From: a virus
DNA length: 64,000 bases
Strand: one strand, 5' to 3'
Virus record (IMG/VR): IMGVR_UViG_3300042475_004151
The notes beneath the pieces are model-generated. The model did not search any database, was not told the origin of the DNA, and saw only the letters and a program-made list of their open reading frames with translations. The translations under genes were made by a program, and so were the position numbers. This document shows, piece by piece, positions 1 to 64,000 of the stretch (position 1 is the first letter of the stretch; the number at the start of each line of letters is the position of its first letter).

Positions 1-2
1 AT

Positions 3-1382
3 TAACTCAAATTTTGATCTTGGTACCCAATTGTTTAATACTGTATCAACATGGTTAATAATATTTTTACTCATGTTAGAAGCACTCATTTTAGATTCTT
101 CTGATGTTACCCACTCACGAGCTAAATCACCTCTGCGTTTTCTTTCTTCAGCTCCTAACTCATATACTTTCATTATAGCATCAGCTGCGTCTTTAAAATC
201 AACTCTATCATCAAATATATAAGGTGTAGGTACTGAACCTTGTATACTTATACTACTTGGAAATACTGGTACTGCCCAATCTCCACATTTTTTATATGTT
301 CCAAAATGATTAGAACAAAAATCTTTATCAAACTCAATCCAATTGCCGTTTTCATCCTCAAACCTCATTTGATCCTGCATACCACCAGTAACATTAGCTA
401 TAATCATTTTACCACACATCATACCTTCAGTCAATGATAAACCCCATCCTTCATTAGATGATAATAATATAACAGCATCAGATAAATTATATAATAAATT
501 AATTTCTTCAGATGATATTCTTTGATCTGAAAAATATATTTGAGAACATTGTTCTTCTGTAAATAATATATCCCTAACAGAATATAAATCTGTACCATGT
601 TCATCAATAGGTTGTGTATGTAATATAATAGCACATTTGTCTGCTTTTTCTTTAGGTAATTTATCTAAAAATAACTTAAAAGCAGCTAGTGTATCAGGAA
701 CTGATTTACGTCTAATGTTTCTAGAATTAAACATTAAAGTAAAATCATAATTCTTATCTTTAAAAATCTGAGTCTTAGCTTTTAATAATTTAGAATCATT
801 TTTATCTACAGGATGAAATATTTTTTCATTAATACCATGTGGTATATAACTTAATATTTTATTCTTAACTTTATCACCTAACACTAATTTATTTATATTA
901 AGTGTTTGTTTTGATATAGCCATTAATCCATCACATGATTCATAATAAGCCTCATTATATAATGGTGCTGGATATTCATCCCAAATATTTAAGTAAATCA
1001 TAGGTATGGTTTTTCTAATTTCATTTTCCATTTGAAATAACCAAGTCCAATATCTTGGATCAGTGAAAAACATTAACACATCTGGTTTTTCTATGTCTAT
1101 TAATGTTCTAATTAATTGAGGATCACCATAACCTGATACTGGATATACAAATACACTAGCATCATTAATTTCATTAAATATGTTAGTGTCTGGACTTAAA
1201 TCAAGTCGTTTACCTTGTTCTGGATGATTAATAGCACCACCTACATTTGTCCAATTAAAGACATGAGATGTACCTACAACCATTTCTCTAGCTATAGTAG
1301 CAATACCAGATGTAAATCTAATATCATCACATAATAAGAGTATTTTTTTTCTCTGTTCTTTAGGAATGTAACCTTCTTTCAT
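3..1382 (-). CDS. GT-B (GT4-like) glycosyltransferase, truncated by the left window edge
   Basis: Not in the ORF track. ATG at 1382 opens MKEGYIPKEQRKKILLLCDDIRFTSGIATIAREMVVGT...EKPDVLMFFTDP...YIPHGINEKIFHPV, a typical GT4 N-terminus, and the frame appears to stay open to the window edge. Confidence 0.8.
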   Translation of the reverse strand, partial: MKEGYIPKEQRKKILLLCDDIRFTSGIATIAREMVVGTSHVFNWTNVGGAINHPEQGKRLDLSPDTNIFNEINDASVFVYPVSGYGDPQLIRTLIDIEKPDVLMFFTDPRYWTWLFQMENEIRKTIPMIYLNIWDEYPAPLYNEAYYESCDGLMAISKQTLNINKLVLGDKVKNKILSYIPHGINEKIFHPVDKNDSKLLKAKTQIFKDKNYDFTLMFNSRNIRRKSVPDTLAAFKLFLDKLPKEKADKCAIILHTQPIDEHGTDLYSVRDILFTEEQCSQIYFSDQRISSEEINLLYNLSDAVILLSSNEGWGLSLTEGMMCGKMIIANVTGGMQDQMRFEDENGNWIEFDKDFCSNHFGTYKKCGDWAVPVFPSSISIQGSVPTPYIFDDRVDFKDAADAIMKVYELGAEERKRRGDLAREWVTSEESKMSASNMSKNIINHVDTVLNNWVPRSKFEL

Positions 1383-1401
1383 AACGTATTTTAATTATTT
1401 T

Positions 1402-1596
1402 TTAAACTTGACTACCGGATAATGCTAAGTTATTGTGAGCGTGTATTTCTTTTCTGAAATCATCATCAGTTAAATACATATGAATACTTCTATCTACTAA
1501 TTTTTGAAGTGAGAATTTTGTACGTACACATAGTACTTTAAATTCTTCAAATAACTCTTCACTAACTTTAACACTTGTTAATTTATTTTCTGCCAT
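1402..1596 (-). CDS. Small DNA-binding protein, ribbon-helix-helix-like
   Basis: LTSVKVSEELFEEFK strand-helix pattern; 64 aa. Confidence 0.45.
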   Translation of the reverse strand: MAENKLTSVKVSEELFEEFKVLCVRTKFSLQKLVDRSIHMYLTDDDFRKEIHAHNNLALSGSQV

Positions 1597-1636
1597 AATA
1601 TATTGCTTTTATTGCGTATATAAATATATACAGAAA

Positions 1637-2578
1637 TCAAAAAACAACATTCTTATTACAAAGTGTTTTATCATTACTGAATGGACAATAAGTACAAGAA
1701 TCTTTACTTACTATTTTAGGATATTCTTTATCTATTGATTTACCATCACCATCAAAACATTCAGATAAGAATGAATTAAATCGTTCCATTGCTTGTTTAC
1801 GTTTTGTTTTACCACTAGCTGGTTTAAATGATGATATATAAGGTATAGGGAATGCATCATTCTCCCAAATTTTTCTTTTCATTATAAAAAACTCAACTTC
1901 AATCTTATCAATATCAATATTATATTGTTTTGAAAAATATTCTTTATAAAGTAATATTTGAGATATTTTTATCTCATCCTTTTTAGCTTTATCATTCCAT
2001 CCTTGTCTTGATGTTTTGATATCATATATATAAACTTTATCTAAATCTTTATCATATAATACAAAATCAATATAACCTTTTAAGAATAAATTTTTAGATA
2101 GATTAACCATTAATGGCATCTCAATTCCTAATAATACTACATTACGAGTTGAGAAAAGTTGAGTACGATGTTTTTTAAACCAAGTAAGTACACTAACCCC
2201 ATCTTCAAAAAATTCTTTCATCTCATCTGGATTAGAGAAATGTTGTTTACTTCTTTCAAATTCTTCTTTGTACACAGCTCTAAAACGTTCATTAAACATA
2301 GCTATTATATCTATTCTGTCAGCAGCTGCTCCACTTTCCTCATACATTACTTTTAAATAATGTTGTACTGTTTCATGAACTGAAGTACCAAATATAGTAT
2401 GAATTGATGCTTGATATGAAGCTAAACCTTTAACATAATTCAAATACCATTGATGAGGGCATCTACGATATATAGAATATTGAGAATAAGATACTGTGGT
2501 TTGAAATCTATAATCTATTTCTTTAGGTGCAGTATTTTTTATTTTTAATTCAACTTCAGTTAATTTATTTTTTGCCAT
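1637..2578 (-). CDS. PD-(D/E)XK (RecB/Cas4-like) exonuclease
   Basis: SYSQY..CP, GTSVHE, GYIDFV..IYDIKTS and a C-terminal CTYCPF..C cluster. Confidence 0.8.
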   Translation of the reverse strand: MAKNKLTEVELKIKNTAPKEIDYRFQTTVSYSQYSIYRRCPHQWYLNYVKGLASYQASIHTIFGTSVHETVQHYLKVMYEESGAAADRIDIIAMFNERFRAVYKEEFERSKQHFSNPDEMKEFFEDGVSVLTWFKKHRTQLFSTRNVVLLGIEMPLMVNLSKNLFLKGYIDFVLYDKDLDKVYIYDIKTSRQGWNDKAKKDEIKISQILLYKEYFSKQYNIDIDKIEVEFFIMKRKIWENDAFPIPYISSFKPASGKTKRKQAMERFNSFLSECFDGDGKSIDKEYPKIVSKDSCTYCPFSNDKTLCNKNVVF

Positions 2579-2843
2579 ATTTCATTCTTATTTGTTCTCC
2601 CAACTGCATATCATTAGGATATTTATTAACTAAATCTTGAATTGTATTTAATGTAGTTATTTCTTTTTTTAAATATTGAGCCATGTCTAATGCTTCTTCA
2701 TACGCATGTTGAAGCATATTTTGATGGTTATTTTCACCTAATGTTGTATTATATTTTTTTAAACCTACATCTGCTCTCAACTTTAAATCTTCCATCACTG
2801 ACCATGTAATATCATCTTGTGGGCGTTCAATTATTTTACTCAT
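2565..2843 (-). CDS. Conserved phage hypothetical protein
   Basis: GLKKYNTTL...QHAYEEALDMAQY, a pattern seen in small MazG-like phage proteins; overlaps the next gene. Confidence 0.5.
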   Translation of the reverse strand: MSKIIERPQDDITWSVMEDLKLRADVGLKKYNTTLGENNHQNMLQHAYEEALDMAQYLKKEITTLNTIQDLVNKYPNDMQLGEQIRMKYGKK

Positions 2844-2905
2844 ATAGAATGTATTTATAATTTAAATTTAGTTAATTTAACTAGGGACGCCAAGTTAATT
2901 AATTG

Positions 2906-3214
2906 TTAATAATTTACTGTATTATCTAGTTTATCTTTTTTAGTGATAAACTTATTGCTTATTTCATTAATTAGTTTATCTAATCGTGAATCAATATAAC
3001 TAATGTTATTATCAATTCTACGATCAGTAACTTCTTGTAAATCGTGTCGATCACGTTCAATTGAATTGTATCTAGACTCAATATCCATCCAGACATTTCT
3101 CATTTCTTCTTCTATTGACTTGACCTTTTTTGATACCTTAATAGCACCAATAGTAAGCCAAACCAGTATCCCAACCACAACTGTAGCTGAAACACCTAAT
3201 AAAAATGTAATCAT
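2906..3214 (-). CDS. Membrane-anchored coiled-coil protein
   Basis: N-terminal hydrophobic helix followed by a heptad-like charged region. Confidence 0.55.
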   Translation of the reverse strand: MITFLLGVSATVVVGILVWLTIGAIKVSKKVKSIEEEMRNVWMDIESRYNSIERDRHDLQEVTDRRIDNNISYIDSRLDKLINEISNKFITKKDKLDNTVNY

Positions 3215-3618
3215 TGTTTTTTTCTCCTTTTTTGTTTTGTACTTGGCGTCCCCAAGTTAAAAGTATTTTTTACTAATTGAGTATCAATTATGTTAACATA
3301 ATCTTTAGCTTCACGAGTACTACATTGATAATATTCAGCTACTGCTTTAATAGTCTCAGAGTCATTTTTACCACTTGCTTTAATATATTTAAAGAATGAT
3401 TTCTTTTTAGGTAATAAATCACAATAGAATTTATAAACCATTCTATTAGGACAATTAGGATATTTTTGAATCATATTAACAACATCAATGTAATCTGGAT
3501 TCATACTTATAAAACGATGAATCATGAATGTATTAAATTCAGATTTATCTTCATCCGTAAATGTATTCCACGGTTGTTTATTATATGTTATCTGATTTAT
3601 CCAATCAAATAGATTCAT
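3211..3618 (-). CDS. Clamp loader small subunit (T4 gp62-like)
   Basis: LFDWINQI...FMIHRFISM pattern; lies near the gp44-like gene. Confidence 0.65.
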   Translation of the reverse strand: MNLFDWINQITYNKQPWNTFTDEDKSEFNTFMIHRFISMNPDYIDVVNMIQKYPNCPNRMVYKFYCDLLPKKKSFFKYIKASGKNDSETIKAVAEYYQCSTREAKDYVNIIDTQLVKNTFNLGTPSTKQKRRKKQ

Positions 3619-3847
3619 CTAGATTCTTTAATGGTTCTGGTAGGAATGCTTCATTAACATGACCGCATTTAGAACAACTAAATACAGGTAATGGAATTAG
3701 AGCATCTTGAGGTGTACCTGTTAAAAATTTATTTGCTTTTCTAAGCATAAGACCTTCTTGGAATACATCATGACCACACTCATCACAAACAATCGGAGTT
3801 GTTTTCTTTAGGTCAATGTTTAATTTAATTTGTTCTTGTTGACTCAT
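3605..3847 (-). CDS. Zinc-ribbon protein
   Basis: CDECG and CSKCGH pairs. Confidence 0.6.
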   Translation of the reverse strand: MSQQEQIKLNIDLKKTTPIVCDECGHDVFQEGLMLRKANKFLTGTPQDALIPLPVFSCSKCGHVNEAFLPEPLKNLDESI

Positions 3848-3848
3848 A

Positions 3849-4739
3849 TTATATATTTAAAAGTTTAGCGATTGCGGACATAAAACATATTTCTTTATCA
3901 GGTATAGTTGTTGAATGAAATAAGTATTCTTCTATAATTATAGTAGCATCAGGTGATGAGAACTCATTATGTAGTTCCTTATATAAACCTGTAAAATCAG
4001 TCACATTATTATCTGCTATAAGTTGTCTGATATTATTAAATGATGTTTTTTTCTTTGATTTGACTTCATTAATTATTTGTTCTGTATAATGACTATCAAT
4101 AATATTTTTAGCTATTAATTTACCTCCAATTGATAGACCCTGAAGTGAATTAAGTGCTCGTCTAATATCAGGATATGTTTTTTTGATTATTTCAACTACA
4201 TCTTTAATATCATACTCTATTTGTTCTATATCAAGTATTTCCTTTAAACGTTTAGCTATGGTTTTAGGTTCGGGAGTATTTAATGCAAATGACGTTAATC
4301 TTGATTGTAATGGATCAATAATACGCTCTACAAAATTACAAGTAAATATAAATCTAGTTGTTAAACTAAATGATTCAATAACATTCCTAAGTGCCGCTTG
4401 AGCATTTATAGTTAAGAAATCAGCTTCATCTAATATAACCACTTTAAGTGGTTTAAATGTAGCTCCAGAAGCAAATTGTTTTACTTTATCTCTAATTGTA
4501 TCAATACCATTCTCATCAGAACAATTTAGATATATAAAATCACAATTGATATTTCCTACAACTAATTTAGCAGCTGTTGTTTTACCAGTACCAGCTGATC
4601 CATGAAGTAATAGATTAGGAAAATCATTTTTATCAATCCATCCTTGTAAACTATTAATAAACTCTTCATTACCTAAATATCCTTCTAAAATACTAGGACG
4701 ATATTTCTCTACCCAAAGAGTATGTTTTGTATTAAACAT
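3849..4739 (-). CDS. Clamp loader AAA+ ATPase (RFC small subunit / T4 gp44-like)
   Basis: WVEKYRP, Walker A GSAGTGKTT, Walker B ILDEAD, QSR. Confidence 0.95.
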   Translation of the reverse strand: MFNTKHTLWVEKYRPSILEGYLGNEEFINSLQGWIDKNDFPNLLLHGSAGTGKTTAAKLVVGNINCDFIYLNCSDENGIDTIRDKVKQFASGATFKPLKVVILDEADFLTINAQAALRNVIESFSLTTRFIFTCNFVERIIDPLQSRLTSFALNTPEPKTIAKRLKEILDIEQIEYDIKDVVEIIKKTYPDIRRALNSLQGLSIGGKLIAKNIIDSHYTEQIINEVKSKKKTSFNNIRQLIADNNVTDFTGLYKELHNEFSSPDATIIIEEYLFHSTTIPDKEICFMSAIAKLLNI

Positions 4740-4744
4740 AACTT

Positions 4745-4969
4745 TTATTTTTTAATATATTCAAATATAATGTCAATATTTCGAGGCGCCAAATATTTTA
4801 TAGTATGGTACTTATTAATATGGTTTAATGGTTTAGCTTCTTTTTCATGTTGTGACCATTGAAACTCACCACCAAATCCCATCCCACAATAATAACCTAA
4901 ATCACTATAAACAATAAATTCAGGTTGAATACAGTCTATCGGTTTATTTTCTTTCTTTTTCCTACCCAT
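4745..4969 (-). CDS. Hypothetical protein
   Basis: Tightly packed ORF on the coding strand. Confidence 0.5.
   Translation of the reverse strand: MGRKKKENKPIDCIQPEFIVYSDLGYYCGMGFGGEFQWSQHEKEAKPLNHINKYHTIKYLAPRNIDIIFEYIKK
4762..4793 (-). promoter_or_regulatory. Bacteroidota-type promoter TTTG-N20-TATATTTG upstream of the clamp loader gene
   Basis: Exact match to the -33 TTTG / -7 TAnnTTTG consensus with a 20-nt spacer. Confidence 0.7.
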
Positions 4970-4970
4970 T

Positions 4971-5708
4971 TTATTTTACTGAATTAGTTTTTAATTGATT
5001 GTCTTCTACTATAAGATATTCTCCTGATGTATCCATTGTATCTATAAAATAATATCTACCACCAGTAAATTTATCTGATCCTTTTAGGTCAAGTCGTCTC
5101 ATTTGAGTATGACCTACAATTTGAATATAATCTTTCTTTAATCCTTTATCATGTTTTTTATTTGCACTCATAAGTGAACCTGGTCTAATCCAAATTGGAG
5201 TTTGCGTTGTATTATCTCCATAACCATCAAAGCCATTAAATTCAAATGCTTTAGGTTTGTATTTAAATAGTTCATTTAAGTCAACTACAATACTCTCTTT
5301 AGACCAACCATCAGATCCAAATACTTGATCCATGAATATAGGACTTACACCAGCATGAGTGAATAGATAATCTCCGAATCCATAAGCCATTTGTAAATGA
5401 TATCTATTTTCATCTATTACTTGAGTAATTGAAGGTGCAATTCCAGATTGATATCCACTTGTACCTGTGTATCCAATTTCTGGAAAGTAGTGATGGTCGT
5501 GATTGCCAATTAATAATGTAACTTCAATTTGTGGATTATTTTCTTTGTATTGAATAATCTCTTTAAAATTATGAATTTGTTCTACTCCTGGAATATCAAA
5601 TGAATCAAAGTAGTCACCTATAAAGATAATCCTATCAGGTTGTTCCTGATGTATGGCTAGTTTCCAATTGGAACGACCATGTGTATCGCCTAATATTATT
5701 GTTTTCAT
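4971..5708 (-). CDS. Calcineurin-like metallophosphoesterase
   Basis: GDTHG, GDYFD, GNHD, THAG and GHT motifs. Confidence 0.9.
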   Translation of the reverse strand: MKTIILGDTHGRSNWKLAIHQEQPDRIIFIGDYFDSFDIPGVEQIHNFKEIIQYKENNPQIEVTLLIGNHDHHYFPEIGYTGTSGYQSGIAPSITQVIDENRYHLQMAYGFGDYLFTHAGVSPIFMDQVFGSDGWSKESIVVDLNELFKYKPKAFEFNGFDGYGDNTTQTPIWIRPGSLMSANKKHDKGLKKDYIQIVGHTQMRRLDLKGSDKFTGGRYYFIDTMDTSGEYLIVEDNQLKTNSVK

Positions 5709-5735
5709 AATTTAAATATAGTTAAAGAATTTAGG

Positions 5736-6812
5736 TTAATTACTTAATGGTGCTTTAATTGCTGGATGTGATTGGTAATTTTCTAATTCAAAATTGACTT
5801 GTCCGTGTATTGTTTCATCAAATCCTTTATGTTCTAAGTTAGCTAAAAATATAGGATTCATTTTTAGTTTAGGTAATTCATAAGGATGTCTTGAACATTG
5901 TTCTGCTGCTTGTTCTAAATGATTGTTATATAAATGAACATCACCTAAATTGCCAATCAATTCATCGGGTACCATATTAACTAACTTAGCAATTATTTCT
6001 AATAACAAAGCATAAGATGCTATATTAAATGGTAGTCCTAAAAATGTATCTACACTTCTTTGATTCCACATTAATGAAATTGCTCGTGTTGGTATATTAT
6101 TCTCTTTTAATTCCTCTACTGTATAGTATTGAGGTAGATTATCTTTTTCAGTCAAACATAAATGTTTATCCATAAGTTTAACTCGTTCTGTTTCATCTAA
6201 CTCTCTCGTATAAATTTGAAATCCATAATGACAAGGTGGTAATACCATTTGGTCTAACTCACCTACATTCCAAGCCGATACCATTAATCTTCTACTATCA
6301 GGATTTGTTTTGAGTTCGGAGATTAGATTTGCGATTTGATCTATTTCAATAGGAAAGTCTTCCCAAGTGCTTGTTGTTTTATCTAATCCTTCCCAACTTC
6401 TCCATTGCTTACCGTAGATTGGTCCTAACTCACCCCACTTATTAGCAAATTCATCATCGGTTTTAATTAAATTTATAAATTGTCCTATATTCCAAATTGA
6501 AAAATCAGGATCTTCATCATCCTCACTATTACTCATAAAATTTTTGAAAGCGTCACCATCCCAAATATGACAATCATTATCAACAAGATATTTGATATTA
6601 GTGTCACCTCTTAAAAACCACATTAATTCAGTTACAATTGCTTTCCAAGCCATCTTCTTTGTAGTTAATAATGGAAATCCTTCTTTCATGTTGTGTCTAA
6701 TCTGTCTACCAAATATTGATTTAGTTCCAGTTCCTGTTCTATCTGCTTTATCTACTCCGAAATGTATTAAATCAAGTAATAATTCTTTATATTGACGATC
6801 TATATTATTCAT
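5736..6812 (-). CDS. thyA: Thymidylate synthase
   Basis: DRTGTGT, FPLLTTKK, LPPCH, QRSVDTFLGLPFNIASY, HLYNNH. Confidence 0.97.
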   Translation of the reverse strand: MNNIDRQYKELLLDLIHFGVDKADRTGTGTKSIFGRQIRHNMKEGFPLLTTKKMAWKAIVTELMWFLRGDTNIKYLVDNDCHIWDGDAFKNFMSNSEDDEDPDFSIWNIGQFINLIKTDDEFANKWGELGPIYGKQWRSWEGLDKTTSTWEDFPIEIDQIANLISELKTNPDSRRLMVSAWNVGELDQMVLPPCHYGFQIYTRELDETERVKLMDKHLCLTEKDNLPQYYTVEELKENNIPTRAISLMWNQRSVDTFLGLPFNIASYALLLEIIAKLVNMVPDELIGNLGDVHLYNNHLEQAAEQCSRHPYELPKLKMNPIFLANLEHKGFDETIHGQVNFELENYQSHPAIKAPLSN

Positions 6813-6825
6813 AAATTTATATTGT

Positions 6826-7629
6826 TTATTCAGTTATAGGTTCATCCCAAACTTTTTTAAAGAACTCATCCATGTTATACTCTCTTTTTATAACTAATCC
6901 TCTAATATATTCAATTCTTTTTTTATCACCCTCAATATTAATATTATGTTCATTAACACGAGCTATCATATTATATAAAGCTCTAAGTGTATTATAATAA
7001 GGTTTAGCATCTTTTATAAAACTTACCATACGTTCCCAATACTTAAAAGCAGTGGATGATCTAGGATCTAAAGCGTATCTCATTCTGTAACTATAAGTAA
7101 TGCTAGGATGTACAAGACGAAGTTCAAAATCATCATAATATATAGTTATGATATCTTTTTTTCTAAGTATTTCATCATTAAATATATCTATTTTAAAATA
7201 TTTATGAACTGAAAGATCAACTCCGAGAATATCATTTTCTACGTCATCCCATGATTTTGAAAATTGCCACATACGTTCTTTAGGATCAAATTTATATGGT
7301 ATTTTGAATTTTTCACCAGCTCCATCCCAACCATATCCTACTTTCATATCATTTAAATCAAAGAAGTTTTTTATATTATTATAATCTTCTTCAGTAAATT
7401 CTTCTCTTAAACCAAAATCAAAATCACCTATAGGACTCATAGGTTCAAGACCTAGTAATCTAAGAGATAAACTACCTGTTAAAACAAATTTATTATTCAT
7501 TGTTAACATAGGTAAAATATACTTATTAAATGCTTCTTTAGCATCTTTATCTAGGTTATCAAGAATATTTTGTTTAAACTTAAGTTTTAATTTACCTGTT
7601 TGGGAATCAATATTATAAACTATATTCAT
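6826..7629 (-). CDS. Pol-beta-superfamily nucleotidyltransferase-like protein
   Basis: VLTGSLSL...GDFDF (GS..DxD) signature with a downstream IDIF. Confidence 0.55.
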   Translation of the reverse strand: MNIVYNIDSQTGKLKLKFKQNILDNLDKDAKEAFNKYILPMLTMNNKFVLTGSLSLRLLGLEPMSPIGDFDFGLREEFTEEDYNNIKNFFDLNDMKVGYGWDGAGEKFKIPYKFDPKERMWQFSKSWDDVENDILGVDLSVHKYFKIDIFNDEILRKKDIITIYYDDFELRLVHPSITYSYRMRYALDPRSSTAFKYWERMVSFIKDAKPYYNTLRALYNMIARVNEHNINIEGDKKRIEYIRGLVIKREYNMDEFFKKVWDEPITE

Positions 7630-7634
7630 AACTT

Positions 7635-7838
7635 TTATTTAATGTAATTAAAAAATTTGTTAACTACTTGTTGTTCACCTTTAGATCTAGGTTGAGCAGG
7701 TGGTCGTTCTACTACTTTGGCTTTTCTACCTCTAGGTTTTCTAGGTTTGTCATCATCATAATCACTCCAGTTCCATTTCTTAACTTTCTCTAAAAATGCT
7801 GATTTATAACTTGCTAAACGTTCAGTTTCTGTTCTCAT
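7635..7838 (-). CDS. Small basic hypothetical protein
   Basis: Contains KPRKPRGRKAK, an AT-hook-like basic patch. Confidence 0.5.
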   Translation of the reverse strand: MRTETERLASYKSAFLEKVKKWNWSDYDDDKPRKPRGRKAKVVERPPAQPRSKGEQQVVNKFFNYIK

Positions 7839-7865
7839 AACCTTAATTTATAAAATGAAATAAAG

Positions 7866-8024
7866 TCAAAATATTCGATCCTTATCTTCATCATCAATTT
7901 CCCAATCCAAAAAATCTTTACCTTTATAATCTTTATGATGCTTATGCATATAAATAATTCCTCCAGCCCATAACCAAGCTATTGTAATTGATATAGCTAT
8001 TATAAGTAAAATTAATCCTATCAT
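7866..8024 (-). CDS. Small membrane protein (52 aa)
   Basis: Not in the ORF track. MIGLILLIIAISITIAWLWAGGIIYMHKHHKDYKGKDFLDW... Confidence 0.5.
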   Translation of the reverse strand: MIGLILLIIAISITIAWLWAGGIIYMHKHHKDYKGKDFLDWEIDDEDKDRIF

Positions 8025-8154
8025 TGTTTTTTATTTTTAAATAAGTCTGATAATTTTTTTGCTGGTCTAATAATTTTTCCGGTATGTTCCTCTATTAATG
8101 GAGCTCTCCATAGTTCATATGATAACCAGATAAAAATTATAATTAATATAACTG

Positions 8155-8655
8155 TTAATCCCACCATCCTCTAATGTTTTGTTCTAATATTTTAAATAGT
8201 AATTTATGTGCTCGTTCTTCATTTATTCTAGCTATTTGAAGTGCAATTTTTGCTTTAGGTGCTTGTAAATCAGGAACCATTCTATATATTAATGGATATT
8301 TTTTAAAATAATCATCATAATGTTCTGATATTGGTTCCTCATCCATTTCATAACTACCTGGATGGGAAATACTAGGTATAAATTTAATATCTGATTTGTA
8401 ATAATCAATGTATTCCATCCCATAATATTCGCTTTGTACTTTTTCAATTAAACGAACACACAGCATCATTATTTCAGCATCACGTTTAGCTCTAGTATGT
8501 CTATCTTTATCACCAATATACTTAGCTTGATTTTTAAGTTTAAATTTGAGTATTTCAAAAATGAAATGATCATCCCAATCTTGGTCTTTCCAGATAATAG
8601 GAAACCAACGAATTAAATTGTAGATTTGTTTGAAGAATTGTTTTATTCTATACAT
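8155..8655 (-). CDS. Conserved phage hypothetical protein (start probably MYRIKQFF at 8655)
   Basis: WFPIIWKDQDWD...WWD. The start given in the ORF track (8691) falls inside a terminator hairpin. Confidence 0.6.
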   Translation of the reverse strand: MYRIKQFFKQIYNLIRWFPIIWKDQDWDDHFIFEILKFKLKNQAKYIGDKDRHTRAKRDAEIMMLCVRLIEKVQSEYYGMEYIDYYKSDIKFIPSISHPGSYEMDEEPISEHYDDYFKKYPLIYRMVPDLQAPKAKIALQIARINEERAHKLLFKILEQNIRGWWD

Positions 8656-8671
8656 AACCTTAATTAATAAT

Positions 8672-8705
8672 AAAAAAAAATGGGGACTCAAATGAGTCCC
8701 CTTTT
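8672..8705 (-). terminator. Rho-independent terminator
   Basis: GGGGACTCA/TGAGTCCCC stem followed by a U-tract on the minus strand. Confidence 0.75.
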
Positions 8706-8707
8706 AC

Positions 8708-8911
8708 TTACTTAACTGGAACTGGACGGTTTGGTGTTTCTCCACCTACTGGAATTTGAGATGTGGTAGAGTCTGTAGCTGATATAGCTGAATCAACTAC
8801 TGATGCACTGTCTGATACTACTAAACTGTCAGTAGTTGTCTGTTCTGTTGAACTGTTTCCTCCGCAAGCTGTAAATACAACAGTTGCTAATACAATCATA
8901 ACTTTTTTCAT
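8708..8911 (-). CDS. Small lipoprotein with Ser/Thr/Asp-rich tail
   Basis: MKK + hydrophobic stretch + lipobox FTAC, followed by D-S/T-rich low complexity typical of Bacteroidota lipoproteins. Confidence 0.7.
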   Translation of the reverse strand: MKKVMIVLATVVFTACGGNSSTEQTTTDSLVVSDSASVVDSAISATDSTTSQIPVGGETPNRPVPVK

Positions 8912-8933
8912 AAAATTTATTTTTTTATATAAT

Positions 8934-8965
8934 TAAATATAACGTCTTATCTCGGTCAAGCCAAA
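8934..8965 (-). promoter_or_regulatory. Bacteroidota-type promoter TTTG-N20-TATATTTA
   Basis: 20-nt spacer; upstream of the lipoprotein gene. Confidence 0.6.
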
Positions 8966-9010
8966 TTAGTGTTTGTTTAATAATAACAATAATTTTTTAT
9001 ACACTATTTT

Positions 9011-9466
9011 TTAAAAATCTTTATTTATTCCAAAATTAAAACTTTCTGCTTTATCATACCCTAAACCACTTTGTCTACAGTAATTTAGAGATAGTGATAT
9101 TGATTTATCTTTAAAAATATATAAATTATTATTTAAATCGTATTCAGCTAAGATATCTTTGAATGCATAAAAGTAGTTTAAGCCGCCGCTAAAGGAAAAG
9201 GAATAATACTTATTGCTGTAGAGCGGAAAAGTTATCTTTGCGCCATTATACTCATATCCTTTCAGCAATGACCAGTATCCAAAGTTAACTCCTATCGATA
9301 TTCCTGATTTTAAATACCTGCCGTATTCAACATTAGCACCTAGTGTATTTTTCCAATCTTTGATGGGAGAATTAAAAAACAACCCTGTACCAGCATATAC
9401 ATAGTTTTTTTGACTGTACGCTGCTGAACTTATTAGGAGTAGTATTATTATTATAATGTTTTTCAT
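9011..9466 (-). CDS. Small outer-membrane beta-barrel-like protein
   Basis: Signal peptide ending AYS-Q, alternating aromatic/Gly beta strands, C-terminal Phe. Confidence 0.6.
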   Translation of the reverse strand: MKNIIIIILLLISSAAYSQKNYVYAGTGLFFNSPIKDWKNTLGANVEYGRYLKSGISIGVNFGYWSLLKGYEYNGAKITFPLYSNKYYSFSFSGGLNYFYAFKDILAEYDLNNNLYIFKDKSISLSLNYCRQSGLGYDKAESFNFGINKDF

Positions 9467-9473
9467 TTTTAAT

Positions 9474-10178
9474 TTATCTTCTTATTGGTTTTTTAATTGG
9501 TTTCTTTTTTGCTATTGGTTTTTTAGTTACTCTCCTAGCTGTCTTTTTTACAGGTTGAGCTTTTTTTCTATCTCTTATAGCTGAATAGAATATTGATCCA
9601 CTTAGCATTATAGCTAATGCTAAACAACCAATCATAAAGTTATCAAATATTCGGATAAGTGATAACATCTTAACTGTTTCTTCTTGACCAATTCTAGACT
9701 GTAAATCTGTTAACCAGTTAATCCTGTCTGTTACTGATAGTAGCTCTTCTTTAATATTACTTTGCTCTAATAATTTTTGAGCACCTATTTTATCAGTTTC
9801 AGCTAACTTAAATATATCATCAAGTTTTTCATCAATGTCAATCATTTGCTTATCAGATAACTTAGCAACTGAGTCTTCTTCAGGAACTAAATATGTAGAA
9901 AGATAAGCTTTCCACTCTTTACCTGTTTGTTCTCTTACTTCCATTATCTCATCTTTATGAGTAAGTAGCGTATCTACATTAATAATGCTGGTAGATAACG
10001 CACTACTGATGTAGGTTCCGTAGTAATCAAATCTGTGTGATAAAAGGGGTCCTGGCTTTAATCTGTCTTCTAAAATTGTAGTGGCGGATGCTTGTATTTT
10101 ATCATTTACATGCTTTCCAAATAATGCTACAGCTATTATTATCGCTGTAAGAATGATCATAATTGTTGAACTCTTCAT
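9474..10178 (-). CDS. Two-TM protein with periplasmic four-helix-bundle (MCP sensor-like) domain and basic tail
   Basis: TM1, ILEDRLKP...WKAYLSTYLVPEE, TM2, then a K/R-rich C-terminus. Confidence 0.55.
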   Translation of the reverse strand: MKSSTIMIILTAIIIAVALFGKHVNDKIQASATTILEDRLKPGPLLSHRFDYYGTYISSALSTSIINVDTLLTHKDEIMEVREQTGKEWKAYLSTYLVPEEDSVAKLSDKQMIDIDEKLDDIFKLAETDKIGAQKLLEQSNIKEELLSVTDRINWLTDLQSRIGQEETVKMLSLIRIFDNFMIGCLALAIMLSGSIFYSAIRDRKKAQPVKKTARRVTKKPIAKKKPIKKPIRR

Positions 10179-10179
10179 A

Positions 10180-10575
10180 TTAACCTCTTTTGATTCGTGA
10201 CTTTGATTTTTTAATTATTCTTTTTTTTTGAGGTGGTGTTCCACCTGTTTTTATATTTTTAATAAAATCTGTTGGGTTGTTAGCAAAGTTTGTAGATATC
10301 TTAACTATGCCTGTTAATAACTCAGGAGAGTTTAATCCTACCAATCCATAAGTAATAGCTTTATACATGGATGGCACTTCAAACTGCTCTAATATGAACC
10401 AAGCAATTAGAGAAGCAATCATGGAGGCAGATATATTACTAATAACTTGTGAAGGAGTTTTATCTTCAGGATTCTTGCTTGTCGCAAGCCTGGCGATCAT
10501 TCCTGCTGCTCCAATAAGTAATACTATCCAACCTCCATTTAGGAATAATGGAACAAATTTACTTAGGTTATCCAT
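10180..10575 (-). CDS. Multi-pass membrane protein, holin-like candidate
   Basis: About three hydrophobic helices and a basic C-terminal tail. Confidence 0.45.
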   Translation of the reverse strand: MDNLSKFVPLFLNGGWIVLLIGAAGMIARLATSKNPEDKTPSQVISNISASMIASLIAWFILEQFEVPSMYKAITYGLVGLNSPELLTGIVKISTNFANNPTDFIKNIKTGGTPPQKKRIIKKSKSRIKRG

Positions 10576-10585
10576 TATTGTTTAT

Positions 10586-10828
10586 TTACTCTGCTTCTTT
10601 TTTCTTGTTAATGAACTTATCTACAGAAGCAATTCCGAAACAAGCAATTGTTAATACTTTAAATGAATCATAAATAAATTCATTTACTAACAATGGTTTG
10701 TTCATGGCGCCTGTAACTATATCAGCTATAGCAAATGCACACATCATGCAAAATGCTAAAAAACCAATAATAGCTTTTTCATTAATAGTGTTGTTGTCGT
10801 CAAATAATTGACTGAAGAATTTTTTCAT
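10586..10828 (-). CDS. Two-TM membrane protein
   Basis: Two hydrophobic helices with charged termini. Confidence 0.55.
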   Translation of the reverse strand: MKKFFSQLFDDNNTINEKAIIGFLAFCMMCAFAIADIVTGAMNKPLLVNEFIYDSFKVLTIACFGIASVDKFINKKKEAE

Positions 10829-10909
10829 ACTTTTAATTTTTATTTAAACAGAAAAAGATTGTATATATTAATATACAACCTAATTTATTACACATATAAA
10901 TATTATAGT

Positions 10910-10939
10910 AAAAAAAAAGGCAACCATTGCTGGTTGCCT
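10910..10939 (-). terminator. Rho-independent terminator
   Basis: AGGCAACCA/TGGTTGCCT stem followed by a U-tract on the minus strand. Confidence 0.75.
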
Positions 10940-11001
10940 GGAATAAAAACTTAGCCTGGGACAGTAAAACTTTTGAGAACTGTGCTAAGTATTATTTATT
11001 T

Positions 11002-12003
11002 TTAAGTCCATCCATATACAATATCTTTTGCTCTCTCTGGACCATACCATTTTAATAATTTTTCTCTATTTATTTTTAAAAATTCATCTCTAGTTTCAGT
11101 TGGTACCCATTCAAAATTTTCTTGTCCCATTTTATAATCAGCGGCGAAAAAATCAATTTCTGGATGTCTAATGTGATGAGCTATATCCCATGTTCCACAA
11201 ATCATAGTATTATAATTGATAGCAAATACTGAATTAAGTATAATACTAACCCATTCAAATGCTTGTATCCAATGACTTGTTTGAAGTATTGGATACATAT
11301 CATTACTGTTATAAGTTTGTTTTGTTATGTCATTCCATAAATTGAAATATAACTCTATTAACTTAATATCATTAAACCAAAATCCTCTTATCCAACCATC
11401 AAATGTAATATCACCTATATAATTTTCTTTCCATTCAAATAAATATGAATCATTTAAATTATCTATTCGTACATTATACTTAGTAAATATATTTTTAAAA
11501 TAATTATTAGATAATAAATGAGCAAAATCACCACCTTCACCTAACATAGGAGAACCAAATAATAAATTTTTAGTTGCTCCTAATTCATTGAATTTATCAA
11601 GTGCAGGTTGAGGATTGAAAACATAATTTACTTTTACACCACAGTCTACTAAAGCAAATTTTGTTATATTATTTTCTATTGCCCACTTCATTCCGTACCT
11701 CATTATACCCATAGGAAATTTATAGCTTTCCTTATATAACTCTCTTAACTGATCCATATATTTTTGGTCATCAGTTTCCTGAATTAGATATTCATGTTCT
11801 TTACTCCAATCATCTCTTAATGATTCTAAATCAGATATTATTAAATTGAAATCAACTTTAACATCCTTTAATATTTCTGGTGTGTTAGTTACAATAACAA
11901 TATTAGCTTCTTTCGGAACAAATTGAAAACTTTGAATAACTGGTTTGATATAATTAGTACCTACAAGAGTGTAGATATAATAAAAATCTTTTAGTTCTGT
12001 CAT
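11002..12003 (-). CDS. Putative GT-A-fold glycosyltransferase-like protein, paralogue of 25643..26512
   Basis: Shares layout with 25643..26512: YTLVGTNY / YSCAGESY, IVTNTPE / IITDDKE, FPMGIMRY / YSFSLMRF, YFNLWNDI / FFDIWNDI. Confidence 0.45.
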   Translation of the reverse strand: MTELKDFYYIYTLVGTNYIKPVIQSFQFVPKEANIVIVTNTPEILKDVKVDFNLIISDLESLRDDWSKEHEYLIQETDDQKYMDQLRELYKESYKFPMGIMRYGMKWAIENNITKFALVDCGVKVNYVFNPQPALDKFNELGATKNLLFGSPMLGEGGDFAHLLSNNYFKNIFTKYNVRIDNLNDSYLFEWKENYIGDITFDGWIRGFWFNDIKLIELYFNLWNDITKQTYNSNDMYPILQTSHWIQAFEWVSIILNSVFAINYNTMICGTWDIAHHIRHPEIDFFAADYKMGQENFEWVPTETRDEFLKINREKLLKWYGPERAKDIVYGWT

Positions 12004-12114
12004 TTGTTTTTTTTATATAAAAATGCTATACCAAATATAGCTGATACTACTAACACTGTTGCTACAGCAACTATATCAATTGTGTTCATATATAATTATT
12101 TATTATAAATATAG

Positions 12115-12508
12115 TGGAGGTAGTGGGATTCGAACCCACGTCTTCGTAATGAACAATAATACCAACGTCTCACACGCTTAGTACTATATTTCTATTGCAC
12201 CGTAATGGGCATGACCGTCATGGTCTGAATCCACCACTCTGTTTTATGACTACAGAGAAAACTAATTCACAGTCCTTATTTAATGAGTCGATTGTGAGTA
12301 CTCAATGAATTCTGTTCCTAGGATTTCATACCCGATGCGGACTAAGCTGCTACAGCGTAGTCGGCGCCTACGAACGCCATAAGGTCGTCGAAGGTCATTG
12401 TTGACATTTCGTCAGTTATTGTTTAGCATGGATATTAAAGAGGTTTGAACGCCTTCCCTCTGCATGTGATACTATCCTCCGATTACGAATCGATACCATG
12501 TTACCCCC
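12115..12508 (-). ncRNA. ssrA: tmRNA (one-piece, ~394 nt)
   Basis: 5' GGGGGTA pairs with 3' TACCTCC-A, giving a G3.U70 Ala identity pair. T-arm GTGGG-TTCGAAT-CCCAC. Resume context AATAACT|GAC. Tag ORF 12413..12342 encodes DEMSTMTFDDLMAFVGADYAVAA-stop. CCA is not encoded. Confidence 0.93.
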
Positions 12509-12521
12509 ATAAATTAAAGAA

Positions 12522-12989
12522 CTATTTATTCTTTCCAGTATATGTACTGGTTAGTGAATGACAGTTTGGGCATAAAAATCTTAAATTAGATAATTCATGA
12601 TTCCATGCTTTACCATCAATATGATCTAAATGTAGTGATAGTTTTTTACCTTTCCAATCTGAAATTCCACACTCATTACATTCATGAGGAATAAGATTTT
12701 CTTGTAAAATACGTTTTCTTACTGATGCTCTTGTTGCGTAGTCTTTTATATTAGTTATTCTTTTTTTAAAATCTTTTTTTAATCCCTTACCAGATTGGTT
12801 TGTGTTATAACAACCATAACCCATGGCGTATTTTCTAAAGGTATTAAAATGTAATCCTAATTTAGAAGCAGCGTGAGCCATTGATTCACTACTATTACAT
12901 ATGTCAATGAACTCTTGTTGTGGAATATTTTTAGGTTTTATTCCTAATTTTTTCCAACTGTTTGATTTTTTAGTATCATATTGTTTCAC
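12522..12989 (-). CDS. Free-standing HNH endonuclease (homing-type)
   Basis: CNECG...LHLDHIDG...N...NLRFLCPNCHS; lies between the tmRNA and tRNA-Leu genes. Confidence 0.88.
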   Translation of the reverse strand: MKQYDTKKSNSWKKLGIKPKNIPQQEFIDICNSSESMAHAASKLGLHFNTFRKYAMGYGCYNTNQSGKGLKKDFKKRITNIKDYATRASVRKRILQENLIPHECNECGISDWKGKKLSLHLDHIDGKAWNHELSNLRFLCPNCHSLTSTYTGKNK

Positions 12990-13035
12990 ATTAATAAATA
13001 TTGGTAGATACTAGAAACTAATATTTTTTTGTATG

Positions 13036-13120
13036 TACCTGGAGCGGGACTTGAACCCGCACGAGCTTTCAGCTCAAAGGTTTTTAAGACCTTCTTGTAT
13101 ACCAATTCCAACATCCAGGC
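13036..13120 (-). tRNA. tRNA-Leu (anticodon TAA)
   Basis: Acceptor GCCTGGA/TCCAGGT-A, D-loop GGAATTGGTATA, anticodon arm AAGGT-CTTAAAA-ACCTT, variable hairpin GAGC-TGAAA-GCTC, T-arm GCGGG-TTCAAGT-CCCGC. Confidence 0.95.
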
Positions 13121-13372
13121 TGGAGTGGGCCTTTCCCCACGGTCAGAAGAACTTAAAACTAACCTACGCACAGTGAGGTATTCTTCATGATTGTTCGCAT
13201 TGCCTAATCTTTGACTAGTATGACTTCGGTTGCCGTGCGTGTCAATAATTTTAGGAAAGTAGAAGATGGGTGCGTGGACATCTACTTTTACGATTGGCTT
13301 TACTTCGGTTCCTACACCTCCTTGCTTACATTCCAACTTTTTAATGAAGGTGTAAGGCTTCCCAATCAACCT
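13121..13372 (-). ncRNA. Putative structured non-coding RNA(s) between the two tRNA-type genes
   Basis: GC-elevated stretch with multiple stems: GATTGG/CCAATC, CCTTACACCTTC/GGAGGTGTAGG, AAAGTAGATG/CATCTTCTACTTT, TTGAC/GTCAA, GAAGAA/TTCTTC, GTGGG/CCCAC. Confidence 0.5.
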
Positions 13373-13390
13373 TTTGTATCTATATTTAAG

Positions 13391-13546
13391 CTGTCAAGGG
13401 AGGATTCGAACCATCCACGCTGTGATTCAATGTTGGACAAAATAGCCGGCTTGTGGTCAACCCATATCCAAACATCTATCTCAAACTCAGCGCCCACGAG
13501 ACGAGTGGGTGTGTCTACCTGCTGATCTAGCTTTCACCACTTGACA
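13391..13546 (-). ncRNA. Non-canonical tRNA-like RNA (GTC at the anticodon position) with a ~75-nt variable arm
   Basis: Acceptor TGTCAAG/CTTGACA-G, D-arm GTG..GGTAGA-CAC, anticodon arm CCCAC-TCGTCTC-GTGGG, long insert closed by CGCTG/CAGCG, T-loop TTCGAAT. Confidence 0.75.
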
Positions 13547-13550
13547 ATTA

Positions 13551-13781
13551 TTAGAATATTTTATTTCTTCTCACTTTAGCTTCTTCTGCTTCACGCGACC
13601 ATCTAACCCATGTCATAGTAATATCAACCGCCGCTAGAATTGGAGCAAATGGAATAATAAATAGAGTTTCTAATCCTGGTGTTGGTCCAATTGGATTTCC
13701 TTCGCCATATACTTTTTTATAGCTTTTAGTCATTTTCCAAACACAATAACTAATACTAATAATGTAAATATACCAAATCAT
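13551..13781 (-). CDS. Small membrane protein
   Basis: Two hydrophobic segments. Confidence 0.55.
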   Translation of the reverse strand: MIWYIYIISISYCVWKMTKSYKKVYGEGNPIGPTPGLETLFIIPFAPILAAVDITMTWVRWSREAEEAKVRRNKIF

Positions 13782-13831
13782 AATTTTTATTTATATATTA
13801 AATATATGTTTTAATTCCAGGTCAAAATTTA

Positions 13832-15502
13832 TTACATCATTCCCATCATATTACCCATTCCTTCATCATCTTTTTTATCTTTAGTTGGTTCCTCATATAT
13901 AACAGTTTCAGTTGTTAATATAGTACCTGCTACAGATGATGCATTTTCAATTGCTAAACGAACTACTTTAGTTGGATCTAATATACCTGCGTCAAGCATA
14001 TTAACAAATGTTTCAGTTTTTAAATCATATCCTCTCCATGTATTATCATATACATCAGTATTTGGGTCTAAAGCTGTTTTACCTAATTCATACATGTACC
14101 AACTTGGATTAGTATAACCAGCATTATCAAGTATTTGAATAAATGGAGCTGATAAAGCACTATAAATTATTTTTTTACCTGTTTTAAAATCTTCACTTTC
14201 TTCTTTACTGTATGTAATAGCTTCTCTAGCATATAATAACGCTGCTCCACCACCGGGTAGTATACCTTCTTCATTAGCGGCACGAGTAGCAAATAAAGCA
14301 TCTTCAACTCTATCTTTATATTCTTTCATATCAATCTCATTCACACCACCAACATTAATAATAGCTACACCACCAATTAATTTACCTAAACGTTCTTGTA
14401 ATTTTTCTTTTTCAAAGAATGATTGAGCATTATCAATTTGTGTTTTAATTTCTATAGCTCTAGCGGTGATTGCTTCTTCAGATCCTTTACCATCAACAAC
14501 AGTTGTTTTTTCTTTACTTACTGTTATTGTTCTAGCTGTACCTAAATAAGATGCTAATTGACTTACAGGCATTTTATCTAATTTCAAACCTTTATCTTTA
14601 GATATAACTTGACCTCCAGTAACAATAGCTAAATCTTCTAATAGTAATGTTTTACGTTCACCAAAATCAGGTGCTTTAACAGCACATACTTTAACAACAC
14701 CTCTCATTTTATTAACAATAAGTGTGGCTAGTGCTTCACCATCAATATCATCAGCTACAATAAGTAATGATTTATTCTCACTATTTACTTTTTGTAATAC
14801 ATTTAATAACTCAGCAGCTGTTGTTATACGACCATCATAAATTAATATAAATGGATCTTCTAAAACTGACTGCATTGTACTATTATTAGTGACAAAATAA
14901 GGTGATTTATATCCTCTATCAAACTGAATACCTTCTACTACTTCAAGTGATGTTTCACCTGTTTTACTTTCCTCAATAGCAACTACTCCTTCTCTACCTA
15001 CTTTATCAATAGCAGTAGCGATTAATTCACCTGTTGACTCATCATTATTAGCTGATATTGTAGCTACTTGTTTTAATTGTTCTTCAGATGAAATGTCTTT
15101 ACTATTTTCTTTTAGAGCTTTAACTACTTGTTTAACAGCAGCATCAATACCCTTTTTGATTTCAACAGCATTTGAACCTGCTCTAACACTATTTAAACCT
15201 TCTTTAATAATAGAATAAGCTAATAGTGTTGTAGTTGTTGTACCATCACCCGCAGTATTAGCGGCTTTAATGGCGGCTTGTTTAATCACCTCAGCACCTA
15301 TGTTTTCAATTGGATCCTTTAAAGTAATTGATTTAGCTACTGTAACACCATCTTTAGTTGATTGAGGTAACTCATTTTGTCTTTCAATAATAACATTACG
15401 ACCAAATGGACCTAATGTTGATACAACTGCTTGAGATAACTTTCTAGCTCCCTCAGCTAGTTTTTGTCTTGCTTCTTGATTATACTCTATAATTTTACTC
15501 AT
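13832..15502 (-). CDS. groEL: Chaperonin GroEL
   Basis: TLGPFGRNV, TKDGVTVAK, GDGTTT, GIQFDRGY, C-terminal GMGNMMGMM. Confidence 0.98.
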   Translation of the reverse strand: MSKIIEYNQEARQKLAEGARKLSQAVVSTLGPFGRNVIIERQNELPQSTKDGVTVAKSITLKDPIENIGAEVIKQAAIKAANTAGDGTTTTTLLAYSIIKEGLNSVRAGSNAVEIKKGIDAAVKQVVKALKENSKDISSEEQLKQVATISANNDESTGELIATAIDKVGREGVVAIEESKTGETSLEVVEGIQFDRGYKSPYFVTNNSTMQSVLEDPFILIYDGRITTAAELLNVLQKVNSENKSLLIVADDIDGEALATLIVNKMRGVVKVCAVKAPDFGERKTLLLEDLAIVTGGQVISKDKGLKLDKMPVSQLASYLGTARTITVSKEKTTVVDGKGSEEAITARAIEIKTQIDNAQSFFEKEKLQERLGKLIGGVAIINVGGVNEIDMKEYKDRVEDALFATRAANEEGILPGGGAALLYAREAITYSKEESEDFKTGKKIIYSALSAPFIQILDNAGYTNPSWYMYELGKTALDPNTDVYDNTWRGYDLKTETFVNMLDAGILDPTKVVRLAIENASSVAGTILTTETVIYEEPTKDKKDDEGMGNMMGMM

Positions 15503-15785
15503 AAATTGCTAATATTTCTGTTTCTTTAGTTACATAATAATCTTCTCCATCCACCATAAATGATACAGCGCCCATCTTAGGTATAAGAACTATATCTCCT
15601 GGTTTAATTTTTGAACAAACATACTCTCCTGTATGCCAATTTAAGGTGTCACTTACTGATATTACTTCTCCTATTTCTGGTTTTTCTTTTCCCATATCAG
15701 GAATTACAATATTGCCATAAGTTGTTTCTTGGTCCTCTAAAGGCTTAATAATAATGTTCCCATTTAATGGTTTTAATTTACTCAT
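15495..15785 (-). CDS. groES: Co-chaperonin GroES
   Basis: LKPLNGNIIIKP, GNIVIPD..KEKP; directly upstream of groEL. Confidence 0.93.
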   Translation of the reverse strand: MSKLKPLNGNIIIKPLEDQETTYGNIVIPDMGKEKPEIGEVISVSDTLNWHTGEYVCSKIKPGDIVLIPKMGAVSFMVDGEDYYVTKETEILAIYE

Positions 15786-15808
15786 AATACTTTATTTTAA
15801 TTAATATA

Positions 15809-16018
15809 CTAATTTTTTGTCTCATAGCCAAGCACTTCAGCTTCTTCTATTTCTTCTAGAAAAAATAAATAACCATCTTTTCTTAAAACTTTATTTGATC
15901 CTATCCATTTCATCATAGTGTCTAATGGTTCACCAGTGTATTTAGGATCATCTATAACACGACGTTTTAAGATATAAAGTTTATCTTGGAATGGAATAAG
16001 CTGGGTTGGTATTAACAT
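15809..16018 (-). CDS. Hypothetical protein
   Basis: ORF within the chaperone operon. Confidence 0.55.
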   Translation of the reverse strand: MLIPTQLIPFQDKLYILKRRVIDDPKYTGEPLDTMMKWIGSNKVLRKDGYLFFLEEIEEAEVLGYETKN

Positions 16019-16046
16019 AACAGAGTTTTGGTAGGTCTCGTTTTAA

Positions 16047-16490
16047 TTATCCTTGTAATAAGGATTTATTGTTTGATTTGATTTCAACTTTTTTAGGTGC
16101 TTTATCAGCTGAATAAGGAACATCAATGATTAATAATCCTTTATCCAATGTAGCATCTAATTTGCTTAAATCAAGTTTAGATGATATTTTCCACGCTAAA
16201 TCAAATGAGCGTTTAGCTATACCTTTTTGGTAGTATGCTTCAAGTGGAATATCACTTTCCTTTTTTTCGTGTTTAATTCTTAATGTATCTGATTCTGTTT
16301 GTATATCTAGATCTTCTTTGTCTAGACCAACTACTGCGAGTTCAAATCGTAACCCGTTTTCTGTCTCGTAGATATCAACTGGGTAGTTGATTTTAGCGTC
16401 AATTGTGTTTTGAAACTTACTGTTTTGGTCAAAAAAATTCTTCCAAAAAATGTCAATTGGGTCTGTTTCCCAATGGGATAAATATGTCAT
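16047..16490 (-). CDS. Small heat-shock protein Hsp20 (IbpA-like)
   Basis: YPVDIYE...LAVVG...KGIAKRSF...LDKGLLII alpha-crystallin pattern. Confidence 0.92.
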   Translation of the reverse strand: MTYLSHWETDPIDIFWKNFFDQNSKFQNTIDAKINYPVDIYETENGLRFELAVVGLDKEDLDIQTESDTLRIKHEKKESDIPLEAYYQKGIAKRSFDLAWKISSKLDLSKLDATLDKGLLIIDVPYSADKAPKKVEIKSNNKSLLQG

Positions 16491-16590
16491 TTTAAACCTC
16501 CTGTGTTTTATGCTCCCCGAAGGTGAGCGATTTTTAATTATTCGTAACTAAGAGACCTACCGTGTCTCTGTTTGTGTTTATAAATATATT
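16491..16590 (-). promoter_or_regulatory. Structured 5' leader of hsp20 with a strong Shine-Dalgarno sequence
   Basis: Hairpins AGAGAC/GTCTCT and GCTCACC-TTCG-GGGAGC; AGGAGGT shortly before the ATG. Confidence 0.55.
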
Positions 16591-17323
16591 AGTTTGTGGA
16601 AAGACGAACTAAATAATAAATAGATTCTATAGAATCTTCTTCAAATGTTAATTTCATTAATCCTTCTTGACTAATCTCTATTTTACCCTTAGTTGTATCA
16701 GAATTTGCTTTTAATATTTCTAACATTATATCAGCAGGGAATGGTATTTCACTTAATCCAAATAATGATTCACAATTATTTTTAAATTTAATTTTATTAG
16801 CGTAACCATTTCCTTCACCTATAGTGATTAACAATTGTGTTCCTTCATTAGCATCATATTCTGTTTTAACTGTAAATTGTTTAGTATCACCTAATGCCTT
16901 TTTAGCGTTAACAAATTTATTAATAAACTCACTATCAATATCTACTGTAGCATCATATGCAGTTGGTTCATTAATATCAGGAACAGACTCAATTAAATTT
17001 AGATCTGATAAGTAATAATTCAAATCATATTGATTATCTGCTAAAGTTAGTTCAAGTGGAGTACCACGTTCGCTTTTATTTAGTTTTAAAACTATATAAT
17101 TATCCATTATCTTGACTAGCTTAACAAATTGACTAGTATTATATATCCCAATTTCACTGTCCTCTAAATCGATGTTAGAACTGGTTATTTTACCTACTAA
17201 GTTTTTAAATGGAGTAATAAAATTGATAACTATATTTTTATTGTTAACAACCCATTTAACTGATTCTACAGTTCCTCCTAAATGGTACTTATCAATAACT
17301 GATGTTAGAATTTGCTTATTCAT
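16589..17323 (-). CDS. DNA sliding clamp (gp45/PCNA-like)
   Basis: 244 aa, IGIYNTSQFVKLV pattern, adjacent to PolB. Confidence 0.7.
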   Translation of the reverse strand: MNKQILTSVIDKYHLGGTVESVKWVVNNKNIVINFITPFKNLVGKITSSNIDLEDSEIGIYNTSQFVKLVKIMDNYIVLKLNKSERGTPLELTLADNQYDLNYYLSDLNLIESVPDINEPTAYDATVDIDSEFINKFVNAKKALGDTKQFTVKTEYDANEGTQLLITIGEGNGYANKIKFKNNCESLFGLSEIPFPADIMLEILKANSDTTKGKIEISQEGLMKLTFEEDSIESIYYLVRLSTN

Positions 17324-17344
17324 ATTTTAAATATAATATATTTT

Positions 17345-19933
17345 TTAGAATGAAAAAAACTTATTTACATAAGCATTTAAACTTGGAAATGACCATTTCA
17401 GATCACTATATATACCTTGTAATTTGTTTAGTAGAGTTGAATTAAATCCTTCTTCTTTATCAATAAATTTAATAATAAAATCAGTTATGAATTCTGGATC
17501 ATTACCTGTAAATCCTATCACTTCTATTTTATATGGGTTGTCTTTTAATTGTATGTAATACATCTTATCACCTTCTGTAAAACATGAATATTTTTTATCT
17601 AGTTTTTTAAAACGTAATAAATCATTATACCATATAGCAGCTTTAGTATTAATAGGACATTTAAGTTCTAGTTTAGAAAATATCTGTCCTGATTGTGGAG
17701 GTGAAGCTATATATTTTTTAATATTTCTAACTCCGGTTGGTTTAGCGATACTTTTAATAGGTACAATATCTAATGATTTTTTAAAATCAATAATCTTTTT
17801 ATCAATTTCAGTTTTAGTTTTACCATACATTATATCTAGTAAAATACCCTCACCAAACTTTCTATATAATGGATTCATGTTTGATTTCATTACATCCATT
17901 CCTTTAATATCTAATTCTTCAGTTGGTACACCTTCTTTATTAACAATAAATTGAGCATATCTTCTCTTACCAGCAAAATAACCTCGTTCAAGAACAACCT
18001 CTTGTTTTAATTCAAAATATTCATTATCAATATTAAATAAATCTTTACATAAATTTTGTAAGAATGGTTTTGTTTTATCTTGATAGTCTTTAGTTATCTC
18101 AAGAGCAACAGGTACTACTTCTTCTCTATTATTAATATTAATATCTGGTTTTCGTTTTAATATTAGATCTTTTAATTCAAAAAATAAACTATCTGTATCA
18201 GCTGTAATTACATAGTCTTTTTCTACTCCTAACTCTGTGCTAATTTCTCTATTGATAAAGTTAATTGATTCCTGGTCCAAACGTTGACCTGTGAGTGTGA
18301 TTGCTTTACTAATAAATAAATTACCGTCACTATATCTCCATCCATTCTGAGCAAATACTCCATATACGTCGTTTAATTTAATTTTAAAAGTATGTTGTAA
18401 TCGATTATAATATTCACCTTTAGCTGTATCACCAGCTTTAAAAGCAGCTTTCATTAAATCTTTATATTGTTTTCTTTTATCAAACCAATCATTTAATATC
18501 TCTACTATAATACTAGACTTATCTTTTCTAAACAAAGTACCATTAGCTGATATTATTAATTTATTATTTTCAATTAAATCAATTAGGTTTTTTACTTTTA
18601 TGTAAGTTAATTTAACTCTTCTATCTGGTGTTACTTTTTCAATTGGTATTTCTTCTTCACCATCCATTGCTTTTAAATCTCCTAATCCCCATTGGTTATC
18701 ATACTTGTTTCTATTTTGTATTCTACCAACTAATGTTTCAATACCCATATTTAAATTACGAATAATTGATGGATATAGTGATGTAAAATCTAAATCACTC
18801 ACCCATTCATATAGTCCTGGTTCTGGATCTTTTAGATAACCACCAGCATATTCTTCATTTGCTTCTTTTAATGCTGGATTGTAAGTAGTTGGTTTATTAG
18901 GTGAAACTATATCTTTTCGTTTTAGATAAGTTAAAATAGCACCTTCATTTAATGCTGTTGAGTAATATATATTCTCATAAGGTACATGGCATAAATGACA
19001 TATATTAACTGTTAAATCTATAAACTGTAATTTTTTATCTAATTCAATTAATATCTCAACATCACGTAAGTTATATTCTATAAATTTAAGAACATCATCT
19101 TTAAATAATTTATCAAGTGAACCCTCATATTCTATCTTACCTAACTTAACATATTTCTCTCCTATGTCACCTAGTTTGTAAGATGACTCTTGTTTCATAA
19201 TATATTTCTTATGTAACAACATATAGTCAAGATGATTAACACCTGCTATATTAACTACAGATTCATTTGTTTGAGCTTTCTTATTAAAGAAATCTTGTGT
19301 AGAAACAATACCTAACGGTGATAATTCTTTAGCTTTTTCTTCACCCAATACCCTGCAAATCCTATGATAAAGATAAGGTATATCAAAAAACTCACTATTC
19401 CAACCACTGATAATAGTAGGATCAGAATCAAGCCATATACTGATGAATTTAGATAGTAAGTCAAATTCTTTAGCACATGATATAATTTCTTTGTTATCTT
19501 CTTTAATATCATTTAACTGTTTTTTTTCGTCTAAAACTAAACAATAGTATTTTTTAAGTGTAACATCATATAAAGCTATAGATGTTATTTTCATTGGAGC
19601 TGATTTAATATAATCAGTTGTTAATGCTCCTCCAATTTCACACTCTATGTCTATAAATACTGTATTATGATATTGAGGCGCCTCATCTAAATCTTTATAA
19701 GCATCAACTAATACCCTAGTTTCCATAGGTATATCTATCTCATAATACGTTAGTGGATCATTTTTATCACATTTTTGGGTTGGTGATACTCGTTTACCAT
19801 CTAGTGTTTCATACTTGCCATCAGGATCAAGTTTATAGTAAGTTGGATAGTATTCAAAACTCATCCATCCTTGTTTATCATCTCTTAGATGACATGTTTT
19901 ATTTCTAAAATCATAGTGTATAGCTTGAAACAT
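17345..19933 (-). CDS. Family B DNA polymerase (T4 gp43-like)
   Basis: Exo DIECE, DFTSLYPSII, KIKLNDVYG, ADTDS, KRRYA; no intein-sized insert. Confidence 0.97.
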   Translation of the reverse strand: MFQAIHYDFRNKTCHLRDDKQGWMSFEYYPTYYKLDPDGKYETLDGKRVSPTQKCDKNDPLTYYEIDIPMETRVLVDAYKDLDEAPQYHNTVFIDIECEIGGALTTDYIKSAPMKITSIALYDVTLKKYYCLVLDEKKQLNDIKEDNKEIISCAKEFDLLSKFISIWLDSDPTIISGWNSEFFDIPYLYHRICRVLGEEKAKELSPLGIVSTQDFFNKKAQTNESVVNIAGVNHLDYMLLHKKYIMKQESSYKLGDIGEKYVKLGKIEYEGSLDKLFKDDVLKFIEYNLRDVEILIELDKKLQFIDLTVNICHLCHVPYENIYYSTALNEGAILTYLKRKDIVSPNKPTTYNPALKEANEEYAGGYLKDPEPGLYEWVSDLDFTSLYPSIIRNLNMGIETLVGRIQNRNKYDNQWGLGDLKAMDGEEEIPIEKVTPDRRVKLTYIKVKNLIDLIENNKLIISANGTLFRKDKSSIIVEILNDWFDKRKQYKDLMKAAFKAGDTAKGEYYNRLQHTFKIKLNDVYGVFAQNGWRYSDGNLFISKAITLTGQRLDQESINFINREISTELGVEKDYVITADTDSLFFELKDLILKRKPDININNREEVVPVALEITKDYQDKTKPFLQNLCKDLFNIDNEYFELKQEVVLERGYFAGKRRYAQFIVNKEGVPTEELDIKGMDVMKSNMNPLYRKFGEGILLDIMYGKTKTEIDKKIIDFKKSLDIVPIKSIAKPTGVRNIKKYIASPPQSGQIFSKLELKCPINTKAAIWYNDLLRFKKLDKKYSCFTEGDKMYYIQLKDNPYKIEVIGFTGNDPEFITDFIIKFIDKEEGFNSTLLNKLQGIYSDLKWSFPSLNAYVNKFFSF

Positions 19934-19937
19934 ATAT

Positions 19938-19969
19938 TAAATATATTAAGCTTTACTTGGGTTAGCAAA
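19938..19969 (-). promoter_or_regulatory. Bacteroidota-type promoter TTTG-N20-TATATTTA upstream of polB
   Basis: 20-nt spacer; the -7 box ends 4 nt before the ATG, suggesting a very short leader. Confidence 0.6.
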
Positions 19970-19977
19970 CATTATAA

Positions 19978-20988
19978 TTATAATCCAAATCTACTTTTAT
20001 TTGCATTATAGTTTTGAGTAATTTCGGCTCCAGATAATGCTCTATTATATAATCTCATTTGATAGAACACAGGTTGTAACGCTGTGTTTGAGTTATTCAA
20101 TACATCTCCAAATCCTGTACCTTCATTATTATGTCTTGCACCAAAATAGAAATTATTAGATGTGAATAGAGTTTGAATATTCACTGTGTCCGTAGTACCA
20201 ACTTGTGAACCATTTAAATATAAACTATATTGTGTACCATTGAGGACAAAAATCCATTGTCTTACAGCATTGCTTGCTGTTATAGTTTTTGAGGATTCAG
20301 AAGTTGGCTTACCATAATTTAATGTTATAGCGCTATCCATGTAAGCAAAATAACCAGCGTCAGAGTTGTAAAATTCATTACCCCAAACAGTTGCCCAGTT
20401 TGATGTTGGATTAAATGAAGCTATAACTTCAACTGTTACAGTACTAGTACTAATATTATATGGAACAATAATATAATCAGTTCCATTCAAATCATCATTA
20501 TTTAATTTTATACCACCACCAAACGAACCTGTATATGAAGGTGTGCCTTCTAAAGTCGCATTATATCCATTACCTGAAGCATCAGTCCAAGTTGTTCCTG
20601 ATGAAGGTGCTGATTGTAAATTAAATATTAATCCACTTGTTACTATACCACCATTTGAACCTGATGATGGTGAAGGTGTAGGAGAAGGAGGAGTACTTGG
20701 TGGTATAGTTATACTTGGTGTATTACTAATTGATGGACTAATAGAAATACTAGGTGTAGCACTTATACTAACAGAAGGTGTTATACTAGGTGTTTTACTA
20801 GGTGTAATACTAATACTAGGTGTAAATGATGGAGTTATACTAGGTGTAACACTAAAACTAGGTGATACACTTGGGTATATCACATAACCATTCTCAATAA
20901 ATATAATATTTCCTTTTTTTGGAAATTCTGTATCAGTTCTTAATTTTTGAGGAACTATACTTTTAAATTTAAACTTACTATTCATCAT
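19978..20988 (-). CDS. Ser/Thr/Pro-repeat stalk plus LamG/ConA-like lectin-fold protein
   Basis: (TPSI)n stretch, then SGTTWTDASGNGYNATL...LYLNG...RLYNRALSGAEITQNYNA. Confidence 0.8.
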   Translation of the reverse strand: MMNSKFKFKSIVPQKLRTDTEFPKKGNIIFIENGYVIYPSVSPSFSVTPSITPSFTPSISITPSKTPSITPSVSISATPSISISPSISNTPSITIPPSTPPSPTPSPSSGSNGGIVTSGLIFNLQSAPSSGTTWTDASGNGYNATLEGTPSYTGSFGGGIKLNNDDLNGTDYIIVPYNISTSTVTVEVIASFNPTSNWATVWGNEFYNSDAGYFAYMDSAITLNYGKPTSESSKTITASNAVRQWIFVLNGTQYSLYLNGSQVGTTDTVNIQTLFTSNNFYFGARHNNEGTGFGDVLNNSNTALQPVFYQMRLYNRALSGAEITQNYNANKSRFGL

Positions 20989-21009
20989 ATTATAAATATG
21001 AAATAAGTA

Positions 21010-21030
21010 AAGCGTCCGAAGACGCTAAAC
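21010..21030 (-). terminator. Putative terminator hairpin
   Basis: AGCGTC-TTCG-GACGCT on the minus strand followed by a short U-tract. Confidence 0.5.
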
Positions 21031-21055
21031 TTAAATCTTTATGTTGTTATTTATA

Positions 21056-21598
21056 TTATACTGATGGGGATGGAGTTGGAGTAGGTGTTCTTGAAAGACT
21101 TATACTTGGTGTTGGACTAATACTTATACTTGGAGTTAGACTTACACTAACACTTATACTAGGTGTCACACTTGGTGGATTACAAATTGAAGCACAATTA
21201 GCATATCCTGTAGTATCATCAAGATTAAATACAGGTGTTCCTCCTGATACACCAACTGGTTGTACAGCTGATGAACCACTTGAATAATAATATCCTAATG
21301 TAAGACTAGTACCATAACTAAATCCAATTTTTTGACTTAAAAATTGATTACAATTACCATCAAGACAGTTATAAACATTAAATAAATAATTATACGCTAA
21401 TGATGGTGTTGGTGTTGGTGTAATACTAATTGATGGAGTTATAGTAGGTGTGAAACTAACTGTTGGAGTTACACTTGGTGTTATACTAATTGATGGTGTT
21501 GGACTAACACTTAATGTAATACTAGGTGTATTTGGTGGTGTTGGAGCAACATTTATAGTAGAGTTACTCTTTTGGTATAATCTTTCAGTTAATGGCAT
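21056..21598 (-). CDS. Ser/Thr/Pro-repeat protein with a central Cys-containing domain
   Basis: TPS repeats flank a YNCLDGNC...NCASIC module. Confidence 0.75.
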   Translation of the reverse strand: MPLTERLYQKSNSTINVAPTPPNTPSITLSVSPTPSISITPSVTPTVSFTPTITPSISITPTPTPSLAYNYLFNVYNCLDGNCNQFLSQKIGFSYGTSLTLGYYYSSGSSAVQPVGVSGGTPVFNLDDTTGYANCASICNPPSVTPSISVSVSLTPSISISPTPSISLSRTPTPTPSPSV

Positions 21599-21619
21599 TG
21601 TTTATGTTTGCTATAAATA

Positions 21620-23977
21620 TTAATTTTCTCTACGATCTTGCGCACTATAATGACTTATTCTATTATGATTTATAGGAGATGCTAATAATATAGCTGGTTT
21701 GATATTACCTTTACGTGTTTCTTGAAACATATGAGACATCCATGTTTGTTCGTAAGGATGTGTCCAATCTATATCTAAAAACATTTTTTGGTTACCTGCT
21801 TTACCTACAATCATAGGCCAGTTAGCATAGTATACATCACCATCAATATATGTTAAACCATCAACATTATCAATTTTATTGAACTTAGTTCTAGGACAAT
21901 TTGTATCTAAACCTTGAATAGGCAATTTATCATATCCCGGCCACATTTCAGTTCTAATAAACTGTGGAACATTATACCAAGAACATTGCATGTAGTTATC
22001 CATATATACTTCTGTAAATGATAATTTTAAAAAGTCATATTCTTCTTTTAACATTATCTTATGAATCTTCTCAAATAATCCAGGTATATATTGTCTAAAA
22101 CCATTACGACAAATATCACTAGTTGAATTATATATACCCATATCATCCTCTAAGAATATATAATAGTCACTATCAGATTCTTGAAAATGTTTGGCAGCAT
22201 ATAATCTACCTCTATTAATACCTAAATTTTCACCTGTTACAAGATGTTCCATTCCATATTCTTCACAAATAGCCTTATTACCAGCTACTGCTTCATCATT
22301 ATTAGAATTATCAATTAATATTTTTCTTGTTTTATCTAACCACTCTGGATGTAGTTTATATGTTTCTAAAGTATGTCTTACTTGTTCTGGGAAATTAAAA
22401 GTAAGTATATATAAAGATGTTTTCAATTTTGATGTATCCAAATTTTTAGGTTTTAAAAATACACGTTGTTCTGGAATTGGTTCTAATTCGACTTTATCAT
22501 CTAATAATGCTTGAATGAATTTAGTCACTAAGCCATTACTATCTAAAGCATATCTTCTATACTTTTCAGGTTCAATATAAGACATAAGAGTAAAAATACT
22601 TTCTTCAGTACCCATATAACCTTCACCTAATGTTCTTTGTAACAATGGATAATAAAGATTATTAGCGTCATTTATTATATTTTTTCTTCCACCAAATAAT
22701 CCACCTCGACAAACATGTTCTACTTTTTTACCAGCGTAGCGATTCATAGCTGTAAAATCAAAACCATGAATTTCATCATTAGCTTCATATGGATAACTTA
22801 AAAATAAGAATGTATCTAAATGTGGATTTATCTTATCTAAGGCTTTATGCTCACTGAAGAATTTATCATAAACAGTATTTGTAATACCAGCGTCTAGCCA
22901 AATAAAATATTCTGTATTAAATGGATTCCATATAGTAACATCATTTAACATAAACATTTTTGATTGTACTATTGGATTATACCATTCTAAAGATGCTTGA
23001 GGTGAACCTACTAACCAACCATGTTCTCCAGTTTTATTAAACCATTCTGGAGTGGTTCTAATTTTTTGAGTGATATCCCAATGTGGACTATAAAGATTTT
23101 TTACATCTTCTAGTTCATATACTTTAACAAATGTGTTTTCTTTACTCCTTTTCTCCCAAACTAAATATTCATATTCAGCTGGAATGAAGATAAACATATT
23201 AACAGGTATGTCTAGAAAATTTTTAAAATGTTCTATGTAGTGACTAAAGTCTCTACCTGGTCTACTTATATCCCATAATCCTGTAACAACTGTTAAGTCT
23301 TTATTTTTTATTTCCATACTAGAAGTAGGCATATGTAATTGTTCTACTTTTCCATTTTTCTGTATAGCTCCTACTTGATCACAAACTTTTAAAATATTAA
23401 ATGATTCTCCTCTTAAAGCAAAAAACGCTTCAATAGCTGCTTTAACTCCAGGTAAATCATTTCTTTCATAATCATGAAATAATATATACCCACCATCAGA
23501 TACTTTATTATATATTTTAGTTAAACTATCAAAGATAGAATCATAAAAATCTCCATCTAAAAAGGCAAAAGCAATCTTATCTGGTATTCTATAGTCTGGA
23601 ATATCTTTGAACCATCCTTTATTTGTATATGGTGGTTTTAGATTATTATCTCTAAAATTTTTAATTAGTATTTCTTCACTAACATTTAATGTACCTGCTC
23701 TCCATCCTGTGTTTTCTTCCCATTTAGATAATGGAGGTAAACCTTCAAATGAATCATACACATATAAATCTTTATTTGATTTAGTTTCGTCTAATGTTTT
23801 TCTTAGATACTTACTTGATTCACCTACATAACATCCAAATTCGACAAAATCACCTTCAATGCCTTTTTCAATAGCATCTAAAGCATACAATACTAGATAA
23901 TCTAGTTGATCTTCGCTTATGATACTAGCGTCAACTTTACTGTTTCTAAAAGTTCTTATTTTATTTACTAACTCCAT
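21620..23977 (-). CDS. Tri-domain fusion: TylF/MycF/NovP O-methyltransferase + HtrL/YibB-like domain + GT2-like domain (start probably MELVNK at 23977)
   Basis: GDFVEFGCYVG, DSFEGLP, KGWF, LDGDFYDS, HDY; then VVTGLWDI...YFIWLDAG; then LIDNS...NLGINRGR...IFLEDD. Confidence 0.8.
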   Translation of the reverse strand: MELVNKIRTFRNSKVDASIISEDQLDYLVLYALDAIEKGIEGDFVEFGCYVGESSKYLRKTLDETKSNKDLYVYDSFEGLPPLSKWEENTGWRAGTLNVSEEILIKNFRDNNLKPPYTNKGWFKDIPDYRIPDKIAFAFLDGDFYDSIFDSLTKIYNKVSDGGYILFHDYERNDLPGVKAAIEAFFALRGESFNILKVCDQVGAIQKNGKVEQLHMPTSSMEIKNKDLTVVTGLWDISRPGRDFSHYIEHFKNFLDIPVNMFIFIPAEYEYLVWEKRSKENTFVKVYELEDVKNLYSPHWDITQKIRTTPEWFNKTGEHGWLVGSPQASLEWYNPIVQSKMFMLNDVTIWNPFNTEYFIWLDAGITNTVYDKFFSEHKALDKINPHLDTFLFLSYPYEANDEIHGFDFTAMNRYAGKKVEHVCRGGLFGGRKNIINDANNLYYPLLQRTLGEGYMGTEESIFTLMSYIEPEKYRRYALDSNGLVTKFIQALLDDKVELEPIPEQRVFLKPKNLDTSKLKTSLYILTFNFPEQVRHTLETYKLHPEWLDKTRKILIDNSNNDEAVAGNKAICEEYGMEHLVTGENLGINRGRLYAAKHFQESDSDYYIFLEDDMGIYNSTSDICRNGFRQYIPGLFEKIHKIMLKEEYDFLKLSFTEVYMDNYMQCSWYNVPQFIRTEMWPGYDKLPIQGLDTNCPRTKFNKIDNVDGLTYIDGDVYYANWPMIVGKAGNQKMFLDIDWTHPYEQTWMSHMFQETRKGNIKPAILLASPINHNRISHYSAQDRREN

Positions 23978-25650
23978 TTTGGAAAATTTTCTTTTCTTAT
24001 GTAATAATCTTCTAATAATAAACAATCTAACTCTGTTTGATTATATATTATGAAGGCATCTTTATATGTTGATAAAATTGGTTTACCATTAACGTTAAAT
24101 GATGTATTTAATAAAACACCTACACCTGTTTCTTTTTCAAATTCAGTTATTAAATCATATAACCATTCATTTTGTTCTCTAGTTACTGTTTGTACTCTAG
24201 CTGTATTATCAACATGTGTAATTGCAGCTAATTTTTCTCTCCATTCTTCTTTAACTATAGGACAAAAACTCATCCATCTTGCTTCTTCTTCAAGTTCAAA
24301 ATATTTTGAAACGTCTTCTAATCTAACAACTGGAGCAAATGGTCTATACCATTCTCTATGTTTTACTTTAGCGTTTAGAATATCTTTCATTTCAGATATT
24401 GATGGATTGCAGATAATACTTCTATTACCTAATGCTCTAGGACCATGTTCAGCTTGACCATGTACTGTACCTATTATTTTACCTTCAACTAAGTCTTTAA
24501 CTACTATTGAAGGATCATATTGTTCAAACGGATGATAATATTCATCTTGTTTCATTAACTTTCTAACATTTGGATATTCAGGTAATGTTTGAGCTAAAAT
24601 ATTTTTATCTAATATAGGTAAACCTTTATAAGTAATATCTAATGGTTTCTCAGGTCTTAAATGACGTAACATTAAACCTAAAGCTATACCACAATCACTT
24701 GGATTTGGACCTACAAATACTTCCTTATTAAATTCTTGTTTTACTCTTGTATTAAGTATAATATTTAAACCACATCCTCCAGTTATACAAATAGGTAAAT
24801 CTGGATATTCATCAAAATATGGTTTAGCTACTTCTAAAAAACATTCTTCAAATGCTCTTTGAGCTGTTGCTGCTACATCATAAGCTAATTGTCCTTCTAA
24901 TCTATTATTGATATCAAATATTATTCCGGTTTTATTTCCTAAAATATTTAATTTATCAACATAATCATCATTTCCTCCATCAGGATCACTTTTAAAGAAA
25001 GTAATAAAAGCATCTAACCATTCTTCTTTCCACTGTCCGTAAGAAACTAATCCCATTATTTTTCCAGGCCATACTAAATTACCTTCAGCCATTCCATCCA
25101 TTTGGATATCTTTTAGATATTGTCCAAATATCATATAGGCAAAACCTAAATTATAATATGGACCATCATCTCCAGTCAATGGATTTTTAACTTGTGCTAG
25201 TCGAATTATATCTTCACCTTTTTTAGCATGGTATATATTAAATTCACCATCATCTCCTCCTCCATCAAATGAAAATATTAATGCTTCTGGATATGGTGAT
25301 TGATAAAATACTCCATAAGCGTGAGATTCATGGTGTAATCCATGAACATAATTTTTAGCATTTATTAAAGCATTAGTTTGGAATGCAGTGTGAGTACCTT
25401 TAAAATCTTCTCCTATAAAATCAGTAGATGAGAAATAACAATTGTCATATTCATATATTCCATATTCTTGCTCAATCCACTTTATAATTTCTTCTACTGT
25501 TATCATTATATATCTAGGAACTTTATATTGAGATATTCCTACATTTTTATAATTGAGAAATCTTTCTACTTCTATAATACAAAGTATTTCTCCATCTTTT
25601 TCTACTACAAAAGCTCCATTATGGGAACCATGAAAACTTATATTAGCCAT
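23968..25650 (-). CDS. O-carbamoyltransferase, NodU/CmcH/NovN family
   Basis: EVER, HHESHA, DGGGD, GKIMGL, GGCGLN, GPRALGNRS, RPFAP, HVDNTARVQT, LNTSFN. Confidence 0.95.
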   Translation of the reverse strand: MANISFHGSHNGAFVVEKDGEILCIIEVERFLNYKNVGISQYKVPRYIMITVEEIIKWIEQEYGIYEYDNCYFSSTDFIGEDFKGTHTAFQTNALINAKNYVHGLHHESHAYGVFYQSPYPEALIFSFDGGGDDGEFNIYHAKKGEDIIRLAQVKNPLTGDDGPYYNLGFAYMIFGQYLKDIQMDGMAEGNLVWPGKIMGLVSYGQWKEEWLDAFITFFKSDPDGGNDDYVDKLNILGNKTGIIFDINNRLEGQLAYDVAATAQRAFEECFLEVAKPYFDEYPDLPICITGGCGLNIILNTRVKQEFNKEVFVGPNPSDCGIALGLMLRHLRPEKPLDITYKGLPILDKNILAQTLPEYPNVRKLMKQDEYYHPFEQYDPSIVVKDLVEGKIIGTVHGQAEHGPRALGNRSIICNPSISEMKDILNAKVKHREWYRPFAPVVRLEDVSKYFELEEEARWMSFCPIVKEEWREKLAAITHVDNTARVQTVTREQNEWLYDLITEFEKETGVGVLLNTSFNVNGKPILSTYKDAFIIYNQTELDCLLLEDYYIRKENFPKWS

Positions 25651-26512
25651 TTTGTAAATTATTTAATCTTAAAAATTCATTATAATCAGTATGTTCTATA
25701 TATCCTGTTACTCCCATACGCCAAAATCTTTCTTGTATTTGATTGTGTTGTACCTCAAATAATCTATACCCAGCATGAGAATGTCTTTTATTTAATCCAA
25801 ATATATTATATATAGGAGCTAAAATATATTCATCATGGTAAACATATGATCCTCTGAAACGTTCTATTAGGTTAGTTTCAAATAAATAAAATATAATATC
25901 ATTCCATATGTCGAAAAAATTCTTCATGTAATTAATATCATTAAATATAAAAAATCTTCCTGCGGCATCCAAAACTCTAATTATTTGATCTGGTTCTAAG
26001 TTATATTTTTCTTTTAATACATTAGATATTATAGACATATCTTTATTAGCGATATTCTCATCCCACTCTGATACAGCGTTGTATATTGTGTTTTTATCTT
26101 TTAATATTGGATTAATTGATTCTAAAAACATATTTGTGTCAGTACACATTATAGAAACATTTTTTATATCATGTTTATACGCTTGTAAAAAGTGAAATCT
26201 CATTAATGAGAAAGAATAAACATAATCGTTATCTATAAATTTTTTAGCATAATCACTCTTATCTGTAGAGTCAATTAATGCTTCATATTTTTCTATTAAT
26301 GGAAATTCTGGATAGAAATCTTTAAGTTCGTTAACTATTAGATTTTGTCTATTTATATCTTTAAAATATTCTTTATCATCTGTTATAATAAAATAATAAA
26401 GATTATCATCATCAATATAATTGTTTTCTAATTGACGTTTAGCACTTTCTCTATAACTTTCTCCAGCACATGAGTAACAAATAGCTACTTTTTCATTAAA
26501 TATTGAAGCCAT
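25643..26512 (-). CDS. Putative GT-A-fold glycosyltransferase-like protein
   Basis: IITD, CTDT (DxD-like) and late HDE motifs; lies within the glycosylation cluster. Confidence 0.5.
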   Translation of the reverse strand: MASIFNEKVAICYSCAGESYRESAKRQLENNYIDDDNLYYFIITDDKEYFKDINRQNLIVNELKDFYPEFPLIEKYEALIDSTDKSDYAKKFIDNDYVYSFSLMRFHFLQAYKHDIKNVSIMCTDTNMFLESINPILKDKNTIYNAVSEWDENIANKDMSIISNVLKEKYNLEPDQIIRVLDAAGRFFIFNDINYMKNFFDIWNDIIFYLFETNLIERFRGSYVYHDEYILAPIYNIFGLNKRHSHAGYRLFEVQHNQIQERFWRMGVTGYIEHTDYNEFLRLNNLQNG

Positions 26513-27434
26513 CAGATAAAGTTGGATTAATTTCTAATCTATTCATTATATGAGTAACTCGGTTTTGAGGACTACAATATGTTGTATAATATTCTCTAGC
26601 ATTTTTAGTAATAAAATTTAAAAATTGTTCATCATCTTTTACTTCTAAAAATCTATTTTTATAAGCTTCTACATATTTTTCTCCACCACGTCTATCTGAC
26701 TCAGTACTCCAATCAAATCCATCTCTAGGAATAGAGATATAATGGTAATTAGGAATTAATGGTGGGTCAAATGGAGTCATATACTCTAATCTCATCATTG
26801 GTAATCCCACAGCCATATATTCTATATCTCTATAACAAACTTCTGCTAAACTGGATAAAGATAATCCTACTTTAAAATTAATAGCTCCTTTTAAATAATC
26901 ATCTATACTTAATATTCCAGGAGATGTATTGCTAAGTCCCATTTCTCTAAGTCTAAATGGATCTTCTCTTCTTGTAGTAAATAAACAAAACATTTGATCT
27001 ATTAAAGAATCAAAGTTTTTAAATTTTCTTAAATTATAAAAGTGATCATGACATGTTTGAGGAGTGAATGTATAAAATGTAGTTGGTTTAACTGTAAAAT
27101 TATATACTGAAAAATCATAATCTTTAGGAAACCAATAAGCTTGTTGAGTTAATAATAAAATATCTTTCTCATTATTTCTTTGTTTATATATATCAAATAT
27201 ATTAGTTGGACTTTCAGACCAAGTGATACTTTTTAATATATCATTTTCTTCATCATGAATTATTAATTCACAATCGGGCATATTATAATCGAATTTTTCT
27301 ATATATAAATGACCACCTTTCTGATGTATTACTTCAGCGTTATATTTTTCTTTTAGATTATTAACTAATTCTAAAAATACATCATTCCATCCCATGTAAT
27401 GATATTGGGTCTCTAAAAAGTAAATTTTCATCAT
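26496..27434 (-). CDS. Putative GT-B-type glycosyltransferase-like protein
   Basis: C-terminal YLKGAINFKVGLSL...CYRDIEYMAVGLPM...LIPNYHYI resembles a GT-B donor-binding domain. Confidence 0.6.
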   Translation of the reverse strand: MMKIYFLETQYHYMGWNDVFLELVNNLKEKYNAEVIHQKGGHLYIEKFDYNMPDCELIIHDEENDILKSITWSESPTNIFDIYKQRNNEKDILLLTQQAYWFPKDYDFSVYNFTVKPTTFYTFTPQTCHDHFYNLRKFKNFDSLIDQMFCLFTTRREDPFRLREMGLSNTSPGILSIDDYLKGAINFKVGLSLSSLAEVCYRDIEYMAVGLPMMRLEYMTPFDPPLIPNYHYISIPRDGFDWSTESDRRGGEKYVEAYKNRFLEVKDDEQFLNFITKNAREYYTTYCSPQNRVTHIMNRLEINPTLSDGFNI

Positions 27435-27437
27435 AAA

Positions 27438-28694
27438 TTAATCATTTAAACTAGTTTCAAAACGTTCAGCCCAACCTCTTTCTTTACTATATGCCCATGC
27501 CACCATCCTAGATGGTTCTTTATCAAAGTATTCAAAATATTCTTCATAATGAATAGGTCCATTATTATTTAAGAAATTTTGTAATTCATATCCTTCTATA
27601 GTTTTAGAATAAATACCTATACCATCTTTATCATCAAATGCTATTAATATAGATGAATAATCATTTTCAGGAAGTGATTGTCTATAAATTGTAACTAAAT
27701 GATAGAATGATTTAGACCATGGACTATTAATTGGTGTTGGTGGATATCCATTTTCTACAGTATATTTTTGTACTGATCTTGTTTTAAAATTAACTCCAGC
27801 ATATGCCTCATAATCAGCTATTGTTCTAGCAGTTCCTAAATCATATCCTGTTAAATTAATTTCTGGATTGTCTTCTACTCTAAATAATGTTCTTATTTTT
27901 TTACGAGCATATTCTTGTTTAGTCCACCAATCAACTCCTAGTTTAGCATCATCATCCCACTTTAATTTACCCGCTCGTTCTTCTCTCATTGTTGAATGCC
28001 ATATTACCATTTTATGAGGATGGAATAAATCATATCCATGAGTATAAGATCTAACTGTTAAATTAATTTCTTCACCACTAAAGTAAATATCTGGATCATG
28101 TCTTATTTCTTTAGCCCATTCGTTTCTAGCAAAACAAAAATGTCCTGATAAAAATCTACTAAATGGAGGTTCAGTCATATTTTCCCATCCTGTTAATAAA
28201 GCTGGTCTAATAAATATTGTTCCATGTGGATAAAAACAGACAAACTGTTGTTGCCATGGTACATCAGCTCTACCTGCTGGGTCATTAAATGGATCGTATA
28301 ATGGTAGATAAGCCGCTAAAATTGGTTTGTGACCTTTCTTTTCTAGATTGTTATGCATTTCAATTAATGTTACATCCCAATCTTGAGCAAAACGATGATG
28401 TGAATCTAACTGGCAGATATAATCTTGATTAGTTAGTAATTTCTCATTTATCTGTGCTCTAGCCCAAGGTAAACCTTGTGATTCAGTATATAACACATCC
28501 ATGATATGAAAACGTTTATCTTTTCTAAACTCGTCTAGATTGTCAAAACTATCTTCAGGATGATATTGTCTACATATTCCAAAATGAATACGTTTAGGAT
28601 ATTTAGCTTTATCCAAAGCATCTTTAATAGTAGGAACTAACTCTGGGTCGCGATACGCTGGTAGATGTACCAGTATTGTTTCTTTTTTATTCAT
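27438..28694 (-). CDS. GT60-like (Skp1/mucin-type) polypeptide GlcNAc-transferase, copy 2
   Basis: PAYRDPEL, SQGLPWAR, QLDSHHRF..DWD, LSGHFCF, FSGEE...RSYTHGYD. Confidence 0.85.
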   Translation of the reverse strand: MNKKETILVHLPAYRDPELVPTIKDALDKAKYPKRIHFGICRQYHPEDSFDNLDEFRKDKRFHIMDVLYTESQGLPWARAQINEKLLTNQDYICQLDSHHRFAQDWDVTLIEMHNNLEKKGHKPILAAYLPLYDPFNDPAGRADVPWQQQFVCFYPHGTIFIRPALLTGWENMTEPPFSRFLSGHFCFARNEWAKEIRHDPDIYFSGEEINLTVRSYTHGYDLFHPHKMVIWHSTMREERAGKLKWDDDAKLGVDWWTKQEYARKKIRTLFRVEDNPEINLTGYDLGTARTIADYEAYAGVNFKTRSVQKYTVENGYPPTPINSPWSKSFYHLVTIYRQSLPENDYSSILIAFDDKDGIGIYSKTIEGYELQNFLNNNGPIHYEEYFEYFDKEPSRMVAWAYSKERGWAERFETSLND

Positions 28695-29946
28695 ATGGTA
28701 TGTCTTGATCTGTTCTTTCTAAGTAACCTTTTGATTCACTATGTGGCCAAACTCTCCATTTAGATGGTTGTTTATTATCATCATATTCTCTCCAAATATG
28801 GATAAATTGATCTTGTGGATCAGAGTTTATTAAGGAATTTAATTCATTTTTATCTACATCTTGTCTAAAGATATCTTCTCCATTTTTATCTAATATAGCA
28901 ACAACTAATAGATCATAATCTGGTTCAACTAAAGCTCCCTTCCAATAATCAATACAAACTTTAATTCTGTTAACTAAATTTTCTTCAAAATCTTCTTGTG
29001 GAACTGGAAGTGGAAGATATTCAGATGTATGTTTATGTACTTGTCTTGTGGAAAATCTTACACCAATATATCTTTCATATTCATGTAATGAGCGTTCTTT
29101 ACCCCATCCGTATTTTTCAAATAAATCTTTAGTTGTACCTTCAATTACACTACCCATTCCATGTAATGCTCTATATCTAGAATATGATACTTTATTTTTC
29201 TCAGCCCATTCTTTATCATCATCCCATTGTTTAGTTTTACCATTTCTAGTATACTCATGCCATATAACAGGTATATGTGGTTGAAATAAATCATATCCAT
29301 GAGTATATGATCTAGCAGCTAATGATGGTTCTTCACCGTGAAAATAAAAATTAGGATCATATCTTACTTCTTTAGCCCATTTGCCTAAAGTAAAGATAAA
29401 ATGTGCTGATAAAAATCTAGCTGGATAAGGTGATTCTAAATTTTGCCACCCATCAATAGAATGAGGCTTAATAAAAATAGGACCCTCAGGCATATATCTA
29501 TCAAATTCTAAATTCCAACAATCTTGGACTCGACCTACTGGATCATTATCTGGAAAAAATCCAGGTAAATAAGCTGTTAATAATGGTTTCTTGTGTCCTA
29601 ATTTTTTAAGTTGCTTTAACATTTTAATTAAAGTCAAATCCCAGTTCTTAGTAAAACGATGGTGTGAATCTAATTGCATATAATAAGTTTCCCCATCATA
29701 TAAATCTTGGATCATATTTCTAGCCCAACATGTACCTTTAGAATGTTCATAAGGTACATTAACAACTTTAAATCTTTGATCATTTTTAAATTCATCTAAA
29801 ACATCGAATTTATCATCTGGGTGAAATTGTCTACAGATTCCAAATACTAGTCTATCTGATTGTTTAGCATTTGCTATACAATCTCTTAATGTTGGTAATA
29901 ACTCCGGGTCGCGATAACTCGCGATTGATATAAAAATTGTTTCCAT
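28687..29946 (-). CDS. GT60-like polypeptide GlcNAc-transferase, copy 1
   Basis: IFISIASYRDPEL, SKGTCWAR, QLDSHHRF..NWD, FHGEE...RSYTHGYD..P...IWHEY. Confidence 0.88.
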   Translation of the reverse strand: METIFISIASYRDPELLPTLRDCIANAKQSDRLVFGICRQFHPDDKFDVLDEFKNDQRFKVVNVPYEHSKGTCWARNMIQDLYDGETYYMQLDSHHRFTKNWDLTLIKMLKQLKKLGHKKPLLTAYLPGFFPDNDPVGRVQDCWNLEFDRYMPEGPIFIKPHSIDGWQNLESPYPARFLSAHFIFTLGKWAKEVRYDPNFYFHGEEPSLAARSYTHGYDLFQPHIPVIWHEYTRNGKTKQWDDDKEWAEKNKVSYSRYRALHGMGSVIEGTTKDLFEKYGWGKERSLHEYERYIGVRFSTRQVHKHTSEYLPLPVPQEDFEENLVNRIKVCIDYWKGALVEPDYDLLVVAILDKNGEDIFRQDVDKNELNSLINSDPQDQFIHIWREYDDNKQPSKWRVWPHSESKGYLERTDQDIPYE

Positions 29947-29965
29947 AACTTATTTTAAATATAAC

Positions 29966-31018
29966 TTAAATTTCTTGGGTTTCAATCAAATGTTTAGCTT
30001 TTTCATAACTCATATTATAAACTTTTTTTCTTCTTTCACCTGTAACAATTTCAAGTTCAGAACATAATACTATAAAACTATCAATATCTTTTTGATTACA
30101 TTGTATTTTAGATGAATTAGCTAACGCTATTAATTTAGAGCGTGGTATAGATGAGTCTTGTTCTTTTTTCCTTCCGTTTTGATAATAGAGTTTTAATAAT
30201 CTAAGATTTAACTCTAACTGTTTAAATGTAGGTGTTGCTAATAGACTTTTCATTTCACTATATGAAGTCCAAGTATAATAAGCGCTAAATGCTACTCCTA
30301 TCAATATAATAAATTCTAAAAAGAATACCATGACAGCAAAAGCAATACTATTTTGTTTTACTTTATCTTCTTGTTTATTTAATTTTTTACCTGTTTTTTC
30401 TTCAAACTGAGCTATACGATTATCTCTCTCAGTCTCATATACTTTAACATCATTTTCTAGTGACTTAACAGTGTTTAACTGGCGTTTACTTAGCACTCCA
30501 TCTTCATCATTAGTATTGATGGCTTGTATTTGTTGTTCCTTTAAAGCGATTCTTTGTGAGTATATAGCCGATATAGAATCAGATACGTTGGTTGTTATAG
30601 TATCTAATTTTGATGCTGTTATTTCACTAGTATCAATTAATCTATGAGCACCATTAAGTGATAGATAAAATGATCCAGATACTAATGCTAAACAAATTAT
30701 TACTCCTGATGCTATATTAATAGTAAATTTACGTACACGTAATATAGTAGAGGTAAGTTGTTCAAAAGCAAATCGTTTAAATAATTCATATCCTGTCATA
30801 AACAAAATAATGAATACAGAGAAAAAAATATTTTGTCCTATAAATAATGCAGGAATATTATTAGTCACATCTTTAATAAAAAAATAACTAAACAATATTA
30901 AGAATATATTTCCTAAAAATGAGAAATAATAGAGTGTCCTACTTAATGGATTAAAACTTTTCTCAAAATTAAATGTTTCTAAGTCATTTTTAAGTCTAAA
31001 GTATTTATCTATCTTCAT
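29966..31018 (-). CDS. Multi-pass membrane protein with a coiled-coil region
   Basis: Four hydrophobic helices with a charged coiled segment between TM3 and TM4. Confidence 0.6.
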   Translation of the reverse strand: MKIDKYFRLKNDLETFNFEKSFNPLSRTLYYFSFLGNIFLILFSYFFIKDVTNNIPALFIGQNIFFSVFIILFMTGYELFKRFAFEQLTSTILRVRKFTINIASGVIICLALVSGSFYLSLNGAHRLIDTSEITASKLDTITTNVSDSISAIYSQRIALKEQQIQAINTNDEDGVLSKRQLNTVKSLENDVKVYETERDNRIAQFEEKTGKKLNKQEDKVKQNSIAFAVMVFFLEFIILIGVAFSAYYTWTSYSEMKSLLATPTFKQLELNLRLLKLYYQNGRKKEQDSSIPRSKLIALANSSKIQCNQKDIDSFIVLCSELEIVTGERRKKVYNMSYEKAKHLIETQEI

Positions 31019-31338
31019 AATTCTTCTAATGTTTTATCTTGAGTCAAATTTATAACACCTGTGAATATATGGTGTTTACTATTTATATCTAATATTTGTC
31101 CTTCAAAATAAGTTTCTCCAGCCCAAGTGAATTGTTTTAAAACTTTAAATTTTCTTATTTTTCCTTCATAAGGAAATAACTCATTTAATAATTGTCTACG
31201 TTCACCACATCCACATCCTTCAGCTCCTGCTATTTTAGCTATAGCATCTGCTACTTTATCAATACCAAAAAAATTAGTTATTTTAGCTATTGTATCTCCT
31301 ACACCTTTAGATTCTTGTTTCGGATCAAATCCTTCCAT
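31015..31338 (-). CDS. Conserved phage hypothetical protein (CGC motif)
   Basis: SKGVGDTIAKIT..GI...GCGCGERR..LN..FPY. Confidence 0.65.
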   Translation of the reverse strand: MEGFDPKQESKGVGDTIAKITNFFGIDKVADAIAKIAGAEGCGCGERRQLLNELFPYEGKIRKFKVLKQFTWAGETYFEGQILDINSKHHIFTGVINLTQDKTLEEL

Positions 31339-31369
31339 ATTATCTATGTTTTATATAAATATATACGAA

Positions 31370-31903
31370 TTAAAGAGAATTACGTTGTTTATCACCTTGC
31401 CATTGACCATCATACATTTCAGCGGACATACACTCATGAAAATATATTTGTGCTACTCTAGCATCTTGTTCAATGAATATTGTTTCATGTACATACAATA
31501 ATGTACCCATAAATTCGGTTTTAAAGCCAGGATCAAATACAGGACTATTAATTATAGCACCGTTGCGGTAGAGAGATGATCGTTGTTTAATGAATGCTAC
31601 TCTATTATCAGGTATATTACATCCTTCATTAAATGTAATATCATATACACCTTCATATAATAACCATCCTTCATCTCCATCTAATTTGATTGGGTCAATT
31701 GGAATGTAAGTAGTTAATTCAGTCTTATCTTTTAATATTTTACCTATTTTAGCATCTTTATTAAAAGTTCCTCCTACGACTCTACTAGAACCTACTTTAT
31801 TTACTGCTTTTAAACTAAGGTCATAACCTACTTGTGCTGGTTTACCTTTTGTGTTTTCTAGAAGGAGTAATCCTTCATCTACTATTTGTTTTGCGTTTAA
31901 CAT
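31370..31903 (-). CDS. Trimeric dUTPase / dCTP-deaminase-fold protein
   Basis: GYDL, QRSSLYRNG, VFDPGF, RVAQI. Confidence 0.85.
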   Translation of the reverse strand: MLNAKQIVDEGLLLLENTKGKPAQVGYDLSLKAVNKVGSSRVVGGTFNKDAKIGKILKDKTELTTYIPIDPIKLDGDEGWLLYEGVYDITFNEGCNIPDNRVAFIKQRSSLYRNGAIINSPVFDPGFKTEFMGTLLYVHETIFIEQDARVAQIYFHECMSAEMYDGQWQGDKQRNSL

Positions 31904-31915
31904 ATTATAAATTTA

Positions 31916-32077
31916 TTAAAATTCTTCTGCTATTCCAACTGCTTCAGCTAATATAAGTAAAAAACCTCCAATTTCAAAATCTTGGAACATAATAGCTACA
32001 CCTGCGAATATTCTAAAAACTGATTTAATCATACTGAGTCTGAAATGCCAATTTGTTTTACTTTCTTTTTGTTGCAT
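31916..32077 (-). CDS. Small membrane protein (53 aa)
   Basis: Not in the ORF track. MQQKESKTNWHFRLSMIKSVFRIFAG...AEAVGIAEEF. Confidence 0.55.
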   Translation of the reverse strand: MQQKESKTNWHFRLSMIKSVFRIFAGVAIMFQDFEIGGFLLILAEAVGIAEEF

Positions 32078-32081
32078 ATTA

Positions 32082-32492
32082 TTACATTATTGATCTTTTT
32101 AAATAATCAGGTACCGCTTCTGAATCTTCACGTTCCCATGGGTATACTATCCATATACTTTCAGAGACTAAACTATAGTAAAAATTAGGTTCAACTATAG
32201 CTGTTTGTTTATAATGAATAGTAGCTGTAGAAAATAATTGATGATATTGTTTAAGAGTTACTCCTGAGTCACATATATCATCTACTATTAGAATATGTTC
32301 ATATTCTTCACAGTCTCCCATTATATCAACATATGGTAAATTAAGTTTATGAGAAAGCAATACAGCTGGAATAAGTCCTCCTCTAGGTAATCCAGCTATT
32401 GCTTCTATAGATTTGCCACTAGTTTTAATTTGGTGAGCTAAACTTACAACAGCGTCTTCAATATTATTCCAGGTTAAGTATATTTTATTCAT
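32082..32492 (-). CDS. Type I purine phosphoribosyltransferase (Gpt-like)
   Basis: GLPRGGLIPA, PRPP-binding ILIVDDICDSGVTL, WIVYPWE. Confidence 0.9.
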   Translation of the reverse strand: MNKIYLTWNNIEDAVVSLAHQIKTSGKSIEAIAGLPRGGLIPAVLLSHKLNLPYVDIMGDCEEYEHILIVDDICDSGVTLKQYHQLFSTATIHYKQTAIVEPNFYYSLVSESIWIVYPWEREDSEAVPDYLKRSIM

Positions 32493-32512
32493 TATCTATT
32501 TTATTTTAAATT

Positions 32513-33256
32513 TCAACAATAAGATTGAAGATTTAATTTAATCATTTCTAATACTTCAGCTTTAGCAGTACGACTATGATCAGCAAATACTCCACTTACT
32601 TCACTTGTAACCATTGATGCTCCTTGATGTTTAACCCCTCTACAACTAACACATTGGTGTCCAGCATGTACTATTACCATCACACCTGCGTTATCTTCAC
32701 AAACAGTATTTACAGCGTTATGAATAGCAACTGTAAGTTGTTCTTGGATAGCACCTCTACGAGCAAAATGTTCTACAATACGATTTAATTTACTTAAACC
32801 AACTACTTTACCTTCTTTACCTGGTATATAAGCTACGTGTGCTTTACCTAAAATTGCTTGGTGGTGATGAGAACACATACTAACAATTGGAATATCTCTT
32901 TCTAATACAATACCTTCATATCCATCAGATGGAAATGATGTAATGTCAGTTGGTAATTCATATCTACCTTTCCATAAATCAAATACATATGCTTTAGCTA
33001 CACGACGAGGTGTTTCCATACTATTTGGATCATTTCTCCAATCAACACCTAACGCATCTAAAAATTTACCATATGCTGTTTCAGCTTCACCTACAATAAG
33101 CCATTTTTCATTATCTGTAAGTGAACGATGGAAACCATCTTCAATACGTGATTTTAATTGTAATGAAATACCATTTGCAAAACCAGGTTTAGCAGTTTCT
33201 AGAGCTTCAATATCTGCTACTGTTCTTCTTTTATTTTCCATCATTCTTATTTTCAT
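32513..33256 (-). CDS. folE: GTP cyclohydrolase I
   Basis: ETPRRVAK, SMCSHH, GLSKLNR, IQEQLT, HQCVSCRGV. Confidence 0.95.
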   Translation of the reverse strand: MKIRMMENKRRTVADIEALETAKPGFANGISLQLKSRIEDGFHRSLTDNEKWLIVGEAETAYGKFLDALGVDWRNDPNSMETPRRVAKAYVFDLWKGRYELPTDITSFPSDGYEGIVLERDIPIVSMCSHHHQAILGKAHVAYIPGKEGKVVGLSKLNRIVEHFARRGAIQEQLTVAIHNAVNTVCEDNAGVMVIVHAGHQCVSCRGVKHQGASMVTSEVSGVFADHSRTAKAEVLEMIKLNLQSYC

Positions 33257-33449
33257 TTAATTTATTAATATCTTGTTGAGTTTCCAAAAGTTTTAAAGCG
33301 ACCATAGTGTTAAATGTAGCTATTTGATCCCACAGTCGTTGTATTTCTTTTCTAGATTTTTCTAATTGTCTATATTGGTAAATCTGTAAACTCATAAGTA
33401 ATAAAGCTATACCTGTATAGACATTATCAGGAGTTATTGTTATATTCAT
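33231..33449 (-). CDS. Small membrane/coiled-coil protein
   Basis: Hydrophobic N-terminus plus coiled tail. Confidence 0.5.
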   Translation of the reverse strand: MNITITPDNVYTGIALLLMSLQIYQYRQLEKSRKEIQRLWDQIATFNTMVALKLLETQQDINKLNENKNDGK

Positions 33450-33544
33450 TTTTATCTTTTTTGTTTGAATAGGTAGTAGCTAACCATAGTAAACCTAAAG
33501 GAATACTAAATGTAGCTACTAAACCTAATATTAAATTAATTATT

Positions 33545-34435
33545 TTATACATTAAGTGTTTTATTCCAGGCTGCAATATGAAGACGAGTCAAACCTCTAA
33601 ATCTATATTTTTTAGCCATTTCTAAACAAAATTGAGTACGTTCTTCAAAATTAGATACATCATCTAATCCTGGCATACAAACCAAGTTGGTAAGAGGTAT
33701 GCTAAATGGTATGACAAAGTCACGAAATAATTCTTGAACATCTTCTTCATTAGATATAACAAATTTAAATTGATAATTTTTATGTTCCATTACACGTTTA
33801 ATAGCAGCTTCATTAATACGCTGTTTAACATCCATACCTGAATTAGATAACTTAGGTGAACAGTTGATTTGATCTATAATTTTAAATAAATCATCTTCAA
33901 TTACTATTGTACCGTTTGTTTCTATTTCATTATAGTTATGCCTTACAATTAAATCATTCTCCGGTAATCTCCAAGCATATTCTTTACCAGGAAGTGTTGT
34001 TGATGGATCTACTTGTAATAGCCAATACTTATGAAAATTAACAATAGCTTCTTGATGTCCTTTAATTGTAGGTTCTCCACCTGTCCAAATGATATGAATA
34101 ATACCATTTAATATATCATCATAAACACCTTCATCTTTCCAACGTTTAATTAAATAATCAAATTCTTTATCTTCGCCTCTCCATAACCATTGACTTGTTG
34201 AATCACAAGTCCAAGACGCTTTACCTTCTAACTCTAAATCACCTTTAAAAATTTCACCATCTTCTAATGATGCTTCTTTTAAAAGATTATTTGTAAATGC
34301 TCTACTCATACCACAAGTCAGATTACAAATACCTAAACGAACAAAGTATGAAGGTACTCCTGATGAAATACCCTCACCTTGGACAGAGTAGAAATCAGAG
34401 CTTATTAATAGTTTTTTAGGATCTATTTTACTCAT
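33545..34435 (-). CDS. queE: 7-carboxy-7-deazaguanine synthase (radical SAM)
   Basis: FYSVQGEG, FVRLGICNLTC...WTCDS, TGGEP, IETNGT, SPKL, RLH. Confidence 0.92.
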   Translation of the reverse strand: MSKIDPKKLLISSDFYSVQGEGISSGVPSYFVRLGICNLTCGMSRAFTNNLLKEASLEDGEIFKGDLELEGKASWTCDSTSQWLWRGEDKEFDYLIKRWKDEGVYDDILNGIIHIIWTGGEPTIKGHQEAIVNFHKYWLLQVDPSTTLPGKEYAWRLPENDLIVRHNYNEIETNGTIVIEDDLFKIIDQINCSPKLSNSGMDVKQRINEAAIKRVMEHKNYQFKFVISNEEDVQELFRDFVIPFSIPLTNLVCMPGLDDVSNFEERTQFCLEMAKKYRFRGLTRLHIAAWNKTLNV

Positions 34436-34662
34436 TTTTTCTTACGTTTTAATTGTTTTTCTGAAATTGTTTCTCCTTCAAGACCTCTAATAATACTGTC
34501 TGAGATAGTTTTTGTAGATTCAACTACTGGTTCTGGTTTACGAGTTAATGATTTCCATTCTGTTTTGGAAACAAAAATCCACTCCCTTCCTACCATGTTG
34601 TCCGCTTTAAAGTCATCTAAGCGAATAATTGTTCCTGTTTTGACATTTTTAAGACACTTCAT
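34432..34662 (-). CDS. Hypothetical protein
   Basis: ORF preceded by GGAGG and a promoter motif. Confidence 0.55.
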   Translation of the reverse strand: MKCLKNVKTGTIIRLDDFKADNMVGREWIFVSKTEWKSLTRKPEPVVESTKTISDSIIRGLEGETISEKQLKRKKK

Positions 34663-34691
34663 TGGTTAAATCCTCCATGTTTTTAGATAAT

Positions 34692-34723
34692 TAAATATAT
34701 GTTGTAAAAGTTGGGGTTCCAAA
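34692..34723 (-). promoter_or_regulatory. Bacteroidota-type promoter TTTG-N20-TATATTTA
   Basis: 20-nt spacer; overlaps the inverted repeat TTGGGGTT/AACCCCAA. Confidence 0.55.
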
Positions 34724-34793
34724 AGAAACCCCAATATGTTTAAATGTGTTTTTGAGTCAGCACATAATCCTAATATATGTTGAAATTCATGCA

Positions 34794-35597
34794 TTATTTA
34801 TTATATTCGTTTAATACTTTTTCTACTGCTGTTTTAGCTACTTCCCAACGTACAGGTCCTGTTTCATCAGCATAAGCTACAGGATCAGGACGACCTAGTT
34901 TAATAAATGCTTCAATACGCTCTACAGATGCTGCTGATTTATAATCTGAATACCATTCTCCTTCAAACCATATTGGTTTATAAGAAGTATTTGTACGCCT
35001 ATAAACTTTATCAAATTCTAAATCTAGTATTTCACAACATTTTAAACCATCTTCTAAAATACCAAATTTATCAGTATTCAAATATGGAGTATAATGTGAT
35101 ACTAATTCTGAATCCCAATTACCAACTTTAAATGCTTCAAAATCAGCATCTCTAAACTCTTGTCTACAATCAGGATAAATAGCGTGATCACCAGCGTGAA
35201 TACCCATTGCTATAATACATTCTTGTTTTTTATCTTTAGTCGCTTCTGATAATGCTACCGCTTGAATAAGTGAAGCAAATATCTTATTACGATTAGGAAC
35301 AACAGTATCTTTCATATTGTCTTGTTCGTAGTGTCCTTCAGGTACATCTTTACCACCTGTGACTAAAGCTGAATTAAGTAATTGAGATAAACCATCCAAC
35401 TTAATAATCTGATGTGTTACTTTTTGTCCTTTAGATTTTAAATATTCTACTAATGATTTAGCACGGTCTAATTCTACTTTATGTTTTTGACCATAATCAA
35501 AACCTAAAGCTGTTACTTGATAACCTTTAGCTAATAGATGAAGTAATAATGAACTAGAATCCATTCCACCTGAAAGACTTAAAACTGATTTTTTCAT
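34794..35597 (-). CDS. queC: 7-cyano-7-deazaguanine (preQ0) synthase
   Basis: SLSGGMDS, FDYGQKH, VPNRN, YPDCR. Confidence 0.93.
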   Translation of the reverse strand: MKKSVLSLSGGMDSSSLLLHLLAKGYQVTALGFDYGQKHKVELDRAKSLVEYLKSKGQKVTHQIIKLDGLSQLLNSALVTGGKDVPEGHYEQDNMKDTVVPNRNKIFASLIQAVALSEATKDKKQECIIAMGIHAGDHAIYPDCRQEFRDADFEAFKVGNWDSELVSHYTPYLNTDKFGILEDGLKCCEILDLEFDKVYRRTNTSYKPIWFEGEWYSDYKSAASVERIEAFIKLGRPDPVAYADETGPVRWEVAKTAVEKVLNEYNK

Positions 35598-35609
35598 TTT
35601 TATTTTAAA

Positions 35610-35909
35610 TTAAAATGGAAGAGTATTATCTTGTGATTCGCTTATCTTCCGTTCAAGCGATTTTTTTGATTTTAATTCGTATTGGATTTTATCAGTGTTG
35701 ATAATATCTCTATAATTTGGATTATTAAAAAAAGCCATTAATAAATTTTCAGTATATAAATTTACAAGACCTGAATATTTAGGATTTGATATTTCTCTAG
35801 TTTGTACTGGTGAATTTTGTTGTCTAGCATATTTAGCTACTTCTAAACCTAATGTTGGACCAGCTGCTCTACCTAAATAATCATAAAGTGATTGTGTATT
35901 ATTTAACAT
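35610..35909 (-). CDS. Hypothetical protein
   Basis: SLYDYLGRAAG...V.LY; lies inside the deazaguanine cluster. Confidence 0.55.
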   Translation of the reverse strand: MLNNTQSLYDYLGRAAGPTLGLEVAKYARQQNSPVQTREISNPKYSGLVNLYTENLLMAFFNNPNYRDIINTDKIQYELKSKKSLERKISESQDNTLPF

Positions 35910-36684
35910 ATTCTTTAAATTTATTTACATTAAAGCTAATATCATCAATTCGGTCAGATAAATCTTTTTCAAAATAATAAGCTAATTTTTCTTTTGGTTT
36001 CCAATTTATACCACTATCTGTGTAATGTTTACCTTCTGCTCCTACTAGGATAGGATTAGATGTATCTACTGATTTGATAAATTTCCAATCTTTATAAGCC
36101 ATAAATTCTTGAGGTAAAGAACAACCAAGTAAATGATGGTAGAATGTTTCTCTAATAGTTTTATTTTCAACTAATTTTCTAATAAATTCCATTCTGCCAT
36201 ACATTTGATTCTTTAAAGAATTATCATATCCTAGTTCTTGATAGGCAATGCTAGAATGATTGAATGCTATATGTTTGTAGCCTAAATCAACTAATGTTTG
36301 ATATGTAGTTATTAATTCACCTATTGTTTTGCCTTGACATACAGCCATTAAATTAACATCAATTTCCTTTAGTTTATCACCATAATTTATCATCCAATGT
36401 TTTGCACTTCTAATAGTTGAGGTTGAATCATTCCAAGCGTCAGGAATAATGAATACATTAGGATGAATAAGACTAATTTTTTCAAGTAAATCTTCTATTG
36501 TATGATCTACTCCTTCAAATAATCCATTATCCATTATAATGAATCTTTTATCTATTCTTGATTTTTGAAAGAATAATCTATACTGCATTGATTCATCTAT
36601 TAAGTGAGGAAGACAATAATCATAATCATTCCATTTGTAAGCATAATCCATTAAACTAAGAGGTAGTTCGTGTGATATTTTCAT
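35899..36684 (-). CDS. TGT/DpdA-fold deazaguanine transglycosylase-like protein
   Basis: MDNGLFE, PD, AVCQG, HLLG and SVDTS match the order of TGT-fold motifs (DSG, D, VQG, HLLG, xDS); sits between queC and queD. Confidence 0.7.
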   Translation of the reverse strand: MKISHELPLSLMDYAYKWNDYDYCLPHLIDESMQYRLFFQKSRIDKRFIIMDNGLFEGVDHTIEDLLEKISLIHPNVFIIPDAWNDSTSTIRSAKHWMINYGDKLKEIDVNLMAVCQGKTIGELITTYQTLVDLGYKHIAFNHSSIAYQELGYDNSLKNQMYGRMEFIRKLVENKTIRETFYHHLLGCSLPQEFMAYKDWKFIKSVDTSNPILVGAEGKHYTDSGINWKPKEKLAYYFEKDLSDRIDDISFNVNKFKEYVK

Positions 36685-36953
36685 TTATAATGTTTTAGTT
36701 GTTTCCTTAATTTTTCTATTTGAACTGATGCCCACCATTTTCCCATGTTGCCTGATGGTTTAAATTCATCTTGCCAATATTTAATTTTTTCTAAAATTGG
36801 TTTATTATGTTTATGAAGTATATCTATATCATAAAAACTATCATTCTCCAACATAGCATCATCCCAATGTCCTTCAGTATATGGAGGTGGATTTTCTAAT
36901 TCATATTTATTGATTAATTCTTTTTGGAGTTGTTTACTTAATTTAGCCTTCAT
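36681..36953 (-). CDS. Hypothetical protein
   Basis: Overlaps both neighbours within the operon. Confidence 0.5.
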   Translation of the reverse strand: MKAKLSKQLQKELINKYELENPPPYTEGHWDDAMLENDSFYDIDILHKHNKPILEKIKYWQDEFKPSGNMGKWWASVQIEKLRKQLKHYK

Positions 36954-37407
36954 ATATAGCAGTATTTTTAGCGTGTTCCATGAATTCTACTCTCGCTATT
37001 TTAACTCTACCGCTTGTTTCCTCTTGAACAAATGTATTTAATTTCTCAAATATAAATTTAGCAAATTGTTCTGCTCCAACAGCTGGAATGACTCTAAGCT
37101 GAATTATACCTAGTTGATCCATTGTTTTAAATCCACCTATTCCAGGATCATCCTCTGCAATAATTGTAGTATGATCAAACATGTAGTCCATCCATTCTTT
37201 AGGATTCATATTATCAATAGTACCTTTAGCACGTTTCATACCTCCAAAGTCCCAAACCCAATTTTTTTCATCTAATTCACCTTCAAACCATACTCTAAAT
37301 GATACTCCATAACCGTGGAGAAAACGACAGTGTGTACCTTCTGCTTTCCATTGACGAAACACACAACTAAATCCGTCAAATAATTTTGTTGATTGAAATT
37401 TACTCAT
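36943..37407 (-). CDS. queD: 6-carboxy-5,6,7,8-tetrahydropterin synthase
   Basis: HCRFLHGY, WVWDFG, FDHT, AEQFA, terminal E..KNTAIY. Confidence 0.9.
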   Translation of the reverse strand: MSKFQSTKLFDGFSCVFRQWKAEGTHCRFLHGYGVSFRVWFEGELDEKNWVWDFGGMKRAKGTIDNMNPKEWMDYMFDHTTIIAEDDPGIGGFKTMDQLGIIQLRVIPAVGAEQFAKFIFEKLNTFVQEETSGRVKIARVEFMEHAKNTAIYEG

Positions 37408-37410
37408 ATA

Positions 37411-37893
37411 CTATATTTTTTTAGATCTTCCGCGTTTTTGTTTAGTTCTAAAACTGTAATTTGTTTTTATTAATATATATAATTCTTTTAAGGTACCCTC
37501 GAAATCTTCCATTTTTCTTTCTAAGTCTTCTTTTTCTATTTCAAATATACTAGTTATAGATTTAATATAATTTTCTAAACGTTGTGGTTCATCTTTTTCA
37601 AAATCATTCATTAATCGTCTCCAGCGTTCTCTATATATTGATTGTGATTCATGTCTACTAGCAGGATCAACAATATGTCCTGTTTTTTCTTCCATTTCAT
37701 GAATAGCATATTGTGCCTGCCAATAATATGAAGAAAAATCAAAATCTCCATTATCAATCCTAGCATGTAATGCATCTTTGGATGATAATGGAGACTTCTC
37801 TTTAAATTTTCTCCACCAAAAGAATTGGTTGTATTTAATAGCCTGTAATTTGGCTATTTCTCTATTAACAGTTTCTATAGAATGTTTCACCAT
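37411..37893 (-). CDS. Hypothetical protein
   Basis: YNQFFWWR...IDNGDFD. Confidence 0.6.
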   Translation of the reverse strand: MVKHSIETVNREIAKLQAIKYNQFFWWRKFKEKSPLSSKDALHARIDNGDFDFSSYYWQAQYAIHEMEEKTGHIVDPASRHESQSIYRERWRRLMNDFEKDEPQRLENYIKSITSIFEIEKEDLERKMEDFEGTLKELYILIKTNYSFRTKQKRGRSKKI

Positions 37894-37918
37894 AACCTTT
37901 ATTATTAATTAAATATAA

Positions 37919-38104
<186 letters not shown>

Positions 38105-38170
38105 CTATTTGTTTTAATACTATAATATAAGCTGTTAACTATATTTTGTACTAGATTATCACTTTTCATT

Positions 38171-40021
38171 TTATACTATCTCACAAGCGCCTCCAGCACA
38201 CGCGGCTTGGTCCATTAACGCTGTATCATCGCTAAATTCAACAATCTTACTTAAATCAATATTATGTAAATATTTAGCCATTTCATCAAATTGTTCTTTA
38301 GTAATATCTTCAAATGGTGCTTGAGTATAAGTACCTCCAAAATAAGGTAATACTGATAGTCCATTAAATGTTTCTTTATTTTCCCACATCCATTTGCCTA
38401 CTTGTTCCCACTCACCTTCTTGAATTGATACAGTCGCTGATACGTTGTTTGTATTTGCTCCTTTGCGATGACCTTTTTTAACCCACTGTACATTAAATTT
38501 CTTAGTACGCTCAAGCATATCAAGTACATTTTCAGTTCTTAAAATAGAACCTTCTGGTGCTTGTTGAGGTACTGAAATTACAGCTTGTATTGTTGGTTTA
38601 AAGAAATCATCTTCAACTAGTTCAGGATGGTTAATTGCAAGGTAAGAGTAAATTGCTTCATTTTTACCTACTCTGATTCTACGAATATAGTAATCATTAT
38701 GCCAAGCATGAATTCCAGATGCAGTTCCTAATACTAATGAACTAGTACCTGATGGTTTAACTGTAGTCACACGAGATGCTTTGTTTACTTTTATAATATC
38801 AGCAACACGAGTATTTTCTTCTTTAGCTAAATCAGCTGCTTTCTTTAAATCATAATTCAAGATAACTCCAGAACCAATACCTGTCATCCCAACACCTAAT
38901 AAAGCTTCTTTTTCAGTTGTTTTTTGCCATACTTCTCTTAAGTAATGGAAATCAGTATATGCTGCTTGTAAAGTTCCAATAAAAGAACCTACACGTACTC
39001 TTTCGTTTAAATCTTCTTGTGATTCAATATTTGAAACATTTACTTCACATAGATTACAGAATTGGAAAGCTTTAAGAGCAATCTCACAACATGGATTTGT
39101 TCCCCACTCTTTATCATTACTAAAATAAATACCTGGTTCACCTGAGTTACTTAATTCAATTTTTTTCCATAATTTGAAAAATTCACTTTCAGTAATTTTA
39201 TGACGCATAACTACAGCTGAGTTATTTGCTCTTCCACGTTGTGGATTTTGTTCCCACCAATTTCCAAACTTACAAGTTAACATATCTTCATCATCTAAAT
39301 TAAATAATGAAATTAATGCTGCTCTTCTAATACCTCCTGATAGTACTGCATCTGCAATATGGCAAGCCATATCATGAGCATCTATTGATGTTAGTTTATC
39401 ACCATTTTTCTTACGTTCAAATACCTTTTGTAAATTAAATAAACATTCTTTTAATGGTTCAGGGCCAGGTGCTTTACCACCTACAGTAATTAACTGAGCG
39501 CCTTTAGCTCTAATATCTCTAAAGTCAAATGTTGGAAGTGGAGCTCCTTGAAAATATGCTTTACAAAGCATTCTAACAGCATCAGCCCATCCTTCAATAC
39601 TATCACCTACTAAATATCTTTTATGTTTAGTTGGTACTTTAATTTCAGGCAAATTATCTATATGATGTGTTTGTACACTATATCCTACTCCACATCCACT
39701 TAATAGTAAGAACATTATTTCGCTAAAAGCACGCCAATCATCGAGAGGCAAAAAAGAACAATTAAATATACGAGCATTATTAAGCTCAATGGGCTTACCC
39801 GCGAACTGTAATGAGCGCATAGATGGTAAAACTTTTTTATCATATACTAATTTATAAGCATTTTCAATTTCATCTTTTAATTGGGGGAACTTTACTTGAT
39901 GCATTTCTTTGTTTCTTGTTACTAACTCTTCCCATGTTTCTCTTCTGTTTAATTCTGGTCTATACTTAGCATACTTCATATAAGTAGTTATTTCGCTAAG
40001 GATACTCTGTGTTACATCCAT
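38171..40021 (-). CDS. nrdJ: Class II (B12-dependent) ribonucleotide reductase
   Basis: RRETW, FNCSF, TNPCCEI, CNLCEVN, TTVKPSGT, C-terminal ACAGGACEIV. Confidence 0.93.
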   Translation of the reverse strand: MDVTQSILSEITTYMKYAKYRPELNRRETWEELVTRNKEMHQVKFPQLKDEIENAYKLVYDKKVLPSMRSLQFAGKPIELNNARIFNCSFLPLDDWRAFSEIMFLLLSGCGVGYSVQTHHIDNLPEIKVPTKHKRYLVGDSIEGWADAVRMLCKAYFQGAPLPTFDFRDIRAKGAQLITVGGKAPGPEPLKECLFNLQKVFERKKNGDKLTSIDAHDMACHIADAVLSGGIRRAALISLFNLDDEDMLTCKFGNWWEQNPQRGRANNSAVVMRHKITESEFFKLWKKIELSNSGEPGIYFSNDKEWGTNPCCEIALKAFQFCNLCEVNVSNIESQEDLNERVRVGSFIGTLQAAYTDFHYLREVWQKTTEKEALLGVGMTGIGSGVILNYDLKKAADLAKEENTRVADIIKVNKASRVTTVKPSGTSSLVLGTASGIHAWHNDYYIRRIRVGKNEAIYSYLAINHPELVEDDFFKPTIQAVISVPQQAPEGSILRTENVLDMLERTKKFNVQWVKKGHRKGANTNNVSATVSIQEGEWEQVGKWMWENKETFNGLSVLPYFGGTYTQAPFEDITKEQFDEMAKYLHNIDLSKIVEFSDDTALMDQAACAGGACEIV

Positions 40022-40092
40022 TTTTTGTTATTTAATAGTTAAGTGTATGATGTCATAGTCATTTTCATGACTTTTTATTTTTTAATAAATCT

Positions 40093-40356
40093 TTAAAGTA
40101 ATCGACTGTCTAGTTCAGTCATGTTGATATACAGCATAAAATCTTCAAATATATCTTTAGGAACACCATCTAATGAATTAGAATGTTCTTGAAGAAGTGT
40201 TGATGAAACTGTATTACTTGTATTCTCTAAAATCAATGAATTGAATTTATTAAATACTTCAATCATTAATGTGTTTTCAGTATAGTCACCGAAATCTTCA
40301 TTGTCTTGAAGATATTGATCCATTAATTTTTCTATTCGTTTTTTAGAGAACTCCAT
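40093..40356 (-). CDS. Hypothetical acidic protein
   Basis: Overlaps the upstream gene. Confidence 0.5.
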   Translation of the reverse strand: MEFSKKRIEKLMDQYLQDNEDFGDYTENTLMIEVFNKFNSLILENTSNTVSSTLLQEHSNSLDGVPKDIFEDFMLYINMTELDSRLL

Positions 40357-40831
40357 TTTTGTAAAGTTTTTTTACTTCTTTAATTATATATCTGGTTAAT
40401 TTTATAACTGTTTCTTTTAGCTTTTGTAACAAAGCTTTTTTCTGTTGTCCTATACGTAATCCTTCAAATGGAACACTAACATTCTTCATTTGGGGTTCTA
40501 AATATTGACGATAGGCCATTCCTGCTAGAAAAATGAATTTATCTTTTTGGAGATTGTAACCTTTTTGTTCTAATTGTTTTTTAACAACTTCAGACCACGC
40601 CTCACGATCAGGTGCTGGTAGATCTTTTAATGTTAAATTATATGGTGCTATGGTTTTATTTAGTGGTACTAAATGGTACTTAGCAGATATAATATATATA
40701 TGATTTGAGGGTGCTAATTTTTTAGCATATTCTAATTGTTTTTTAAACAAATCAGAATTATATAATTTTTCGGCAGGCATTGACTTTTCTTCTTTACCTG
40801 CGGAACATGAAACTAATACAACTGTACTCAT
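40343..40831 (-). CDS. DUF6884-like protein (start probably MSTVVLVSC at 40831)
   Basis: VSCSAGK...PAEKLY.S.LF...IISAKYHLV...PYNLTL...LAG..Y...GLRIGQQ; an ATATTTAT motif lies just upstream of 40831. Confidence 0.7.
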   Translation of the reverse strand: MSTVVLVSCSAGKEEKSMPAEKLYNSDLFKKQLEYAKKLAPSNHIYIISAKYHLVPLNKTIAPYNLTLKDLPAPDREAWSEVVKKQLEQKGYNLQKDKFIFLAGMAYRQYLEPQMKNVSVPFEGLRIGQQKKALLQKLKETVIKLTRYIIKEVKKLYKNGVL

Positions 40832-40850
40832 GGGTATAAATATGGATAAA

Positions 40851-42221
40851 TTAACTATTGTTATTAAGTTCAAAAAACTTTTTCTTTAAAATATCACGAT
40901 CTACTGAGTCAAAATTATCATTTAATTTAGTTGGTTTTTCACGTTCTAGTGTTTCTTCATCTAGTTCATTATTATCAATATGTATATGGCCTGTAGAAGT
41001 GTCTATGACAGCTGAATAAGTTATACCATCCATTCCATATCTATTTTTCATGACATGGAATCTACCTGTACCACCTGCTTTGTCTTGACGTCGACGTGAT
41101 AATGATAATGCAAAATCAGTAATCATCATTTTATTGTATGAACCTGCTGCTTTATCACCTTCAATAATATTATCGTTAGCACCAGCTCTATTAACCTGAC
41201 TAACACTCCATATTGGTAAATTTAATTCACGTGCTAAACCTTTAGTAGCCATATATACATCATCAATTTCTTCTTTACGTTCTTTACTTGATCTATCAGC
41301 GCGTAATAAATCAATATAATCTATAAGGATTAAATCAGGTGACTGATCTAAATCTCTACATTTCTGTATATGTGATTCAATAGTACTTATAGTCGCTTTA
41401 CCCATCGGATATTCTTTAATAACCAACTTACCGGATAAATTAGATACAACAGATTCAACGTTTTTTCTATGTTCTTGAATTGTATTAACTGGTATATTAG
41501 TGAAACAAGCATCATACCTTTTACCAACATAAGCTTCACTTAATTCAAGTGTGTAATGATTAACATTAAATCCAGCTTGTATAGCCGCTGCTCCTAAGGC
41601 AACTAATGACCAACTTTTTCCACCTCCTGGACCTCCAAATATTAATCCAAGATCACCACCACCCAAACCACCTTGTAATAAACCATTTATAACAGGCCAA
41701 GGTGTAGCAATTGGATTTCTATATTCTTCACGATATCTATCTTCAACATCCTTTTCATACTCATGACCTAAATTTTTATCCATTCCTGCTTTTAAAGCAT
41801 TATCAACAAGCGCTCTAATATCATCATACATACCTGATTGTAGTAAATCAACTGATGTTAATAGTGCTTTTTTTAATTGTTGATTTTTACAAAAATTACT
41901 AAATTCAGCTTCAACATAATCAGCATCTTCATTTGATGTTTTATAAGCTTCTTTAAGTTGTTCTACTACTGTTGTTTTTAATACTTCATTCTCAATCTTT
42001 TTTACTTCAATATGAAGTATATCAAGTGTTGGAGTTGCATGCCATTTATCAAAATATTTAGTGATAGTTTCTACTAACCATTGATGTGCTTGATTATCAA
42101 AGTAATCTGGTGTTACTACATCTCGAATATTAAGTAGAAATTTTTTATTTTTTAAAAGTGAACTAATCACCTTAGTTTGAAAATTCAAACCATATTGGTT
42201 TAATTTTGAAAATGTTGTCAT
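40851..42221 (-). CDS. Replicative helicase (DnaB / T4 gp41-like)
   Basis: GGPGGGKS, YTLEL, ILIDYIDLL, SQVNR, KNRYG. Confidence 0.93.
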   Translation of the reverse strand: MTTFSKLNQYGLNFQTKVISSLLKNKKFLLNIRDVVTPDYFDNQAHQWLVETITKYFDKWHATPTLDILHIEVKKIENEVLKTTVVEQLKEAYKTSNEDADYVEAEFSNFCKNQQLKKALLTSVDLLQSGMYDDIRALVDNALKAGMDKNLGHEYEKDVEDRYREEYRNPIATPWPVINGLLQGGLGGGDLGLIFGGPGGGKSWSLVALGAAAIQAGFNVNHYTLELSEAYVGKRYDACFTNIPVNTIQEHRKNVESVVSNLSGKLVIKEYPMGKATISTIESHIQKCRDLDQSPDLILIDYIDLLRADRSSKERKEEIDDVYMATKGLARELNLPIWSVSQVNRAGANDNIIEGDKAAGSYNKMMITDFALSLSRRRQDKAGGTGRFHVMKNRYGMDGITYSAVIDTSTGHIHIDNNELDEETLEREKPTKLNDNFDSVDRDILKKKFFELNNNS

Positions 42222-42224
42222 AAC

Positions 42225-43259
42225 TTATTTTGTTTTATATACTTGAAGATAGCTAAATATTTCTGAAAGCCAAACTTCTACATTAGGTATTGAATTACCA
42301 AGCTTATCTTCATTGTACAGCTTTAAAAAATGTAACTTATCTATTTTATTAGGTTCATTATGTATTACTTCTTCTATCTCAATAATACTATTCTCAGGCA
42401 TAATTGGATCTGATAGATCCATTAATTCTTGATTTATAAGTAATTGTTTTTTAAAATTAACAATATTACCATACAAACCATGTTCATTAACTAATTCTGT
42501 AGATTTTTCTAAAATACTCTCTAAAGTAACAGCGTTGGTACTTTCTAATTCAGGAAATAATTTAAATAATTTTTTAGGTCCTAATCCTTTTACACCGGGT
42601 ATATTATCTGAATTGTCACCCATTAGTATTTTTTGGTTAAGATAATTATATGCTTCTAAACCATATTCTTCTTTAACTAACTTAGGTGTATAAAACTTTT
42701 TCTTAATAGGAGAATATACTGTTACTTTAGGAGTTACTAATTGTAAGAAATCTTGATCTGCTGACATGATATAAACTTCATCTTCAACTCTTTTAGTTAT
42801 GTATCCGATAACATCATCCGCTTCTACTTTATCAATAGATAGTAAACCAACAGGTAAACATCTTAGATATTGAACTAAACGTACTAATTGATTTTCAATT
42901 GATTCAGACTCATCATCTTTATCATTAAATCCATCCCAATTAGTTATACGTTGAATTTTTCTATGAGCTTTATACTCAGGAAATAAATTCTTCTTATTAG
43001 TAGTACTGCCTGTACCATCAAATACTAGAATTACTCTAGTAGGTTTAATATGCCTAATAGCAAAACCAATTGATTTTAGAAAACCAGTGAGCCCACCAAT
43101 GTGGGCTCCACTAGGATTCATATGGTTAATCATGGCGAAACTCCTAAGAAATGTATTCATAGAGTCTATAAGAAGTACTCTACTATTTAAATGTAAAGGT
43201 TCGTCTTTGGCACTTGTTATACCATCAAGCATCTGCTTGAACATTTTATTCTTCGTCAT
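42225..43259 (-). CDS. 5'-3' exonuclease / flap endonuclease (T4 RNase H-like)
   Basis: LIDSMN, VFDG, YKAHR, EADDVI, SADQDF, GDNSDNIPGVKGLGPK. Confidence 0.93.
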   Translation of the reverse strand: MTKNKMFKQMLDGITSAKDEPLHLNSRVLLIDSMNTFLRSFAMINHMNPSGAHIGGLTGFLKSIGFAIRHIKPTRVILVFDGTGSTTNKKNLFPEYKAHRKIQRITNWDGFNDKDDESESIENQLVRLVQYLRCLPVGLLSIDKVEADDVIGYITKRVEDEVYIMSADQDFLQLVTPKVTVYSPIKKKFYTPKLVKEEYGLEAYNYLNQKILMGDNSDNIPGVKGLGPKKLFKLFPELESTNAVTLESILEKSTELVNEHGLYGNIVNFKKQLLINQELMDLSDPIMPENSIIEIEEVIHNEPNKIDKLHFLKLYNEDKLGNSIPNVEVWLSEIFSYLQVYKTK

Positions 43260-44349
43260 TATCTATTTCTATTGTAGGTGAAATACTGATACTTTCTTCC
43301 CATTCACTATTATCTTCAGTAATTTTTAATTCATCCACATTAGTTATAGATTCTGAAAACCACTCATGAGCGTGTTGTTTTTTATATTCTTTTGTAGCAT
43401 CTGGATCATCTTCAATAAAACCATGTGGTGTTACTATAACAGTTGATGATGTAGCTACTCCACAATCAGCGTGAATTTTATCTATAGATACTTTTGTACG
43501 TTTAGCAAACTCAACTTTTTTACCTTTATGTTGAGCATGTATTTTAGATGTACCACTATTAGTCACATTACCAAATGTAATTACAATTGAAGCGTCCCAA
43601 TACATTGTATTACCACCTTTATTAGTCATTCTTGGTTGACTCATAGGTGTAAGTGCTGGTTGAACTCCTACTTTATTAATTACAAAAAATGTATTTGTGA
43701 ATTGTGAGTTATCTTTACGAGACATTGGAAACTTTTGATTAATAAAGTTACCAAACTGTGTTGACATGGCACCCGCGTTCCACATCGGATTGTTTTTACC
43801 TTGTTCGATACTTAAATCACATGGTATAGAACCTACTGAATCCCATAGAAACAATAAATCATGAGGTAAATTACCTTTCTTTTGTTCATCTAAAATATCA
43901 GCTATGAACGCTGATACATCTTCAATTGAATTTAAAGATGATCTATCAACATAAAGAAAGAAACCACTATAATTCATTACTTCGCCTGTTGCTTCATCTG
44001 GAATTGCATTACATTGAAATCCCATTTTTTGAGCATGAATGAAATCCCATTTCATCTCAGTGATGATAAACACAGGCAATATACCCATCTTTTGAGCAGC
44101 GACAGCTGTCTCAATCAATAGTGTTGTTTTACCTGTATCTGAACCACCTCTAGCTATTGTGATATGACCCATTGGTATACCAGGTATAGATAAAGTGTCC
44201 TGCATCGCTGGTGAAAATGGGATCCACTTCTGCGTCTTAAAATTTGATGACTGATCCAGCTTTTTTGTTTTCTTGAATTTATCAAGATCAAATGTACCCT
44301 TAATTGCTTGAGAAACACTTGTATTTACACTTTTAGCTGATTTAGCCAT
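43246..44349 (-). CDS. RecA/UvsX-like recombinase
   Basis: GIPMGHI..GGSDTGKTT, FLWDSVGS, INKV, KGG. Confidence 0.85.
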   Translation of the reverse strand: MAKSAKSVNTSVSQAIKGTFDLDKFKKTKKLDQSSNFKTQKWIPFSPAMQDTLSIPGIPMGHITIARGGSDTGKTTLLIETAVAAQKMGILPVFIITEMKWDFIHAQKMGFQCNAIPDEATGEVMNYSGFFLYVDRSSLNSIEDVSAFIADILDEQKKGNLPHDLLFLWDSVGSIPCDLSIEQGKNNPMWNAGAMSTQFGNFINQKFPMSRKDNSQFTNTFFVINKVGVQPALTPMSQPRMTNKGGNTMYWDASIVITFGNVTNSGTSKIHAQHKGKKVEFAKRTKVSIDKIHADCGVATSSTVIVTPHGFIEDDPDATKEYKKQHAHEWFSESITNVDELKITEDNSEWEESISISPTIEIDNDEE

Positions 44350-44354
44350 AATAA

Positions 44355-45161
44355 TTATTTATTAAAAAGTTCATCAAATTCATTCTCGTCAAATCCTTTT
44401 TTCTTAGTATTTAACGCATAATTAGTCTTAGGTGATTCTACTACTGGTGTGTCTGTAACTTCGTCAGTTGTTTCTTCTTCAGTAGTTGTTTCTTCACTTG
44501 GTTCTAACCATTCCATCAACATGTTTTTCATTTCATCAAACTCATATTTCTTATAGAGTTCAAGTACATCTGGTTGTTCACTAATCCATTTTTTAATGGC
44601 TTCATTATCATCAGATAATCCTGATGTTTTTGGTTTAATACGAACTGATGATTTATTGAATTTAGTACCTGTAACTTCAGGACCAACAGTATCGATTGTT
44701 AAATCTCTACCATCCATAATATCAGTGTAATCTCCAATATCCTCATCTTCAGCAATACCTAATAGTTCAAGATACATTTCCCTACCAAACTGCCATAGAC
44801 GAACACCTTTATCTTCTTCGCCTCTAACAATAACAGGAACAAATATCCTCATTTTAGGACTAATTTTCTTAGCTAATGACCAATTTTCCTTGTCACTAGT
44901 TTTTCTTAACTGAGATGCAAATTCAACAATTGGATCTTTTTCACCAAAGTTAGTTAACGATAACATTGTTTTGTTTCCAATACCATAATGAAACATCACT
45001 TCTCTAAACGGATTAGCTTTGTTAAATTTGGATGGAACAATACGAATTACTGCTTTGCCAATAGGTGGAGCCCAAAATGTCTTAGTACGATCTTCTTTAA
45101 TGAAGCCGCCTTTTTTGTTTTGCAACGATTGCATACGTTGCTTAATTTGATTTAAATCCAT
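44355..45161 (-). CDS. Single-stranded DNA-binding protein (T4 gp32-like)
   Basis: FW.P..G...IRIVP, GVRLWQFG, D..DGRD, acidic tail ending FDELFNK. Confidence 0.85.
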   Translation of the reverse strand: MDLNQIKQRMQSLQNKKGGFIKEDRTKTFWAPPIGKAVIRIVPSKFNKANPFREVMFHYGIGNKTMLSLTNFGEKDPIVEFASQLRKTSDKENWSLAKKISPKMRIFVPVIVRGEEDKGVRLWQFGREMYLELLGIAEDEDIGDYTDIMDGRDLTIDTVGPEVTGTKFNKSSVRIKPKTSGLSDDNEAIKKWISEQPDVLELYKKYEFDEMKNMLMEWLEPSEETTTEEETTDEVTDTPVVESPKTNYALNTKKKGFDENEFDELFNK

Positions 45162-45187
45162 ATTATAACTGTTTATTTATTTATAAC

Positions 45188-45219
45188 TAAATATAGCATC
45201 AGAAAAATTAGAGGCCAAA
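45188..45219 (-). promoter_or_regulatory. Bacteroidota-type promoter TTTG-N20-TATATTTA upstream of ssb
   Basis: 20-nt spacer. Confidence 0.6.
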
Positions 45220-45254
45220 CCTAAGTTAACAAAAGCTTTCATTTCTAAAAGCTC

Positions 45255-45680
45255 TTAGTTAATATTAATTATTTTGTGAATTGTTGTTTCCAATTTTCTT
45301 AATTGGTCTGGACCTTGTGTGAGTAGAATTGTGTTGCGATAGTCGTTCCATTCTATTCTGTAATTAGGATCTGCATAACCATTATTTAAAGATTTAATTA
45401 ACGCGTTTAAAGCATTAATAGTATATAAAGTATTCGATTCTTTTTTACGATGTACTAATATAGTGTTAGGTAATACAGAAGTTGTACTCATATTACCTGG
45501 ATCAATATTATAAGTAAATATAACCTCGTCACTATCTTTTGATTCTAAAATAAAAATTTTATTATATAGAATAGAGTAGCGACCAGTTATAATGTCTAAC
45601 GTTTGATCTATGTCTTCTTTCTTTGCGAAAGTTCCGAATAACTTATTGGCCAATTCTTGTATGGTTATATTATATTCCAT
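45255..45680 (-). CDS. Conserved phage hypothetical protein
   Basis: NTILVHRKKESNTLYTINALN. Confidence 0.65.
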   Translation of the reverse strand: MEYNITIQELANKLFGTFAKKEDIDQTLDIITGRYSILYNKIFILESKDSDEVIFTYNIDPGNMSTTSVLPNTILVHRKKESNTLYTINALNALIKSLNNGYADPNYRIEWNDYRNTILLTQGPDQLRKLETTIHKIININ

Positions 45681-45687
45681 AAATATG

Positions 45688-46956
45688 TTATTTTTTTACT
45701 AAAGCGCCATAATTCTCGCCAACACTCATACGGGTTGGGAAACCATTAGCCTCTAGCTCTTGTTTAATTTTGGGTAATAATGTTTTAATATCTTCTTTAG
45801 CTACATCTAACAATATAGAATCATATGTGTATAATACTATTTTAGTTTTTTTACCATCTAGTAATTTTAACACACGTTCTAATGTTAATGTATTATAATA
45901 TGTTTCGTATGATTGGATTAAGTAACTTAATATTTTATTTTTATTTGGATTTTCTATTTTTATTTGTGGTATAGTAATACCTGAAGGTAATATTAAACTA
46001 TTAATATGTGTTGATTTGAATTCTTTCCATTTATTATCTAACCATTCATTTAATTTAGCAAAAAATGGAAACCAAGCATATTCATCTCTAATACCACCAT
46101 ATATGTTTTGGAACATAATTTCTTTAGGTACTTCATCATATGGTTCACCTTCAAATGTATAACCAATCATTTTAGCTATTATACGTGGATGGTAAGCACT
46201 GTAATCAAATTCAACAAAAACATAATTATTTGGTTCAAATGACTCACGTGCGCTACCCTTAGGTAAAGCGGCGTAATTAACGCCATTAAATGCGTTTGAC
46301 GGACGAGTAGTTAAATTATATAAATTGTATTGTGTATAAACTGTATTCCCGTAAATCGAATTATCTTTCCAAGTAGTTTCAAAATGTTTATTAAACTTAC
46401 GTGAATCAATACCTATACCACTTTTTTCAATCTGGTAAAATACTTCAGTAAACGTATTTAAAAATTCGTTTTTATGATTAGTGTAAAATTTAGAAAAATA
46501 TAATTTATCCTTTAAATGAGTATATATATTTTCCCATTTTTCATAATGTTTAGGTATGGGTATAAGTGAATTTAAATCATTTATATAATATTTTTGATTA
46601 TTAAAATCAGTATGTACTTTAGTATCAAATTGTGATTCATCAACATAATTAGTAAAATTAATATCTAATAAATTATCACCTGATAGAAAATATAAATGGT
46701 ATTTTTTATCTAAAACATAGACAGTGTCAATACTAGAAATAAATTCTTTAACTGTTTCCCAATCTAGCTTAAATGCTTCACTATGGTCTATAGGTAATAT
46801 ATAACCTTTATCTCCATCATTATAATACACCAAACATGGTTTAGTTAATGATGGATGACTATTATCATTTAATGTAGTGACATTAATAAAACAAGTATTG
46901 TTTTCTGGTTTACCTAAATGTTCAAGTTGTTCTTTTGTTTCGACTATATAAAACAT
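45688..46956 (-). CDS. Compact family A DNA polymerase-like protein
   Basis: TTRPSN, motif A FVEFDYSAYHPRII, motif B KEIMFQNIYG, YLIQS, motif C YTYDSILLD; only 422 aa. Confidence 0.8.
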   Translation of the reverse strand: MFYIVETKEQLEHLGKPENNTCFINVTTLNDNSHPSLTKPCLVYYNDGDKGYILPIDHSEAFKLDWETVKEFISSIDTVYVLDKKYHLYFLSGDNLLDINFTNYVDESQFDTKVHTDFNNQKYYINDLNSLIPIPKHYEKWENIYTHLKDKLYFSKFYTNHKNEFLNTFTEVFYQIEKSGIGIDSRKFNKHFETTWKDNSIYGNTVYTQYNLYNLTTRPSNAFNGVNYAALPKGSARESFEPNNYVFVEFDYSAYHPRIIAKMIGYTFEGEPYDEVPKEIMFQNIYGGIRDEYAWFPFFAKLNEWLDNKWKEFKSTHINSLILPSGITIPQIKIENPNKNKILSYLIQSYETYYNTLTLERVLKLLDGKKTKIVLYTYDSILLDVAKEDIKTLLPKIKQELEANGFPTRMSVGENYGALVKK

Positions 46957-46972
46957 AACCTTTATTATAGAT

Positions 46973-47004
46973 TAAATATATAGTTAAAAATCTAGATAAC
47001 CAAA
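46973..47004 (-). promoter_or_regulatory. Bacteroidota-type promoter TTTG-N20-TATATTTA upstream of the polA-like gene
   Basis: 20-nt spacer. Confidence 0.6.
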
Positions 47005-47349
47005 TCTTTATTTTAACAAACTATTTCTTGCGCTGTAAGTGCTCTATTAGTATTCGCTGTTACAACAAATGATCCTACACAAGATGTACTTGCTGCTGGA
47101 CATGTTGTATTTGTACTTGCGCCATGGAAGTAAGTATCACCACCAGAACCTGGATTAACTGCGTTATCAGCTACTTGATAGTATATTGTTGTACCATTAG
47201 CTATACTGACAGGACCATATTTAACTACACAACCTGTACCCATAGCTGATCCTCTTCTAGTCCAGTTAACATTATCAGTTGAAGTATATAATGCCGCTCC
47301 ACCTAGGAAAGTAACATCTGTTTTAGCGTAAATATTAACTGTAAATGTT
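46998..47349. repeat. 352-nt dispersed direct repeat, copy 1 (copy 2 at 63282..63633)
   Basis: Long identical blocks such as cttgcgctgtaagtgctctattagtattcgctgt and aggaccatatttaactacacaacctgtacccatagc. Confidence 0.92.
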
Positions 47350-50339
47350 GTTACAGCAGGTGATGTACTTGGAGTATTACTAATTGATTTACTTATTGAA
47401 ATACTTGGTGTGACACTAGCTGCCGCTACTGATCTACTTGGTGTAATACTAGGTGTGTTACTAATAGATTTACTTATACTAATACTTGGTGTATTGCTTA
47501 TAGATTTACTAATTGATATACTTGGTGTAACACTAGGTGTTCTACTTAGTGTAATACTAGGTGTTCTACTAATAGATTTACTTATTGATATACTTGGTGT
47601 TTTACTTATACTAGTACTTATTGATATACTTGGTGTAGCACTAATTGATGTTGATTTAGTGATACTAGGTGTTGGTGAAGGTGGAGTACAAGAAGTTTCA
47701 TTAAATATCTTACCAGCATCAGTTGGATTGTCTCCAATATTCCAATAGCTTACACCATCAGATAAATATACAGCATACGGATTACTATTTTCACTAATTG
47801 GTATACTTAATCCTGGATCAGTGTATATGGTAGTTCCGTTTGATAGATTAGTCACATTAGGTAAAGTGTAATAAGTAGTTGTGCTTATTGTTGGATACCA
47901 CCCACAAACTTCAAACCCATCATGGAAAACTGTATCGTTGCCATTAGCTAATAACCATGATCTATAAGATATTGTTGGTGAAGGAGTTACAGATGGTGTT
48001 CGAGTTGGTGTTATAGAAGGTGTATTGCTAAATGATGGACTAATACTAATACTTGGTGTATTTGATATTGAGTTGCTTATAGTGATACTAGGTGTTATAG
48101 ATGGAGTATTACTAATAGATTTACTTATTGATATACTTGGTGTTACACTAACTGATATTGATTTAGTGATACTAGGTGTAACGCTTGGTGTTGCACTAAT
48201 ACTAATAGATGGAGTAACAGATGGAGTATTTGATATTGATTTACTAATTGAAATACTTGGTGTTACACTTGGTGTTGCACTAATACTAATACTTGGTGTA
48301 TTTGATATTGAGTTGCTTATAGTGATACTAGGTGTTACAGATGGAGTATTACTTATAGAGTTACTAACAGTTATACTAGGTGTGTTACTAATAGAAGCAC
48401 TTATAGTAATACTAGGTGTAACGCTTGGTGTTGCACTAATACTAATAGATGGAGTAATACTTGGAGTATTGGATATTGATTTACTAATTGAAATACTTGG
48501 AGTTGGACTAATTGATATGCTTGGTGTAGCGCTAATTGAAATACTTGGAGTAACACTTGGAGTATTACTTATAGAAGCACTTATAGAAATACTTGGTGTA
48601 TTACTTATAGAGTTACTCACTGTTATACTAGGTGTTACAGAAGGTGTATTACTAATAGATGGACTAATTGATATGCTTGGTGTATTACTAATTGAGTTAC
48701 TTATAGTGATACTAGGTGTTACACTTGGTGTAGCACTTATAGAAATACTTGGAGTGTTAGATATTGATTGACTAATAGAAATACTAGGTGTTGTACTAAT
48801 AGAAATACTTGGTGTTACAGAAGGTGTGTTACTTATTGAGCTGCTTATAGTAATACTTGGAGTATTACTTATAGAATTACTAACAGTAATACTCGGTGTA
48901 TTGCTTATAGAATTACTAACAGTTATACTTGGAGTGTTAGATATTGATTGACTAATAGAAATACTAGGTGTTGTACTAATAGAAATACTTGGTGTTTTAG
49001 ATACACTTATTGAAGGTGTTTCACTTGGTGTTCCAGATATACTAATTGAAGGTGTTACACTTGGTGTTTTAGATACACTTATTGAAGGTGTTTCACTTGG
49101 TGTTCTACTTGGAGTGGCACTAATACTAATACTAGGTGTTATACTAGGACTAGCTGTTATAGATGAATTTATTGATGGTGTTATACTAATTGTTGGTGTA
49201 ATACTAGGTGTTATACTAATACTTGGAGTAGCACTAATACTAATTGAAGGTGTTTCACTTGGTGTAACACTAACACTTATTGAAGGTGTTTCACTTGGTG
49301 TAGCACTAACACTTATTGAAGGTGTTTCACTTGGTGTAACACTTGGTGTAGCACTAATACTAATTGAAGGTGTTTCACTTAGTGTTACACTTGGTGTAGC
49401 ACTGATACTAACTGAAGGTGTTATACTAGGAGATTTAGAAATTGATTTACTTAAAGTAACACTAGGTGTTCTACTAATTGAAGCAGATTTACTAATACTT
49501 GGTGTTTTTGATGGTGTTCTAGATATAGTAATAGATGGTGAAACACTAATACTAGGTGATAATGAAGATCCAATTGATGGACTTACACTTATTGAAGGTG
49601 TGGGACTTGAAGTTGGAGTTATTGTTATACTAGGAGTAGGTAATGATGAAACTGATAGATCAAGTTCTTCATATATTGGTACTTCTACCAACACTACTGG
49701 ATTGGTTATAATTTCTAGTTCTAAACGTTCATTAATTAAAGTATATTGAAGGGGATCAGTTAAATATTTGTTTAGATTTATAATAGTTTTATTTGCATCT
49801 GCTATAGCGCGTAAGTTAGAATCTATAAGACCAGGTTGAATTCTAACATTATTTTTATATACATCATTTAATGGACCTGTTAATTTCCATCCTATAACAA
49901 TAGCATTATATGAATTTAAAAAACTAACATCATTTCTATATTTGTTAAAATTAATAGCATTTAACTCATATATGTTATTTTCAGGTATTGTTGATGCCTT
50001 TAATTGAACTATATAACGAGGAAAAAATCCTAAACTATAATCAGTATCTGTTGGTTGAATGAAATCTGATTTTAATAAAACTGTAGCTAGATTTTGATTA
50101 TAATGTTTATTATAAGCATTATTTGAGCCTAGAGTTTTAACTAAACTATTTGGATCTGTATTAATTGGTTTACGTGTATCATATATTCTAATAGATGCTA
50201 TTGTATGTGTTTGACCAGTCCAATATCTATCTTTATCATCTTTATGATAAAATCCTTTATAGTAATCTCCCTTAGAGTCTACAAATTTAAACCCTTGGTC
50301 ATATCCAGTCTCAACTATATTTGAAGGAGATATATTCAT
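47013..50339 (-). CDS. Large Ser/Thr/Pro/Ile-repeat protein, probably virion-associated
   Basis: About 230-aa globular N-terminus, more than 500 aa of (TPS)(IS)n repeats, two Cys-containing beta-rich domains; last gene of the baseplate run. Confidence 0.85.
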   Translation of the reverse strand: MNISPSNIVETGYDQGFKFVDSKGDYYKGFYHKDDKDRYWTGQTHTIASIRIYDTRKPINTDPNSLVKTLGSNNAYNKHYNQNLATVLLKSDFIQPTDTDYSLGFFPRYIVQLKASTIPENNIYELNAINFNKYRNDVSFLNSYNAIVIGWKLTGPLNDVYKNNVRIQPGLIDSNLRAIADANKTIINLNKYLTDPLQYTLINERLELEIITNPVVLVEVPIYEELDLSVSSLPTPSITITPTSSPTPSISVSPSIGSSLSPSISVSPSITISRTPSKTPSISKSASISRTPSVTLSKSISKSPSITPSVSISATPSVTLSETPSISISATPSVTPSETPSISVSATPSETPSISVSVTPSETPSISISATPSISITPSITPTISITPSINSSITASPSITPSISISATPSRTPSETPSISVSKTPSVTPSISISGTPSETPSISVSKTPSISISTTPSISISQSISNTPSITVSNSISNTPSITVSNSISNTPSITISSSISNTPSVTPSISISTTPSISISQSISNTPSISISATPSVTPSITISNSISNTPSISISPSISNTPSVTPSITVSNSISNTPSISISASISNTPSVTPSISISATPSISISPTPSISISKSISNTPSITPSISISATPSVTPSITISASISNTPSITVSNSISNTPSVTPSITISNSISNTPSISISATPSVTPSISISKSISNTPSVTPSISISATPSVTPSITKSISVSVTPSISISKSISNTPSITPSITISNSISNTPSISISPSFSNTPSITPTRTPSVTPSPTISYRSWLLANGNDTVFHDGFEVCGWYPTISTTTYYTLPNVTNLSNGTTIYTDPGLSIPISENSNPYAVYLSDGVSYWNIGDNPTDAGKIFNETSCTPPSPTPSITKSTSISATPSISISTSISKTPSISISKSISRTPSITLSRTPSVTPSISISKSISNTPSISISKSISNTPSITPSRSVAAASVTPSISISKSISNTPSTSPAVTTFTVNIYAKTDVTFLGGAALYTSTDNVNWTRRGSAMGTGCVVKYGPVSIANGTTIYYQVADNAVNPGSGGDTYFHGASTNTTCPAASTSCVGSFVVTANTNRALTAQEIVC

Positions 50340-50353
50340 TTATTCTAAATATT

Positions 50354-53300
50354 TTATTTAACTGGTTTTAAACAACCTGATGACTCTGATCCTTGTTTAC
50401 ATTTACTTTCATAAATGATTTTATTTTTTGATATATTTTTAATATCAATTTCTTGTGAAAATTTTTCAACCGCTGTTATATCTATAAATGCACTAAAGGT
50501 TTCATTTGATTGTATTACATTTTGATTTACAGCATTTAACATTGTAAGATATAAATTCTGTAAATTAATAGATTTAACTATTGTACCATAATAAGTTACT
50601 GTATCAGGATTATCATCAATTGTAGTTAGATCATTTTTAATTTTCTCTCCAGCTTCATCTCCAAATATCCTAAATAAAAATATATCTGTAGATTTAAAAT
50701 CTGATTCTTTTACAAAACGAGATTGATCTATGCTTTTTTTATATTTATCTGATCCAAGATCTTTTATAAAAAATCCTCTATAAAAATTTGTACCAGTTAA
50801 TATTTCTGTTTGTAATTTCTGACCAGTATATACTGTCACTTCTTTTAATTCTGCTAATGTAGCGGGAAAATCAGGAGGTGGATTTTGACTTGCTTTGTTA
50901 AACCATAATGTAAGATATTCATCAAAAGTTAATGCTTTAGTAGTACTTGTTAGAGCGTTGAATATATACACAGCATCATCTGCTTTTACTCTATCAAAAC
51001 TTATAGTACTTGAAGTTAATTTTTTATTTCCTTCTAAAAATGGTTCTTTTAAAGTTGGATTATTATCACCTATTGTTCTAAGAGTTTGATAAACTAAATA
51101 ATCAGCCATAGCAAAAACCAAATATGAGTTTCCTTTTATTTGTGTTTTAATCTGTTGTATTACTTGTTTTAATTTATTTTTATCAATAGAAAGTTCAATC
51201 GCTTCATTATCTAATAAACACATTTGTGTTTTTAAAGTTGTTATCCAATCATTACTTTGTAAAGAATGAGATATACCTGTGATTATAAAACCAACATTAG
51301 AGTTATAATAACTTCTAGGTAACATGTCTTTATCAATTCTAAAAATTTGACCAATAATAAATCCTCCTATCCCGTCTAATGTGAGTTCAAGTTCAAAAGG
51401 TATAATTGATTTGAAATTAACATCTTTACCATTTATTTGATAATGGAAAGTTTTTAATAAATTAGAAGCATTACTAGTTTCTATTTGTTGTGGTATTCTT
51501 GTTTCTCTAATTCCTTTAGGATTAGCAGTAGATACATTATATTTTGTAGTGTAATCTCCTAATATTTTTTTATTTATATAACCTGTTAATATTGATACAT
51601 TATTATATATGTTATAATAATATAATGTATTAGCTTCTATTTCCTTTCCATCTTTATCTAAAATACTGCTATTTCCAGCTGTTTCAGATGTTGATATATC
51701 TAAATTATTTTTAATTCTATCACTTAATCCTTCATTAAAATAAGTTTGTGTTGAAGCATAAATATCACCTAAATTTTTAACATTTCCTGATGAACCAGCG
51801 GCTATACCAATCATAGTTGATTGTTCAGAAAATATACGAGAATTAATCTTAACATCTCGACATATGCTTTTTAAACCAAATGTATCAAACATGAATTTAC
51901 TACTAGCGCCCTCACCTGTCTCTAAGTACTTAGCATCAATTATCTGGATAATATTTCTATTAGTGTATAATTTGAAGTCATTTATTCCACCTAAGGCAAA
52001 TGATATGTCTTCTAGTAATTCTGTTAATAATTTAGTTATATCTACTCCATTTTCTCCGCCTGAATATTTTCTATATACTTCTAATATTTTGCCTATAGAA
52101 ATATATATATTTCCTATTTTTCCTACACTAACAACTTTATAACCATCTTTTTGTTTAATAGTATCTTGTTTATAAAAGGAAGGTAAGACATATGATGAAC
52201 CTGCTTTGTAAGAATTTAAAGCAGGATCAAATGTAAATCCATTAAACATTAAAGGGTTAAATCCACGATCTTGTTGATCTGTTGTTGATTCACTATCTGT
52301 TATAAATGTAGCTAAATCATTGCTTATCAAACATATTGTAGGATCAATACTAACACTATCCTCACTCATTAAACAAGTTGTTTCTTCTGGTATTACTAGG
52401 TAAAGTAAAGGATCACCTGTTTCTTTATTTCTAGGTATAAAAAATCTATTAAGTATAACTATGAATGTTTTCATATTCATGTATTCTATACCTGTACCGT
52501 CTGTTGATGCCTCAGATAACCTAACTAAACCTAAACCAGCTATACTTAAATTAAAATTTCTATCAACAAATTGATCACCCATGTCAAATTTGTATTTGAT
52601 TTTTTGATCTTCCAAATTAGACTTAATAGAATTATATGTTTCAGAAGCATAAGTATCAAATTTATCTAACTGAGCTTGAGCGTCTTCTGAAAGAGTAGGA
52701 GGAGGTGTATTTGGATCTTCTGGATTTGGTTTTGGTACTATTTGTTGTCTGATTTCTCCATCAGGATTTGTTATTTCACTTTTATTAATAGCGGCCTTAA
52801 TTGTTAAGAATATTCGTTCAAATAATGTGAAAATAGGAGAACTTGATCCAACTGTTGTTCCATCAATATTAACAGGCGCAGGAGGTGGTGTGCTACCTAA
52901 TATAATATTAGGGTTAGAACTAGCTTTTATTGTTTCTAAAACTTCACCTCTAGATATTAATATAGTTGTACAACGATATCCACCATTAGGCATTAATTGC
53001 CATGAGAAATTTTTTACAAGTCCTAAAATAGCATCATAATTACCTTTAGATTTTGATACAAGTTCATCAATTTGACTATAAACATAATCTTCAGTTTCTG
53101 CTTTAAAAGCATCTATAGTATTAAGATCAAAATTTTTTATTGATATATTATCAGGATATTTATTTATATCATTAGCGACACCATGATCTAGATATTGTGA
53201 CCATCCCCATTCTAGCATGACTGAATAGCCTGGTCTCATATATAGAAGTTCTATTTCTTCTAATTGATGTTTATCCCAACAGTAATATTCAACAGTAGCT

Positions 53301-53842
53301 TCTCTTAATGAACCATAAGCACTTTTATTAGTAACATTTAATGATGTAATACCAGGCATTGGTCTTAAACCTAATGGTCTATCTAATGTGGTTCCTGTGT
53401 TAGATATTCTATCTATATTACTACCATACACTCCATCTGTTTTATTTACTCCTCTTCTGAGAGAAAATGTATCATCTCCTTCTTTACCACTGTTATATAA
53501 AGTACCACCTTCTAAAATATATTTTTTAGCTAATTGATTACCTGTATATAAACATTCTACTTTTGGTTTATTTGTTGTTGGATTAATAATATCTTCACCA
53601 CTGCTGTTTTTTATTTTTTTACAACCATAGTCAGCATCAACAAATGATACCATTCTAACCCATGAATTTTTTCCAGCTGCAAAACGAAGAAAGTTGCTAT
53701 CTCTAGGTAATGTACCTATATTAAAAATAGGATTACCTTTTTTATCTTTAACACCAGAATCTGAAGTTTGTGAAATAATTTTTTCACGAGCTTTAAGCTG
53801 AGCTGCTATTTCAGGTTTAAGAGTACTTTTAAATATTGACAT
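50354..53842 (-). CDS. Baseplate hub-like structural protein
   Basis: G.RPMPGITS, LYMRPGYSVMLEWGWS, GNYDAILG.V.NF.W, IPFELELTLDGIGG; tail-module context. Confidence 0.65.
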   Translation of the reverse strand: MSIFKSTLKPEIAAQLKAREKIISQTSDSGVKDKKGNPIFNIGTLPRDSNFLRFAAGKNSWVRMVSFVDADYGCKKIKNSSGEDIINPTTNKPKVECLYTGNQLAKKYILEGGTLYNSGKEGDDTFSLRRGVNKTDGVYGSNIDRISNTGTTLDRPLGLRPMPGITSLNVTNKSAYGSLREATVEYYCWDKHQLEEIELLYMRPGYSVMLEWGWSQYLDHGVANDINKYPDNISIKNFDLNTIDAFKAETEDYVYSQIDELVSKSKGNYDAILGLVKNFSWQLMPNGGYRCTTILISRGEVLETIKASSNPNIILGSTPPPAPVNIDGTTVGSSSPIFTLFERIFLTIKAAINKSEITNPDGEIRQQIVPKPNPEDPNTPPPTLSEDAQAQLDKFDTYASETYNSIKSNLEDQKIKYKFDMGDQFVDRNFNLSIAGLGLVRLSEASTDGTGIEYMNMKTFIVILNRFFIPRNKETGDPLLYLVIPEETTCLMSEDSVSIDPTICLISNDLATFITDSESTTDQQDRGFNPLMFNGFTFDPALNSYKAGSSYVLPSFYKQDTIKQKDGYKVVSVGKIGNIYISIGKILEVYRKYSGGENGVDITKLLTELLEDISFALGGINDFKLYTNRNIIQIIDAKYLETGEGASSKFMFDTFGLKSICRDVKINSRIFSEQSTMIGIAAGSSGNVKNLGDIYASTQTYFNEGLSDRIKNNLDISTSETAGNSSILDKDGKEIEANTLYYYNIYNNVSILTGYINKKILGDYTTKYNVSTANPKGIRETRIPQQIETSNASNLLKTFHYQINGKDVNFKSIIPFELELTLDGIGGFIIGQIFRIDKDMLPRSYYNSNVGFIITGISHSLQSNDWITTLKTQMCLLDNEAIELSIDKNKLKQVIQQIKTQIKGNSYLVFAMADYLVYQTLRTIGDNNPTLKEPFLEGNKKLTSSTISFDRVKADDAVYIFNALTSTTKALTFDEYLTLWFNKASQNPPPDFPATLAELKEVTVYTGQKLQTEILTGTNFYRGFFIKDLGSDKYKKSIDQSRFVKESDFKSTDIFLFRIFGDEAGEKIKNDLTTIDDNPDTVTYYGTIVKSINLQNLYLTMLNAVNQNVIQSNETFSAFIDITAVEKFSQEIDIKNISKNKIIYESKCKQGSESSGCLKPVK

Positions 53843-53850
53843 AACACTTT

Positions 53851-54168
53851 TTAATTATTTAGTTGCTCAAAATCATTTAATATTTGGTTAATATCAGTAG
53901 GTATTCTTAACTGATAACCAAGAGTTGGATATAATGAATCATTTGGCAAATCTGGATTAGCTGTTGATAGTATCCACCATAATGTTGAGTCACCATAAAA
54001 TTGGTAAGCTAAATTATCTAATCTATCCCCACGCATTGTGTAAAGATAAACATCGGTTTCAGATAATGGTACATCTGGATATTTAGTTGATGAACGATAT
54101 CTGATTACCTTTGGATCTTGCACCGTAGGAGTAGTTAGAAGTATATTATTATTATCATAGCGATCCAT
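53851..54168 (-). CDS. LysM-like baseplate wedge protein (gp53 / P2 gpX-like)
   Basis: GDRLDNLAYQFYGDSTLWWILSTAN...G.QLRIP. Confidence 0.85.
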   Translation of the reverse strand: MDRYDNNNILLTTPTVQDPKVIRYRSSTKYPDVPLSETDVYLYTMRGDRLDNLAYQFYGDSTLWWILSTANPDLPNDSLYPTLGYQLRIPTDINQILNDFEQLNN

Positions 54169-54201
54169 GATAATAAATATGAATTTAATTGGGAAATTTG
54201 A

Positions 54202-55953
54202 CTAGTCCAAATATTTGTTAGTAGGCAAATTATACGCTGCTTTATCACGAGTGATAAACGGTACTTTAGATAATGTGTCTTTGTATGCTCTACGAGGTAA
54301 GAATGTATGTATTGGTTTAAATGATAAAGCTACCTTAATATGTTTAGGTGTCTCATATTGACCAACATCAGAACCATTTTCAGGATCATTTAAAGCTATT
54401 TCCCAATGTGTATCTAGAAATCCACTTAATTTAATATCAGTGAATACACCTGGTTGTCTATATAAATAATCACCAACTGTTAAGTAACCTATATTACCTC
54501 TCATTTTTAGTTTTTCGCTATAGTCAGGAGCAAATGTAGACATTAAATAATTTAACTTTTGATATAATGGTCTCATTTCCTCAGGAGAATGAGCATACAT
54601 TGTAAATGATACACTTATATCTCTTGTAAAACCATCATATACATAAAATTCCTCACCTCTACCCATGTAACGATATGGATTCCATCTAGCACTCATTCCA
54701 TCATTAAAATCATCAATATATGCTCTAAACGCTAATACATCTGTACTAGTAGATGAAACATTATTATTTAAAAATTCAAGTCTAAATTTAATTATATCAC
54801 GACCAAATTTACTTTCACCATTTACTTCACTATTTGATCCACTTGAATAAGTGAATAAACCAGGAGTTTTTGAATTAGCATCTGAGTTTGTTGCTAGTGA
54901 ATTGCCGTAAAAAGTTCCGTTATTTAGTATACTTATAGCATTTATAGAATCTACATTTCTATTGATTGGATTTTTACTTCCACGTGATATACCTATTCTA
55001 CTTTCAATATTAAAATTAGACTCATTATTATTAATAGATAGGGGAGAGTTTTTTAACTGATCTTTTAAAGAACTATTTAATTCAGCTTGAGGAGCTATAC
55101 TAATTTGACCATTAGTTAATGGTGTAAATCCATTTAGATTTTTTTCAGCTCCTGGAGTTAGAATACTTTTACCTATAGTAGTTCTAACATTAGTTGTATT
55201 AATACGGGTTTGACCAATCCCATAGACAGAAGAAGCTCCACCATCATATGTTAATAAATTAGTAACTCCATTATCATTATTGTTAATGATAGATAGATAA
55301 TTCATTAATCTATTAGGATTTTTACCATAATAATCACTATCATAAAATCCTTTAGAAAAACCAATAACATCTCCTTGAAGTATATTATTGTCGTTAGTTA
55401 TTTTTTCATAATTATAACCTTGAATAGTACTACTATCTCCTCCTAAAAATCCAACTCCTCCAACAGGTGTTAAACCATGTCTTATAATATGGCCTCCTAT
55501 AGCGTTAAGTGGTATTTGAGCTAATGTATTAATTCCTAAGTTATAAGTGCGTGTTGGACCAATTTTATTAGCGTAATTATTAGCTACAGTTGAAACTGTA
55601 TTAATAGCATTAGCTGCTTTGTTCACTAAACTTGAAGATGATCTTACATTTAGTTTTCTTAAATTGGTATTAGATATAGGTCCGTTATTAGCAGGCAGTT
55701 CAAGTTCTGGATTTGATTTTTGTAATCCAACTTGTTTAATTATAAATAAAGCGCCTCGTCCAGATGCATAAAATTTACTTATACGTGCTGTGTCTCTAAC
55801 AGATGCTAAAGTTGTATTTAATATACCACCACGTATTAGGCCATCACCATAATCATTGAATCTAATAGCAGGTATTTCTGGTTTGCTATTGAAATTTTGA
55901 TTGTAGTATTTAGATAAATCAGACCAACTGTTGTTTAAGTTTAGAAATGGCAT
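54202..55953 (-). CDS. Baseplate / tail-tube initiator-like protein
   Basis: C-terminal FRAYI...W....YMGRGE.FY.Y.GF.RDIS.SF...LTVGD. Confidence 0.65.
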   Translation of the reverse strand: MPFLNLNNSWSDLSKYYNQNFNSKPEIPAIRFNDYGDGLIRGGILNTTLASVRDTARISKFYASGRGALFIIKQVGLQKSNPELELPANNGPISNTNLRKLNVRSSSSLVNKAANAINTVSTVANNYANKIGPTRTYNLGINTLAQIPLNAIGGHIIRHGLTPVGGVGFLGGDSSTIQGYNYEKITNDNNILQGDVIGFSKGFYDSDYYGKNPNRLMNYLSIINNNDNGVTNLLTYDGGASSVYGIGQTRINTTNVRTTIGKSILTPGAEKNLNGFTPLTNGQISIAPQAELNSSLKDQLKNSPLSINNNESNFNIESRIGISRGSKNPINRNVDSINAISILNNGTFYGNSLATNSDANSKTPGLFTYSSGSNSEVNGESKFGRDIIKFRLEFLNNNVSSTSTDVLAFRAYIDDFNDGMSARWNPYRYMGRGEEFYVYDGFTRDISVSFTMYAHSPEEMRPLYQKLNYLMSTFAPDYSEKLKMRGNIGYLTVGDYLYRQPGVFTDIKLSGFLDTHWEIALNDPENGSDVGQYETPKHIKVALSFKPIHTFLPRRAYKDTLSKVPFITRDKAAYNLPTNKYLD

Positions 55954-55968
55954 CTATTGCTTTTGGTT

Positions 55969-56508
55969 TTAGTATCTTCCTTCTTTAGGACCTTTATTTT
56001 TATAAACAGCATTAGTACCACCTAATGATGGATAAAATGGATTACTATTTGTGTCTAATGAAGATGGTGGAACAAATACTGAAAATCTTCCAGTTCCATA
56101 TTTTCTACCTGATATTAAATCTTGAGATGATTTTAGTATGTTATTACTAGCTAATGCTTGGATATCAGAAGTACTTAATTGACTTACATTTTCAAAATTA
56201 GGTCCTTGTTGACCTCTTAATCCATATCTACTAAATTCTAATCTTTTATCAAGACTAAATGTTTTTAATACATCATAATTAGCAGGTGTTGTACCATTTA
56301 TATCTAATACTGATGTTGGAACTGTAGTTCTATTTGGAGATTGTCCATATGTTCTTCCAAGTTGTAAATCTTGAGAGGATACTAAATTATTATTTCTAGC
56401 TAAAGCTTGAATATTTGATGTGAAACGTTGTGTTTCATTTTCAAAATTAAGACCTGGTTGTCCATTTAAGCTAAGTGTACTATCTTTTAATTTATCAAAT
56501 AATGCCAT
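55969..56508 (-). CDS. Tail-module protein with an internal duplication of about 80 aa
   Basis: GQPGLNFEN..TSNIQALARNNNLVSSQDL..GRTYG versus GQQGPNFEN..TSDIQALASNNILKSSQDL..GRKYG. Confidence 0.65.
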   Translation of the reverse strand: MALFDKLKDSTLSLNGQPGLNFENETQRFTSNIQALARNNNLVSSQDLQLGRTYGQSPNRTTVPTSVLDINGTTPANYDVLKTFSLDKRLEFSRYGLRGQQGPNFENVSQLSTSDIQALASNNILKSSQDLISGRKYGTGRFSVFVPPSSLDTNSNPFYPSLGGTNAVYKNKGPKEGRY

Positions 56509-56543
56509 GATACTATGTTTTATATAAATATGTTATATTTTTG

Positions 56544-58922
56544 TTATTTAAATGAGCTATTTTGAGTTCCAAATAAATCAGATGCGGTGTTATATTCCAT
56601 AATGGTTTTACCACCAACATTTAGATTAATAGGTCGAACAGCTAATTGATTTAATAAGTCTGTTGTTTTTTTCTCACTTTCTTTAGCGGAGGCTGTTTCT
56701 TGTTTTTTACGTTCTTCAGATTCATTTAATACACTAATTAAACTACCAACTCCACCAACTACAGCTCCAATAGCAGCGCCCCATGGCCCAAACATCATAC
56801 CTACACCAGCTCCTGTCGCTGCCCCTCCTAAAACACTAACAGTATCTTTAGCACCTCCTTCCTCCATTCCTCCAGCCGCGCTAGATAAAGCCATTCCTCC
56901 TACCCCAAGTCCCAATCCTACACCCATAGCTTTAGGTGAAAATGCTCCAAATCCTCCTTTACCAGCTCCAGGAGTGACAACAGATGATGGACCTCCAGCT
57001 CTTGTAAGTGTTAAACCTCTTGATGAAGTTATTGAATTTGAAGCTACAGGTCCCATTCCTCCTCCCATTCTAGTCATACTAATATCTTTAGTAATCATAG
57101 GATTAAGGATAGTACCTTTTAATAATTTAAAAGACATTAAAGCTAAAGGTAATCCTAACAATGCAGCTCCTAAAGCTGTACCTAAAGCTCCTCCAGTCAA
57201 TGCTCCAAATCCTTCTACTAGTTTTAATACTCCACTAAGTGATTTTTCTATTAAATGAAAAAACGCGAGCATTGGTCCTGATGTAATTTTACGAATAACA
57301 TCTCTTAATTTATCAAATATTTCTTTTTGTTCTTCAGCTAAACTTTTTTGTTCAAGACTTTGTTTAATAGACTCAGACATTGTTATACCATGTTCTGTAG
57401 CATATTTAAGTTGTTCTTCTGCTGATGCTGATACTTTGTCTCCTAATTTGGCTTCAAATTCTTTTTTACGAAGCATATCACCCATTTCATTCACACCCAT
57501 TCCAAATACTTCAGCATATGCTTTTCTTTGAATAACATTCATTCTTTCAAAATCATGAATATTACCTACTTGTTCTACTATTGCTTCAGTTAATTTAGCT
57601 GTATCACCAGATAAAGCAGCAGATCTAGCTTTTTCTAAGTTAATTGCTTTACCTGTTAGTAGTTCTGCTTTAAGTTCAGATTCAATTGATGATTCAAAAT
57701 TAAGTAATGATTCACCAATTTTATCTACTTGTTCTAGTGTTAAACCTAATCTATCGGCTTGCATTACAGCTTCAACTAAAGCAGCTGTATTACCTTTGAA
57801 TTTAGTTAAAATTTCACCACTTACTCCACTTACTTTTTTAAGTACATTTTGATAGCTTATAGCACCTCCAAATTGTAATTTTTGTTGTGCCGCTGTTTTA
57901 ATAGTAGTGTTAAGAATAAAACTAGCGTCTTTATCTTGTTCTTGACCTAACTCTTCTAATTTACCTGCTTGTTCAGCACTTAAACCATAAAAATGAGATA
58001 GACGAGCAAATGCATCTGCACTTTTTTCACTAAAAGCAACTGTTGTACCTAATGCTTCATTTAATGCTAAATTTGATTCAAGTAAACGTTTTCCAGTAAC
58101 AAAAGAATCATGAACTGAGCTAGCATAATTGGAGTAGTTTTTATATAAATCATTTGATGCTTCTTTATTCATTACTAACTGTCGTCCACTCTTAGTTAGC
58201 ATTTCATCATGCTCTTTAGCTAAATCAAATATTTTTTTATAAAAAGCAGCCATTAATGTAAGTTGCAATAATGGATCTTTTAAGCTTTTTGTCATTTGAC
58301 CAAATATATTTGATGCACCTGCTCCAAACGCTTTATATGAATTTTCTGTTTTTTTAGCGTTTATATATATAGCTTCAGTAACTTTTTCAGCATCAACTAA
58401 TTTATTAACAAAAGGTATATCTTTAATACCCTCAAATATTTTAGATGTTAAACCAGCTGTTTTTTCTAATTTTTTAGCTTCAGCAACTTGTTCTTGTAGT
58501 TGTTGAATTTGAGTATCAGAATTTTGTATAGAATCACTTTGTATTCTAAGTTCTTCTTGATTAAATTGTACTCCTCTATCTTTAAGTATATTAAATTTTC
58601 TAGCATTAAGAACTTTTTCTCTTTCTATTATTTCTATTTGCTTTTGAATATCTTTACTTTTAATAGATCCTGTGTTTAATTTCTCAGTATTTTCTACTAA
58701 ATCAAAAGCTTTTTTAGATAATAAATTATAACTTTTAACTAATTCTTTTGTTAAAGCAACATTAGCGGGTAAATCATCTTCAGAGATTTCTTTATGATTT
58801 TTAGCCATTTTAGCTAGACTAGCAGCCATTGACTGAAAAGAGTCTTCTAGTGTTATTGAAAGTTCTTCAATTTTTTGCAGTCTATTTAATTCCTCTTGAG
58901 TTGGTAATATTGGATCTCCCAT
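56544..58922 (-). CDS. Tail tape measure protein
   Basis: Long helical/coiled region, LLNFESSIESELKAELLTGK, Gly/Ala-rich hydrophobic C-terminal part; follows tube and chaperone genes. Confidence 0.8.
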   Translation of the reverse strand: MGDPILPTQEELNRLQKIEELSITLEDSFQSMAASLAKMAKNHKEISEDDLPANVALTKELVKSYNLLSKKAFDLVENTEKLNTGSIKSKDIQKQIEIIEREKVLNARKFNILKDRGVQFNQEELRIQSDSIQNSDTQIQQLQEQVAEAKKLEKTAGLTSKIFEGIKDIPFVNKLVDAEKVTEAIYINAKKTENSYKAFGAGASNIFGQMTKSLKDPLLQLTLMAAFYKKIFDLAKEHDEMLTKSGRQLVMNKEASNDLYKNYSNYASSVHDSFVTGKRLLESNLALNEALGTTVAFSEKSADAFARLSHFYGLSAEQAGKLEELGQEQDKDASFILNTTIKTAAQQKLQFGGAISYQNVLKKVSGVSGEILTKFKGNTAALVEAVMQADRLGLTLEQVDKIGESLLNFESSIESELKAELLTGKAINLEKARSAALSGDTAKLTEAIVEQVGNIHDFERMNVIQRKAYAEVFGMGVNEMGDMLRKKEFEAKLGDKVSASAEEQLKYATEHGITMSESIKQSLEQKSLAEEQKEIFDKLRDVIRKITSGPMLAFFHLIEKSLSGVLKLVEGFGALTGGALGTALGAALLGLPLALMSFKLLKGTILNPMITKDISMTRMGGGMGPVASNSITSSRGLTLTRAGGPSSVVTPGAGKGGFGAFSPKAMGVGLGLGVGGMALSSAAGGMEEGGAKDTVSVLGGAATGAGVGMMFGPWGAAIGAVVGGVGSLISVLNESEERKKQETASAKESEKKTTDLLNQLAVRPINLNVGGKTIMEYNTASDLFGTQNSSFK

Positions 58923-58954
58923 TTAAGCTAGTTTATATCGGGTATAAATATTAA

Positions 58955-58980
58955 AAGCGCCTATTTTTTAGGCGCTCTTA
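58955..58980 (-). terminator. Hairpin over the stop codon, possible terminator
   Basis: AGCGCCTA/TAGGCGCT stem with a following U-run on the minus strand. Confidence 0.5.
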
Positions 58981-59242
58981 CTTTTGTTGCAAAATCTGGT
59001 ATTGGTAATGGTTCTCGAGGTTTTTTACTTGGACCTAATGTTTCAGTTTTCTTAGCATTACCGTATTTTTTATCCATTTCTTCTTGTTGTTTTTCATTAG
59101 TTTCAATTAATTTTTGTAAATAAAATCTCCTATATCTTATAGGCATATTATATACTTCATCATGTATGAAACCACCATTACTGTGATAACAAAGTAGAAA
59201 TATTTCGTCTAGTATTATTTTCTTATACTCCGGAGTCAGGCC
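58961..59242 (-). CDS. gp51-like tail assembly chaperone extension, probably made by frameshifting
   Basis: The frame is open 32 codons upstream of MPIRY (GLTPEYKKIILDEIFLLCYHSNGGFIHDEVYNMPIRYRRFY) with no ATG, and overlaps the end of the upstream gene. Confidence 0.7.
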   Translation of the reverse strand, partial: GLTPEYKKIILDEIFLLCYHSNGGFIHDEVYNMPIRYRRFYLQKLIETNEKQQEEMDKKYGNAKKTETLGPSKKPREPLPIPDFATKVRAPKK

Positions 59243-59987
59243 AAAAAAAGTTAACTCCTATTGGTAAGTCAACGCCCTCCACTACGTCGCCATTAGATCT
59301 GGTTATATCAATTTTCATATTAACATCGGGCATTACTTTATTAATTTGTTCACGTAATGCTTTAACATCTCTAGCTAACATATTATCACAAAATTCTCTG
59401 ATGTTGGCTTGATCTCTATCTCCATTAACTGCTACAATAGTATGTTTTAAACGAGTTGTAACATCATATGCGCCTTGAGCGTTAATTTTTTCTAGTCCTT
59501 TAATTTCTTTTTCTATTTTATTTTCATCATTATGATTTAATAATTTAAAAGTAACTGTCACTTTTGAAAAAGGTAATTGTAGACTAAATTCATTTTTACC
59601 TGGAGTATATAATGATTCATCTAATAATTTAGCTTCAAGTAATGTTAGGTCAACTATTGTTTTTTCAGTTGTTCCTGTTTTTGGATCAGTGAATAAAATT
59701 TCATAATCTTTACCATAACCTAAAATACGAGCAGCTATTAATATAGCATTTTTATCTCCATTTAATAATTCTTTATAATCAATAGGTGTTACAATCATTG
59801 ATTGTAATAACTTATCAATTACAGTACCATTTTTAATAAAGTTAGCATTAGATAAAATATCTTCTTCTTTTGCTGTCATGTATTTCATCTCAATAACTCC
59901 TTTTGATAATGGTGATTCTGGAGGGTAGATTAAACCTTTAGAAGGTAAGTCAATTTGTTCTGTTGGATATTTGTAATTTTGTTCCAT
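59223..59987 (-). CDS. T4 gp26-like hub / tail assembly chaperone
   Basis: IDLPSKG..Y, MTAKEEDIL, GD.NAILIAARILGYG, terminal FFWP. Confidence 0.8.
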   Translation of the reverse strand: MEQNYKYPTEQIDLPSKGLIYPPESPLSKGVIEMKYMTAKEEDILSNANFIKNGTVIDKLLQSMIVTPIDYKELLNGDKNAILIAARILGYGKDYEILFTDPKTGTTEKTIVDLTLLEAKLLDESLYTPGKNEFSLQLPFSKVTVTFKLLNHNDENKIEKEIKGLEKINAQGAYDVTTRLKHTIVAVNGDRDQANIREFCDNMLARDVKALREQINKVMPDVNMKIDITRSNGDVVEGVDLPIGVNFFWPDSGV

Positions 59988-60026
59988 AACGTTGTATTTG
60001 TTTTATATATATAAATATATAAAGAT

Positions 60027-60056
60027 AAAAAAAGCCGTCCAAAAGGACGGCTCTTT
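60027..60056 (-). terminator. Rho-independent terminator after the tail tube gene
   Basis: AGCCGTCC/GGACGGCT stem plus U-tract on the minus strand. Confidence 0.8.
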
Positions 60057-60074
60057 AAAATATATTGAATATTT

Positions 60075-60560
60075 TTAGTAATTCAAAATACAATAATCCA
60101 TTGCTATTGTAGTATTGATAGTTACATAAGCTTCGTTAGCCCAATCATATTCACCAAAGTTAGCTTCTTTAACATAAGCTCCTTTAATAATCCACTCACC
60201 TACTACATCACCTACAGGACCTAAGATATCTAAGCGTATATCTTTTTTATAGAAATCACTATATCCATCTCTACCTGTTACTGATTCATGTGCTAAACGA
60301 GCCCATTCCATTACTGCTTGAGCACCACTTGGAGTTACAGGATCGTATAATTCTAAAGTCATGTCATTCCATCTAACTTTACCTTTTACTTTACGGTAAA
60401 CATTTATATGGTCTAATATAACCTCACCAGCGTTGAAAGAAGGTGAAGATGCTTTTTTGATTAAATATGAAGGGATACCATCGATGTACATCAAAAAGCG
60501 ATTTTGAACTTTAGGTTCAAACGCTGTGAACATGATTTCTGTTGGGTCTAATACTGCCAT
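60075..60560 (-). CDS. Tail tube protein (T4 gp19-like)
   Basis: FEPK..NRF, KGKVRW, VMEW, YKKDI.L..L.P.G.VV.EW...GA. Confidence 0.9.
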   Translation of the reverse strand: MAVLDPTEIMFTAFEPKVQNRFLMYIDGIPSYLIKKASSPSFNAGEVILDHINVYRKVKGKVRWNDMTLELYDPVTPSGAQAVMEWARLAHESVTGRDGYSDFYKKDIRLDILGPVGDVVGEWIIKGAYVKEANFGEYDWANEAYVTINTTIAMDYCILNY

Positions 60561-60598
60561 TGTCTATTGTTTAATATAAATATTAATAATTATTATTT

Positions 60599-60883
60599 CT
60601 ATGCAACTGGTTGTTCAGGTTGTTTTTTATCTTTATCGTCAAGATCTGATTGCATTTTATTTAGGTAGCTCATTACCATTTTATAGTTTTGATTACTATC
60701 AAGACCACTTAATTGACTACCTTTTTTGTTTTTTAACCATTTCATAAGTGCTTCAATTACACGAGAATAATCTTTAGCATTTGAAATAGCAGAAGCTAAT
60801 TTAGTTAAAGAAGAAGTAACGCCCGCAACCGCTGAATCAGCGGATGCGTCGTCTTCAAATTCTTTTAGTTTTATTTTACTCAT
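60599..60883 (-). CDS. Hypothetical protein
   Basis: Lies between the sheath and tube genes. Confidence 0.55.
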   Translation of the reverse strand: MSKIKLKEFEDDASADSAVAGVTSSLTKLASAISNAKDYSRVIEALMKWLKNKKGSQLSGLDSNQNYKMVMSYLNKMQSDLDDKDKKQPEQPVA

Positions 60884-60899
60884 TTATTTTTTTATTTTA

Positions 60900-62645
60900 T
60901 TATGAACCAAATTCTACACCAGTTGGTAAGATGTTGAAATCAAGTAAGATAAATTCTGCTGTACGAGTTGGTTGTAAGTAAATTTGACCTACTAATTGAT
61001 TTCTATCAATTACATCTGGAGTGTTATTTGTATCATCCATTACTACTTTGAACGCATATAAACCTTGACGTTGTTGTACACTTTCTAAGTATGGAGTTGC
61101 TTGAGATAAGAAACGATTACGAGTGATTGTTGTATTTTGTTCAAACACTAATGTTTTAGCAATATCACCTATGTAACGTTTAAGAGCAATTAATAATCTA
61201 CGAACGTTAATTCTATCTAAAGCACTTGATTTTTGTTGTAATGTTTTTTGACCAAAAGCTGTTACACCTACATTAGGGAAAGTAGCAATTGGATTAACTT
61301 TAGCAGCATATAAATTATCACGATTTGTTGGAGATAATTTTCTTTCTGCTTGAATAACACCACCTAATCCACCTCTGTTAAGACCTGCTGGAGCGAACCA
61401 TTCAGCACTTACACTATCATTGAAAGCATAAACACCAGCCATTACTGTTGAAGCAGGTACCCAAACTAACTTTCCAGTTTCTTGAGATACAACTTGAACC
61501 CAAGGCCAATAAGCACCTGCATAGTTAGTATCCATACCAGCAGCTACATTAACTGGGGTTCCAATAGATGAATTATAAACTGTTAAGTCAGTAATATAAA
61601 AGAAATCACCTCTGTTTTCAGCATTTTGAATAAAGCTTGATACAGCTGATGAGTGTTGATTTTGGATCAAACCTGGTGTTACTAATAATTCATAATCATA
61701 TTCATCTTTATTAGATAAAATATTACTTGCTGTTACATAATTACTAGCTACTAAACCTTGAGTTGAAGCACCAATATTACTAAATAAAGTATTACCAATA
61801 AGTGGAATATCGTTACCTACAGCGAAATTAAATGAACCACCATAAGAACCACTACCAGCAAATGGTAATGAAGCTGAATAACTAGTGCCTGTACCATCTA
61901 CAGCAACACCACCGGCGTTGTTAAAATAATTTGGAGTAGTTTTGTTAACTGATTTCACTCTTACATAGCGACTATTATTTGGATAGTCACCAGATATTTT
62001 AATATAATAACCACCCATATCAGCGTCATACTGAACTGTTTTGGATTGGTTACCTAATACTAGTTCAATGTAGTTTGGTTGATTTGGATCTAGAGAAACG
62101 TTTGTATATGTTTCTAAAATTACAGGAGTATTTGTGTTATCATCACCACGACGAACTAATAAAGTAAATGTACCACTACCTGAGTTTACATTTCTTACTT
62201 CCCATCTTACATTTTCTTGAGATCCACTTTCTAATGAACCGTTACTTAAAATAGAACCACTATTATCAGCCATATCGCCATAATTTAGTGTTTCTAAAGT
62301 GAATGAAGATACTGAATTACTACCTGATATCATTACACTAGCTGAAGCTGGTGTAAATGAGCTAGTCACTACTCTTGTTACTAATATACTAGTACCACCT
62401 TGTTGAAAATAGTTAAATGCTGCTATTGAAGTTAAAAATTCATAAGAAGCGCCACCACTGATAAATGAACCGCCGAAGCGATTTACATAATCACTATATG
62501 ATCTAACAACGGTAGGTATGTTAGGTTGTCCTTTAACAGTTGGGCCAACTAAAGCTAAACCAACTGAAGGAGGTAGCTGAGTTATTTGTGATAAGTCGTT
62601 CTCTCTTGTGAGAACACCTGGGGAAATTAATGTTTCTTGCGCCAT
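60900..62645 (-). CDS. Contractile tail sheath protein (T4 gp18-like)
   Basis: SPGV..RE.D, YWPWV, WFAPAG.NRG, GQKTL....SALDRINVRRL, FEQN, PTRTAEFI. Confidence 0.95.
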   Translation of the reverse strand: MAQETLISPGVLTRENDLSQITQLPPSVGLALVGPTVKGQPNIPTVVRSYSDYVNRFGGSFISGGASYEFLTSIAAFNYFQQGGTSILVTRVVTSSFTPASASVMISGSNSVSSFTLETLNYGDMADNSGSILSNGSLESGSQENVRWEVRNVNSGSGTFTLLVRRGDDNTNTPVILETYTNVSLDPNQPNYIELVLGNQSKTVQYDADMGGYYIKISGDYPNNSRYVRVKSVNKTTPNYFNNAGGVAVDGTGTSYSASLPFAGSGSYGGSFNFAVGNDIPLIGNTLFSNIGASTQGLVASNYVTASNILSNKDEYDYELLVTPGLIQNQHSSAVSSFIQNAENRGDFFYITDLTVYNSSIGTPVNVAAGMDTNYAGAYWPWVQVVSQETGKLVWVPASTVMAGVYAFNDSVSAEWFAPAGLNRGGLGGVIQAERKLSPTNRDNLYAAKVNPIATFPNVGVTAFGQKTLQQKSSALDRINVRRLLIALKRYIGDIAKTLVFEQNTTITRNRFLSQATPYLESVQQRQGLYAFKVVMDDTNNTPDVIDRNQLVGQIYLQPTRTAEFILLDFNILPTGVEFGS

Positions 62646-62695
62646 GTTTAAATTAGATTTTGTCTATTGATAAATATATAAGTTATATTATAAAA

Positions 62696-62730
62696 CGAAG
62701 AAACCCCGTCATTACTGACGAGGTTCTTCT
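62696..62730. terminator. Long hairpin, possible terminator
   Basis: GAAGAAaCcCCGTCA-TTAC-TGACGaGGTTCTTC imperfect stem. Confidence 0.55.
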
Positions 62731-62763
62731 ATATTAACTCCTAACACCTAACAATACATATTG

Positions 62764-62988
62764 TTAATTTATTTCTCCTGTATCAATATTAATTGTACCA
62801 GGACCATATTTTTCAGTTAATTTATTAGCTAATTTACCTTCTTTATCTGCTATGATTTTTTGGTAATCTAATAAACGAGCTTTTTGTAATTCTAATTCAC
62901 CTAATTCTAAAGCTAAATTATTATATTCTTGTTTAACTTCTTTAACAGATTGAAGTTCATCAGCTTCTAGTTTTTTAATTTCACTCAT
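62764..62988 (-). CDS. Small coiled-coil protein
   Basis: LGELELQK...L.EKYG.G.INIDTGE. Confidence 0.65.
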   Translation of the reverse strand: MSEIKKLEADELQSVKEVKQEYNNLALELGELELQKARLLDYQKIIADKEGKLANKLTEKYGPGTINIDTGEIN

Positions 62989-62991
62989 ATA

Positions 62992-63231
62992 TTATTTTGA
63001 TTTTTTTACTGCTTTTTTAGCTGGGGCTTTTGCAGCTGGTTTAGCTGTTGATTTAGCAATTGATTTTTTTACTTTTTTAATTTCTTCTTTAACTTCAGCT
63101 ACAACTGCTTCTACTTTAGTTTCAATCACATCAGGAATGTTGTTGTGGTTAGTGTCAGCAATTTTACCTTTTTTTGTAAGGAAAAAAATAAGAGCAGCGG
63201 CGAGTACTAATACAATAATAATGGTTAACAT
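62992..63231 (-). CDS. Small membrane-anchored protein with an Ala/Lys-rich tail
   Basis: TM helix, DTNHNNIPD, PAAKAPAKK. Confidence 0.65.
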   Translation of the reverse strand: MLTIIIVLVLAAALIFFLTKKGKIADTNHNNIPDVIETKVEAVVAEVKEEIKKVKKSIAKSTAKPAAKAPAKKAVKKSK

Positions 63232-63256
63232 ATTTTTATTTTTTGGTTTACATATA

Positions 63257-63288
63257 TAAATATATAATATTTTTAGAAAACAACCAAA
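63257..63288 (-). promoter_or_regulatory. Bacteroidota-type promoter TTTG-N20-TATATTTA
   Basis: 20-nt spacer. Confidence 0.55.
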
Positions 63289-63633
63289 TCTTTATTTTAA
63301 CAAACTACTTCTTGCGCTGTAAGTGCTCTATTAGTATTCGCTGTCACAACAAATGATCCTACACAAATTGAACTTGCTGATGCTGGACATGTTGTAGTTG
63401 TATTTGAGCCATGTAGATAAGAATTATTGGATGGTGGGGTACCAGTGTTTGCAGCTACTTGATAGTATATCGTTGTACCACTAGCTATACTAACAGGACC
63501 ATATTTAACTACACAACCTGTACCCATAGCAGAACCACGTCTAGTCCAGTTAACATTATCAGTTGAAGTCCATAATGCAACTGTGGTTGCAAAAGAAGTA
63601 GCTGTTTTAGCGTAAATATTAACTGTAAATGTT
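63282..63633. repeat. 352-nt dispersed direct repeat, copy 2
   Basis: See 46998..47349. Confidence 0.92.
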
Positions 63634-63998
63634 TGTACTGATGTACTAGGTGTTTTACTAGGTGTGTTAGTTGGAGTATTACTAAATGATGGACTAATAG
63701 ATTTACTTACTGTTATACTAGGTGTTTTACTAGGTGTGTTACTAATAGATTTACTAATTGATATACTAGGTGTGTTACTAATTGATTTACTAATTGAAAT
63801 ACTTGGTGTTACACTAGGTGTGTTACTAATAGATTTACTAATTGATATACTAGGTGTGTTACTAATTGATTTACTAATTGAAATACTTGGTGTTACACTA
63901 GGTGTGTTACTAATAGATTTACTAATTGATATACTAGGTGTGTTACTAATTGATTTACTAATTGAAATACTTGGTGTTACACTAGGTGTGTTACTAAT
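63297..63998 (-). CDS. C-terminal part of a second large Ser/Thr/Pro/Ile-repeat protein (start lies beyond the window)
   Basis: The frame is open from the right edge through the repeats into TFTVNIYAKTATSFATTVALWTSTDNVNWTRRGSAMGTGC...AQEVVC. The 76-aa ORF in the track is only its tail. Confidence 0.85.
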   Translation of the reverse strand: MSNTPSVTPSISISKSISNTPSISISKSISNTPSVTPSISISKSISNTPSISISKSISNTPSVTPSISISKSISNTPSISISKSISNTPSKTPSITVSKSISPSFSNTPTNTPSKTPSTSVQTFTVNIYAKTATSFATTVALWTSTDNVNWTRRGSAMGTGCVVKYGPVSIASGTTIYYQVAANTGTPPSNNSYLHGSNTTTTCPASASSICVGSFVVTANTNRALTAQEVVC

Positions 63999-64000
63999 AG
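63733..64000. repeat. Perfect 84-nt coding tandem repeat (3+ copies)
   Basis: Identical units start at 63733, 63817, 63901 and 63985; each encodes SVTPSISISKSISNTPSISISKSISNTP. Confidence 0.95.

Follow-up and report, generated by a model that had tools for sequence, protein, structure and literature searches.

Introduction

Staphylococci possess non-proteinogenic tRNA-Gly species, normal in size and in anticodon loop, that serve peptidoglycan bridges. Allo-tRNAs, nev-tRNAs and selC-like tRNAs combine a long variable arm with an anticodon mismatched to their class II body, and GUC is among the common allo-tRNA anticodons (PMC5389517; PMC7609411; PMC3333845). Further tRNA-like elements, tmRNA and YrlA among them, carry added domains. 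As to the marks by which synthetases and amidotransferases recognise such molecules, the bacterial aspartate identity set is listed as G73, G10, G34, U35, C36 and C38 (PMC9976931, Table 1), and minimal tRNA-Asp variants still depend on G73 and the anticodon (PMC9976931). According to the same source, G73 blocks LeuRS and TyrRS, SerRS relies on a large variable region together with G73, and U1-A72 is a determinant for the tRNA-dependent amidotransferase, G1-C72 being an antideterminant; bacterial U1-A72 is listed there for tRNA-Gln only in the table and in the text also for tRNA-Asn (PMC9976931).

Here we describe a tRNA-like element found in a stretch of 64,000 nucleotides (the window) from a 72 kb IMG/VR virus record (IMGVR_UViG_3300042475_004151; estimated 44% complete, ∼29% G+C), where a prediction made from the letters of the window had seen a tRNA-like RNA with a giant variable arm (hereafter the original prediction). 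Our comparisons identify it as one of a new and widespread family of tRNA-like RNAs of Bacteroidota and phages, with a well-defined structure and a putative function that is probably centred on AspRS. The family brings together a class II body, the aspartate identity set, U1-A72, a loop that looks unfit for decoding, a modular arm and a dedicated AsnC-like regulator, a combination that is not known elsewhere. Provided that the comparative picture holds, the RNA gene is abundant but overlooked: standard tRNA and Rfam annotation misses it entirely, its genes now being annotated as empty spacers, and the family merits an Rfam entry and a name. It would also provide a tRNA with a testable role outside decoding, be it as amino-acid carrier, sensor or scaffold, and it raises the question of why phages carry such an element beside their tRNAs and tmRNA.

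Results and discussion

A tRNA-like element near a tRNA-Leu and a tmRNA

The element is read on the minus strand, with RNA positions 1–73 corresponding to window positions 13546–13391, and its parts are listed in Table 1. The cloverleaf described in the original prediction is there in every part: an unbroken acceptor stem of 7 bp, with U1-A72 and G73; a Leu-like D arm with a 3-bp stem, enlarged by a small hairpin of 3 bp with a loop of 5 nt; an anticodon-type stem of 5 bp bearing the odd loop UCGUCUC, which has neither U33 nor a purine at 37; a variable region of 75 nt folded into a long arm on a 5-bp closing stem; and a T arm whose stem has a single bulged U and whose loop is canonical. U8 and G9 are present, and CCA is not encoded at the 3′ end. 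The bulged U recurs in eight other members of the alignment presented below (A1). A search of the genome with our covariance model (R1) gave one match only, the window element itself.

Table 1. Positions of the element, its parts and the neighbouring RNA genes in the window.
Feature	Position	Strand	Evidence and remarks
Whole tRNA-like RNA, positions 1-74 (73 nt in tRNA numbering plus inserts, then invariant C)	13390..13546	-	Covariance model R1, 153 bits, E 4e-40; row 1 of alignment A1
Acceptor stem, 5′ strand, U1 to G7	13540..13546	-	7 pairs, compensatory changes in 6, 100% of cells paired
D arm: 3-bp class II (tRNA-Leu-like) stem, enlarged loop with G18 G19	13511..13537	-	Stem pairs covary
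D-loop inserted hairpin	13521-13531	-	Missing from bacterial and 142-nt phage forms
Anticodon-type arm: 5-bp stem and 7-nt loop UCGUCUC (13498-13504), GUC at 13500-13502	13493..13509	-	
Giant variable arm, 75 nt	13418..13492	-	Consensus helices 4-6: compensatory changes in 14/18 pairs
Variable arm, order of parts: basal 5-bp stem, 5′ bulge, 3-bp stem, conserved internal loop, long stem, apical domain	13418..13492	-	
Invariant UUGACCAC, apical hairpin: two G-C pairs, UUGA loop, bulged A	13453..13460	-	
Perfect 8-nt palindrome, core GCCGGC, 3′ strand of arm	13444..13451	-	
T arm: 5-bp stem with one bulged U, canonical T loop	13399..13416	-	Compensatory changes in 4/5 pairs
Acceptor stem, 3′ strand	13392-13398	-	Discriminator G73 at 13391; invariant C74 at 13390
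tRNA-Leu(UAA)	13035..13120	-	ARAGORN and Rfam; 270 nt downstream of element
Phage tmRNA	12112..12508	-	ARAGORN (12114-12508); Rfam RF00023, 84 bits

The genes near the element include those for a T4-like family B DNA polymerase, a sliding clamp, GroEL, GroES and Hsp20. An HNH endonuclease gene sits between the tRNA-Leu and the tmRNA, and the element starts 4 nt past the stop of a 76-aa open reading frame.

Standard annotation does not see the element. ARAGORN left it uncalled in the window and in 16 + 16 element-bearing loci, and Rfam 15 returned no match to it in the window, at the gathering threshold or at E ≤ 10, nor at E ≤ 1 in three of its bacterial loci. The tools proposed along with the original prediction, ARAGORN and Infernal with Rfam, therefore name it neither as a tRNA nor as a known RNA. 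The fold energy of the single sequence is likewise no gain over shuffles (z = −0.43), so that the window sequence alone cannot separate the element from chance. The lack of a call by tRNA finders and Rfam would also suit a tRNA pseudogene, decayed or disrupted by an insertion, or a tRNA that loses its insert by splicing, a reading on which the homologues bear directly.

Homologues in phages and Bacteroidota

We collected homologues by scanning IMG/VR with patterns taken from different parts of the element. An exact pattern covering the T arm and the 3′ strand of the acceptor stem found four loci, among which compensatory changes were already visible; patterns that included the arm apex gave 76 loci, 71 of them genuine, and patterns built on the anticodon-type arm added 30 genuine loci with variant apices. 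In species-representative genomes the apex pattern matched 39 times, the number expected by chance, and the whole element was present at 11 of these sites. The resulting set of 111 loci, from about 100 IMG/VR contigs and 11 genome records, comprises the 90 distinct sequences of alignment A1. The genome records are six Saprospiraceae MAGs, one Lewinella, two unclassified Bacteroidota, one Flavobacteriales MAG and a 518-bp contig; this last was binned as an alphaproteobacterium, and its copy is of the phage type.

In genome samples searched with R1 at E ≤ 1e-12, matches were found in 40 of the 61 genomes drawn from the family of one Saprospiraceae MAG and in 14 of 151 drawn from its phylum, the Bacteroidota, and in none of 151 Pseudomonadota, the phylum of Nevskia soli. 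The bacterial copies are 110–213 nt long, often stand in tandem arrays of two or three, and have ordinary chromosomal genes as neighbours; several of the sampled carriers are complete genomes. The phage carriers form a large freshwater group, with some contigs of 180–320 kb. At the sensitivity of blastn the element is absent from isolated phages, a search of 50,697 GenBank phage records having given two chance-level matches only, and it shows no likeness to RNAs of T4-type coliphages. Full-text searches of the literature returned no description of it. We conclude that the element belongs to a family of tRNA-shaped RNAs, not described before, that occurs in Bacteroidota and in phages whose hosts are probably members of that phylum.

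The phage loci share a characteristic layout. The element and its neighbouring tRNAs are co-oriented in 100 of 100 viral loci, and in about a third of these a tRNA lies within 10 nt of the element, typically a tRNA-Ser(UGA) 5 nt upstream or a tRNA-Leu(UAA) 5–10 nt downstream. A tRNA-Leu(UAA), often at that short distance, is found near the element in 42 related loci, and the tmRNA is often 0.3–2 kb away. The phage form would thus be transcribed within a tRNA/tmRNA cluster. Because close spacing on the same strand is the arrangement of polycistronic tRNA precursors, maturation would most likely proceed by an RNase P cut, trimming by the 3′ processing enzymes and completion by the CCA-adding enzyme after the encoded C74, as the spacing and the G73-C74 end suggest.

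Covariation shows a real, selected RNA structure

RNAalifold applied to A1 returned a cloverleaf with a long, interrupted arm, consisting of 38 pairs of which 28 show compensatory double changes. In a counting test 97.5% of cells hold a standard pair, compared with 41–49% when the 3′ partners are slid by one to three columns; the covariation score is 0.519 as opposed to at most 0.12 in the slid controls, and none of 500 shuffles reaches the observed values. Every helix is backed by covariation, namely the acceptor stem (six of seven pairs), the D stem, the T stem and three arm helices, and the middle pair of the anticodon-type stem occurs in five types (A-U, U-A, U-G, G-C and C-G). The element is a real, selected RNA structure.

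The original prediction had asked for homologues and a covariation test, and had named as fatal to it either a lack of homologues with compensatory changes together with a lack of a stable transcript, as for a decayed pseudo-tRNA, or an insert that is spliced out to leave a normal tRNA. Among the 90 distinct homologues compensatory changes are abundant, and natural forms of 110 nt keep the odd loop. As these shortest forms retain it, and as removal of the arm would still leave a non-canonical loop, splicing would not yield a normal tRNA. Massive purifying selection with compensatory changes, conservation from phages to bacterial chromosomes, and the persistence of a long arm and odd loop in the shortest forms are not what a pseudogene or a spliced tRNA would leave behind, and the comparative data refute that reading, to which we assign practically no probability.

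Conserved positions: a class II body with aspartate marks

Position statistics were taken over 157 distinct sequences (90 + 67). U1-A72, G73 and C74 are present in 157 of 157, U8 is likewise invariant, and G2-C71 occurs in 97%. The triplet at 34–36 is GUC everywhere but in the two tandem copies of one genome (UUC). Position 37 is U in ∼97%, the exceptions being four distinct sequences (A in three, C in one), and position 38 is C in ∼92%. In A1, a set mostly of phage origin, C stands at position 33 in 71 of the 90 sequences, and bacterial copies have U there; position 10 is G in 84% of the sequences in the phage set and A in 88% of the bacterial ones. Pair 11-24 is U-A in 82 of 90 sequences, pair 30-40 is A-U, U-A or U-G, and the element has U3-A70. 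By pair counts in A1 the family keeps the cloverleaf hallmarks, with a 7-bp acceptor stem, a 5-bp T stem, U8, G18 G19 and the T loop. It breaks the rule by which a 7-nt anticodon loop has U33 and a purine at 37, and it carries the AspRS identity set G73, G34, U35, C36 and C38.

The body of the RNA probably derives from a class II, tRNA-Leu-like tRNA. It shares with tRNA-Leu the 7/5 acceptor/T geometry, a 3-bp D stem, a D loop of Leu type, a canonical T loop and a long variable arm that emerges from the core between anticodon stem and T stem; its 5′ half presumably follows the D-arm sequence pattern of E. coli tRNA-Leu. It differs from tRNA-Leu in having GUC, U37 and G73 rather than A73, G73 being a LeuRS antideterminant, and in an arm that is two to eight times longer with junctions of its own, and the Rfam tRNA model (RF00005) does not recognise it. 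What it has in common with tRNA-Asp is instead the set of marks G73, G34-U35-C36, C38 and G2-C71, with G10 in most phage copies, whereas the genuine tRNA-Asp of the same genomes, as called by ARAGORN in three host genomes and four phages, combines G1-C72 and A37 with a short variable loop and a D stem of 4 bp. Among other phage tRNAs, tRNA-Asn has G1-C72 and tRNA-Gln has U1-A72; a strict pattern search for host tRNA-Asn gave no match.

Other described RNAs share some of these traits. In its U1-A72 combined with G73 the element resembles tRNA-Asn and tRNA-Gln as substrates of GatCAB, from which it differs by an Asp anticodon and a class II body; its amidation is a candidate reaction. For U20a, the D-loop antideterminant of that pathway, the numbering of an insert-bearing class II D loop is equivocal. 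Like allo-tRNAs, nev-tRNAs and selC-like tRNAs it unites a long arm with an anticodon foreign to its class II body, but allo-tRNAs have 8/4 or 9/3 geometry and normal anticodon loops where the element has U37 and a 7/5 geometry that is backed by covariation; tRNA-Sec has a UCA anticodon and an 8/5-type geometry as opposed to GUC and 7/5. The element is co-located with tmRNA in phages and, as in tmRNA and YrlA, a tRNA-like structure bears an added domain. Unlike tmRNA it keeps D and anticodon-type arms, has no tag reading frame and has U3-A70 rather than G3-U70, and tmRNA models match the window only at 12112-12508. The ends of the element form an acceptor stem and not the Ro-binding stem of YrlA, and Rfam offers no match. 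With the staphylococcal tRNA-Gly species it would share, as we propose, the status of an extra tRNA-shaped species that is charged yet kept from the ribosome. On this proposal its nearest functional counterparts are those non-proteinogenic tRNAs and the transamidation substrates, yet it is not a member of any described family.

Could the element nonetheless be a working class II decoder of GAY codons, charged by AspRS, or by SerRS through the long arm, and serving normal or altered decoding? The full L-shape kit is in place (U8, G18 G19 and the T loop), bacterial copies keep U33, one of the three members with A37 has the canonical loop CUGUCAC, and the large variable region and G73 on which SerRS relies are present along with G2-C71. 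Against this, U37 is found in ∼97% of sequences and C33 in the majority of phage copies, the T stem has a bulge in some members, and the Ser determinants C72 (A72 is invariant here), C11-G24 and G30-C40 are missing. Moreover, canonical tRNA-Asp(GUC) coexists with the element both in bacteria and in phages with full tRNA sets, which makes the element an additional species and not an odd version of the decoding tRNA-Asp. We regard a decoding role as highly improbable. The original prediction had called the RNA ‘not an ordinary decoder’, which the family-wide rarity of purine 37 and the lack of U33 in most phage copies bear out, and had named GUC and G73 as Asp identity elements; both are conserved, and C38 can be added to them from the bacterial aspartate set.

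A putative AspRS-bound RNA kept out of decoding

From the near-constancy of G73, G34-U35-C36, C38 and G2-C71, which make up the bacterial aspartate set, we infer recognition by AspRS. The enzyme would bind the RNA and probably charge it with aspartate, while U37, the C33 of the phage copies, the bulge in some T stems and the arm would keep the product out of decoding. The invariant U1-A72, set against the G1-C72 of genuine tRNA-Asp, makes a subsequent conversion of Asp to Asn possible, and as a second-order suggestion GatCAB might carry it out on the RNA. Taken as a whole, the explanation that we favour, tentatively and with somewhat less than even confidence, is that of a new family of non-decoding, AspRS-bound tRNA-like RNAs with tRNA-style processing, possibly amidation, and an amino-acid-responsive role. 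The ‘amino-acid donor for a non-ribosomal transfer’ put forward in the original prediction comes close to this AspRS-carrier reading.

Aminoacylation is deduced here from identity rules that hold in other bacteria, and should be read as such. The A10 of 88% of bacterial copies counts against recognition by AspRS, G10 being a determinant for aspartate in E. coli. AspRS approaches its tRNA from the side of the variable loop, where a large arm might clash. The AspRS reading also gives the conserved arm and the palindromes described below no role.

A modular variable arm and self-complementary inserts

Across the family the variable arm measures ∼33 nt at its shortest and more than 130 nt at its longest. 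What all forms conserve is the base, with a basal stem, a bulge of 4–5 nt on the 5′ strand, a short stem and an asymmetric internal loop. The apex is modular. In the shortest forms (110–125 nt) it is a plain hairpin, while many forms, the window element among them, have a small apical hairpin with the invariant UUGACCAC, whose flanking pairs covary; UUGACCAC is invariant also in the loci that were retrieved by patterns not containing it, and it is missing from the minimal forms. Many bacterial forms have an extra hairpin 5′ of the one bearing UUGACCAC, and tandem paralogues combine a near-identical body with quite different arm inserts. The arm may therefore be a modular add-on domain, which agrees with the suggestion in the original prediction of a carrier for an inserted hairpin.

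Phage copies have two inserts that are mostly missing from bacteria, the hairpin in the D loop and a stretch within the arm's 3′ strand. A perfect palindrome of at least 8 nt is present in 45 of 75 D-loop inserts (3.5% in shuffles) and one of at least 6 nt in 76 of 86 arm inserts (21% in shuffles), with 12 different palindromes at the arm site. Since several of these palindromes are too short to form hairpins, selection seems to act on self-complementarity itself. Candidate explanations would be that two RNA copies pair with each other, or that some process acts on the DNA.

Because the AspRS reading leaves the conserved arm without a role, its main rival is a scaffold, in which the tRNA body gives processing, a stable fold and a CCA end, and the arm domain does the work by binding a protein or ligand or by self-association through the palindromes. 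A modular apex that can be a plain hairpin, the UUGACCAC module or an unrelated insert on an otherwise identical tandem body is what a scaffold would lead one to expect, as are the internal loop kept throughout at the arm base and the strong enrichment of self-complementary inserts at two sites; engineered tRNAs, too, tolerate variable arms tagged with aptamers (PMC7590224). A scaffold would have no need, however, of invariant GUC, C38, G73 and U1-A72 across phages and bacteria, and the minimal forms are nearly free of cargo and yet conserved and tandemly duplicated. We consider this explanation possible, if rather unlikely.

Three candidate roles for the apex were considered and set aside. 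As to an antisense seed, no other site in the window is complementary to the UUGACCAC region, and the AUG of an apical mini-ORF (AUG GGU UGA) is not conserved among variants. The idea that an apical GAC mimics a codon and pairs with the GUC of the loop is weakened in that the C of GAC sits in a covarying 2-bp stem, and further in that the minimal forms keep GUC without the apex.

An AsnC-like regulator beside the bacterial copies

A gene of about 156 codons is found 150–550 nt upstream of the RNA, on the opposite strand, in seven of ten loci from the phylum sample and also in the Flavobacteriales MAG. Its ∼156-aa product is a regulator of the Lrp/AsnC family whose best NCBIfam model is AsnC, at 162–167 bits compared with at most 82 for other models and with an equivalog cut-off of 227. 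RNA and regulator are adjacent and divergent in ten genomes, in which the regulators share 46–76% identity and the outer neighbours differ. An orthologue of the regulator (at least 52% identity) is present in 16 of the 151 sampled genomes, 15 of which have the RNA; these 15 are all 14 R1-positive genomes plus one in which the RNA lies at a contig end beside the regulator. In the one other orthologue-bearing genome no RNA was found within 2.5 kb. The remaining 135 genomes have relatives of the regulator of at most 46% identity, or none, and the RNA occurs in none of them.

This co-occurrence is good evidence of a functional tie between RNA and regulator, although it may in part reflect shared ancestry, the sampled genomes having been compared without regard to taxonomy. 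Most simply, an amino-acid-sensing regulator would control transcription of the RNA gene. The coupling to a feast/famine regulator of AsnC type suggests a role that responds to amino acids, the last component of the AspRS-centred reading. Both the regulator and the single lineage with a Glu-type UUC fit a theme of Asp/Asn and Glu/Gln. That the regulator scores below the AsnC equivalog cut-off, and that its paralogues of 40% identity are not beside asnA, counts against this reading.

The wider inventory of asparagine genes was also surveyed. GatB is encoded in all 14 RNA-positive genomes; as it is near-universal in the phylum (126 of 151 genomes), its presence alongside the RNA says little. Five RNA-positive genomes encode AsnB-type synthetases and AsnRS and thus have no need of an RNA-borne route to Asn, and AsnB was not found in the phage fragment. 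RNA-positive genomes lack asnA. We examined and rejected the idea that the RNA replaces asnA next to asnC, because the 40% paralogues of the regulator in genomes without GatB do not lie beside asnA either. Regulators that do not adjoin the RNA have no Asn-related neighbours.

The bacterial loci also bear on a role in phage defence. The RNA could serve as a decoy or sponge, drawing in an enzyme with tRNA-Asp as its substrate (for example an anticodon nuclease, or TGT or some other enzyme of tRNA modification), and so protect or titrate the real tRNA. Its tRNA-Asp-like anticodon stem-loop in a body unlike that of a decoder would suit this, as would its carriage in phage tRNA clusters, and counter-defence tRNAs are known from other phages. 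But it is a chromosomal gene with ordinary neighbours in two thirds of the sampled Saprospiraceae and in other Bacteroidota, it is tied to a regulator of amino-acid type, and a decoy leaves both U1-A72 and the arm unexplained. TGT needs U33-G34-U35, a motif that most phage copies have lost through C33. We therefore think a decoy improbable. Of the original interpretation, the non-decoding body and the Asp marks stand and the hairpin carrier agrees with the arm's modularity, whereas the phage decoy for anticodon nucleases or TGT is not supported, given the chromosomal copies in many Bacteroidota, the tie to the AsnC-like regulator and the C33 of phages.

A more elaborate form of the AspRS-centred reading would combine all of these elements, and in that full form we hold it to be unlikely. 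An ordinary, discriminating AspRS would charge the RNA via GUC, C38 and G73 and GatCAB would amidate it through U1-A72, giving an Asn-RNA that the ribosome could not use, an Asn carrier under AsnC-type control; the UUC lineage would do the same from Glu to Gln. AT-rich phages with Asn-hungry proteomes would bring a copy of their own, and the self-complementary inserts would let the phage form dimerise or build larger RNA-only assemblies.

Non-coding sequence downstream of the element

The 270 nt that separate the element, a tRNA-like RNA with a long variable arm and a GUC loop, from tRNA-Leu(UAA) probably represent another small RNA of the RNA island, the phage cluster that holds the element, tRNAs and tmRNA. 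The start of this spacer was found again downstream of the element in three phage contigs (L065, L144 and L146). An ORF listed at 12986-13369 crosses the tRNA-Leu gene, and the spacer holds no credible gene.

Conserved sequence also follows the element in other loci. A 12-nt motif, CTGAACACAGTG, lies directly after it in about 14 phage loci (among them L003, L012, L021, L038, L045, L050, L065, L070 and L140), and beyond this motif are more conserved non-coding blocks, one of which starts TAGCCCGCAGGCCACGG. Together, the motif and these blocks suggest that the tRNA islands of these phages contain further undescribed RNAs. Two phage loci (L027 and L042) and one bacterial locus (L098) share a different short motif downstream of the element, with GAAGCTCA in it; at L098 this motif is located within the loop of a terminator-like hairpin that is followed by a T run.

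Features of the RNA island and of bacterial loci bearing homologues of the element
Feature	Locus	Position	Strand	Remark
tmRNA	window	12112-12508	(-)	unusually long tag DEMSTMTFDDLMAFVGADYAVAA
HNH homing-endonuclease gene	window	12522-12989	(-)	between tRNA-Leu and tmRNA
270-nt spacer	window	13121-13390	(-)	element to tRNA-Leu; without credible gene
GAAGCTCA-containing motif	L098	6447-6490		bacterial locus
Tandem paralogues of the element	L151	1272-1422 and 1501-1642
Tandem paralogues of the element	L173			three copies
Tandem paralogues of the element	L212	1570-1680 and 1792-1901		two copies of 110 nt; one Bacteroidota genome

Tandem copies on bacterial chromosomes

On bacterial chromosomes the element also occurs as tandem paralogues, in which the tRNA-like bodies are near-identical and the arm inserts differ. 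Both copies at L212 carry the loop CUUUCUC, with UUC (a Glu anticodon) in place of GUC, and these UUC-bearing copies still adjoin the AsnC-like regulator, the Lrp/AsnC-family gene that lies divergently beside the element in ten bacterial genomes.

Neighbouring genes and related phages

HNH genes of T4-like coliphages share approximately 71% DNA identity with part of the HNH gene of the window, and outside this gene no DNA match to the window was found in isolated phages. The tmRNA tags of related phages are either of the long DEMSTMTFDDLMAFVGADYAVAA type or short, e.g. ANEYALAA. On the other side of the element, GroEL, GroES and Hsp20 are encoded in a row (13832-16490, minus strand) beside phage replication genes. 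A tRNA-SeC(UCA) was called by ARAGORN at 5575-5661 of L067, a phage contig with a minimal form of the element, where it adjoins tRNA-Cys and tRNA-Met.
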